The notes beneath the pieces were generated by a model that saw only the letters and a program-made list of their open reading frames with translations, was not told where the DNA came from and ran no database searches. Positions 1-64,000 of a DNA stretch of 64,000 nt are shown in pieces. A program made the translations under genes and the position numbers. Source of the DNA: Vermamoeba vermiformis (lineage: Eukaryota). The stretch is from assembly GCA_045837725.1 (NCBI GenBank), contig JBEWZL010000260.1:372001-436000 (forward strand). The letters are read 5' to 3'. Positions within the stretch are counted from its first letter, which is position 1. The number at the start of each line of letters is the position of its first letter.

Positions 1-1003
1 AACAAACAATTACCTCCTGGGAATTCACTGGTGGTACGCAAACGAAGACTATAAATGTATTAGTACGCTATAAGTGCTAATTGTATTCGATTTTAGTTCC
101 GCCACCCCCAGAGGTTATTCCGATTCTGGAGTGCTACGAACAGCCGGCCAACAAAGACACATATGTAGCATACATGGGCTATCGAAACCCAACGACGGCA
201 CCGCTCTCTTATGAGGTTGGTCCAAATAACGGCTTCTTCCCAGACCCGCAAGATCGTGGTCAACCAACAACCTTCCAAAGTGGGAGATCCAGTAAGTCTA
301 ATACTAGCTATTCAAATGATATGTGATGAATATATTATGCATCATACTGAAGTTATACGTAGCGAGCTATCCGTTGAGTGCGTTCTCCTTTGGATGGAAC
401 GGAGCTGAATTGACATGGAACTTGACATCAAACTTTGTGAGGTTCAACGCGGCCAACACAGCTTTTCTTTGTCCCAAATCACTTAAAGTCGTCATCGTCT
501 TCTCAACTGCAGCGAATCTCAACGATACCCAGCTCAACGCGATTGTGCAGTCCCTGGCCAACTTCTTGGGAATTTCAGCGACACGTGTCACGGTCACGAG
601 TGTCAATTACGTGATCATTTCTTTGCCAATTGCTCGATCTATAATGCAAAGTCAGCAAGGTACACTCGAGCTCGAGATCAGTGGCACAGATTCACAGACG
701 GAGAACGAGCCTTCAGCAGCTGAAAGTGTTCAGAAGTTCGTCAACAGTGCATCGAACAGCACGCTTGTGAACGAAGTGCTCAATCCTCCGGGCACCGAGA
801 ACACCATTGAAGTCATATCGGTGAATCCGAAGTCAACGGGGGTTGAAGGCACTGGCTCACTTGTTGTCGCTCCACCCGTCACAACGCCCGTCGCACAGCC
901 TGTTACCACTACGCCGACTGCGCCCATAGGGGTTTCACCCGCAACTTCAATTTCAACTGCAATGTCATTGGTGGTAGCAGTGGTGGGGTTTTTCCTACTA
1001 TAG
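1..1003 (+). CDS. Surface protein, 5'-partial: end of L-type (legume) lectin domain + 'PILEC' domain + SEA-like domain + P/T stalk + hydrophobic C-terminus (GPI signal or TM); paralog of 1251..3244
   Basis: Window opens with QTITSWEFTG (paralog has QEITTWDFTA). GT-AG introns at ~34-96 and ~292-363 join PILECYEQ..AYMGYRN..GPNNGFFP..DRGQPTTFQSGRS to the 323..1003 ORF, which ends MSLVVAVVGFFLL*. Confidence 0.75.
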
Positions 1004-1250
1004 GCGATGGGTACGATCGGCATAAAATAGGCTCGATCTTCTTGGAGCTCGGCCTCGAGATTGTGGTAGTAACTGCTCAATTCGAGTAACTATCATCCTG
1101 CACGCATCCAATGGAACTAGTACTAAAGGTGAACTTTGGCTGCTCTTTCCTAATTTGGATCCGTGAGGAAAGAAATGTGTTCGTAGGTTAATCGCATTTT
1201 TTTTTATTTTGTACAATGAATGGCACATTTAGTCTGTAAATATTCACTAA

Positions 1251-3244
1251 ATGGTGTCATATAATTTAGGGATTTTATTTTTGTTCACTTTCGGTTACTT
1301 TACGCACCACGCGATTGCGGATTTCAGCATCGCCGCTCCGAATATTCCTGTAAATAACTTCGTACTTCAAGGAAACGGATCTATATCGACAGGAAGTATA
1401 ATTTTAAGCTTAGCCGAACAAGGTACCGGATCTGTTGTTTACTGGAGCGAGGCCCAAAACGTATTGGATGGATTCACTACCACATTAACATACCAAAGTA
1501 CGAGCTGTGACACTATTGTCTGGTCTGGAGGAGCGGACGGGTAAGATCTCGTGGGCGACTGTTATTAAAGTATTAATTTTTTATTATTTTAGTTTTGCGT
1601 TCTTCATTGCACCGTCAATTAATACTAACGAAGACATATCGTTTGGATCCTCGTTGGGTCTTACTGAAAAAACTAGCATCGCGTTAGTAGGCTTTATTGT
1701 TTGGCAAGGCAAGATCCTGTTCAAAGCAAAGTACGTCTTTGATAAGACTCTAAAGGGTCAAATATTCATTGAAATATTAGTTTTTATCGATACTCGATGG
1801 TTATTGCAATTTATACAAAGTCAAACTTTTTAAGCTTTTACTGAGTTTGGTAATATAGCGCTGTGGGCATGACTATGGGCCCTGCCGACAATGTTCCTTT
1901 TCTGCAAGACATGAATATGTTGTCTTGGCGATGCTCAGGTCCGCTTACCGTTACGATCGACTACTCCCCGCCATCCAGTTTCCGGGTAGCTAAAAAAACT
2001 ATTGGTCTATCATTTTAAAGATATTAATTCGATGTGTTTAATTAGATTAGAGCTCCAGTTACCGCAACGGATCTGACCTTCACGTTGGACATTACGCAGT
2101 ACTTTGGAGCTGGCAAATACTACCTTGGCTTGAGCGGCGCAACTGGCGGTGGATATATGCAGCAAGAAATAACTACGTGGGACTTTACAGCTAGTAAGGA
2201 TATTAATATACAATAGAATTAAATTTGAAAATTAATGTTCGGTACAGCGCCGACTGGTCTGGTACCAATTTTGGAGTGCTTTGAGGACTTAGGGGGAGGC
2301 TCTTATATAGCTCATTTCGGTTATAATAATCTCGGAAGTGTGTCCAAGCAGTTTGATATAGGCCCCCAGAACTCTTTCTCGCCAGGTGATGCAGATCGAG
2401 GTCAATTGACGACATTCGCACCAGGCAGATCTCGTACGTTAAACAAAATATATTTCACCCTTGCTAATTTCTACTAGAGTATTACCCTGTTAATGCCTTT
2501 TCGATTCCTTGGGATGGACAAACGACGACGTGGACTTTAGACGATCATCAACTTACCATTAATACTGCCAACATCAATAGTCTTTGTCCGTCAGCATTGA
2601 AAGTATCCGTTACATTTACAGCTGCGCGAAATTTGACGGATGCGGAGATAGCAACCATTGTACAATCGATCGCTACTCTGCTGCAGATCTCGCCTTCTCG
2701 AATTATTGTGATTGGATATACTTATGGCGGAGGTGTTAAACGATCGATCAATCAAGCGGATCTGGCCACACTCGAACTCGAGATCGCTGGTGCAGGTTCT
2801 GGAACCAACGAACCTTCAGCATCTCAAAGTGTTCAAACTTTCATTCAAAGTGCTTCAAACACGACTTTAATGAACCAAGTACTCAATCCTGATGGTTCGA
2901 GCACTGTAGGATTCGTTTCGTCAGGCTTGAAAGAGACCGGATCCGAGGAGAATGGCGATCGGGTGGCGCAAGCTCCAGTTGCTAGTCCTATTGATACTCC
3001 GATCTCCTCTCCAACTGATCCGCCCAACACCTCCTCGCCGCCTTCGTCATCGCCAGTTAATAGCGAAGTGCCTAGTGCTGGGCCAAGCAACGAAAATCAG
3101 CCGCAATCAGCTGCTGTGCCTAGATCTGCTGCGCCGAGTAAAACCGCGACACCACAACAGCCAGCAGATGCAAAGTCTATTGGCGGTGCAATGACGCCTG
3201 TCTATTCTCTTGTAATTATGTTTGTATTGTACGTTACTGTATAG
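1251..3244 (+). CDS. Secreted/GPI-type surface protein: signal peptide, L-type (legume/ConA-like) lectin domain, 'PILEC' domain, SEA-like domain, S/P-rich stalk, hydrophobic tail
   Basis: Spliced model gives GGADG|FAFFIAP and YYLGLSGATGGGYMQQEITTWDF, matching the legume-lectin GADGFAF and GFSAATG..I.SW.F motifs. PILECFED..IAHFGYNN..DRGQLTTFAPGRS follows. N- and C-termini are hydrophobic. Confidence 0.8.
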
Positions 3245-3501
3245 TGCAGATTGTATAAAAATAAATACCACCACGCAAGCAAAAAAGCGGCTTGCAAAGG
3301 TAAAATTGTAAAAATGTCGTCAGTAGTGACATGAATGCCAAGCGGGGTGAGGCTTTTTGAGCTGTCGTTGGATGAAATTTCGCCGAAGATTCTTTGTTCG
3401 CAAAAGTCCCCTGTTTGTCCCGTCCTGTCAAACTGCTCGCGTTTCCGTGTTCTGTCATATAATTTGATTCCATACCACGACCACATACGAATCGACTTCT
3501 A

Positions 3502-4889
3502 ATGGCAAAGTTATATCCCCTTCTCTTTGTTTTTGCTGTCGTTGGATTTGCTTCGGTAAGTCCCAACTTTGAATTAAATAATTAACTAAATATTAATGAT
3601 ATCAATAAATTAGGCTGCCGAACCAGCATGGCTAGCAGGCAAACCAATGAATCAATGGTTTGAAATTAACGGCACGAGCGGTGCTGGCGGAGCAGCACTG
3701 AATGCTTGGGGCAGTTTCGTTCTTCGAGAAGACACTACGGAGCTTTTTGTCGCTGCCAGTGGCGGCCATGGAGACTCTTATGATAATCGAGTTGTCTCCA
3801 TTAAGCTGACAGACGATCAGCCACAGTGGATCGTACGCGTACAGCCGACTCCCCAGGAACTTGTCGTTCAAGACGTGCCCTACTATAAAGATGGCTTGCC
3901 TTCTTCTCGTCACAACTATCAACACAGCATGTGGGTCCCGGCAATTAATCGCCTCATTATGTGCGGCGCTTATGCCGTGTACGGATCTGCCTATGCCTTT
4001 CCGACGATTGACGGATTCAATCCTGACACGAATCAATGGGATCCACAAAACACTTGGCCAAACATCACTTAAGGATACGGAGTGCTTCGTGAAACTAACA
4101 GCAGCATCATTTGGGCCAACAGCTTGACTCGTATCGATTTGGAGAAGAAAGAGTTGACAAAGCCAATCACCACGACTGCCAATGTCTTTGCACGCTGGCC
4201 ATGGGCGCATGACACGCGCCGTCATCAACTCTTCTCGCTGCAATTTGGAGACGGTCAAGGCTTTAATACCGAGTTAGGTATTCAAGCCGCACGTATTCCA
4301 CTAAACCCTGGTGACACGCAGTACAAAGTCACTTTCAAAAACAGCTCCACAACGGATCTGTTCATCTCCGAAGCCCCAACGTACGCTGGCATGGACTACG
4401 ATCCCATGAATGACCGTTTCCTGTTCTACTACGGTCAACTTACCTCTGTTGGTCGCATCTACGTCATCACTCCGAACGATGGCAGTGATGGTTGGGAAAT
4501 GAGCACTTTGCCTTTGGCCGACGGATCTGCAACACCGCCCTCCGCTCCTGGGGCTGGTGTCAACAAAAGATTTCTTTACGTACCTGGCCTCAATGTGTTT
4601 GTGATGCAGCCATCGGTGAGCAGCAACATTTGGTTCATTCGTGTTGGTTCTTTCGGTAAGTCAAGACACTACTGTCATCATAAAGTGAGTTAGTAGTAAT
4701 TAATTGGCGTTAGAACAAATACCTCAATCAGCGCCGTATGTAGCAAGTCCTCAAACAACTGCTCCTCAGTCATCGAACTCTCCTCAATCAAGCTCTAATG
4801 TGCCGAAAGCAAGGACGAGCGATGTTTCTGCCGTTATGAGCTACCTATCAGTGATAGTAGTGATAATCAGTCTCGTTTTAATGAGCTAA
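3502..4889 (+). pseudogene. Secreted/GPI-type putative beta-propeller protein, copy A, with an in-frame TAA at 4070-4072 (recent pseudogene, null allele or sequencing error)
   Basis: Exons 3502-3555 (signal peptide MAKLYPLLFVFAVVGFAS), 3614-4655 and 4714-4889. Collinear with copy B; ACT TAA GGA here corresponds to ACT AAA GGA (T-K-G) in copy B. Confidence 0.7.
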
Positions 4890-5135
4890 AAACCGAGCCA
4901 TTATTATTTTATGTACTAGTAAATGACGTTATTTTTGTAATACGCTAATAAATGAACGATTATATTAGGATTTGTGAGTCGGTTACCGTGATGACTGTTG
5001 ATCGATCGGTGACACTCTGGTGAAATTTCAATCCAACGTCCCCTGGGGACAGGCCTGTCCCGTCCCTTATTTAGCCATAAATACTCGTGGTCTTTAATAT
5101 ATTAAATTCCATTCCGCGAACACGAATCAGCTCTG

Positions 5136-6540
5136 ATGTTTTCAAGGTTGTATTTCCTTCTCTTTCTTTTCGCTGTCGTTGGAGCTACTTCGGTAAGTGC
5201 CAACTTTCCCACATTGGCATTTGAATATTACCTCAAACCATTGTTAGGCCGCCGAACCAGCATGGTTAGCAGGCAAGCCAATGAATCAATGGTTTGAAAT
5301 CAACGGCACGAGCGGTGCTGGAGGAGCAGCAATTGATCCTTGGGGCAGCTTCGTTCTTCGAGAAGACACCACGGAGTTGTTCGTCGTTGCTAACGGTGGT
5401 CATCATGACTCTCATGATAATCGAGTTGTCTCCATTAAGCTGACAGACGATCAGCCACAGTGGATCATGCGCGCACAGCCAACTCCCCAAGAGTTTGTCG
5501 TTGAAGACGTGGCCTACTATAAAGATGGCTTGCCTTCTTCTCGCCACAACTATCAACACAGCATGTGGGTTCCTGCAATCAATAGAATTATTCTATGTGG
5601 TGCCTACGGTGTATTTGGAAGTGGTACGGCTTTTCCCACAATTGACGGATTCAATCCTGACACGAATCAATGGGATCCGCAAAACACTTGGCCAAACATC
5701 ACTAAAGGATACGGAGTACTTCGTGAAACCAACAGCAGCATCATTTGGGCCAACAGCTTGACTCGTATTGATTTGGAGAAGAAAGAGTTGACAAACCCAA
5801 TCACCAAGATTGCTAACATCTTTGCACGCTGGCCATGGGCACATGACACGCGTCGTCATCAACTTTTCACACTGGAGTTCGGAGACGGTCAAGGCTATGA
5901 TACGGATTTAGGCGTGCAAGCGTCGCGTATTCCACTCAACCCTGGTGACACGCAGTACAAAGTCACTTTCAAAAACAGTAGTGCGCTGGATCTGTTCATC
6001 TCCGAAGCTCCAACGTACTCTGCCATGGACTATGATCCCGTGAATGACCGCTTTCTATTCTACTATGGCCAGCTCTCCTCGGTCGGACGTATCTACGTCA
6101 TCACTCCGAATGATGGCAGTGATGGTTGGGAAATGAGTACTTTGCCTTTGACTGAGGGATCTGCGACACCACCCTCTACGCCCAGCTCTGGATCAGGCAT
6201 CAACAAGCGGTTTCTTTACGTACCTGGTCTCAATGTGTTTGTGATGCAGCCATTGGCAAGCAGTAACATTTGGTTCATTCGCGTCGGTTCTTTTGGTAAG
6301 TCGAGCAGCAACAGCATTAACTTTATGCACGAGTTAGTGTTAATCGATTGAATGATATTAGAACAAATACCTCAATCAGCGCCGTATGTTGCAAGTCCTC
6401 AAACAACTGCTCCTCAATCAAGCTCGCCTCAAGGTAACTCTAACGTGCCGAAAGCAAGGACAAGCGACGTAACTCACGTAACGAACTACCTTTCTTTACT
6501 GTTGACTATTAGTGGCATCGTATTGGTGTTGCAACTATAG
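5136..6540 (+). CDS. Secreted/GPI-type putative Kelch-like beta-propeller protein, copy B (intact)
   Basis: Exons 5136-5192 (signal peptide), 5248-6295 (intronless core with GGHHDSHDN, YYKDGLPSSRHNY, MDYDPVNDRFLFY, RFLYVPGLNVFV) and 6362-6540 (S/Q/P stalk + hydrophobic tail). Confidence 0.8.
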
Positions 6541-6645
6541 AAATTTTAAATAAACTGTCATTAGTGGTCCGATCTGCGGCAGAAAAAAGTTCAGTGATGA
6601 CTCGATCCGTAACTAGTTAGAAAGGCTTACGTAACTTTTAGTAGC

Positions 6646-9425
6646 TCAATACAGGTCCTTAAGTCTCCTATTCTCTTCTTTCAGCCGCTTAATCTCTTCT
6701 AATAACTCTTGCTTCTCGCCGTAATGATGTTGCATCAAAGCATTAATTTCCATTTGTTGGATCTGGAACTGTCTTAATAGCTCCAGATGCAAGTTCTGAA
6801 CTTGACCCAGGACCTCTTCTCTGAACGATGCCAAGCTATCTGAGATAACACCTTGCAATAACTGTTGTTGAAACTGCAAAGCTTGGTTGACACTCTGCGG
6901 TGGGCTCGTGTATTCGGAACCAGATCCGCTGCTGTGACTCGCCAGTACGGCCGGCTGTAACTGCGGTGCGGGCTTCTTAATGGTCTCGGCTGCAATGCTC
7001 GCTGTACTAGACTCAACAGTCTGCATTGTTGACACGTCTGTAACTTTCTGTTGACCAAGGTTGAGGCTCTTGCGTGTGCCTGCAGGGGCAGTCATTTCTA
7101 CTGAAGGCGAGGACTGGTAGTTCGTGAAGCTGCCCGTTGGTGGCAAGTCAACTGCTGTGACGCTAGGAGTGTACTTGGGATAAACAGGGGTCTCAACTTT
7201 GATTGGCGAAACCGGTGGTCTATTGAGCTGTTAGTAGCTGTACGAGTAGGAAGCGCAACATACTCTTCGATAGAGAACGCAGCCTTGTCCTTGTGATCAG
7301 TTTTGGTGACAGGCGTTGAGAACAGGTCCGCATTGGTTGGCTTGTTGATCGTTAATGAAGGGCCAGTTGTGATGGGCGAGATGACATTTGTATTGGTATA
7401 AAGCTCGTTGCTGTACGTGTCTTTTCCTAACGGAGACAAGACATCTCCTGCCATCGGTGAGCTCATCTTCGCTGTCACTAACGGAGAAGATGTTGTGACG
7501 TGGTGAATGGGAGACAAGACGCTGAAGTTGTTGCCGGTCTTAGTGCTCAAAGGCGATAAGACGCCATTGTCGAACGACATATTAGGACCTCCTGGAGTGT
7601 GCAATGAGCGGTCCATTGATGAATTGACATCGAGGTTTGCCATTGGTCTGATGGGTGATAGAACGTCTTCAGGACGCGTTGGTGTCGCTGCAATTCATTA
7701 TTAGAACTTCCATCAATAATACATCCATAGAACTTACCCCCTTTCAACGGTGAAAGCACGTCACCTACTTCATGAGCGCCTCCTGGACGAGCAAAAGTAT
7801 CGTCTGTGGAGTCATCGACACCGCTATTAAATGACATGGCTGAAGGGCTCGTGGGGATAAAATCGTCCTTAATCAACTCGGACTACACAGACATGAGTAA
7901 TAATATCTTATACTGATCAGTTTAAACAATCCTTACCTTCACTTCAGCGTGCTGGAGTTGAATGGATCTGATGATGGTGCTATGAGCCTGAACCTCACTA
8001 ACAGCCTTAACTTCATTGCGAATGTCGTACACGATAATTTTGCCTATCGCGCAAGGTCAGTACAATTAATGTAATAAGCCACAGTTGAGAAAACCATACC
8101 CGAAGCAGTACCAACCACCAATGTATTGCCATCGTCGTGCAAGTCCATGGCCGTCAAAGGAACTTGTGTTTGAATGACCTTGGAGGCCCTATTAAGTTTA
8201 TTAATGATATGACCGAAGGCTAAGTAATAGGACGGACGTACGCTTGTTTGACTGTATCGATGAGCACGATCTTTTTATCAAGACCGGCTGAAATAAGAAG
8301 CGTTGGCATAGTTGGTGAGTAAACTATGGCACTAGTCGGTGCAGTGTGGCCTATTTCGTATGAAAAATATCAGATTAAAAGGTGTTACTAAGGCATAATA
8401 TCGCTCTTAACACGTGCCTTTGAACGCTCCAATTGGTTGCTTCTTTGTGTAGTCCCATATGTGAACTGCACCCGAATCTGCACATGTAGCAAATTGGTTC
8501 TTTTTCAACGGTGCGTATCTGATAGCCTTGAAAGCCTAAACAAATCAGAGACATTAGAACACATTCGCATACACAGTTTGAATACTATCACGCTTCAAAT
8601 ATTAAATTCCGTATTTTCGGCCTCGACTACTACTTACTGCGTCTTCTAACTTATATTGAGCCACTGTTTTGCCGCTCAGTAAGTTGTGCACATGCAGCTC
8701 TCCGTTGAGTGTACACGAGGCTAAGTGAGAGTCTGTACGGCTGAATCGTATACATGTGATAGTATCCGTGTGTGTCTATACATATATATTATTAAAACTA
8801 ACAAAATCGAGCGTAGACCGTAACACTAGCAACCGAGATCAAGGATCTAGGATCTCTAGTCTACTACATGGCAAGCTTTTGACGTACCTTGAATAACTTA
8901 ACTACGCTCTTTTTCTTTAAATCCCAAATTTTAACGAGGTTATCGGAGCCTCCTGTAGCTAGATAACGAGATCCGGTACTGAAGCACAGGGAATTCGTTT
9001 CCTAAATGCTAGTTAGCAATACTGGTGAATATTAAATGCTGCTTACGCAATTATCCTTGTCGGGGAACATTCCTAACGAAGCACCGTCGGCTCTGTTCAA
9101 ATAGATTTTTCCATCTGCACTGCACGTCGCCAATAATTTATCTAAATTATTGAATATTAATAAATAGATGCACGTAATTATGTATATCACTAAAACGCTC
9201 GTAGAAGCCGAAATAACATAATTAAATTCAAATTGATTTTCTAAAAAGGCGCCAAATAATATTACGCCCTTGCAATCGAATCTATTCAATCTCCTTACTA
9301 TTATGGTTCCAAGATACTTCGTTAATTTCGCCTTGGTGCTGTTTTTTAAATTCTACAACCGCTTCGAGCTTTGGAACTCGATAAGTTTTGATCACATCCG
9401 CAGCTGAAGCAACTATATTCTCCAT
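6646..9425 (-). CDS. NEDD1: NEDD1/GCP-WD, gamma-tubulin ring complex targeting WD40 protein
   Basis: N-terminal WD40 exons (EVSWNHN.KLLATCSADGKI, YLATGGSDNLVKIWDL, LLISAGLDKKI). C-terminal coiled coil VQNLHLELLRQFQIQQ..LLEEIKRLKEENRRLK is typical of NEDD1. Confidence 0.88.
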
Positions 9426-9701
9426 TTAACAAATATACATAAAATTCTATTGTTTCATCTATTTTACAATAAGGTGAACTAAATTGCGGTGATCCAAAAT
9501 TTTGATTCCCTCGGAATGCAACACACAACAAAAATATTAATCAACATATTATAATTTGATTTATTTTTATGTTTTTTTGTCGTTCTTGGATGAATCTTCA
9601 CCAAAATTAACGCGCATACAAAGATCCATTACAAAAACTTTGGAATAAATATACTCTTTTCGTTATCGCTATTAAGGACTTATGTTCCGATTTTAGGGCA
9701 C

Positions 9702-11306
9702 TTAAGCGGTTTGCTTTTCGTTCTTGGCGCTTTGGATGACCTTGAGAACGGAGACCAAGTTTTCTTTCCACAAGGCAACACGATCTCGCAAGGACTCCCA
9801 TTGAGCCTTGTCGAATGAGCGGTGAGATGATCGACTATAATGATATTCGTTAGTATCTTTGGCAATAAAAATAGCTCGAATTGTAATCGTCAGAAGATCC
9901 GCGTGAGCGAACCAGTAAGTGGTCATTATTTTCATTCAAATATCAACTGTGGATATTGATAATGGTATAAATGTACTGTAAGCCACGACTACTTACGCAA
10001 CAGAAATGGTTTTAGCAGTAGGATCCATTCTGGCCTCGAGCAACTTCTCGCCAACAGCGGTGATAACCCAGTATTCGACTTCATCTTCGTTTTGGAGCTT
10101 CAAAGCCTTAGAGACTTCAGCGTAGGTCAACTCGCTCTTTTGAGAGGCCAAAGAGACCAAAGTCAACATTGTAATCTTTCGGCGCAAAACATCCGCATCC
10201 AATCCAAGAGCAGAAACGTCGCCTTGAGGGAATGAAGCAAAGTTGTCCAAATCACCATTGTTAAATATTTTGAGGAGTTGGAAAACGTTAGCATCTGATT
10301 TTTCGAGAGCCTTAACGACGGGCAGACTGAAAAGCTCATCGAATTGATAGTTGTCCTTGGATTTCAAAACTTCCAAAGCATAAGCCTTAGCCTCGCCGGT
10401 GACGCTAGCAACCTCGTTGGCCTCGAAGGTCTTGAAGTATTTTAATGAAAATTTGTTGTAAAAAGCACTATAATAAAGATATTAGATCCGGTTTTATCGT
10501 GGATCCACCAAGGTCAGTACTCACGTTTCTTTTTCCTTAGTCATCTCGCGGAGCAATTTGTAAACCTCGCGCTTTTGTGCCACTGAGCTCTTCCACTCTC
10601 TGAACTTATCCTCGACGGTATCAAAAAGAGGGTAAACCAGATCGCTGTTAGATGCAGCGCATTTTAACAAGGAGACAAAAATTTCTGCTCTGAGATCGTT
10701 GTCTTGTGCCAGATTATACATATTATTCAAACTGCAAAATACAGCATTAGTCTTTTAATCACGACAATTAAGCGCTTGCACGCATTATTGTTTGTAATAG
10801 CAGTTCCATAATTATTATCAAATTTGCATTAGCATAATATTGTCAATATAATACGTACACTGTGATTTTAACCAAGGATTTTTCTGTAGGATTAGCGGCG
10901 ACAGCCTTGACTTGTTGATGCAAGAGATCTTTTGTGTTAGAGCCTCCGTGCTTCAAGATTAAAGTAGTTTGCAATCCAAAAAATCCTTCGACATCTATAT
11001 GTAATATTATTAAATTAATAATCGCGAAAAAGACTTCCACAAACCGAATCGATAATTTTTTTCGATCAGATCATCTCAAAATTCATAATTATAATAATTA
11101 CCTTTTTCTGCTCCTTGTTCCAAAACCAACTGTTGACTAGATAATAATTTCTTCAACAACTCGCTTTGTTTATTTTGTTCTACGGCTTTCTCAATATTTT
11201 TTTCGTCTGCATCGGCCTTGAGCTCTGGCTTCAATGAAGCGAGATAGCCGAACAAGTCAGCAAACTGCTCAGCTTCGCCAGTAACGTCAACAAATGTTGC
11301 ACTCAT
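9702..11306 (-). CDS. EIF3M: Eukaryotic translation initiation factor 3 subunit M (PCI domain)
   Basis: YQFDELFSLPVVKALE, RKITMLTLVSLA, EVEYWVITAV..LLEARMD and the C-terminal HRSFDKAQWESLRDRVALWKENL across spliced exons. Confidence 0.85.
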
Positions 11307-12245
11307 GTTTGCTGATAATCAAACGATTGACAAAATGAAACGACCGCGAGATCGAACCCAAAAAAACGCACCGCGCTAACGAGTGTACACACGAGAGGGC
11401 TTGCTCTTGCGAACGAGCATAACTTCATCAAGGCGTTGCACCTGAGGGTAATGTTGATCGGGGCTATCCTGCACAGGAAGCTGGAGCAGGACCGTCCAAG
11501 TGACTGCAACGTTCAACGGATTTGCGACAAATATTTGGGCAAACGGTATGTAGTGTTGCTACACGAGATAAATACGTGGTTCGTAGCTCAGCAAAGTAGT
11601 TTTGCCCGTTGCCTTGATTTAAATCCGACCAACCAAAGTTATTATTAGGCTTCACTACTTTATTAATTTTACACCTGAAAATAATTAGTAGGCAGTGTAT
11701 GTATAACATTTGTATGCCTAATTTAGCTAAATTAAATTTTCTATCGAGTTTAAAAATTACATCGTGCAACATCCACCGTGCATTCCTTTTTAGCTTCCCA
11801 GTTGCCTTTAAGCTCGCTAAAAATAGACATATACTTGATTTATGGCCGGAACATGCGAAAGAATCGTCATAATGTCCAGATTTAGATTTAAATCTGAGTT
11901 AGGAAATTCGTCTTGAATTGCAACCAAACAAAAGGTGAGAAAGTCTATCACATCCCAGCGTTGTGGCAAGGTGGTAGTCACTAATTATGGTCTTATTTCT
12001 ACCGTTGGAGCGTTCAACAAAGTTCCCGCAATTAGTATTGCTATTTATTTTTCTATTTACGATAGTCACCCACAAACGAGTATCTTTTGCTACAGACCAA
12101 GAGCCATTTATTTATTTCAGCTCGAGCTCTTATATTGGTCGTAAACGAAGCAGTTGAAACGTACTCATCCTGTATTTTTGAATCTCGTTATATTTTTTTC
12201 TTGGATGCAACTCAATTAGGCCCAAATAACTCATAAAATTATTCA

Positions 12246-15200
12246 ATGTCCCAGTCAGATTCTGGACAAGACCAAGTTGTTGAAACAGACCCTACTGGTC
12301 GTTATGTTAGGGTAAGCTAGTCGTTTTTATTCTTGGATTGCTACGAAGCAATCGAAATGGCTTTGTACAATCGATAGTATGCACGAATTGGACAAAATGT
12401 GTTCGTATATAATTTATTAGGGATATAATTTAAATATTCAGAGCAAATCCCGTTACACAAACGGTTTTTTTTGATCACTAATTTCGATCGAAGGACTATT
12501 CATTAAATTATTAAAGACTTCGATATAAAATCATAATATACTACTCAATTATAGCATATTGCACGATACAAAGCCAAATTTCAAGATAATTGCATGATTG
12601 CGCCTCGTTAATGAAAAATTATTTTTGTTTGTAATTTCTGACTGTAATTTCATTTACTATTCTCTATATTATTCTTTTATACTAATACCTATGCGTTAAA
12701 TAGGGAAATGATGAACTTGGCCGTGGCGCTTCGAAGATCGTCTATCGAGCCATTGATCGTGATCGAGGACTCGAAGTAGCATGGAATCAAATCAAGTTAT
12801 CACGTTCCGTGGATCTTGACAAGCTCTACAAAGAGATCCAATTGCTACAATCGCTCAATCACCCTAATATTATCATTTTCTACCACTCTTGGGTCGACGA
12901 AGAAAAATTGCAATTAAATTTCATTACAGAGTGCATGACCTCAGGCACTTTAAGGCAGTAAGTACTCTTATTCTTTAATATAATTCTCAAATTTCTGTAA
13001 TTATAGTACTAAAATTAAATTGGTCCCGATAGGGAATTGCAATTTTTTTGCAAGACCTGAACTTTTTTTGCCCAAAAGTTTACCAAAGCGAATTTTCGAT
13101 ACAACTTTTAGCTTGGCGTGGAATTATTCGGTGTTGCAATCATATTAATCATGTTCCGTGCGTAGGTTTATTCGAAAGGCGACAAAAGTGAAGCTGCGCG
13201 TAATCAAAAATTGGTGCATTCAAATTCTAGAAGGCCTCAATTATTTGCACACGCGTCCCTCTCCCATTATTCATCGTGATATTAAGTGCGACAATATCTT
13301 CATTAATGGCACGCTCGGCGAAGTCAAAATCGGAGATTTGGGCTTAGCTACCATTGCTACAGTTCAAGCCCCGCTCAGTATCATTGGTACACCCGAGTTT
13401 ATGGCTCCAGAGTTCTACGAAGAGAAATACAACGAAAAAGTCGATATTTGGGCTTTTGGCATGGCAGTCTTAGAGATGGTCACGCTAGAATATCCTTATA
13501 GCGAATGCTCGAACCCAGCATCAATTTTCAAGAAAGTTTCTTCGGTAAGAAAATTTCATTTTTTCGAAGTGCTAGCACGAGCGTAGGTATTAAAGTACTT
13601 CTTATAGGGCCAAAGACCTCGCGCACTCGCTAGAATCAAAGACCCTGAAGTGTTTCAGTTCCTGTTGGACTGTTTAACAAACCCTCGTGACAGAAAGTCA
13701 GCCGCACAATTGCTTCGACACCCGTTCCTGACCTGCAGTGATGACGACAAGAATGACAGATTGTTGGACATGCGATCTGACGAAGAGATTGACGCCTGGC
13801 TTGCTCAACAAGATCCTGCAGTTATGACCTTTGATCCTACAATTACAGCTACCGACATAGCTCCAATGAGCCCTTCATCGGATGACGACAAAACTTCAGC
13901 CAACTTCTTGGTCACACCAAAGCAATCAGGGTCCTCGGGTTCCTCGCGCCCTGTGTCTATGACTAAGCCAATGTCACCGCCTCTTCGAGGAAACAACTCG
14001 TCTTCTGGAATTGATTCTGAATACAGTGACAACGATTTGACATCAGACGATGACTTCAACAGCTCTGCGGATTTGGATATCAGAGCGTCGCGTAGCCGAA
14101 CAGTCAGCAGGACTGGTAGCAGAGGCGAGAGTCCCGTGCCAATCACAGCCTACGATGATGAGTTCGACGATATTCCGTCAAGAAAGACAAGCAATCAAAG
14201 TGTTGGCTCTGGCACCTCTGAAAAGAAGGAAACCAAACGCACGCGCTTCATTAGCCGAAGTCAGAATCCTAATCTGCCAAGCTTGAATCCTGCTACAGCA
14301 GTTCTGTCCACTAGTGGGCCTCCATCACGGCTTTTGGATACATACTTAGAGGACTCTGACGATGACCTCTCGTTGGACACACTTCAGCCCGAGTCTGAAG
14401 ACAGCTTGGCCAAGAAGCGTCAAGCTAACTTACGCAGACAGACTTCTCAACCTGTCATTCCTCGGTTCAAGACCGAAGTCAGAAACAACATTGACGACGC
14501 CGCTTCCGACATGGGAGACGACGACAAGAAGCAAGAAGCGATGTTCACTATTCCCATGAAGCTCAGATTAACAACACCCGAGAAGACTATTGATATCGAA
14601 TTCGAGTTCCACTTGCTCACTGATACTGCTACTGGAGTCGCTATCGAATTGATCCACGAGCTCGGTCTGCCAGAACAACACACTAACAAGGTATCTAGCT
14701 ACATTCAGAACCGTGTTGATGAGTGGGTTCGCAAACAAGCGAGCGTCAAGCGTGCACTTGGCGAAGGCACAATCAAGCGTCATTTCCGCAAGACTTCCAA
14801 GACAGATTTCCATATTACAGCCTCGCCCTCAAGGCCAAACATCGCTCTGGATAGCGCTGCTCGCAACCCTGCTGTACCCGAAGAGCCTACTGGCAGCGCT
14901 GAATCTGGCACAGCCGCCTCACCGGAACACGAGCTCACGACGCGTGAAAAGCATTTGAGTGCTGGCCTTGCTCAGGTTCTTACACCTCGCATGACTCACA
15001 TTGACGATAAGGCTCTCAAGCGCATGTCCGTCCAAGTAGTTGGTTCTATCGCCCCTCTCGAAGTCAGTGGCCAAATCGCAGAAGAATTGAAATCAAAGCA
15101 CGACAGCGAGCGAAAGGTTTTAGAAGGTCAAATCCAAGCATTATTAGAGCGACAAAACTACGAACTTCAAGAGCTAGAACGCAAGAAACAGCGCAGGTCA

Positions 15201-16952
15201 GTCATGCTGGAAGGTGATCGCAGGTTTGAAGGCCTCTTCACTTCACCTGAGATGTACGAAGCCTTGAACGGCATGAACTTGCCTAACTCCCCGCCGATGA
15301 TGCTTCCTTCCACGTCGTTTTCTGGCCAAGGCACTGGTAACGGTGGCAGTCACGTCGGATCTCCTGATACTTCAAGATCCGCGTTCCACACGTACATGAA
15401 TTCTAATCAAGGAATGGCACCTACCTCGATGCCCGTTCAAGCCACGCAAGCAGGCATGGTTTTGCAACCTCAAGTCAACATTCCTCAACAGCCTATGGTT
15501 ATGGGACAACCGACTTCGATGCCTGTTTTGCCAACTTCAGTACCTGGATCTGGCCTTAACACACCCGAGCTTCGTGGCTCGAACCCGGCTGGCGGACAGC
15601 TTTCCATCCAGTCTATGCCTGTTATTGCGCAGCCAATTGCACAGCCCGTCATTCAGCCTGGCATGATCCAACAACCCATTATCAACCAACCTCTACCTGT
15701 ACAGACACCTATGACAATACCTCAACAACCCGTTATCGATCAAAATCTATTGGCCCAACAGCTGATGGGACTTCCTTACCATTCAGCAGGCGAAGGTTCT
15801 CGGCGGTCGTCTGCAGTGATTCAACCAGGAATGCTCATGACTCCTGGTGGAATGATGCAATCCAACAGTCAGACTTATGTTCAACAACCGACTCAACAGC
15901 CTGTGCAAGTGCAACAACCTGTACAAGTGCCCCAACAAGTTGTTGATCCGAACCAGGCCCAACAGTTTGCCACGCAACAGTACACACAGCAAGTAACTCA
16001 GCAACCCGTGCAAGTGCAACAACCTGTACAAGTGCCTCAGCAAGTTGTGGACCCCAATCAAGCACAACAGTACACCGGTCAACAAGTCGTTCAGCAGCCG
16101 CAACCTCAAGTGCAGCTCGATCAGAACTTGCTCAATGCTTTGTTCTTGGCACCTCAATTACAATTGCAACAGCAAGTTACTCTGCCCAACGGCACGACGA
16201 TCCCGTTGCAAACCTTGTTGCAGCTCTATCCTCAGTTGCTTCAACTCGGTGTTCCTCAGCAACAACCGATGATGATGCAACAGCCCTTGCAAGTTGCGCA
16301 ATTGCAACAACAGCTGGCTCAACTTCAGTTGCAACAGCAGAACCCTCAATTGCAACAACTCCAACAATTGCAGCAACAACAATTGCTTCAACAACAACAG
16401 CTGTTGGCTGCTGGTGTCTCGATGCAACCCCACGTCAGCATGCCGTCACACTTCGTGCCTCAGCCTGTCGTGACTGCTCCTCCCAACCCTCAAGTCGTGC
16501 AAACAATGCCCAATATATCAGTTGTGCAGCCTACTGGTGTTCCTCAGTTGTCCGTGCAGTCTCCTCAAGTCTCTGCCTCCGCTCCCGTGACTCCAGTCAA
16601 CAGCACAACCCCGATGAGCACCAACAATACGAGCGCTGTTATGACCAACCCAACACCCGATTCTAAAGCTCCTTTGGTTCCTATTGAGACCCCTCTCAAG
16701 AACCAAGTCATGAAGAATCTCGTGACGCCGTTCTTCCCGAGCGACAGGCTCTCGTACTTGAACGATATTGGCGCCAGTGGCCTTGTTTCGCCGCGTGTGA
16801 CAACGGATAGAAACTCGCTGACGGATAGATCCCATCAACAATCTACTACGACTACTTACGTTGTTGAAACTACGCAATCTGATCTGCCCAACGGTCACTC
16901 CATGGATCATCCGCAACAGTCTGAAATCCAGGCTTTAGGCCCTCAGTCGTAA
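12246..16952 (+). CDS. WNK: WNK (With-No-lysine K) Ser/Thr kinase with CCT/PF2-like domain, coiled coil and long Q/P-rich disordered tail
   Basis: [10 protein letters not shown]|..[10 protein letters not shown] (Lys in subdomain I), [77 protein letters not shown] is CCT-like. Confidence 0.93.
15891..16070 (+). repeat. Intragenic 75-nt direct repeat (2 copies, 105-nt period) encoding [25 protein letters not shown]
   Basis: Copies 15891-15965 and 15996-16070 encode an identical peptide and differ at 11 synonymous positions. Confidence 0.9.
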
Positions 16953-17424
16953 GCCAACGTAGATCCTTCCAATTTTTCTCCACCTTGTACATTTTTATCA
17001 CTGGTTATATTTGCGAAATCTTGTTTTAAATATTGATAGACGTGCTAATCGAAAATTATTCAATAATGATATTCGTTATCCGTTAACGTTTGTAGCGTGT
17101 TCGGATACTCACGCGATTAGCACGATGTTCTATTGTCTTAATCTGTTGTTACATGTATAATACCAATAAATTTTGATTGATAGCAGATCCGCTTCCTCCT
17201 GTTAGAAACGAACAGATCTAGAATTCCACTTTGCGCACTCCAAAAATCAACGAACGATCGGTGACGTGTCAAGAATTCGCTTCGTTTTTGCAATTCTATC
17301 TTGCCGTTTTCGATTTTCAAGTTGATGGGAACGAAAATCTGGCACGTGGAGATAACGACTTTAAATAGCAATTGTTGTTCATTGTCAGTTAGACAATAAT
17401 CGACAACACCAAACAGACAAAAGC

Positions 17425-19884
17425 ATGGGCAACGTAGGAGAAGCCACTAAGAACAAGTTTTTGGAGCCTTTGCAACGTAACGATGTTGTCACTTTCTACA
17501 ACAACTTCCATCCGGATCTCAAAGCTCGATTTGAGCTTCCAGTGCTTGCCCAGTTTGTGCACGCATTGAACGAAAGCCTCGGAGCATTCGTTAAAGCGGA
17601 TCCGATGAACATTGAGAAAGCTGTTGGCTGGTCATCTGATAAGGGCAAAAGCAAAACTCAGTAAGTTATTCCTTAAAATTGATATTATACTTATATGTGT
17701 ATTAGCATATTAGTTTCATAATTTGAACGCTCGTAATTAATTAAATTTATAGAGGAGGAAAGCTCATCTTCGAAAAAGGAACTTTAGAATATTCAGTAAC
17801 CTTTGGAGCGGACGAGCAAATTACTGCATTTAGACTCTTTTCTCCCAACCTCGATCAAGTTTGGCTCAAGCGAATTGAGACAGCAACTTATGTGGAGCGT
17901 TCTTTGCGCGTGATCGACGCCTTTTACCATGATGACCACGCAACCGTGTCTGCAGAGCTCCATCCTAACTTACGTCGTATTGCGCCTACTGCAAGTAAGT
18001 GATGATTTTATTTTCTAAAGATAAGATATCTTACGTTGCTAAATTCGATCCAGCTTTGAAAGCGATGATTGCCCATGAACTGCACCGCGACGAGCTCGGA
18101 GGATTTATTTCGACTGCACCTGATAACATTCCTGCGATCCAAGACACCCAGTACGACGAATGTAAGTTTTAAATTTAAAGAAAACGGTTTTATAATTATT
18201 TATTTTTAGCTGATCACGAATCCAAATTGATTCTTCAGTTCCGTGTTGAACGTGAAAACGCCGTTATGAGCGGTACCGTTAAGTGGGTCTTCCAATCTAT
18301 GGTTGGTAAGTAAAATCAAGGCACTGAGATAACGGAAAAATTTGCTGACAACATAACTTATTTAGGCACTATCATCGCCTTCGAATTTGGTAAAAATGTT
18401 ATCTCAATGAAGCACGAGCCTAAGGAAGGTGAAGGTAAGCGAATAGCTCACGTCTTCTACGTTAGATCGAGCGCTAATCCGATCGGATTCAGGTAAAAAG
18501 TTGTCCAAGGATGCACTTCAAGCCGTCGTTGATAAGAATACCGTCAAATTCGTCGATCTTACGATGAAGAGTCTGCGAGACAAGACTGATCCGAACGTTC
18601 TGTCGCACTTGTTTACTCGTAACTTCCCTGGCAATCCTACCGGTAAGATCCATCCGATCGATCGATTTGAGCCGATATTAACTATCAATGGTAACTAGAA
18701 TCCGTCGATGAGTCCTTAGCCAAGGCCTCTGAGACATTTGAAAACGCACCAAACGGCTTCAAAATGGTCAGTGTCACTGGTACCTTGGCGTACGAGCAGT
18801 TCAAGTTGCAGTACAAATTCTCTTGGCTCAGTGGCAAAATCTACGAGTTCAACGTGTCCCCTGACTCTACTGCTCATATCAAGGAAGACCTCGAGTCTGT
18901 GGCTAAGATCATTGAAAACAAGTCCAAGCTCTTCATTGTCAAGATCATCGAGATGAGCAAGATTGCTGAAGCAAGGTACGTGCCTTGTGATGCGTTATCA
19001 TTAATTATCCGATCTTAATCTATTGGCTGTTAGAGCATTGATCAGCCCCGCAGTCTTGCAGCAACAAATTCAACACTTGGACAAGACTCAAGTGCACATC
19101 CGTGAAAAGATCAAGCCCAAGAACCTCGAAGAAGTCACCTTCAATATTCACGTTACGACAAGCAACGACCCCGTTTGGAAAGTTCCCGTCAAGTTCGCCC
19201 TGGGCAAAGACAGTTTCTCGGGCTGGATTGATTGGCAATTGGACCCTCTCCAAGGCGGTTACATCACTAACTGGGATATAATGAGCGATGCTATGATTGG
19301 TAAGACAAGCCTTATTTACTACAGCGAGGCTAACTGGTGTGTTTGCAGAGTGGCAGAAGTACAACGAAATCAGAGCTCCTTTGTGGGAAGCGTTGCAAAA
19401 GCACGGCTTGAGAGTGTTCTTCGAGAAGGCAGTCAACCTCGAAGCCGCAGACAGCAACGGCTTCTCTGATCCTTATGTCGTCTTGTCGCTTCACTCACAG
19501 ACTGACAAGCGATCTGCTAAAGCGAAGAGCAAGATCATTAAGAAGTAAGTGCCGGCGACATTAATTTTTTATGCAGGCAGCAGTAATTAATTATCCGTAA
19601 TTAGGAACTTGAACCCTGTATGGAACGAAATGTTGACACTTAATGCTGGTGTCAATGTCAAAGGCGCCGTGTTCCTTGCTTCAGATATTATCAAGGTTGA
19701 AGTGTGGGACAAGGACAAGATCATTGACGACTTTTTGGGTCAGATCCACTGGACCTTGAGCGAGATCCTCACCTTGGTTGTCGAGAAGGGCGAGGTCATC
19801 ATGCCTTTTGCATTGAAGGATAAGAAGGACGGCAATAAGGCTCAAGGAGAGGTCTACTTGAAGTTCGTATTCAACTCCGAGTAA
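17425..19884 (+). CDS. Multi-repeat (NTF2-like/DUF3887-like, tentative) protein with C-terminal Ca2+-type C2 domain, copy A
   Basis: Ten-exon model. C2 motifs are VFFEKAVNLEAADSNGFSDPYVVL, NLNPVWNE and VEVWDKDKIIDDFLGQ. Confidence 0.8.
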
Positions 19885-20218
19885 GAAATTTTTTTGGTAC
19901 GGATTCGGAACTATTTATTTTTAAATTATTCGAGCGTGTTATATTATGAATTAAATCCTTTAGATCACAAAATACTACGAATAGGCATTCTTTTGCTATA
20001 CACTATCGGTACACTGTTGCCTTTTGCAGTGCTTATGAATTCCACTTTCAAAATTACGCAATCTGTGACACAAATTCAATCAGGCCGGGTCGCGTGTTTT
20101 AATTGACACAGATGTGACATGCCAGCTATAAATTTGGAATTCGAGCTGCCACCATTAACTCAAATATCTTCGGCTTCAACCACTCAACGTTTGTCGTAAT
20201 CGGATCAGATCCTAAGCA

Positions 20219-22611
20219 ATGGGCAATATCTCCGAGACCGCTAAGAACAAGTTCTTATTGCCGTTACAAAAAAACGACGTGCCCTCTGTCTACCAAATCT
20301 TCCATCCGGAGCTCAAAACCAAGTTCGAACTGCCCCTGTTGATCCACTTTGTCCGTGCGATCAACAAAGCGCTTGGTCCTTTTGTAAGACTAAAGAGACT
20401 ATCAGATAAGCCAGCTGGTTCGTACGTCGTACAAGGCAAAACGAAATCTCAGTAAGTTAGATGCGTATCGAAATTCAATTGGGGTGATCAAAACTTTTTG
20501 TTTGGTCATTGTAATAATTGTTCTATGTACTAATATAAATTAATGATTGATTGCTAATTAATCCAATCAGATCTGGAGAACTTGAATTCGCTAATGGAAC
20601 TCTCGAATTCTCTGTTACTTTCGGTCCTGACGACGTGATTATGGCATTTTTCTTATACTCTGCCAAAACTCCTACCGCATTTGTTAAGGAAATCGAGACG
20701 GCAAGTTATGTCGAGAGATCTCAAGCGGTAATTCAAGCCTTTTACTCTGGTAACCCCTCTGGAGTTTTTCCTCACTTCCATGTTGGTCTTCGTAGCAAAG
20801 TAGGCGAGGATGGTAAGTCTATTGATTTGCGCGACGTTGCGGAAGATCTGATCGGCTTTGCAAGATCTACAGCAAATGATCAACGAAGAGCTCAACCGAT
20901 CAGAACTCGGAAAATTCATTTCCGTAACCCCAGATAATATCCCCGAAGTGGCATCAACATCTGAAAGTAAGTGGCAAGTATAGTACACCCAACAGATCAT
21001 AATTTTCTTCGGTAGAGGAGGGAATCTCCCGATTGGTGATGAACTTCAAAATCGAACGTGAATTTGCAACTGGTCGAGGAACGATTACTTGGGTGTTCCC
21101 ATCCCCGATGAAAGGTAGCAGCCAAAAATGGAATTGTTTCAGATCTGACCTCTTGTTGACAGGCGAAATCATTGGCTTTGATTTCTGCTCTACTATCTTG
21201 TCGGTCAAAAAAGATACCCAGTGGGGTGATGGTAAAAAATGATCGCTTTATAGTGACAAGATCATATCTAATGGTGTGACATAGGTCTGAAGATGGCCTC
21301 CGAGGCACTCGAACAAGTTGTGCATTTCGAAACGGACAAGTTTGTCGCAACTATGCACAGCAGTTTAAAGGATATAATAGACCCTACTGTCCTTCAAATG
21401 CAATTCAAGCGATTTTTTTCGAACGGCGGGTCTATGACTGGTACGAAAAAAATGACACGTGTCAAACAAGATTAGCTGCTAACAACGTACGCAGAAACTA
21501 TCGAGGAATCTTTGAAAAAAGCAACTGAAACTCTAGAGATCATGGCCAACAACATGAAGTCAGTGGAAGTCGACGGTCGTTTGGCTTACGAGAAGTTCAA
21601 TATGTTGTACGAGTTCAGGTGGATCTCTGGCATCTTGGTTCAGTTCAATGTCAAGCCTGATTCCGCAACGCATATCATTGAAGTAGACCCCGCCGTTGTG
21701 AAAGAAGCACTCGTTGCCAAAACGAAGAAATGTTTGCTCGGTCTTCTTCAAACAAGCAAACTCCAGGATGCTAAGTACGCCAAAAAACAAAGCATGAACT
21801 TTAAATAGCTCAGTACTTAACGTTGAATTAGGGATCTTGTTGACTCGAGTTTGACTTCCGAGCTTAACTCAGCTCATAAACAATTGAGCGAGCAGTTCCG
21901 CTCATCGTCTCCCGACCAAATCAAGTTCGACATCCAAGTCGGCGATAAGAACGCAGAAGACATTTGTCGTGCTCAAGTCTCGCTCTCTGCTGGCGCTACA
22001 GAGACTACTTTAAGCTGCTGGTTTGATTGGAAATTGAATCCGTTGAAGTACTCGGTGGTTGGTTGGGACTTCAAGACCGGCAAAGAAATGGGTAGGATCG
22101 ATCCTCACGTGCCATATTTGGAAATGCCATTAAGATGCGATTTATTTTAGAGCAAGAGAAGTACCGCGCCCTTCGTAAACCGTTTCTGAATGCATTGAAA
22201 AAGAACGGCGTTCGCGTCTTTGTAGAAAAAGCCACCAATCTAGCAGCAGCAGATAGCAACGGATTTTCAGACCCTTACGTAGTATTGTCACTATGCGACA
22301 GCGCTATGGACAAGCAGTACTGCAAAGCCAAGAGCAAAGTGATCAAAAAGAACTTGAACCCTGTCTGGGAAGAACTGTTAGTCGTCACGAAAAGTAGCTA
22401 CAATCCTGATAAAGTGGTTAAAGTCGAAGTGTGGGACAAGGACAAGATCACCGATGACTTTTTGGGTCAGATCCACTGGACTTTGAGCGAGATCCTCACT
22501 TTGGTCGTCGAGAAGGGCGAGGTCATCATGCCTTTTGCATTGAAGGATAAGAAGGACGGCAATAAGGCTCAAGGAGAGATCTACTTGAAGTTCGTATTCA
22601 CCTCTGAATAA
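20219..22611 (+). CDS. Multi-repeat protein with C-terminal C2 domain, copy B (tandem paralog)
   Basis: MGNISETAKNKFLLPLQKND vs MGNVGEATKNKFLEPLQRND. Intron positions are shared except the last; C2 motifs are conserved. Confidence 0.8.
21447..21469. promoter_or_regulatory. 23-bp intronic element AAAAAATGACACGTGTCAAACAA, identical copy at 24866-24888
   Basis: Exact match in introns of two unrelated genes, with a 12-bp palindromic core TGACACGTGTCA. Confidence 0.5.
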
Positions 22612-22814
22612 GCAATGTTTTTGGTACGGATTCGGAACTATTTATGTTAATTATTGGCACATAAGGATCACTTAAGGTGCAGTTGTAGTACTACATAAAA
22701 AAATATTTATCTTCGATTGGAATTCCATAGTCGTCGAACAGGTTGCATATTAGCTTCCAGAACGGCATCTTAATCTTTTAAGGCCGTTTGAATTCAGACG
22801 AGCGTTTCTGTGAT

Positions 22815-23996
22815 TTAATGCCACTGGCAGCGGTATTCGTTTTCTGTGCCAGGGCTAATTGTAAAGGACAGTTCACGATAGCCGTCCGTGCCTTCAAAAT
22901 GAACGTATTGCAGATTGGGAGGAAGATTTTGCACCAGTTGTTGAATGGCGTTTGGATCCATAGTCATCCCTAGTTAAATCACCGTAAGTTACTTTGTTTT
23001 ACCCTTAGAGCTAAGAAAAAACCTGCCTTTGTGCGTGTAGTTCTTAATCTTCTCGAGAATGCGCAGGATCGTGTCGTTATCTACTTTATACAACTGATGA
23101 AAAGTGAATGAATCGAGTGGTCTTCGGTCCAATATTGCGTCGAGAAGTTGGAGCGTTAAGTCGTAAAATCCGAGTTCCAAGATCTGGAGCTGTTGCAACG
23201 AGGCAAGAAGTTGGCTCAACAGCTGTGAACTGATATTGGAATTGTTCACTAATCGCAGCTCTTGCAATTTAGTCATATTTTTAATGTTCTCCAGTGCTTC
23301 TGGTTTAATTTTGCGGCACTGTCTCAATGACAAGATCTCGAGTTTCTTCAACTGCGACAGAGACGAGTTGTCGAGCAGCACTTGACAGCTGTCAATGCGA
23401 AGCTCGCGCAAGGTTGAGCCATATAAGTTGCAAATCTTGGACACAACGCGGTCATTGATCGCAGTGTACGACAGATTCAGTCGACGGATGCGCGGCAGTT
23501 GATCCAACACACGGACCATTTCAGGGCTGTTGACTTGAGTGCCTGACAAATTGAGGTCCGTGAGACCTGGCACTGCGGACAATGCGTCGATAATAGTGGC
23601 TGTCGGGATTAGTTCGCAGTTGGACAGATCCACTCGCTTCAAGCTACCAAGCCGTTTAGCGAGTGAATAGAGCATTTGACCGTCGAATTTTTCTTTAGGA
23701 AACATGCGCCAGTTGAATGACGTAAAGATGGTCCAGTACGTGGCGTTCCATCCGCGGCAAACCGTTCGCACTCTATGAACGATTTAATCAAACGGCTAAA
23801 ATTTTTAGTATTTAAATTCTATTATGCTTGTAACTTACGCCATTAAATCAATTTTATCAAATCGGTCGAACAAAATATATACTACGTCAATGGGCAAATC
23901 CAAAAAATCGATCGTGCCCTCGTTCATTCCGTAATAGGAGCCGATCTCATATTCAACGGTATCTTCCACCTCCGTTTGCTCAATTTTCTCATCCAT
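22815..23996 (-). CDS. F-box/LRR protein (FBXL-like)
   Basis: Exon 1 FLDLPIDVVYILF..DLMA|VRTVCRGWN is an F-box. LRRs follow (LKRVDLSNC, LTDLNLSGT, IRRLNLSYT, LRELRIDSC). The last exon and stop are tentative. Confidence 0.8.
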
Positions 23997-24437
23997 TAGT
24001 AAGCAATTGTGGTGGACAGACAGTGGCCTTGAATTTAAACCGGTTGTATTTGTGACACAATCTTCGAAAACAACCAGGCAAGGCAGAAAAATCTAAGAAA
24101 GACAATACATTATGCTAATGTTCGTGCAATACACGAGAATCAATTCCGCAAATGGCTCGGTGTTCGGGATGTCAACTTTTAATTTCTCGGTCAAAATTTG
24201 CTGCGGTATTATTGCCTTGGCGTTACAAATCTATACTACATGTAAATACTACTTACACTGATTTTTCTATTGCATTTAAAGCTTTTTAGAACATTATTTG
24301 GTTTTATGGTTCCCTTGTGTAATTTCGCTTTTATACCATCCAGTTTTTAAAGCAATAGAATAATAGGATCGAAGGGCATGATAATAATAATTATAAGGGC
24401 ACAGATGTAAACGAGAAATATGTATTTACATCAGTAT

Positions 24438-26685
24438 TTAAGGAGTTGTAGTATTGGTAAACATGTCCCAATAAAACGATCCGTCATTGGGTGCCGCATA
24501 CGATGTGACATTAAGCAAGTGGGCGAGAATATTGTACACGTCAACGGACTGGATCTGGCTGTACGTCGCATTTGACAGGAATGGTTCACCTTTGCCAATG
24601 AATATGCCGTTCATTTCTGTGTACTTAGGGTCGAAGCCATGATCACCACCGTTGAATTTAAACCAATTAGCTCTGAAATACGATCGAGTGGTGATTGTCC
24701 AACCCAGATCCGCGACGACTTCACAACGCTTAGTTAAACTCAAAATAACTTATACTCAATACATACCAACAATAGGTGCCACTCTTGAGCTATTCGAGTA
24801 GTTCCATTCAACAGGAAGTTCTTCTCTTCTGTAGGCCTTAGCGTTCGAGAGGCTAATTCGAAGTTAAAAAATGACACGTGTCAAACAAAGGTTCAAGTGA
24901 CTTACTTGGACAGGCTGGTCATGATACTATCTAACATATTCATATCTTTAGGCCACATTTGCACTACAGGTGACCAGCGCAACACGTTGACATCAGTGAG
25001 GTTGACGTAGTCTTCAATAAAAACGACACGTGACTCGCTCATTTGAGCCATGCCGTGGTCACTAACCACGACCAACTTGAACTTCATTAACGCAGTTGTG
25101 CGAACTGCAATGGCGCTCATTAATTTACCCAACGCGTCATCTGCGTAGTTTGTAATCGCGCTCTAACGTGTCAAAATGTCATTACAAAATCATGCGTGAA
25201 ATATTGCACGCGTCATACCGCCATGTCAACTGAATCAGGACCATAGATGTGTCCTGCAGTGTCAATGCCATCGAAATAGAGCTATGATGTTGTGTTAGAC
25301 TGGCGAGTATAATCACGTCGTATGTGTCTTACGGTCACAAACTGTGGCTTGTCATCGCTGTCGAGCCAGTCCATGGCACGCTCAATGCGCTCTGACACGG
25401 TCATTGCACCATCATACGCCATCCTTGTGCAGGTTAGATATCATAATCTTAAATAACTATGTATGAGTATTTACCAAAAATCGGGCTGTTGACCGTTGAT
25501 CGAGATCTCAGATCCGGGCCAAAATAATGTAGCACTTTTCATGTTTGCTTTTTTGACTGTATTCCAAAAAGGTTCTCCAAGCCAAAACGCGGGATTTTGA
25601 GTTGTGTAATTGCGATAGTAGAAGGTTTGATTGAGCTCTGGCGCGTAGAATGAATTATCCACGATGCCATGGTGAATTGGATACAGGCCCGTGACTAGAC
25701 AAGAACAATTAATACTATAACAATATCATATACAATATCTAATAGGCACTGTTATTATATTAAATGATGGGATTATGTCTAAATGAGTATTATAATGAAA
25801 ATTCAGTGTGATTTTATGACTGTAAAGGTGCGTGTTGGAATACGTACTCAACGAATAATGATTGGGAAAGGTCTTAGTCGGAAATACAGGCTTGATTGGG
25901 GCAGTGATAGCTTGTGACATTAATTTATCGAAGTTTGGATGCGTGTATTTTTTGCTTAAGTAGTCGTATTTGAAGCCATCGAAGGAGATCAAAATTAAAA
26001 TATCTCTGCTGTTAAATTGAATAAAAGATTAATTATTGTAAATAAAGGATTACTATTTGTATAAATATAATATTATCCGAATAATTAAATTGCACTGGTT
26101 GATGAAATTAGAATTTTCTGCAGATCTTCGGATCTGAAAGTTGAAGGGTTGTACATTATTGATTAAATCATCATAATTATTTGAGCATTAATTATTATTA
26201 TTTGTTGCATACCTTGTTGATGATTGAGGATTGTTTCTGATAATCGATGGGATGGTGACGGCCAAAAATACCGTCAATATAACAGCCACAACTAATCCAC
26301 CACCAACTCCTACAAATAAATAACGATGCCTTTTCTATGGTTGGTAAATAAGGAGTTAGTACGGATCTGGCGCAAAATTTCAAAAATAAATTCGAAAAAA
26401 TTTAAATTAATAATTAATCAGCGGAAACGAAGGCACATAATTGGTATTATTTTGAAGCTATTAAATTAATTTACCTTTCGGCAGATCCGCTCACCACAGG
26501 TTGTTTTATGTTTCTCATCTGTATCAATCTCCCATTCATTATTCTCCTCGTCTTCTTCAAGCAGAGCATTATCTTGACTGTCTCGTTGACTATCTCTGTC
26601 GCTACGAGAGGACCTCTCCTAATGGCGGATTAGTCCAGCTCTACTCAAACTTGCCAAATCCACAATTAAATGCTCAACTTACCAT
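24438..26685 (-). CDS. ENPP: Ectonucleotide pyrophosphatase/phosphodiesterase (type II membrane, alkaline-phosphatase superfamily)
   Basis: ILISFDGF, catalytic PTKTFPNHYS, DTAGHIYGP, VVSDHGM and GDHGFD motifs. N-terminal TM YLFVGVGGGLVVAVILTVFLAV. The ATG is isolated in the first coding exon (26683-26685). Confidence 0.9.
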
Positions 26686-26911
26686 TTTATTATATTATTT
26701 GCAACCTGTTGTGGAGAGCGTATTATTTTGATAATTAAAATGGGTAATTTCCTTCCAGCTTTTTTTTTTTTTTTTTGCACACCGAGCACACGCTCGTTAG
26801 GGTTCACACAAAACGACAGAACTGCAATATCGAGAAGAGGCGAACCAATAAAAAGATCGATTTTTTAAAAGGCACTATTCTACATAAGCACTCGCCTTGG
26901 CGACTGTAGCT

Positions 26912-27915
26912 TCACATCATGGCACACTCTCGGTCTCGGATCTGTCCAGTCAGCCTTTTCATCTTGACAGAGGCAGCGAGCGCCGTTTCAAACACTTCTT
27001 TAACACCACTTTGCGTCAATGAAGAGCTACGTGCTAATTAGTTATGACTATTACAATAGGAACGACGACACTGCACTTACCACTCAAGGTAGGCAACGGC
27101 GCCTAATTTATGGGCTAACTCCGTGCCTTCTTGCCTGCTCACGAGTGTTTGTTCGCGCTCTTTCGAGGGGTTCACCAGGGTTTCGTCTTGTCGCAGATCT
27201 TGCTTGGTACCTACAATAATGAACGGCACGTTCCAATACTTCTTAAGATCAGGCACCCACTATAATGATGTAATATTAATATGCGAATGCATAGGAATTA
27301 ATAATAATTATTACCCGGTTTTCCACATCCGCAAAACTCTTTCGGTTGATTATTGAGAAGCATACTATGAATACATCTAACGAGTAATTTAGCATTATTT
27401 AAATACTTTTTGCTTTGTTATATACGTGCCTGTGTCAGTGTAAAAGAGCCGACGATACCGATCCACACCTTAATCGAAAATTTCAGATTAAACAGTTCGA
27501 AGAAATGTAAAAGTTGGTATTTAATACTTACCATCGTCATCTCCTCCGAATGTATCCCACAAAGTGAGATGTATTGGCTTATTGGCGAAAGTTACCTGGT
27601 TTCGTTAATTAATCTAATTACTATTATTTTTGAATTTTATTACTTACATCTTTAACCTCGTACCCTTCTGTGCCCTTTAAAATGGGTCAGTTTATCGAAA
27701 TTGAATTTAAAAAATTAAAAATTCACTGAATAACTTACCGATTGAATAGGGTCACGTGGAAAGGCACCATCTTTATAAGTGAAGATCAAACACGTCTAAA
27801 TATAATAATATTATTAAATCCTCGTCGGGAGCTCGCGAGATCTAAATGTAATTTGGGTATTTACCTTGCCTACTGCTCTATTTCCGAGCAGAGTAAATTT
27901 TACAGCTTGTAGCAT
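26912..27915 (-). CDS. Atypical Rho-family small GTPase with CAAX box (not in ORF track)
   Basis: Eight small exons give MLQAVKFTLLGNRAVGKT|CLIFTY.., LTLWDTFGG, FYTDT|DVFIVCFSI, PFIIVGTKQDLR, AYLEC|SSLTQSGVKEVFE, and end RECAMM*. Confidence 0.85.
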
Positions 27916-28493
27916 TGTGTTCTACTGCTTAACGTAAAAGGTTTTTAAATTTGGACAGTAAAAAGTAGTGGTCTTTCAAAGACATTGCCATTCCATTGAA
28001 TGTCCGAACAGCCGTTGCAACGTCTCACTTTTCTTAAGGATTATCATCGACAGCGAGCTTGTACCAGTCCACACGTCGTTGACTGGTCCACTTTTTCAGG
28101 CTCGATCAGGCTCGTTAATTTTGAGGTACCAGGGTGGAGCGGACTGGTACAAGTATTGTTACGGCTCGTAAGCGATCGGTAGTGATACTATATTGTGCAA
28201 ATATTAGATAATTTGTGAGCTCAATTGTACAACTTTAGACCATGTCATTTTGTCAAATGTTTAGATCCAAAAATTGCCTATTCTTTTTGCCGACGAGACA
28301 AGTCGAGAGCTACCATTTCAATTTATGCGTAGAGCTGATAGGAATGCGCTTTGTCGGCGCGTGAGACCGGGGCTTTATCGCCAAGGAGCGCACCTGGAGG
28401 AAATACGGGAGTGGTTCACCGAACACTGACCGAACAAAAAAGCAAGTAGGACACTTGTTGTAATCAATTGATACCGATAATAAAGTGGCAACA

Positions 28494-29633
28494 ATGACTG
28501 ACACAACATTCGACGACAAAACATTCGACGAATATTCTATATTAAATATAAAGCAGCTAGATGCGATCGATGCATTTGTCGCAAATAGGGATGCAACCAA
28601 AGAGGACGAGCTTAAAAATAATTTGATAGATGCCACTATTCGATTATATGAGTTCGAGAATCAACAAAAGGCTAAGAGAAAGGTAATAACATAATTCCGA
28701 AAATATTGAAATTCGAAATCCAATTATTAATATTCGTTCATTATTTAGTCCTCTCGAAGGCTAAAAATTTTAGAAAAAGCAGTAAGCGAACATTGGAACG
28801 GTACTAAAGTAAATGAACCCGACTGTCGAGTTACCCAAAAACAAAAACAGCGAATCCAACGCAACTTGGACAAATATATCAAGTTTAAGCAAGCTTTACG
28901 AGGTTCTAATACTGGGGAACAAGGTGATAGTAATTACTGATAATCAAGGTTGGTGTTGAATTCACTTCCTCCCCTGCTTGTGCAGCGGTTACAGCGCTCC
29001 GCCTCGGGAAACTGCAACATCGCTAATTATCCGGCTAACTATCCGTGTCCGTGCCATAACAGCGATGGTCCAGGCGGTGCCATTCGTGGCACTGGCAAAC
29101 CAGCGCAAGCGAATCCAGATGTCAACTTGTTTGTTGATGAACTGGTTGTTGGCGGCCTTGGAAATCCTGTGTCAGTAGCGTTTACGGATAACATTCGAAA
29201 GGCGTTTATAGGAAACAAAGACGGTCAGATCTACTGGCTCGACTTGCAAACCAAAGAAAAACGCCTTTGGCTGAAATTCAAAATGCAGGTACCGAATATG
29301 ACAGAATTTTAGCGAATAATACTAACGGTTATTGTAGGAGACAAAGGACTAATTGGCTTGACGACCGCGCCAAATTTCGCAGCGAATCCTTATGTTTTCG
29401 CTACTTACATTGTAGATCCGATTTACGGACCTCCTGATGAACCTCCAACGCAACCTACATACCAAAGATTAATAAGACTAACAGGTACGATTTGACTACT
29501 ATAATGTTTGCAAACCGCTAAACGACTAAAAATAGATAACAACGGCGCTACCAACATCAATACGCGAATAATTCTGATGGGAAATACTGCAGCATACTCA
29601 TTCCTACCTATTGTATTAGGTTATAGCTTCTAG
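28494..29633 (+). pseudogene. Truncated/degraded PQQ-dependent glucose/sorbosone dehydrogenase (GSDH)-like beta-propeller fragment
   Basis: LVVGGLGNPVSVAF..FIGNKDGQIY and GDKGLIGLTTAPNFAANPYVFATY resemble the first GSDH blades. Splice phases disagree across the ~29289-29337 intron, and a stop at 29631 precedes the rest of the propeller. Confidence 0.55.
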
Positions 29634-30390
29634 ATATGGCCATTGATATTTACTAACGTACCATGAGAAATCGCAGTGCGATGGACATAACGCGATGATG
29701 GATTAACGTATTGTCGAGAAGATACAATTCTACCATAAAAGGCTAAAGATATTAGAGACCAAGAGATATCGCGAGGTTGGGAAAACAAAGGTGTTTTTGG
29801 TGTTGTGTTATCCACGAAATATCATGCTCGCATTGTAATGTTAGGACCTTAAATAAAATTGATAAAATGAGATTTAATCGTAAATTGAATAAAATAAATA
29901 CAAAGCAGAACTGTTAATTGTAATAACTTTCAAATAACAACTAGAAGCAGTTTGAACTTACGCAATGAACTCGATCAATATTTCCGCCACCAAAGCAGTA
30001 ACCAAGACTACTATGTTCTGGATGCATCCTGAGGCTACTCGAGTACGCAAAGGCACTCCTAAAGCTCCTGAAAACGTTCAGAAGTACTGGAACTATCAAT
30101 CCAGAACTGGATCGAACACTGGTAAATGAAGCCACATAATGACTTCGAAGTCGCTAGTGTCTGTTTAGCAGCGCATTTTGTACATTTTAATCACCTTCAT
30201 GTAATAAATAAACAAAATCTTAAAATCAGCATTTGTTGATCAGATCGCACCTAAATTTAGCAACTTCTTACTTTGTTAATAAAAACTGATTCTTTATGGC
30301 TTTGGTATTATTGACAAGGCACTATGAACATATTTAACAACCAGCTAAGATACGTACATCAAAAGGGCATGGCTCAAACTTGGATCTGTT

Positions 30391-33343
30391 CTATTTGTTG
30401 TAAGGCACTAGCGCACCAAAGCTCTGGCCCACGGAGATATTTACAGGAGTAGGAACGCTAATTTTCAGCCCACCACTCTTGGCGACCACTTTCTTGATTG
30501 CTGTCACGAGCACATCTACCTCTTCCAGCTTGACCTCGTAGACAAGCTCATCGTGCAGCTGAACTAATAAACGCGCATCTATCTTGTCAGCGTATATGAT
30601 ATCATCCAAGTCAATCATGGTCCGCTTCGCCTGGAACGGAAAAATCAGTAGATGTGACACCGCGTGACACGATCAGTAAACTTACCAAATCAGCGGCAGT
30701 GCCTTGAATGACTGTATTCACGCATTGTCTCTCTTGCTTGGAGGCCAGAGTTGAGTTCGAACGGTCGTTAATCTTGTCAAATAAGCGTCGCCTAGTAACA
30801 GGAGGGTTAGATCCGAGCACGCAGACGAATTTGCTCTACTTGCCTATTTGTCAAGGTTTTCACCGAACCATTCTTCTTGCAATTATTTACAGATTGGCGC
30901 ACGAAGTTTTGAACAGCTGAGAACCGCTGGAGGAAGTCGTGGATCAACTTTTGTGCCTGCTGTGTTGGAATCTTCAACTTTTGTCCGAGACCTGACGCGC
31001 CTATGGTAACAATAATAAGCCATTAGCCTATACTACCAATACTACGTACCCATGCCATATATGATTCCGTAGCCTATTTCTTTGGCCTGTTCGCGTTCAG
31101 CATCGGACACGTGTGCCGGAGATTTGCCGAGCCAAATGGACGCTACAGCCTTATGAATATCTTCACCAGCGACAATCATCTTGTTAAGAGCGGGGTCACC
31201 ACATAGGTGCGCAAGAATTCTCATCTCTACAAGAACGGTAAATATCGTGGTCACGCGCTCAAGCGTTACACTTACCAATCTGACTGTAGTCCACTGACAG
31301 GAGCGTATAGCCCTCTCGCGAGATAAACGCGTTTCTCACATTGATCATACGCGCAGGCTTGTCACCGTCAACAATGGCATAGTCTTCTTTAGGCAAGTTT
31401 TGCAAGTTCTAATCATCAGTTAGTACTGTAAGAAGAGAAGGAAGGGAGGAGTAACTTACCGGTTCGGAGGAGGCCAAGCGACCAGTGGCTGTGAGTTGGT
31501 CCCAATGCGCTTTGATTTTGAAAGTCTTATCGTGCTCGTCAAACACAGCTTTCTTTTCCAGTGATTCAATGAAGGTCGACAACAGCTTGGTCCAGTGTCG
31601 GTATTCTAAGATGAGGCCCGGCAGTACGTGTTTGTCTTTGAGTTGCATCAACACAGATTCAGCGGTGCTCTCGTGATTCTTTTTGCTTTTCTTCGACGCA
31701 TCGTTGGCATTTTCTTCAGGCGCCAATTGCAGCTTCTGAAAGAGGATCTCAGCTAATTTCTTAGGACTAGACAACGGCACTTCATAGCCGACGCTGTTAC
31801 GTGCGTCTGTTTTGATCTTCTCGATTCGCGCCTGCTCGTGGCATTAGCATCCGTACAGCACAGAACAATGACTTACGTTAATCTCTGCCTTGTGATTGCT
31901 AAGAGCGTCTCGATTGTATAATATACCCACAGTTTCAATGCCTGTCAATAATGAATAATTAAAAAGAGCTTCGCAATGACACGTGCACTTACGTGCAAGT
32001 AGCGGAGCGACACGCATCTCTTGATCTTTGAAGACTTGATAGCACTCCAACTGGTTCAGATGCGCAGTTAGCCGAGACATTAATTTGAAATTGATAATCA
32101 AGTCTTCAAGGAACACTTTGCCAATGGTTGCGGGCGTCGGGTTGCGCTGCTGAAGGAACTTTTCAATGTTTTCTTTAGCTGATTCTTGTGTCGCAAAGAG
32201 CACGCGCAGCACGTGCTCGAATTCGAAAGACTCCATGTCAGGGTTATAGAGCCACGCTGCGATCATCGGGTCTAATAGGTGTTTTGCGTGGACTAAGGAG
32301 ATCGGTTAGAGTCTGGATCATTACAAAGAGCTTAACTTACACTCTAAGCCACATTGATACAAGATCTTGAGACACTCTTTGACGTTGTAGCATAGCTTGG
32401 GTACGTGCGAGGAAAAGAATTCCACTAAAAAGTCTTCAACGTCACGCTTGGAAACGTCCGTCGAGTCAACTCTGGGGTACGGCAAGAAATAGGGCTTGGT
32501 GGATTTGGACGATAAGAACCCTATACCTATTAATAGTTTCGAGTAATCACCGCCATAAGCTTCACATTTGGTTTTCTAGAAAAACGAAGTAAGTTGGCGA
32601 ATCGGGAGCACGTGTTTTACTTACGAAATAAAGGCTCTTTTGAAAGTTAGTTGAATGGCACTCGAGCAGCATGCCAACGCCGATGGAGTCTTCGCGGCAC
32701 CGCATTAGTTCTTTGAACCAATCAAATACCATGCGAGATTGCAGAACGTTAATGAAGCCTGGCGGGCAGATCGCGTGCTCCTCCTTGTTTTCTAACTTTG
32801 GAGATTTGCTGGGAGATCTAGCATTGCCTTCGTTGGTCCCTTGGTTTGCCGTTTTTTCTTCTTTTGTGCTTTCGTTTGTATTGTTCGTGCGGATGGGATC
32901 TTTTTGTGGGCTCGTCTGTTTTTTCTGCTTAAAAGATTTAACGTTGGAGGAGCTAGTTTCTGTAGTCTTGTCTTCGAATGTAACATTCTTCTTTGCTTGC
33001 TTGCGCTTGGGCTCTTCAGGCATTTTAAAATTGGGATCATTTGATTTTACTTCTTCAACGTGCAATGAGGGTATTCCTTTTTTCTGAAGAGTTTTGAATT
33101 TCTTAGCTGGGCTTTCTTTACTCGCCAGAGACTCTTTTTCCTTGATCCAATCGTCTAAATGCTTTTTTATTACTTTTTGGCCTGTGGGGCGAGCTGATAT
33201 TTCTAACGATTATATCATAATTAATACGTATTATTTTCATAATTAAAATATTATTTACCAGCCGAATTGAGCAGATCAAGCGGAGATTCGTTCGAGTCCA
33301 TACTAAAAGAGCTCAAAGACCCGTCATCAATCTCCATTGCCAT
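30391..33343 (-). CDS. Family A DNA polymerase, Pol nu/Pol theta-like polymerase domain without helicase
   Basis: TATGRLASSEPNLQNLP, motif A LLSVDYSQIEMRILAH, motif B REQAKEIGYGIIYGMG, RQCVNTVIQGTAADL, motif C LVQLHDELVYEV, and DPMIAAWL. Confidence 0.9.
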
Positions 33344-33470
33344 TTTGGTCTTGTAAATTGGCAATGCTTTGTGCTATAAGTAACTTGCTGGTAAAAAATT
33401 GTGACATGTTGTTCTGTTAAATAAAAATACGAAAAAGGCTTCGAAGAAAAGCGATCCATTTAACAAAATG

Positions 33471-33479
33471 GGCGGGAAA
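33471..33479 (-). promoter_or_regulatory. E2F-type site TTTCCCGCC ~130 bp upstream of the DNA polymerase start
   Basis: The plus strand reads GGCGGGAAA in the short AT-rich spacer upstream of a replication/repair gene. Confidence 0.4.
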
Positions 33480-33514
33480 TCTTTTATGTACATATCCAAG
33501 CGGGGTTTACAGTC

Positions 33515-34738
33515 TTAATCGGTCTTCAAGCCAGCAAAGATGTCAATGAGTTGTTTTGAGTCCTGTGGTTTCGCATCTGCTGCGGGAGTCTTCTCCCACA
33601 CCATTTCGAACGTCTTGCTGAAGGACTCTTTGCGGTCCAATGCTGCAACGCACACACGAGCAACATCAGCACGAGATACCATACCACCAAGCTTGTCTCT
33701 GAAGCACAACGAGTTAGTACCTCACGTGTCATTCGGTCAAGGATGCGCTTGTAGAATACTGTCTTTGTACGCTATATTTGGACTTACCCTTGATCAATAG
33801 TCAAAGGCTTCTCATTGGCGGCAGTGTCATTGAGACCTCCAGGACGAACGATGGTGTAGTTCAAACCACTCTTGCGCAGGTAGTTCTCGCCTAGACGCGT
33901 CAATCATTAAAGCTATGCAACATACTAAAGATATCTAATTATACGTACCTTCCCATTTCCAAGTCAATATACGGCCTCCCATGACGTTCAAGAGGATATG
34001 GAATGGGTGCCACGAGCGTGTAATGAGAGCAGATGACACGAGCAAGAAATGGTTGTCTTTGCCTGCCGTCTTCTTGAACGCGTCCACCGTGTGCTTGACT
34101 CCCAGGTTATCGACATTGTAAGGTGCTGACGCTCTGTGGCACGAACAAAAATGTTAGCAAACAGCGGACATAACACTTCGAGTTCAATATACCTGTTCTT
34201 TACTCCAAACAAAGAGAAGCCACCAGCAGCAAATACAACTTGATTGGCACCTTTGAGAGCCTTCTCCATACTCTATTAAGTTAGTTAGTCCGGTTGCAAA
34301 ACCCGCGAATTCGTTCACTGAAAATTTAGGCAAGCGACGCGCTTGGGTCTGCCATCTAGCTGGAGTTGGTCGATAATAATCACGTTATAAAAATTACCTC
34401 CTCGCTGGCAATGTCACCGCTGACAACTTCAAGGTTCTTATTTTCTCTCTTTAACGAGTCTAATTTTGCAGGATCACGAACAACTGCGCGAACTTGTTTT
34501 CCACTCGCTAATAATTGTTTGACGACCTCCCTATTATTTATCGAATTAATTATGACGGAATATTTGGAAATTTTGGTAAAATTGCTTACAGCCCCGTTCT
34601 TCCTGTGGCTCCAATTACAACAACCTGAATGAAGAATATTACTATAGATTAATTACAATAAAAATACGTAAATTCTAACAAATAGCAACAGTTGCGCACT
34701 GTTGAACGGCAACTTACCGGACTTGAATTACTTTCCAT
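33515..34738 (-). CDS. NAD(P)-binding Rossmann-fold protein (atypical SDR, NAD_binding_10/TIC62-like)
   Basis: VVVIGATGRTG, VRAVVRDP, GENYLRKSGLNYTIVRPGGL and VSRADVARVCVAAL. Confidence 0.88.
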
Positions 34739-35582
34739 AATTATGTTGTAAAACGTGTTATTATATTGTCAAAAGTGGTTGGTATTGCAATAACGCGCTG
34801 AGAAATAAATATCCGATGTCGCGCGACAAATTTTCTCTCGCGAGTAAATTTTGACCGGCTTAGTTCACTTCAGTAGTGTCTTCGGACTTGTTGGCGACTA
34901 ACCACGTCCATTCGATCATATTTGCGCATGTCAACATCATGCATTAGAACTCCTTCTCACAGAACTTCGAGTTGACGTCACTAGATCTGTCAATAATGTG
35001 AGTGCTCTTCAATCAATACTATTAATTTAATATTATTATAATAATAATTTAATATAATTATTTATATAATGTAACGCCAAAATTGGAAAGTTGCTACAAC
35101 GCTTAACCAAAGATTCTTGGATGTCCAGCGAAAAATAGTATTCAATTAATATCGGACATAATTACGTAAAAGTTCAAATATTATTACCAAATTAAAAATA
35201 TTTTCGCTGGTTAAATTTCAGCAGATAGATCTGGTACGCTTACGTGCATTACTGCTTACAAACAAACGTCGCTACCATAGTATCCGTATAGTTAACCTTA
35301 ATACATACAATAAGGCGTCAAACTATCATTGATTTTTATGTCGGTTTACTAATAGAGCGTGGAAAACTCCATCGCTTTGTCAATAAATAATTATAATAAA
35401 CCCTATACTTGCGTTAGTCAATTTAAATAACTTGCAATCCATTTATATTATGATGAGCGATCTCAAATTTGATAAAGAATAATATGTCGATTGGGTTTAT
35501 TCGGGTCCCAATGTGAGTCACTGAGGACGAGTCGTCCTATTTCTTTTAATCATGCATTTTCGCAACCAGCTGAAGACCATAG

Positions 35583-37327
35583 ATGACGCGAATATCTAAT
35601 AAACGACGAAGGATTTATTTATTAGTCCTTGTGTCCCTTGTAGCCTTGGTTACTTTCAGCTACGCGCCACTGGAGTTGCGATCCACCGACTACAACGAAA
35701 AAGAATCGCATTACAACATTAAGAAGCACGACGCTGAATTTGTATCGGTGGATGCATGTTTAAATACTTGGGGCACGGACCACAAAGGTAAGAATGATCT
35801 AGATCTTTTTGTGAGTATTTACTGTAAACGAGCGGACAAAGGAAAAAATGCAGTTCAATAGCTATATTTATTATAAATATGCATATTTCGAAAAGAATGA
35901 ATCAAACATAAGCAAGCAAATTTTGCGTACATATCCGTAGATCGGTTAACTCAGGCACTAGGTTTACGCGCAATGCCTGCAGCAAATACGCGAAAAATAA
36001 ATATAAATTGATCCCTCCTTATTTAACAAAATCGAGCAAAAGGGTTAAAAAAACAGAAAGCCCATCTGAGGCTAAACGCCGTTTACAGTACCCTGTTTTG
36101 ATTAATGATTGGCTGCCCGCAATACTACTTATTAACAATAGATTATATTAGATGTAGAAGATAATCGAAATAAAGACGGCTGCCCTACGCGGATGCCGCT
36201 GGATCTGGTTGACGAATACACAATGAACGGATCAATCGGTAATATATACCCCTGTAGTATTGCGAATTTAAACTAATTTAACGAGGTAATAGGAGTAACA
36301 GAGTGGTACCAGTGTCAGACCGGTGCTAAATACGATGCCAAACACGTTTACTCCAGGCAACAGTTTGAAGGATACATTCAATCCATACAAGAGGGTCGTG
36401 CTAACTATTACGGCGATACAGATCTGTTTTTGTACAGGTAAATTTCGGACGCCGCTTCCTAATTCCAAAAAAGGAATAATTAAATTTTTATGTAGTCCGT
36501 ATAAAACGATATTTTTATCTCACTATTCCTTATTTAGGAGTATTAAAGAACACCCCATTAAAGGCAAGCATATGGCGATCATGGGCAGTCAACGACCTAT
36601 TTATGAAAGTGTGTGCCTTGTGTACGGCGCTCAGACCTGCACGACTATCGATTTTCAGCCTATTATTATGGAATATGATGACCCGCGGCTGAGGTCAATG
36701 ACAATTGCGCAGTACGATCTGAATCCAGTACGCTTTGACGTCGCGATATCTATCTCGAGCTTTGAACACGATGGACTGGGCCGGTAAAGATCATACAGAA
36801 TACTTATGTAATATATAACAATACTAATGGTATTCAAAGGTACGGAGATCCCATTCGCCCGGACGGTGATTTGGAAATGATGAAAAAAATGAAGTGCTTG
36901 CTCAAACCCGACGGAATATTGCTTTTATCCGTGCCTATCGCCATGTAAGTGCATCACTTATAATATTATGATTTGATAAGTGTTAACGAAGACATTTAAA
37001 CAAAAGGGACAAAATCGTATGGAACATGCACCGCGTGTACGGTCAAGTGCGATTGCCGCGATTATTGGAATATTGGACCTTATTAGATGTCTATGGTGAT
37101 AATCATATGACAGCCAGATGGAGCGGGTGAGTCGAGCGGATCCAGATCCAGATCGCATAGTGTTTCGTTACTTACCTTTTATCATCAGATGCGATGCAAA
37201 TAAAGAAGGAGACTATCAACCAATATTCGTATTGCAAAATAGAATTCCACCACGCGGTCACAACGACAAAGTAATGGCAAAGTATCTCGATCCGGATTTC
37301 ATACCACAATCGTGCTTTGCGAACTAA
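35583..37327 (+). CDS. DUF268-family (methyltransferase-like) protein with N-terminal signal anchor
   Basis: AIMGSQRPIYE, FDVAISISSFEHDGLGR|YGDPIRPDGDLEMMKKMKCLLKPDGILLLSVP, DKIVWNMHRVYG; type II TM RRRIYLLVLVSLVALV. Confidence 0.8.
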
Positions 37328-37476
37328 AATAGATGTAATTAGTTAAAACTCAATAAATAAGCTCTAAGAAGTAAGTTCTTCTGAGCGCCGAATTTTTTCA
37401 AAGTCTTAGACTTACCTTGTTTCTTGTACGTGGCAAGTCTGTTGTGCCAGTTGTTTTCGTTTCTGGACACGTGCCC

Positions 37477-38237
37477 TCACTTTGCAAGGCCTAAAATATT
37501 AGGACAATTGATATTGGAGTATATTAGCCGCTTTATTGTTGGTCTGGATTGGCACCAAGCAAAAGATCAGCGTCGATCGGTGACTCGTCTTCATCGAGCG
37601 TTAATTGATCAATAAAGCTCTTCTTGGCCTCTAACAATGCAAATAACTTATTCAATTGCTCTTCTTGCGATTTAAATGCGTTTTCAATCAGCTCTGCTCG
37701 TTTTGCAGGATCCGATTCTCCATCCACTGCCGCTCTGCGTAAATATTGTCAGTAATTTTCTTAATATTTAAATAAGGTGCACGTACTTTACGGAGCGGAG
37801 GCAATCTGCTTGGTGGAAAGTGACATTTTCTTTGAGCAGATCCAAACTGTTCTTCCATTCCGTTTGAAAGTCTGATTTTAATCTAACAACGGTTCTATCT
37901 AATCTATTTAATAGTCCGCTAGTTTTCTTATTGATAGCGTCTGTAGATTGCTGCTTGAACATGTCCTGAAATTTATTTCGATCCACGACCATGTGATCTG
38001 CGTAATTAAATCAACAAATGCTATGAAAAATAATGCTAAAATTAATAAAAATTATTTACTTGGTGGCGGGACTGAAGCAACGGCTGCAGCATTTTTGAGC
38101 TCATCTGTTGACGTCACGGGCAATAATCTGACGAATCGTTTCTTGGCTTCATCGAGAGATAATGCTTCGAGCTCCGTTTTCTTAATGGAGCCTAATTTAA
38201 ATACTTCGAAAATATCGACTGATTGTTGTTCTGCCAT
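37477..38237 (-). CDS. Hypothetical alpha-helical protein (~200 aa); 3' end either 37533 or spliced to 37477
   Basis: ORFs 38052..38237, 37768..37992 and 37533..37727 can be joined by GT-AG introns. No recognisable motif. Confidence 0.55.
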
Positions 38238-38367
38238 TTTGATTTTATGCTACACTGAGCGAATCTTTTTTAGCGTAAGCTTTATTGACAAAATAAGAAT
38301 ACAATAATACAAGTCATTACACACAGTAATTAACATATGAATATTTGAAATTACGAGTGAACAGATC

Positions 38368-39449
38368 TTATGTCTTCTTTGTAAACAGGGATTCGTTGAT
38401 TGAGTACGTGCCAAAGATCTTATCCCACAATGTAGAAGTGGTAGCCAAGTTCTTAGCATTGCCGTAATATCCACTAATATAATGGTGCGTGTCGTGGAAC
38501 TTGGTTTGCGTGTGGAACGGCAAGAAACGTAGCGGACTGAAAGGGAACTCCCAGCCCGTGTGATTAGCGATGTCGACGCCCGTACGAATGAATATATAAA
38601 GGTATAATACGAAGAGAGTAGGACGGAATATAATCGCAGCGAGAAAAGGACCAACACTGACTGCTAACATTTCAAGCGGGTGGATGTAGTTCGTGGATAA
38701 ACCAGTAGGCTCTTTGATTTGGTGATGAAAAGCATGCACATTCTCCCACAGCCATTTAACGTTATGAAGGGCGCGATGATTCCAATAAAACCTGAAATAT
38801 AAAATAGTGAGCTTTAATTCTCCGTCTGACAGTTCAAGAGCTTACCATAGGTCATCAACGATGCTCATAGCATACATTGTCAGCGCGATTTTGAACAAGC
38901 TGGGAATTTCGTCGGTCGGCTACCAGCAGAAAAACGTGGATTAGATTTGCCGCGGGAATGGATTCGAACAAACGTAACATACCTTGATGAACATAGGGAA
39001 TAAAATTAAGCCAGCAAACGAAGAAGCAAATAATGCAAATTGCGAGATCATACTAAAGTGTCCCTTGGTTAACGAGATCACAGATTGGGTTTAATGTGAA
39101 TTACCTTTGCTTAAGTATCATCCAGAACGGATAATGCGTGCGCTCTAGAATTAATAGGATGTTAGAATTTCTATTTAATGGGACACTAGGATGAAGTGTA
39201 ATATTTTGGAGAAATAATTGATCCGAAAGAAGTTTTACCTTGTTTATAGACGATTTTGTATTTATTGTAGTACGCCTGCGGGCTAAATCTATCCAAGACC
39301 TCTCCAAGCACAGAAATAATAATATTTGCTGATATTGAGCAGAAGTAAGGAATTAAAACCCAGATCAGTAAGGAGTTGTCGTGGTGGTTGTCCACAAACG
39401 ACGTCCAACGCGTTTGCACGGCTTCAGATATGACTCTTATGGTATCCAT
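38368..39449 (-). CDS. Sterol desaturase / fatty-acid hydroxylase superfamily (ERG25/ERG3-like)
   Basis: His boxes FYWNHRALH, HAFHH and FHDTHH; YIHPLE, NHTGWEFP, LWDKIFGT. Confidence 0.88.
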
Positions 39450-39612
39450 TATGACGACTTACAATTGATTAGATTTAATTCAGTCGCCTAATTTTAGAAG
39501 GCGTCTTGCGCTTAGAAAACTCGCAGCTCGTAGTCCGAAGGCAGAAAATTCAGAAAAAACAACTAAAAATATTTCATAATACTTTATTTTAACGTCTACA
39601 ACATTGCTCAAA

Positions 39613-43289
<3,677 letters not shown>

Positions 43290-43416
43290 AAATAAACCCT
43301 AACCCTTGACAAAATAATTTAAAAACAAAAATTTGCAAGTCCAGATATTTTTTTTGAGATTCAGGTGGTTATTTTATTTTACATTTTGTACCTTATCTCA
43401 GAGGTATTCATTATTA

Positions 43417-45451
43417 TTATACAATCATTTTGTTGAATTCAGAACTGAAATCAACACCCACGCCAGGGAACGTGATGAACTTGAAAATCATCGACCAGAT
43501 CTCCAACGGCAACATTTCCGCGAAGACATGGCTTCTTAGCGCTATCATTCTAATGCCACACATAGTCATTCCAATATCGATTTGTTGTCGCAAATAATTG
43601 CGTTCCAAAACTTGTGCAATGTCTTGTGGCAGATCCGGCAAAATTATCGTATTGAGTGCCTTATTGACCATCATTAATTCTCGTAGTTTTGGCAGCCACA
43701 AGTGTCTATTAGCCAAGAACGATCGATTGTAGGTCGTAAATCTCAAGTACGAGATTGTTGTGTTGTGTTTCAGTGAATGGAACAGATCTCCGATGCAAAA
43801 TGAACTGATCGGCGTGCTGAGCTGCGTGATGGACTTGTTGTTTTCTAATAGTGGTGCTATAACATGCAAATTATTAACGAGATATTGATCGTCAATGTCG
43901 AGTTCGATGGATCTGATGGATTCGTTTTGTTGCAAAAATTCTGAGAATTTCTTCAAGGTCTCTAATTCATCGATTCGTAGTGTCAGTGATTTTAAGGTCT
44001 TATTATAGGCCATAGACCGTATTAATCGCTCTGCCACGTCATCATCGAGGTACTCCACTACAGTCAATTTTTTCAGTGTTGAATTGACGTCCAACAGATC
44101 CGCTAGTAATTGCACTTCGTTATCTTCTTCTGACAGAGACCACTGCAATTTCAATTCATGAATATTTTTGTTCTTTTTCAGTGTTTCACAGAACCGTTGC
44201 GCGCGTGAATTGTCAATTTGAACGCAATCCACCTCCAATTTGGTCAAATTTCCTAATGTGTACCGCTTCGTTCTCGGCCACGGAAAAACTCCGAGACGCA
44301 ATCTCAATGACGAGATTTTTCTGTTTTGGCGGAGTAATTGTTGAAAACTTTGCGACAATTTTGGGGTGACTTCCAAATAAGTCAATTCTAAGGCTGTAAT
44401 GCTCGTGTTTGACTTGATAAATTCGTGCAAAGCTATCATGTGGTCCGGTGAGACCTTGTTTCCTAAAAAGGTAAGCCGTTGAATGTTCTTGTTGTGGCAG
44501 ATCATCTCGCCTAAGGATTCGATGACCAGATCTGATTCAATTTTTGTTTCTTCTATTCTAAGCGTTCGTATTCTCTTATTTTCTTTCATAATTTTGATAA
44601 TGAATTTAATGCTTTGCTCTGTAATAGTTGTTTTTTTGATTGTAAGTTCAGATACGGATTGGTTCTTGATCAGACTTTCAGAAATGATCTCCCATTGCTT
44701 AGTAGTCAGTCCTTCAGCACAAATATGCACTCTTAATAGCGTTAATGTCGCTATCAACGCTCGTTTGAAGATCTCGTTTGCTGGCAAATCCGATCGGATC
44801 AAAAGATCAGTTAAACCAGCGATAATGAACTTCTTCTTCTCTTTAGTGAACTTCTTGACGTCTGATTCATTCGTTGTAATGTAAATCTGAAATAGAGCTA
44901 TAATTAGAGCGGAGATTAAATTGAGATTGATCAATTTTTTGTTCGAACGAACTTACTGGATCTTGAATCAAAGTCGTTGCCGTAAGTCTTTTGCAATCAG
45001 ATAGGGCATTCTTAAGCATATGGACTTCTTCTACGGATATTTCGCTGGTTGAGAATTCGATTGATTCAAGTTTCTTCATCGATCTAATGGATTCAATCAA
45101 AATTTGAAAAGTGTTGCCTTCAAATATGACTTGATCGAATCTTATTGCAGTTATTCGACTATTTTGACGTAGTATTTGAGTAATGTATCCAATATTGCGT
45201 TCGTTCAATTCCATGTTATGAAATCGTAATCTTGAAATGGATTCGTTGCCAATGATTCCAAGAGAGATGAATTCCCATTCGTTCATATGAAATTCTTGTT
45301 CACTAATTTCCAAGCATTCTAGCGATTTGCTAGCTTTGATGGCGCGTTGAAAATATTTGGTGGCTTTCATGGGAATTTTCAAATTTAGCTCTTTCATTTG
45401 TGCTATTACGAATTTTTCATGACGCGCCATAAGCTTATTAATCTGGTCCAT
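43417..45451 (-). CDS. RNI-like leucine-rich repeat protein
   Basis: Two ORFs are joined by a GTAAGT..TTTCAG intron (~44887-44956). Repeats read L..N.SI..L.L (NTSITALEL, NSTLKKLTV, NKTLKSLTL, NTTISYLRF). Confidence 0.8.
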
Positions 45452-46012
45452 AGTAGTAGCCGTAAATACCTAAATATAAGGAAATATTTTTTAATAAAAA
45501 ATTGAAAATCAAGATCTTTTCTTTACAAAGCAAGGAAAATTTACTTATATAAGTAATTTAATAATCTTATAGACCTACTATAAGCTTTTTTTTGTTCGTT
45601 GCAATTTCACATCTGAAACTGTTCACAAATAAAAAATACTTACAGGACGAGCAGATCCGCTGTAGGCTTTATAAGCCATATATACAACAGCGCGCATCAT
45701 CTTCGTCTGTGATCAGCTGTTAACTTTCGCTTAATTCAATGTTTCGAAATCTAAGAATGTATTATTGTGTGCCGGAGCTAATTTTAGTAATTTCATGCAG
45801 ATCCACCGGAATCATCGAATTCGAAAATGATTACCCCAAAAACACGCAAAATTATGATACTGGCTATTATAAGAATCTGTTTGAAGCGAAATCAAGCCTT
45901 ATTTTTTTTTGGATGTGGAGCGCGCATGGTGCATCCGCGGCGTCAACGAACTAATAATACTTATTAGGCCGCCTAATTTAGCACGTAGCAGTTATATTTT
46001 ACAAAACAGTAT

Positions 46013-49000
46013 TTAATTGGAGGCTAAGAACAACGTTGCCAACAACATAAAGTTTTGCCAGTACAAGCCCTGCAGAAAAATTAGTATTAACATTTACCGC
46101 TCGTATTATAATATGTATTGTCGCATACTATCATACTTACATCAGTAATACCGTTAGCAGTAATCAGGCCCGGAATTTTGAATTTTTCAGTGAGATCTAC
46201 TATAATCGCCGCTCGTTTAGACACGTCATTTTCGTTCAAAATTTTCTTCTTGTCAATGAGACTAGGAGCGAATTGATGTAATATAGTCGCATAGGCCGAC
46301 GAGTCCTAAGTGATGATTATAGTTAGGATCAATATGGTAGCATAGACTCGTGTAACACGTGCCTTGAAGTCCTTGGTGATGTCGTCTACTTGTTTTGACA
46401 CGCCATTGGCACGCAAGGTGTGATTGACCTAAAATAATAGGACCATTAATTATGGCATATCATTGTTGCGTTTTAAAGATTGGTTGTCAAACAAGGTAAA
46501 TTGTTTGTGACTTGTGTCAAAGTGTCAGTTCGTGTCACTTACCCACTTTAAGATTAACTTGTCCGAGGCCAATCGCACCATATTTTCCATGTCGTCGCCA
46601 CTGTCCATAAATTTCTTGATTAAGTTTTGATTTTTCTTCATTTTGGTCTCCAAGCCGACTTTGATAACTTGCCAAATGACTTTGAACAACATTTCTTTGT
46701 TGCCTTTGACCAATTCTTTTGTATCAATGTCGTTCATTCTGCATCCGACAGCGCGGCCAGAATTCACGCAAAGATTCCAATTTTCAATTTGATCACGTGG
46801 CTTGACTTGGATCTTAAAATTGATGACACGCACATCCAAAGTGTTCGGGATCATTTTATCGAAGAATTTGCTACGATAATAACCATAATAAGTATACTAT
46901 CATATATAGTAATATCTAATATTCATAAACGTACCACATAACGATTCCATCGGTCAGATCTGCCACGTGTTTATCGACAGAACTAGCTTTGAGTGGCAAT
47001 TGGCCCAAAGCCTTGACTTGCGCATCATCTATATATATTGTTAATATAGTATATACTATGCGTAATGTTAGTACGTACTGGCAAGCGTGTTGTTGACGTA
47101 GTTGAACAAGATCTGGATCTCTTCAGGCCCGTATTCTTTGGGAGCAGTAGGATCACCAGGCATGCCTCCGCCACTGTTGCCACCACCACGTGCTTGATGA
47201 TATTGCGCACGTTCTGCCTCAGCTTTGGCACGCAATTCTTCGAGCGAATTTCGCTTTTTAAGTTCAGGCTTTGGCGCTGCAAAAAAAATAATTGTGAGTT
47301 TTATTTATTTCCTAATTAGGAAATATCGCTGTGTGACGTACCGGGAGTATTGGCGATTCCTTTTTTAGCAGCAGCAGCGACAGCTCCTTTTTTCGGTGAC
47401 GGCGTTGGTTCAGCAACGGTATTGGCACGAGGACGTTGTTGTTCTGCTGCTTTCTTTTTAGCCTCTTCTATAATAGGCAATATTAATATCGGAGTTAAAG
47501 CCGTAGAATTTAAATTCAATTTACCTTCTTGTTTTTTCTTGGCTTCTATTTCTTTCTTTTTTGCTTCCTCTATATAACAAAAGGTTATATAGATGTAATA
47601 TAATATTATAGCAATATTATTATTATTATGTACCTTCAGCTTTCTTTTTCTTCTCGTCTTCAATGCGTTTCTTTTCAGCCGCTTGTTTTCGCTCTTCTTC
47701 TTCTTTCTTTTTCTTTTCAGCTGCGCGTCGATCCTCTTCTTCAATCTCGCGCATTAATCGCTCTTCTTCCTCTAAATATAGAACAGAAGGTAAGATTTAA
47801 AATTTAATTTTTGAAAGATCCGATCCAAAACTTGCCTTGAAGAGCCTTTAATCGCTGAGCGGCTTCTTCTTCGCGCTTTTTCTTAGCCTCGGCTAATTTT
47901 CGATCTTCTTCTTCTAATTCTCGGCGAATTAACTCTTCTTCCTCTAAATAAAGAGTTGAAGATTATTTCCTTTTTAGGAAATATTTTGTACTGGCGCAGA
48001 TCTAACATTGACTTACCTTCTAATCGTTTCCTCTCCTCTTCTTTACGCTTACGCTCTTCCTCTTCCTTCTTTTTATTCTCTTCTTCGCGTCGGATCCGCT
48101 CTTTTTCTTCCTGCTCGCGATTTCGTTCAGATTCAATACGAGCTCGTTCTTCTTCCTCTTGTCTTTGATTAGCAGCTAATTTTTGTCGAATTTGTTCTTC
48201 TTCTTCTTCTTCTCGTTTCTTTTCCTCTTCTCGTCTTTTATTTTCTTCTTCTTCTCGTTGTTTCTTTTCTCGATCCGCTTTTTCTTTTTCTTGTCTTAAC
48301 TGCTCTTCTTCCTCCTCTCGCTTTCTATTCTCTTCTTCTAGTCTCCTCTTCTCTTCCTCTTGTTTCTTTTTCTCTTCTGCTTCTCGTTTACGTTGCTCTT
48401 CAGCCTCGCGCTCTTCGCGTTCTCGTTGTTCAATGCGCTTCTTGCGCTCTTCTTCAGCGCGTTGTTTCTTTTCTTCTTCTTCGCGTTCTAATTGCTCTAT
48501 ATAATATTAAATTAATATTTTTAAACGATTTGTAAAAAGATCCAAATTCAGATCTTACCTCGAATTCGTTTTCTTTCTTCGTCTCGCTTTATCCTCTCTT
48601 CTTCTTGACGTTTCTTACGCTCTTCCTCTTCTCTTTCTTCGGCCTCTCGTTGCTTTCGTCGTTCTTCTTCGCGGATGCGTTGTTTTTCTAATCGTTCCTC
48701 TTCCGCTCGTTTTTCTTCCGCTTCACGTTTTAATCGTTCTTCTTCGCGTTGTTTTCTCTTTAATTCGCGCTCTTCTTCCTGCTTTTTTGCCTTTAAGCAC
48801 AGGACAAATTAGTTTTTGAAATCAGATCCAAAATTAAAATTCAATACAAATGCCTGCATGAGTTTACAAGGCAAAATATTATTGCTAAGTACTCACTTCA
48901 TCATCACTAGAAGGCGAAGTAGCATTTAAATGAGTCTGCGAAAGAGATCTAGTCACAGAACCGATCGAGTCACTCGTCGCTACAACAGTGTCGGCAGTCA

Positions 49001-49876
49001 CGTTCAATTGTTTTCTGAATTCTTCTCGTCGTCTTCTGCGCTCTTCTTCTTGACGTTCCTATAAATTATTCGTTAGAAAAGCTCTACTATTACAATAAAA
49101 AAAGGATAAAAGTTCACTTTCCTAGATCCGCGTAATTTCAAGTTTAATTTATTATTATTAACGTTGTATATACGTACCTCTTCTTCTTGGCGCTTGCGTC
49201 GTTCTTCCTCGCGTTTTTTCTTTCGCTCTTCAAGTTCTTTTTGACGTTGCTGTACGAAGCCATTAGAATTGTTATTAAAAACCTCCTAGTATATATACTA
49301 GGCCAGAATAATTACCTCCTCTTCACGTTTTTCTTCCTCTTCACGTCGTTTTCGCTCTTCTTCGCGTTGTTTGCGTCGTTCTTCGAGTTGTCTGTTGAAT
49401 TCTTCCTCTTCTTGACGCAATTTTTCTTCGCGCTCTTTACGCAATCGTTCACGCTCCTATTTTTAAAGGAAAAATGTTAATCTTTATAGTAATATTCATG
49501 ATGATTTTATCGTAAGGAAGGCTATAACTGTCAAAGCAAAATTTGATCTAGATCACGAAGATTCTTCGCGAAAAAATCGATTTAACGATGAACTGTGCTA
49601 TTAAAAATACGGACTATTAATAAGGGTTCCAAATTTATTAAAATTTGCCATTTGGTAGAATATCTAACGAAGATTTTTTGTCAGCGTAAAATTGATATTT
49701 TTCTAACGAAGCTTTAACAAACTGCCTTATAATCATAATAATAAAATAAATAGTATATGTACCTGTTTTCTACGCTCAAGCTCCTCTTCTTCTTTTTTCA
49801 GTTCGAGCTCACGCAGTTTGCGTCTTTCTTCTCTTTTCCGCTCGAGCTCTCGTGCGGCCTCATCGTCCGAATCCAT
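46013..49876 (-). CDS. ER/K-rich single-alpha-helix/coiled-coil protein with C-terminal tandem calponin-homology (fimbrin-like) actin-binding domain
   Basis: Multi-exon MDSDDEAARELERKREERRK..EEERKRREEEE. C-terminal LTDGIVL..MIPNTLDVRVIN..ENWNLCVNSGRAVGC and LILKW|VNHTL..KDFK|DSSAYATILHQ resemble fimbrin ABD1. Confidence 0.8.
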
Positions 49877-50133
49877 TTACAGCTATTTATATATTAATAT
49901 TATTAATTAAGGACTTGATCTGTTGCTGCCTCTTTCGATCAACGGACAAAAAAATCAAAACTTTGTCCGCGTCATTTTAACCGTTAATATTATTATGAAC
50001 ATACACACCTCACATTAGCCTAATATTTAGCTATCAGGCAAATTATTAAAGCCTAATTCAGCTGGCATGAGAGGTGGATTTGATTAAACGAACCTAGAAT
50101 TCCGAAATATATTGTATTTAACACTGTCACACT

Positions 50134-52037
50134 ATGTCATGGACACTAACATTATCGTTGATATTGCCTGCAATATTATTTGTGGCATTTATGCACCAAA
50201 CAATTCAGAAAATTAAAAAGTCAGCCTATGTTTATCCATCTGAAGCAGTAATTGATCAGACACTACCGCCGGTACGTATATATATAGTACTATATTATCG
50301 TATAATTTTTAAGCGTGAATTTGGATATTTTTTGTTTAACTGAAAAAGACCCGGATTCTAATTTTCAAATAAACTCGTAGGAAATTCTCGAAGAGGTGCT
50401 TATGAACTGTGATTATAAAACAATATTAGCATGCTCTTCAGTGAGTAAATATTGGTGTTATCACGCCAACAAGAAGCAGATCCGTGACGTAGTGTTTTCA
50501 AAAATGTAAGTAGATCGAGCTCAGAATTGAGTGTAAATTTGAAAGGTATATTAGTAGTAATATATTAACATACGTTATTTATAGTGGCCAATCACGCGCA
50601 ACTATTGAAGAATTGGGAGCAGATCTTAGAACACCTTTTGATTTAGCGAAGCTAAAATGGCTTAACTATCCCGTACGTCTATATATTTAATCTATTATTT
50701 CGGTATTAATACGGAAATTTCCTTATTTAGAAGGATTACAGTGCGCAATGGCACATCGAAGATAAACTTATTGCAGATCGACTTGGAAAAACGCTTATTG
50801 ATGCTGATTCAGCGAGCTTAGTCAAGTTAAAAGTAGCGCTAGGTGCTCCTGCATATGGACCTTATCATAACTCTGGAAATGCTTCAAAGTAAGCTCAAAT
50901 CCGGATTTGTAACGGCGCAACGCGAACTTTCCTACGCTCTAATATTCATATAGAATATATTTGTCGCTATATACTGTCCATATTAGCGATATTTAACTAA
51001 TATTTGCTTCGCAGGTATTTAGCCAAGCTGAGACTAGAAACTAGCCATCAGAACGACAAAGACTGGTTGTTCCGCAACAACGAGTCCAATTACTTTACAG
51101 TGCCCAAAGAGACTATTGCCCCGCATTGGCGATTTTCTGCTGGCAGCGTCGTAGAAATCATCGTGGATCTGCCCTATGTTCAGCAGCATTACTCGCAGTT
51201 CCCGTGCTTCTATAGCTATCGAGTTATGGACCCTGCGCCTAAGCTTGCCGGTAAGACTAAGTATACATATTTATTTAAATACTCTATTATATCCTTATTC
51301 ATATTTATTGTCGTTTTTAAGTGGATGCGCAAAAACTCATTTTTAATTTTTTTTAAGGGCTTATTAGACTTAATACGAATTTATTGTATATACTCTTCCT
51401 ATGGTACACGCCATGCGTATTAGTAGACTATTGGGCCAGCACTAATCCAAACAAATTTTGGGTCGATCTGCTCCTCAGTTTCATCGGCGCAGCAGGACAA
51501 GGATTTATTGGCTCAATTGTTATATGGGACCACGTGAACGAGCCCAATTATAGGAAAAGAGCAGCAGCGATATTTTTACCAGCAGTATTATTCACTATTG
51601 GCCTATTATTTATTTTTTCAAGTTGGGCCCGCGAAGTTTTTTATTTGACTGCATTAGTGGCTGGCTGCTTTATTTATTCGGGACTAGCGCACGATTATTA
51701 TAAGAAGGAGGGATTTGAATTTAGAATGTTCGTATTATTTGTGGCCTATTGTCTGGTCTTGACGATGAACGATTGGCGACTGACAGTGGATGCGTTCAAA
51801 TCTGGTGCAATTTTGTTCACTTTCATTAGAAACTTTGTGCTATATGCAGCGATAGTATTATTTGCTATTATAATCAACTTCTTGCGTCATTGCGCGCAAA
51901 ACTTAAAGCTGGATGTAGCGGCACTGATCAGATGGGAGAAGAGCACTATCGAATTTCTCGCTTGGAATACTGTATCTGTTCTATTTGTAACATTGTATGG
52001 TCCACTAACCTCTCGGTTTATTAAAGAAAGCTACTAA
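50134..52037 (+). CDS. Membrane protein: N-terminal TM, F-box-like motif, multi-pass (about 7-8 TM) C-terminal domain
   Basis: Spliced TLPP|EILEEVLMNCDYKTILACSSVSKYW is F-box-like; ORF 51384..52037 is a series of hydrophobic helices. Confidence 0.65.
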
Positions 52038-52230
52038 ACTGAAAAATTAAAACGAGAAGCAGATCCCATTTCTTATTTTCAAATTTTAAGTTATTATCTA
52101 CACATTTACATGTCTTTGCTAGGCTCATTAATTGCTTCCAGCGACACAGTTATCTTCAACTGAAACTGATGTGTCACTTTCTTTGGATTCACACTCTTCT
52201 GCTGGAGGCTGTACTTGTTGTAATTCCATG

Positions 52231-52509
52231 CTAATTGGTTGTAACTCTGGGGGCTTGTATACCAGGTTGGTGCTCTTGTTGTGGTGCTACCTCCAAGGGA
52301 CTTGGTGATCCCACATTGAGATCAATATAGATGTCAAAGTCTTTTTTTCGATAACACCGTTGACACCAAAACCAAGGTAGTTTTCTCTTTTCTTTTGGGG
52401 GTGGTGGAGGTACTTCATCCTTTCTAGCATCAGGAAAATGATAAAAAAAATCTGTTTTCTTAAGGCGGCACACTACACAAAATTTCTTGGTTTTGCGCTT
52501 GTAATTCAT
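52231..52509 (-). CDS. Small ORF with two CxxC pairs (possible Zn ribbon), uncertain
   Basis: FCVVCRL...WCQRCY plus a poly-Pro segment; splice-like signals upstream; no family recognised. Confidence 0.3.
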   Translation of the reverse strand: MNYKRKTKKFCVVCRLKKTDFFYHFPDARKDEVPPPPPKEKRKLPWFWCQRCYRKKDFDIYIDLNVGSPSPLEVAPQQEHQPGIQAPRVTTN

Positions 52510-53485
52510 CTTGAGAGTGAATATTATGCAACTAGGAAGCTTGTAAAGCTGTTGAACACAATTATTATAAATTACTCGGGTACGGATTTGTTTTGCTTAC
52601 GTACGTACTTGGGCAATATCTTTGTGATGAATGAGTTGGGTCCTGTGCCTCTATGTATCTGTGATAAGGCAGTGCATAACTAGAATAATTTGGTTAGTTA
52701 GTACCACAATTAATTGTCTTTCAGGCAAGTAAAGATCTGAAAAAATTGCCGGCATTTCATATTTTCAGGTGTCAAAGTTGTAAAATTAGGAGTCAATAAT
52801 TGCATTATGGGTGCAGAAGCCAAGAGAATTATCTCCCAACGTAGCAGGTCTAAATTGCCGAATTTTTTGAATTTTTAAATTAAGTAATATTAAATCTGCT
52901 GCAACCAAAGATATTCTTGGTAGCCAAAGTTATTATATTTTATGATCGGTGGTGAATAATTTAATTTTGCACCAGCACTTTAAATTGTATTTATGTTCAT
53001 ACCTTTTTGTTTAATTATTTAATGAGACACGCGTTGGTTTTTATCAATACCAATGCCGTGGTTTATAATGAAATTCTGCAGGCTCCTCTTCTCGCTAGTG
53101 TTCTATGTATTTATTTAATCGTATATTCGTTGATCGTACGCAACTCTGCATCTGGGTTGCATTCCATCATAATCCAATCGAGGTATGCAGACAGTCTGTG
53201 GACAGTCTATCCGAACACGAGAGAAAAAACCAAAAAACCCTTGGCCAAAAAAATCGGCCACCAATCCTGGGCCAAAATAAACGCACATCGGCCATAATGA
53301 ACACCACCGCTCAAACGCTGCAAAGCAACTTCGGAGATTAAAGGCAGACCGAGTGGCGCAAATAACGCCGTATGTATTTGTTAAGGAAGATCGTTACTGA
53401 CAAATATTACGCACGTGTCATACCATTAATAATAAATAATTTATCTCTGATTATTCGAGACTACTGTACATTTTCATATTGCTAT

Positions 53486-55544
53486 TTACAGACGGGCCGA
53501 TTGGATGTGGATGCTCTCACGTTTGCTTTCCATCGGTGCCAAACTCGTCGCACTAGCAGCAGTGCCGCTTGAAAATTTGTTGCTAGATCCCGAGGACTTG
53601 CCAGTAGGCGCTTGAAACGCGAGAATGTTCATCACTGACGCGGCACAGATCGCGGTCCAAAGTGCGTAGAACACGATCAAATAAGCTAAATAGCGCCACA
53701 GTTAATATACATATAAAACTCACTATTAGATTGAATATTATGAATACGCGTATGCACGTACATGTGGGATAATAAGCGATGCCAGACACGAACAAAATTG
53801 CAAACACGACGAACGAGAGCAAGAAGCCAGCACTGACGAGGATCTTAATAGTGCTCTAACAGGCATGGAACAAAGAGGTTAGTTTAGGCCTATCGAGTAG
53901 TACTAACAAGTAGCTTACCTGTCGCAATCTGACAACGCGGCCGAGATTTTTACTTCGGTTCAATCGCTTGAGCAACTTGGCGCCAGTCACAATGTAGAAC
54001 GCAGTCATGCCCACGATCACCAACAAGTATGCAACGGCTGCGCGAAGAGACTGTTAAGACTTGCCATTGATATCGTAATGAAGATAGGCAGTACTTGCCA
54101 GTCACTAATGGCAGTTGACTTAATGTCGTGAAACTGCGCAAGAGAATGCGAATGATTTGCAGCGCAAGCAGTGCACCTGAAAGAATGAAGAACGGAATGC
54201 GCATCTTGGTGATGAAGGCGTGCACGACCACCGAGGACTTGGTCATCATTTCGTGCCAGTACAATGTGAACAGCATGAACGAGGATAGTGCAAAGGGGAA
54301 CGAGAGCTCGCCGAATGCAACGGACACTGGCTCGGGGTACAAATTGTTGGATACCATTGGATCGATCGCCAGTACAAGTCGGACTGCGAAAATTAAAAAA
54401 ATTAGAATTGAATTGAGGCGCGTAACAATTTTAAAATCTAATCATTGCCAAATCAAAAAACGACTTTAGGTTGTAACGGATCCATAGTTGTTTTTTGGCG
54501 CCAGAAAAATCGTAAATTATACTTACTTGCGTTAGACAGGATCTCAATGAGTAGAACGTAAACCGATATTGAGCTCCGTACTTTTCCATAATATTTCAAA
54601 AAGCTATGAAGTTTCCAACTGGCAAGACCAATGTTGACCGCGCAAAACGCAGCAAGGAACGCTATTTGACGAATTTTATGATTAGGCAAAGATCCTTAGA
54701 ATTAGTCATGAATATATAATAATATTACCTTGCCAGACGTAGTTTCCCGGTGATTCAAGAACGGTTTGCCATTCATTAACGGATTCTCGAGTTACGGAGG
54801 TTAGATCAAGTTCAGAACGAAAATGAATCAACTGTATTTACCATTAGGCAATATAGTCACATTTGCGTAGTCTCCTTTGTTAAACAGCCAGAAGAAAGTT
54901 CGTCCATCCAAAAGTCCAAGTTCAAAGACCGGGATTATGATTTGATCTCTAGCGGCCTTACTATTCCAACGATATCTTAAATAACCAGGAGTATCTAAGA
55001 AAAACTTTTAGTTACCATTGTTGTAAATTTATACTTAAAACAGATCCTGTCATTCGTCAAATGCAGATGCAATTCTGATTGAATGGGGCGGTGAACTGCT
55101 GAAGGTCGCGGATGAGACTATACTTACAGTAGGTAGGAGTAGCATATATGACAGCTACAGCGCCGTTGTTCTGAGCTGCGAGGATCTGCTCGTCGATCGG
55201 CAAGTTTGCCTTGCTTACGTAAACTGCTCCCGCAACGTTGTTAATATCATCTGATAGACTGTCTACATTCAATGCCTCAACGATGAGTTCTCCTTGTGTT
55301 CCTGATGAAGAGCATCAATAATCGGGAACAATCAAAGCGATGGAGAAATAAACTTAAATCGCACTGAAACGTTCTAATTTACTGATTAATGACATTTTCT
55401 ATACGTACCTATATAGATTATCTGAATGCTCGTTAACTCGAGCTGAGTACTATTTTTAGTCTGGATGAGCAGGTTTGAAGCGGCTAGGCTGCAGTGTCCT
55501 AGCACCAATATAGCCACGCATAGTATTAATTGCCTTAGTCTCAT
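53486..55544 (-). CDS. Signal peptide + PA (protease-associated) domain + 7TM receptor-like protein, copy A
   Basis: AQNNGAVAVIY..PGYL..IIIPVFEL is PA-like. Seven hydrophobic segments follow, including FTLYWHEMM, then an S-rich tail. Confidence 0.75.
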
Positions 55545-56716
55545 GATTAGTTCGATTCTTTCGAAAGAAAGTCAGTTCGTTAGTTAGAGTCACCGGCCAG
55601 GATCTAAGTCCACTTACATTCACTAACGAAAGATGTCTTAGTAGGTGCGAGTTGGTTCGGTTGTCGATATCGATGGACCAGCTCTGTTGCTCTTGTTCGT
55701 TGCGAACACTCGAATGTCCCGAAGACGTGACACGCAGTCTTGTTGTTACGCGTCAAAAATAGGCAAGACCGGACTTGGTGTGAGTCGGCAGCAATTCTCT
55801 TTTCAGTGGTCTTTGTGCTCAAAGACTAGTAATGACGAGCACAAGTAAGAATTAAATGACAATAGGACGTTACTGAGCTTATTAAGTGACAATAGGTGCA
55901 CAATATCTCGCCAAACCAGATCTACTACTATAAATGGTAAAAAGCGCTGAAGAAACACCGTATTGACGGCAAAAATAAACGTTGTCAATGTAATTAAATA
56001 GGGCACGGAAAGAATAACGGCTATAATTAGCGTTGATTGATAATTTCGAGGTCAATTTTGAAAACGAAGAAAAAAACGCAACACGCCAAGTGGAAGTTGC
56101 GTTGCCTCGAAAGTAATTATGAAAGTAATTAGGTAATAATATGTAATATTGCAAATATACAGCTGTAGCGATACTTTTAATCAAAGACGAAATTAATCCG
56201 GATTTGAAACAGGTAATAATAATTAAGGATTACTGCAGTAATTAGCGCAGTAAATTTTCAAAAACTTAAACATAATTTATAATTGGTAAATAATAAATTT
56301 TAACGCACGTTACCGTTATCTCAGCACATCACATCAACTGGGTGGGTTTAACAAAACTTGAGGCCTTGCTAGCGAAACTCTTCTCTCGCTCAATTGCTCA
56401 CCTCACTTGACCACAGTGTTGTTGCCTTCGATCTGGTTGGCCTTTCCCGAGTATCAAGCTGAAACCAACAACGAGATGCATCATCGTGAAGCATTGAAAA
56501 CGAACAAATAAGAAATATCCTCGGTGAATTTACTAATTTTCGTGTGCTCTTCCGTCGGCAAATATTGGAACAGTTTGAAATGACCCGCAGACTTATTTTG
56601 GCAAAGGACTTACCACGTGGATCCGACGTTAAAAAAACTCCGAGATACATAGATTAAACAAAATCTTTAAATTGTTGTCATCACCACGTACAACGCACCT
56701 ACTACCTACAATAGCC

Positions 56717-57900
56717 ATGCAGAACTCTAAAGTCGCCATCGTCACTGGCTCCAACTGCGGATTAGGCCTCGCGACAGCAACATCTTTGTGGAAGGATCAC
56801 CACTGCCACGTTGTCATCGCTTGCAGGGACGAGAAGAAAGCTCAAGAGGCTATTAAGACCATCTGCGGTAGCGAAGGTCACGAGCGACTTGAATTTATTC
56901 AGCTCGATCTCTCTAGCTTGGAGTCCGTCAACAAATTCGCCGAAAATTTCAACGCTAAGCATAAACACTTGGACGTATTAATCAACAATGCTGGTGTGGT
57001 AAGTATTTACAACTTAAGCTTGAATTATTTTTCTTAAGACTTTTAGTTCGCATCAAAACTTGAGAAGACTGGCGACGGCTTTGAAAAGATGTTCCAAGTG
57101 AACTACTTGGGCCACTTTTTGCTTACTAGTAAGTAAAGGCGAGTAAGGTAAATTAGGAAATCCTCTAATCACGATCTACTCTTGCAGATCGCTTGCTCGG
57201 CGCATTAAAGCGCAGTCCAAGCACAGCACGTATAATTAACATTGGTAGCAACGCATACAAATGTAAGTTTCTTTAATTGTCGCGAGACTTTCCTTATAAG
57301 GCAAAAGTAATTTAACTGTTTAATTGCAGTCGCACATCCGACCGCTGTGGATGAAATACCCGTTAAAGTTGAGAAAGAAAAGAGTTTATGGACCATTACT
57401 TCATTGAAGCTCTACGGCAGCAGCAAGCTCTGCAATTTGTGGTTCTCGATCGCCCTACGAAAAAAACTCGAAGAACAAGGTACGCTACAAAACACTTACT
57501 ACGACAGAAAGTGAATATTAAAGAGCTCTAATATAGGCATCAACAATATAACCATCGCTACGATGCATCCAGGCGCTGTTAAAACGGAACTTGGTCGGGA
57601 AGGCTCTCCGGCTATGCGACCGATTATGAATCTGATTTACAAGCTCTTTTTTATCTCTCCTATTGAAGGTAAGCAAAGTAATATCATAGGAGACGTACTT
57701 CTTCATGCTTACTCTTATGTTTAGCTGCTAAACCTACCGTCAATGTCGCGATGGCAGCGCCAACGGATTTGAGAACGGGCCAGTACTGGGACACGAACAA
57801 AGTGGTGCCTATTACTAAGCAAGCTGATAGTCTTCCTAATGCATTGAAGTTATGGGACAAATCGGTCGAGATGCTCGCTAGCAAGGGCTACACTTTGTAA
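56717..57900 (+). CDS. Short-chain dehydrogenase/reductase (retinol dehydrogenase/WWOX-like)
   Basis: AIVTGSNCGLG, LDLSSLESV, LINNAGV, FQVNYLGHFLLT, YGSSK and HPGAVKTEL. Confidence 0.92.
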
Positions 57901-58055
57901 CAGCAGATCTGCCATTCTTTTCTATTCTAATCTATTTAATTTTTTCATAATTTACCTATATAAACAACAAAATTATTATTAATTGTTTTTACGAGATTTC
58001 AGAATCGGAATTGAATAAAACGTTCAAATATAATATATATTTACATTTATTTTAC

Positions 58056-59925
58056 TTAATTATCTGGTCTAACACTTGAAGTAGTAATACTGTTTTTTCG
58101 TTCGTGCAAACTGGTGTTAGTTCTACTTGATCCAGAAGCCGACGAATGTTTCGAAGGCAATTCGAAGGCTAGGATCGCCATAATAGAGATGGCATTTAAT
58201 AATAATTGCAGAAAATACCATACGAGTACAAATGCTGATTAAATATTAGCTATGGAATCTACTCAAATGCCTGTAACTTACCGAGCGGAGTTTTGTAAGC
58301 AATTTTAGCGACGAACAGAATGACCACGATAACGAATCCTACAAGCATACCGCCACAAATAAGAATACGAATGGTACTCTAAAGAAGAAAAGTCAATTAT
58401 TGAATTAGTATTAAGGCTTCTTACCTTTCGTAAATTGACGGCACGACCAAGATTTTTGCTTTTGTTCAGTCTGATCAATAACTTTGTGCCAGTAATTCCA
58501 TAGAAGACTAACAGTCCAGTTATTACGACCAAATAGATAGCCGCTACATTCAAAGTTAGACCAGGCTCGTATAAAATTTATATAGACTTACCTGTGACGG
58601 TGGTAAAGCTATCGAATGGCGAAGTATTTCTTATGATGGTACGCGTGATTTGCAAGCATACTAGGAATGCACTGAGCACGAAGAACGGAATTTTCATCTT
58701 CACCATAAATGGATGAACCACCACAGTTGAACTAGTCATCATTTCGTGCCAATACAGCGTGAACAGTAAGTACGAGGCTATCGAGAAAGGCCACGAGAGC
58801 TCGAGTAGTGCAGCGTATGCTTGTTCCGTGTACAAGCCAAACGTGCCAAAGGGGTCAACGAAGGCAGCTAACCTGACTGGAAAAATCAAATAAACATTTT
58901 GAGTGCGTGTGACTCAAAGGGTACATCCATAAGACTTACTTAGATTCGATATGAGCTCTATCGAAAGCACCACGAGAGATACTGAGGCTCTAAATCCTCC
59001 GTAGTGTCGCAGAAAAATTGACATTTTCCACGAGCAAAGTACCAAGTTCGCGATACAAAATAGACCTAAAGAGACTATCGATACCGTTAGTTTAATGTAA
59101 AAGGTTTAATAGGCAACGTACTCGGCCATAAATAGTATGCAGGACTACTAAACACTTCGTCCCAAGGATTCTCATTGCCTGTAAAGTTGACCAGATCAAA
59201 AAAATGACATTTAACGTTTTGGAGGCTAGCTCTCGAACGTACCAGTAGGAAGAATAGTAGCATTTACGATTTGATTATTTTGAACAAATGACCATAGTTT
59301 TTGACCATCTATAATTGGCACTTCAAAAACTGGGATCTTGATCTCGCGGACAGCTTGTCTATCATTGATTCGACTTCTTAAATAGCCTCCAACATCTATA
59401 ATAAATTTGGTCATTAATAATTGCGCTTAAAAGGTCTTTAAGAGACTTGCAATAAAGCGGCGAAATGTAAATAACGGCTCTGGCTCCAGATTGTTGAACT
59501 TGAAACGCTATTTCATCGATAGCCAAAGGACTTTTAATAACATATATTCGATCGGTAACTTGAGTCGTATCTGATGTAACTTCAAGCGAGATCGGTTCAG
59601 CCAAAAGTTCCTTCGAGGTTCCTAATGAATAATTAATTATCGGATATCGATGATCCTATGAATAAAGATATATAATATTATTTCATAGCCTTATTACTGT
59701 TTTTATACTTGATTTTACAAACGTCGCGACCGAAGTCTTGCATCGTATTTAACTCTTCTATTGTAATTAAAATAATAACATACCAATATAAATAATTTCT
59801 ACGCTTTCTATCTCTACTTGCGTGCCGTTATTGAGTTGAACAACAATCGTGGCTTCGATCTGAAACGTTACGAGCGCAATTAATCCAAAGTAGATTAAAA
59901 GCTGTAGATATCCTCTCCGTAGCAT
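58056..59925 (-). CDS. Signal peptide + PA domain + 7TM receptor-like protein, copy B
   Basis: VQQSGARAVIY..GYLR..IKIPVFEV, LFTLYWHEMMTSS and GTKLLIRLNKSKNLGR; same intron positions as copy A. Confidence 0.75.
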
Positions 59926-60361
59926 TGTGTAAATATGGGTGCTACCTGTAATTATCCGAATTAATATTGAGATGTACATCCGTCGATCCTGTGTTAAATC
60001 ATACCAGATCTAGATCACCGCGCCACGAAGGAGAAGCTTGATGTATCGGTGGAGAAGGGTGCTGATACGTTCAAAGAAAAGACTAAAGTAAATTTCAAAG
60101 TCCAAACACGGGACCTCGGTTTACATTTATGACATTCAGGATACTTGCCATATTTGGAAATCTTGGAATTCTTGTTCAACTGCCAGAGTAGGTACCTGCA
60201 GCAATATAGTTGTCATAAACCATGCATATTTAGCCAATTCTCTTAACGCGTAGTGACACACTAAATGTTTCTGGCTGAATTCGAGCAAACATCAGATGCG
60301 GGTTCCCGAGCAACTCCAACTTCCGGATTTGGTATTATTTTTGCAGTATTTAATGAAGTTT

Positions 60362-63029
60362 TTATGTTTCATTAATCGCCGCTGCTAATACATCACGAAG
60401 TTTAACGAGATCTGCCTCACCAGTGTCTGTCTTGCAGGCATCGTAAGATTGGACCACAATGTTAATAAACTGTTGCGGGATATCGTATATAGCCTATAAT
60501 AATGTTGATACATTAATACCTGGGCTTATTAATTAAATTTTTTGTTGCTAGATCCAACGTACGTTACTCCACATTTTTCTGGCTTGCCAAACTAACACTC
60601 CAGGAATACTAAAGGCACCCTGTATAGCCTAATTATAATTCGTATTAATATAAGCTGTAGTCTATTCAATCATTCAGTGAAGTTTGTTGGATCTTACATC
60701 GGATCTGCCTGATTCGCTTTTGTGCCGATCAATAGACTCTAAATATCGTTTGCATTTTTCCATGGTCGATAATAAGTGCTCGTCTTCAGGTTGCGCAGGT
60801 TCACCAAGTTCTTCCATCTTATAAATATAGCTGTACATAAAATACGCCTGATCCGCGTCACCAGGCAAAGTCGCCTTGATCTGCGGTAAAATAAACGGAA
60901 ATTTTTCGAATTTGGACAAGCCCATCAGTTTCTATAAAAGAAAATAATCAGGTAAATTCAATTTCATCTGGTATTTGTTATCTTACGACGAATTCTAATG
61001 TCTTTGGCGCTATTGAATTAATTTTGTCGTGCATTTGTTCGAAGAAAAAATCCAAATAAAAATCATCTTTGACTTCTTCAGGGTCGCTGCTCGGCATTCG
61101 CGTTTTGATCTCTTGGTGGATCTTTTGTGCTTCTGCTAACTTGCCCAATATAATCATACTTTCTGCATAATATCTAAATATTACATTAGTCTCGTTGCCA
61201 AAACAATACTATTATATTCTGTCATATTATTAGTATTTTCGATGTTTCGGGTGTCAAAGTGTCATTTTGATTTTTTCACAGTCGCGTCAATAAAAATATC
61301 TAAACATCATTATAATGATTGTAATATCTAATTTAGGTATCATTGTTGCCTTATGTGGAATAATTCAACGACCGCAGATGAATTCTTACCTGTTGTTCAA
61401 TCTCCATGCCTTTCTCAGCGCACGTTCTTCTTGATTGACGTCCATATAAGCATCAATATAATCGTGCGATGATTGGTCCGTCGTCGAATTGAAATTTCTG
61501 TACCGTTCAGACTGTAATCTTGCGTCGATTTTTAGTCGCGTGACACGACACCTTTCGAGCTCAGAATTGATTCTGTTAATAGACTCTGCCAAGAACTGAT
61601 TCATGAACACTGCACGGCCCTGGTAGAGCCATACTTGGTGCACATCAGTAGTCGTCGATAAGTCCGTGATATCGGCTTCGAGGGCCTGTTTGTAGTGCTC
61701 ACTAGCCTCGTCGTAACGGCCAATATGTTGCAACACCCTAACGATACGATTATTAAATATGCATTATACAGACTAAAACAGCTATAATTGATTTCAACAT
61801 TACAAATTCGATTCGAGATCCGGCTGGGTAACTACTATTTCTTAAAATTTTAATATTTCAGTTCTTGATTGCTTACCAGCCCTTCAGTGAATGATAAGAG
61901 TCGCGTTGATTAGGATTAATTAACCCCGCTGCTTCAATCGTTTCTAACGCTTCGTCAAATCTTCGCTCGTCCGTCAATGCAAGCGTCAAATTATAGAACG
62001 CTCTGAATATGAAGCAGGTGAGTACCAAGACATTATTATTATTTATAAATACCTTATATGTTTAGGACATATTTCTATTGATTTTTTGTAATCGGCAATA
62101 GCGCCAGGCAGATCTTCTTTAAGATACTTCAAAAAGCCCATATTATTGTACGTGACGTGCAATCGAATGTAGTTAGGAAATCTAACTATTAAGTCATCTG
62201 TAGGATATATAATCAGTAATGTTATCAATAAATGAGATTAAAGTTTAATTTCCATTTTAGGTCCGGATGTAGAACTCATATTGTTACGCACCATAAATAG
62301 ATAATTCAGCTTCAATATTTCCTGAATGCTCTCGTTCTAAAAATCCTCGGAAATGTCGAAATCTTGGCTCGTTAGGACTTAATTCGATCGCTTTTTCGAC
62401 TTCCCTAACTGCGGCAGGAAAATTCTTTTTCATCCAATACTGCCGCGAATAAATAAAATGAAGGTAACCTGAATTAGGTGGCACTGTCTATAATGTTTTA
62501 ATGACATTAATAAGGGTTTGCTTGTTAGTTCAAAATTACCTTTTCGGTCCTGCGCAATTCTAACAATGCACAAACTTTTTGTTTCGAGCTGTAATAGCAA
62601 AAAGCACGTTCTTCTAATGCAATATAATCGTTTGGCCATAGAAATATAATTTTTGAGAGGAGTTCCTGAATTATTTTAAATTTTAATAAATTTCGACTTT
62701 ATAATTTCGCATTATTTCGATCTTGGTGAATGAAATTGAAATTTTATACATACCTTTGCAGTGGACCAATTTTGCTGATAAACCTCATTGAGGGCGGCCG
62801 AGAAAAGCATCGAGCGCTTCATGAAAAAAATTAATTAGTTCTAATTAATTAATTTTGCCGTATAACGTCATGTAAAACTCACCAAGCCTAATGTATTGTC
62901 TTTTATGACATTGAGCATCGTTTTTGAAGTGCATCCGAAATCGAATGCCTCGAGGCAACTTAGTAATTTACAGATCTGCACGTTTATCTCCTTCGGCAAA
63001 TCTTCTATTAAAGACTTTATAATATTCAT
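60362..63029 (-). CDS. F-box-like + TPR-repeat protein
   Basis: First exon IEDLPKEINVQICKLLSCLEAFDFGCTSKTM is F-box-like. TPRs include AAVREVEKAIELSPNE, YNNMGFLK..GAIADYKKSIEICP and LQHIGRYDEASEHYKQALE. Confidence 0.72.
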
Positions 63030-63316
63030 GGTGTTATTATCAGGTTAGAATTTTGGATCCTTTGCTGCGCTACCGAAACTTGCTTCGATCAGATTTCATA
63101 AACCCGTCTTTTTGCAAGATGCGTGTTTGATCGTATTAAAAATAAATAAATATGAATGTTCCGTATTGCTCTTCGTCTATTTCAAAAGAAATTAAAATTT
63201 TCGTTCAAAACTCCTTGAAATTTGTCCAATGAAAATTTAACCGCACGCAGTAAGTGTTGTATACCACACAACGACTATAATATGAAATTTTATATATTGT
63301 TTTAAAAGGTCATTCG

Positions 63317-63940
63317 TCACAGATCCGCTTCGAAGACGTACATTCCGAATTTCTCGATCGGTGCCTGGATCTTCTTGTGAAATTCTTCGCCAAACTCTGT
63401 ATCGAATTTGATATCAACAAGTGCACAATCCTTCTCTTTGGCAATGTAATAATGATGGGCAATACTTCGGTAGAGCAGATCTGGGCTAATAGATCTGATG
63501 CCAATAACCCTTCAGATCCGACGTGTTAGCGCATTTGCAGTAATATTACAAAGCATCTATATCACATACCATTTGCTTGTAGAGTCTCCTCTCGAGCAGC
63601 TAATGATCTCCACACGTTTACCATAAGCGTAGGTACTTATGGGTTGGTTCGGATCTGCTCGTTTGTTGACGTAGAACTCGGCACCTTTTTTTTCTTCGGC
63701 AAGTAGCGCATCTAGTTGTGGCAAGTAAACTGACCATCCAGCAACAAAGTATTTGTGTTTAGAGAATACAGGATGACTTTGTATCAGTGCGAACAGATCT
63801 GAGGCTGACACGCGTTCAAATTCTCGATCGGCATCTGCTTGCGAGATCTCGAGAAGGGAGGCAAAATTTTGCGCTTGCTCCATGTTCAAAAATACGCAGT
63901 AGTGATAATCAGCGTTCTTTAATAGCAATTTCTCCGCCAT
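63317..63940 (-). CDS. Hypothetical protein (two exons seen; a further upstream exon begins near the window end)
   Basis: ORF 63557..63940 splices at KW|VIGIRSIS.. to an exon ending FEADL* at 63317. A GTAAGT..CAG intron lies at ~63944-63990. Confidence 0.55.
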
Positions 63941-64000
63941 TCTCTGACCAGTTTTCGTTAAAAAGGATAGGGAAGAAATAATATACTTACAATACTTCCG

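Follow-up and report, generated by a model that had tools for sequence, protein, structure and literature searches.

A tandem gene pair in Vermamoeba vermiformis carries a Kelch-type propeller of probable bacterial origin between host exons for predicted export and anchoring

A tandem pair of genes in the window (the whole stretch of 64,000 nucleotides of Vermamoeba vermiformis DNA analysed here) most probably descends from a secreted bacterial six-bladed propeller that was acquired, fitted with host exons, duplicated in tandem and kept by selection; we put the probability of this reading at roughly three in four. Under this explanation, a Kelch-type beta-propeller gene of bacteria, coding for a secreted protein, would have entered the ancestral line of a few microbial eukaryotes, and the transferred part would correspond to a single exon whose ends coincide with the outermost conserved residues of the bacterial domain. 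A eukaryotic signal peptide would be provided by a short 5' exon, and a 3' exon a Ser/Pro/Gln stalk together with a GPI-type hydrophobic signal at the C-terminus. The propeller gene would have been built into a host gene before the tandem duplication, with selection maintaining it. With a signal-peptide exon at one end and a stalk/tail exon at the other, the propeller is predicted to leave the cell and to remain tethered by its stalk to the outside of the plasma membrane.

Table 1. Positions of the features of the tandem pair and of one neighbouring gene (numbering of the window)
Feature	Position	Strand	Description
Upstream multi-exon gene	1251..3244	+	Context, outside the pair; signal-peptide-like start, stalk, hydrophobic tail
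Copy 1 exon 1	3502..3555	+	Start codon and signal-peptide-like hydrophobic N-terminus, 18 codons (gene model, hydropathy)
Copy 1 intron 1	3556..3613	+	58 nt, GTAAGT..TAG, GC 0.19; skipped in X5 contig
Copy 1 core exon	3614..4655	+	1042 nt, Kelch-type propeller, 87% protein identity to copy 2
In-frame TAA in copy 1 core exon	4070..4072	+	Codon 171; AAA in copy 2, TCA (Ser) in X5
Copy 1 intron 2	4656..4713	+	58 nt, GTAAGT..TAG, phase 1
Copy 1 exon 3	4714..4889	+	Ser/Pro/Gln stalk, hydrophobic C-terminal tail, TAA stop (hydropathy)
Copy 2 exon 1	5136..5192	+	Start codon and signal-peptide-like N-terminus, 19 codons (hydropathy)
Copy 2 intron 1	5193..5247	+	55 nt, GTAAGT..TAG
Copy 2 core exon	5248..6295	+	1048 nt, intact; predicted six-bladed Kelch-type propeller of well-supported bacterial descent
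Copy 2 intron 2	6296..6361	+	66 nt, GTAAGT..TAG, phase 1
Copy 2 exon 3	6362..6540	+	S/P/Q/T-rich stalk of about 40 residues, 17-residue hydrophobic tail forming the protein end (GPI-signal-like), TAG stop

The two paralogues (3502-4889 and 5136-6540) share one three-exon plan (Table 1). In both, the first exon codes for a hydrophobic N-terminus only and the last for a Ser/Pro/Gln-rich stretch followed by a hydrophobic C-terminus, so the statement of the first-pass annotation that introns set apart nothing but a signal-peptide exon and a stalk/tail exon holds for each copy. It had also assigned each copy one intronless core of about 1.05 kb; the cores do run for 1042 and 1048 nt without introns, but that of copy 1 is interrupted by an in-frame TAA. 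Four stop-free frames in the window are at least 300 aa long (the copy 2 core and three others, of 331 aa in a helicase exon, 511 aa and 1114 aa), so that an exon of 1 kb is uncommon here and not unique. No copies besides these two were found by tblastn in the 64-kb window, and both lie together on one 9161-nt contig of another assembly.

All four introns (58, 58, 55 and 66 nt) have the same start and end motifs, and transcript contigs of a related organism (X5, 95-99% alike to the window) contain several of the expected exon joints. For copy 1 intron 1, a contig joins 3554/3555 to 3613/3614 (58 nt, GT..AG), and for copy 2 intron 1 a contig of depth 3.6 skips from 5192 to 5249 with one other letter between. 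For copy 1 intron 2, 4654/4655 is joined to the start of exon 3, with only 29 letters on that side, which fit exon 3 of both copies. These joints therefore demonstrate splicing in a close relative. Two RNA runs that bear the species label of the window (X21 and X23) gave 0 reads here, a result that carries no information on expression. The related protein P0003 (423 aa, spliced) crosses the same exon 2/exon 3 junction without a break and has an N-terminus and a tail of the same kind. The position of intron 2 is also common to P0108, P0107, P0015, P0052 and P0215, whose unspliced gene calls read into the intron at the same codon. From their sequences we infer that P0003, P0015 and P0052 are eukaryotic.

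The core was modelled with AF2 as a six-bladed propeller with four-stranded blades (pLDDT 96.2, pTM 0.93), and the best Foldseek matches of the model are the Kelch domains of FBXO42, LZTR1 and KLHL12 (E of about 1e-8, TM 0.5-0.63, identity 9-14%). The earlier description of the core as a Kelch-type beta-propeller is thereby upheld, and both VIA and profile searches agree with it. VIA gave Z scores of 24.9 for the LZTR1 Kelch domain (284 aligned residues, rmsd 2.9 Å), 22.5 for KLHDC3, 21.9 for another Kelch domain and 19.8 for YjhT. The designed Kelch protein SAKe was matched at 5.4e-13 by a single-sequence search and at E 1.5e-13 by a 44-member profile, which also matched KLHL20 (3.3e-5) and KEAP1 (3.5e-4). 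No Pfam model scored above its cut-off on the core, the only candidate being Kelch_3 (E 0.68, 10.6 bits against a cut-off of 22), and NCBIfam returned no family for it.

Compared with characterized Kelch domains (LZTR1, KLHDC2/3/10, KLHL12/20, SAKe), the core has the same six-bladed fold but shares only 8-14% identity with those that have been solved. It carries in addition a long conserved loop, between strands 72-76 and 105-108, that bears D93, R99 and H100. Unlike known Kelch proteins, the window protein is predicted to be extracellular rather than cytosolic and is without BTB/BACK or other partner domains. The periplasmic sialic-acid mutarotase YjhT/NanM (PDB 2uvk) is a six-bladed Kelch-type propeller as well, and is exported, bacterial and active on sugar, but at 10% identity no relationship to the core was found at the sequence level.

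Relatives of the core were sought among proteins, protein clusters and prokaryotic genomes, and all three agree with the proposal that they are uncharacterized secreted bacterial proteins. A search with the core returned 105 matches, of which the 9 that carry an organism name are all bacterial and most of the others are metagenome proteins without one; at E≤1e-3 the family comprises 925 cluster representatives. With an alignment of the 13 closer sequences as query, 47 loci were located in prokaryotic genomes, among Myxococcota, Burkholderiales, Bdellovibrionota, Planctomycetota and Bacteroidota. ESM Atlas clusters with domain labels are mostly bacterial (55-100% of the labelled members). The relatives had been thought to be proteobacterial; they are bacterial, but the closest are T9SS proteins of Bacteroidota (52-57% identity), together with the clade that includes a protein from a Bdellovibrio MAG, while Burkholderiales and Myxococcota are farther away (38-50%). 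Signal peptides, lipoprotein-like starts or T9SS sorting domains are found on these bacterial relatives. No conserved neighbour gene emerged from the operon context of 39 of the 46 bacterial loci (7 were skipped where ORF picking missed the homologue gene), the commonest family, Abhydrolase_1, being present in only 4 of 71 flanking ORFs.

Three of the bacterial proteins were compared with the window core in particular, namely the Bacteroidota T9SS cargo proteins P0005 and P0013 and the lipoprotein-like Bdellovibrio-MAG protein P0012 (locus L002). They are true homologues, 52-57% identical to it over 98-99% of its length, have the same domain limits and are exported too. Introns, stalk and GPI-type tail are lacking in them; their starts are those of bacterial secreted proteins or lipoproteins, and the Bacteroidota members add a Por_Secre_tail sorting domain. 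The latter domain was absent from the window core in the Pfam scan, and exon 3 is a low-complexity stalk and tail by hydropathy. Exon 2 begins 3 residues ahead of the first conserved column, stand-alone bacterial proteins end within a few residues of its end, and 203 of 226 homologues extend no more than 15 residues beyond the domain. Both introns of each gene thus fall at the domain borders, in line with the suggestion of the first-pass annotation that host exons had been joined to a bacterial domain.

In an unrooted IQ-TREE phylogeny of 59 rows, a single clade unites the eukaryote-type sequences (100/100); it joins the clade with the Bdellovibrio-MAG protein at 99/93 and then the Bacteroidota T9SS clade at 96/98; FastTree recovered the same branching order from 274 rows. 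The horizontal acquisition that had been proposed is accordingly favoured by a eukaryotic clade nested within bacterial sequences, with support on three nested branches. Neither of the outcomes that the first-pass annotation had named as refuting it was obtained: the searches turned up no eukaryotic relatives of broad distribution, and the model predicts a propeller fold. Bacterial phyla are intermixed on the unrooted tree (9 label changes against a minimum of 4), so that no donor phylum can be named.

A eukaryotic origin has to be weighed here, either as an old gene inherited vertically with near-universal loss or as one that bacteria obtained from eukaryotes. An unrooted tree, the abundance of Kelch propellers among eukaryotes and a gene composition free of any foreign trace would all suit such a history. 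Nevertheless, none of the organism-named matches is eukaryotic, the 925 representatives span at least five bacterial phyla, and the three well-supported nested branches put the eukaryote-type sequences within one subgroup of the bacterial ones. The bacterial members also possess prokaryote-only T9SS domains and lipoprotein-like starts, and the core is far closer to bacterial proteins (52-57% identity) than to solved eukaryotic Kelch domains (9-14%). We therefore consider a eukaryotic origin very unlikely, and transfer from bacteria followed by retargeting well supported.

The genes are integrated into the host genome. The GC content of the cores (0.49-0.505) compares with 0.495-0.505 for two long host ORFs and 0.39-0.46 for three shorter ones, the introns lying at 0.19-0.38, and neither GC nor GC3 of the cores departs from the values spanned by host ORFs of the window. 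The same window holds eukaryotic genes, among them a DDX46/PRP5 helicase, of which one exon has no organism-named relative above 67% identity, and a gene with a PCI-domain exon, and DNA contigs of the X1 set cover 30 of 30 bins across the gene borders. A long unbroken ORF with close bacterial relatives might also be expected from bacterial contamination or an assembly chimera, in which case the propeller ORFs would be foreign to the eukaryotic chromosome. This is contradicted by the spliceosomal-type introns that flank both cores and are removed in X5 contigs, by the eukaryotic genes around the pair, by the host-like GC and GC3 and by the X1 coverage of all bins. Moreover, a separate exon stands in place of a bacterial start and any ribosome-binding context. 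The probability that we attach to contamination or a chimera is close to nil.

The core is kept by purifying selection, as between copy 1 and copy 2 dS is 0.53 and dN 0.07 (dN/dS 0.13). Downstream of the in-frame stop of copy 1 the ratio is still 0.11. Copy 1 is truncated in this assembly by a recent nonsense change and copy 2 is intact. The A at 4071 is present in the X1 DNA contigs, with 0 other letters at a depth of 1011.7, in a data set that may share its sample with the window; X5 has a C at this position, giving TCA (Ser), and the protein P0002 likewise has S. The TAA had been overlooked in the first-pass annotation. As a naturally occurring partial knock-out, the nonsense allele could serve comparisons among strains.

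Hydropathy analysis locates an N-terminal hydrophobic segment at residues 3-20 of copy 1 and 4-21 of copy 2, with small residues ahead of the mature domain. Strongly hydrophobic segments are confined to the two ends of the proteins, plus one 11-residue core strand in copy 2. The C-terminal tails (403-423 in copy 1, 411-427 in copy 2) terminate the proteins and have S, D or A residues 7-10 positions upstream. A GPI signal is characterized by a terminal hydrophobic tail that is preceded by small residues at the omega site and a polar spacer of short length. From hydropathy and these general sequence rules a GPI anchor is predicted, and we regard a surface location with such an anchor as fairly likely.

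The transfer could be real and the protein a single-pass membrane protein or simply secreted. The 14-17 hydrophobic tail residues could in principle span a membrane, and the GPI call was made from sequence features. On the other hand, the hydrophobic stretch is the last element of the protein with no charged cytosolic residues behind it, small residues lie at the appropriate upstream positions, and the pattern is kept in copy 1, copy 2 and P0003 despite differing tail residues. A protein of this kind without a GPI anchor seems unlikely to us, and the GPI-anchored surface protein is the form that we prefer.

The gene upstream of the pair also has a signal-peptide-like start, a stalk and a hydrophobic tail (Table 1). 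One of its exons, 2046-2213 (56 aa), gave a sub-threshold match to the L-type lectin model Lectin_legB (E 1.4e-4; 21.9 bits, cut-off 26.3), and seven other exon pieces of the neighbouring putative lectin genes had no match. Membership of the pair in a cluster for prey recognition or digestion, as raised in the first-pass annotation, is speculative. The best non-self matches of the stalk/tail exon within the window are the stalks of the two upstream genes, at 2999-3091 (E 0.006) and 875-1000 (E 0.14); these were not accepted as homology because the sequence is of low complexity and the search was run without composition correction.

Several observations bear on the function of the propeller. 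The conserved His/Arg/Asp residues that had been remarked on are indeed present: D93 and H100 are invariant in 44 sequences, H52, R99, D133, D213 and D263 occur in at least 90% of them, and N58 is also among the invariant or near-invariant polar residues. More than 600 residues precede the propeller in 20 of 226 homologues, about one in eleven. The Atlas places the N-terminal part of these long forms beside PcRGLX-like clusters, and Foldseek matched the model of a 1083-aa Massilia protein to the PL26 exo-rhamnogalacturonan lyase 5xqj (E 1.5e-5, TM 0.19-0.24, rmsd 17-21 Å). Pfam PcRGLX_1st was found below cut-off in one of eight long forms and was absent from the other seven, and sequence searches of the N-terminal part gave no PDB match. 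Some 740 N-terminal residues of the long bacterial homologues thus resemble the lyase PcRGLX weakly, whereas the window genes have no such module.

Because all bacterial relatives are secreted and about one in eleven is fused behind a PL26-lyase-like module, we tentatively suggest that the propeller may bind or help to process an extracellular polysaccharide or glycoconjugate. Kelch propellers bind proteins more often than sugars. The propeller might instead be an enzyme acting on an extracellular substrate, as the set of conserved polar residues (D93, H100, H52, N58, R99, D133, D213 and D263) and the conserved loop motif outside the canonical Kelch pattern could indicate; some six-bladed propellers are enzymes, among them YjhT and the lactonases and sialidases (Z of about 16-17). 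We consider this doubtful, given that ligand-binding Kelch domains rank first among the structural matches, that no enzyme family model in Pfam or NCBIfam was matched, and that the long bacterial forms have the propeller behind the lyase-like module, where accessory modules typically sit.

A second clade with hydrophobic tails (P0016, P0017 and P0019) lies among Burkholderiales-type sequences, and its members combine a start resembling a signal peptide with a Pro-rich stalk and a hydrophobic stretch at the very end. A tree that holds both tail-bearing clades together is worse by 50.6 log-likelihood units (AU p 0.02, for a group named after the tree had been seen). A metagenome scan for the second clade yielded one unrelated locus, L048, at 25% identity. 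The members of this clade may be eukaryotic too. That eukaryotes captured the propeller family at least twice independently, and each time converted it alike into a stalked GPI-type surface protein, is a conjecture that we would not expect to hold. Should the two clades both prove eukaryotic, this would make the propeller a module of repeated use in extracellular recognition, possibly of bacterial surface polysaccharides.

Bacterial genes that gained introns and secretion signals after acquisition are well documented in protists, fungi and small animals. The pair described here has the same nested phylogeny, host-like composition, introns and host-added targeting signals; it differs in that each of the two added signals has an exon to itself, set precisely where the domain begins or ends, and in that the family has no described function. 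The transfer is a clear case, not without precedent, and involves no new principle. A literature search at full-text level found nothing on this propeller family or its transfer.

The genes illustrate the conversion of foreign DNA into a functioning gene of a eukaryote, with the domain forming one exon and the signals for export and anchoring contributed by short exons at its edges; the intron at the 3' edge is common to several related species. They also draw attention to a large family of secreted propellers that has neither a Pfam or NCBIfam model nor a known function, and in which every member with an organism name is bacterial, predators and polymer degraders being the source of many. If the eukaryotic version is displayed on the cell surface, as predicted, it would offer a convenient handle for finding the ligand.

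Two tandem paralogues were found in gene models built after reading positions 3000 to 7200. The models agree with the first-pass annotation, which had described such a pair with separate exons for signal peptide, core, and stalk plus tail. The observation is real, with the addition of a stop codon that the annotation had overlooked, an in-frame TAA in the core of copy 1 at the place where copy 2 has AAA. In both copies exon 1 encodes a hydrophobic N-terminus and nothing else, and exon 3 encodes a stretch of approximately 40 residues in which Ser, Pro, Gln and Thr abound, and then a hydrophobic segment with which the protein ends. By Kyte-Doolittle analysis, strongly hydrophobic segments are found at the N- and C-terminal ends and in one 11-residue core strand of copy 2 only. 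The four introns (58, 58, 55 and 66 nt) are AT-rich (GC 0.19 to 0.38), start with GTAAGT and end with TAG. A tblastn search of the window found no third copy.

Positions of the paralogues and other features in the window
Feature	Positions	Strand	Basis or remark
Copy 1 exons	3502-3555, 3614-4655, 4714-4889	+	gene model
Copy 2 exons	5136-5192, 5248-6295, 6362-6540	+	gene model, 427 codons
Copy 1 in-frame TAA	4070-4072	+	
Upstream gene, partial	81-1003		begins outside the window
Upstream gene	1251-3244		multi-exon
Exon of the latter with lectin match	2046-2213		Lectin_legB, under threshold
Longest exon-like frame	13608-16952		1114 codons, stop-free

GTAAGT is present 33 times on the forward and 44 times on the reverse strand of the whole window, versus approximately 20 expected from base composition, an excess that is consistent with frequent short introns using this donor site.

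Contigs of sequencing run X5, from a related organism that is 95 to 99% alike and whose RNA library type is a guess, jump from 3554 to 3613 (58 nt, GT..AG) and from 5192 to 5249. One contig also runs from 4654 straight into the start of an exon 3, of which it covers only 29 letters, identical in copies 1 and 2. Since such joints are absent from the contigs of DNA run X1, X5 holds spliced transcripts. X1 bears the species label of the window and may be its own sample; it has A at position 4071 at full depth, and X5 has C (codon TCA, Ser). Ser is likewise found at this site in P0002, a copy 1 allele in another assembly, where it lies on one 9161-nt contig together with the copy 2 allele P0107. 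The stop of copy 1 therefore arose recently in this strain or assembly. Comparison of the two copies gives a dS of 0.53 and a dN/dS of 0.13, and dN/dS is still 0.11 for the part downstream of the stop. Two raw RNA runs under the same species label yielded 0 reads, a result that does not bear on expression.

Family searches with the core gave Kelch_3 alone in Pfam (E 0.68) and no match in NCBIfam. The all-beta model that AlphaFold2 produced from 44 homologues is very confident (pLDDT 96.2, pTM 0.93), and its top Foldseek matches are the Kelch domains of FBXO42, TYW4, LZTR1 and KLHL12 and designed SAKe proteins (E about 1e-8, TM 0.5 to 0.63, 9 to 14% identity). A structure search independent of Foldseek returned LZTR1 (Z 24.9), KLHDC3 (22.5) and the sugar mutarotase YjhT (19.8), and a profile of the family matched designed Kelch proteins (1.5e-13) and KLHL20 (3.3e-5). 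The propeller fold proposed at first pass thus holds, and the core is a divergent six-bladed Kelch-type propeller. In the alignment of 44 sequences D93, G94, H100 and W142 are invariant, and H52, N58, R99, Y102, D133, D213 and D263 are kept in at least 90%. Residues D93 to Y102 fall in a long loop between the modelled strands 72-76 and 105-108.

A word-indexed search with the core gave 105 matches, the closest being P0002 (86%), P0003 (71%, 423 aa), and P0015 and P0052 (64 to 67%). P0003 has a putative signal peptide of the same kind and is continuous across the predicted junction of exons 2 and 3, with a stalk and tail resembling those of the window's copies. In the gene calls P0015, P0052, P0108 and P0215 the reading frame carries on past the final core residues into an intron placed at the same codon as here. 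A 3' intron common to several related species argues for a single acquisition before their divergence. The calls for P0015 and P0230 break between the residues aligned to Y91-K92 and D93, which suggests an extra intron within the core of some eukaryote-type relatives, gained after transfer.

The next matches are Bacteroidota proteins with sorting domains of the type IX secretion system (T9SS; 52 to 57% identity over 98 to 99% of the core), followed at 40 to 47% by Planctomycetota, Archangium and others. All nine organism-named matches among the 105 are bacterial. An exhaustive search found 925 cluster representatives at E<=1e-3 (153 at E<=1e-30), and species genomes of prokaryotes held 47 loci in Myxococcota, Burkholderiales, Bdellovibrionota, Planctomycetota, Bacteroidota and Lysobacterales. 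In one Bacteroidota MAG (L001:2408-7302) the paralogues P0013 and P0005 lie head to tail, thus the family has undergone tandem duplication in bacteria too; another T9SS-tailed protein lies upstream of this pair and a DPP-IV-type peptidase downstream.

In a FastTree phylogeny of 274 domain rows, ten eukaryote-type rows form one group, nested in a 14-row set that includes a Bdellovibrio-MAG protein (L002, the same as P0012) and further in a 23-row set with Bacteroidota proteins. IQ-TREE (LG+C20+F+G4) was run on 59 rows chosen from these, namely the 23-row set minus near-duplicates, 30 rows from the clade one step larger and 14 more distant, named loci. Support was 100/100 for the eukaryote-type clade, 99/93 with the Bdellovibrio-containing set and 96/98 with the Bacteroidota, placing the clade inside bacterial sequences. 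The tree is unrooted and would also admit a eukaryotic origin of the gene, but the entire multi-phylum bacterial family would then have to derive from the small eukaryote-type clade. The relatives had been called proteobacterial, which is right in part; the nearest bacterial ones are the Bacteroidota T9SS proteins and a clade with the Bdellovibrio-MAG protein, and we name no donor phylum because bacterial phyla are intermixed on the tree.

A separate clade (100/100) consists of P0016, P0017 and P0019. It is placed among Burkholderiales-type sequences, at a distance from the clade of the window, and its members also begin with a signal-peptide-like segment and have a Pro-rich stalk and a hydrophobic C-terminal tail. 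Forcing the two clades together cost 50.6 log-likelihood units (AU p 0.02, for a grouping named after the tree was seen). The three may represent an independent eukaryotic capture.

The domain borders match those of the exon. Ahead of the conserved Pro-Ala-Trp, bacterial mature proteins have a few residues and exon 2 has three; stand-alone bacterial proteins stop just past the last strand, as does exon 2, and 203 of 226 homologues have at most 15 residues after the propeller. The two introns thus delimit the transferred piece. Contamination as the source of the genes is excluded, and the host is a microbial eukaryote that has been sampled poorly: core composition (GC 0.49 to 0.505, GC3 0.49 to 0.51) falls between the extremes for host ORFs of the window (0.39 to 0.505 and 0.47 to 0.58), and the window contains a PCI-domain exon as well as a DDX46/PRP5 helicase whose nearest organism-named relatives are at most 67% identical. 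The long core exon, to which attention had been drawn, is unusual but not unique in the window, which has four stop-free frames of at least 300 aa, and by itself is no evidence of foreign origin. Gln/Pro/Val repeats are very frequent in the longest exon-like frame. There is good support for transfer from bacteria and for the retargeting architecture; anchor type and function we infer.

The bacterial relatives all look exported. Among 226 homologues, 146 are stand-alone and 20 have more than 600 residues ahead of the propeller. The long forms (approximately 1100 aa, for example L014:3769-7017 in Massilia and L012:3760-7014 in Roseateles) carry the propeller as C-terminal module. The model of a 1083-aa Massilia form (pLDDT 79.9) runs from beta-sandwich domains through a helical domain to the propeller; the ESM Atlas puts its N-terminal part beside PcRGLX-like clusters, Foldseek matches PL26 exo-rhamnogalacturonan lyase (E 1.5e-5, poor global superposition), and Pfam detects PcRGLX_1st, under its cut-off, in one of eight long forms. 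The N-terminal domains thus show a weak predicted resemblance to PL26. No recurrent partner was found among the neighbours of bacterial propeller genes. Given export and the weak PL26 likeness, an extracellular glycan-related role, with binding likelier than catalysis, is a tentative proposal with somewhat less than even odds.

The two upstream genes are multi-exon paralogues with a common conserved Cys-containing block, and each closes with a Ser/Thr/Pro stalk and a hydrophobic tail. In the gene at 1251-3244 a single exon gives an L-type lectin match below threshold; the other tested pieces of this gene matched no family. The neighbourhood looks like a run of surface proteins, and a prey-recognition cluster would be conjecture.

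The bacterial transfer of the propeller adds one more case to a known process, in a large family hitherto without description. If P0016, P0017 and P0019 are eukaryotic, they would be a second, convergent capture.
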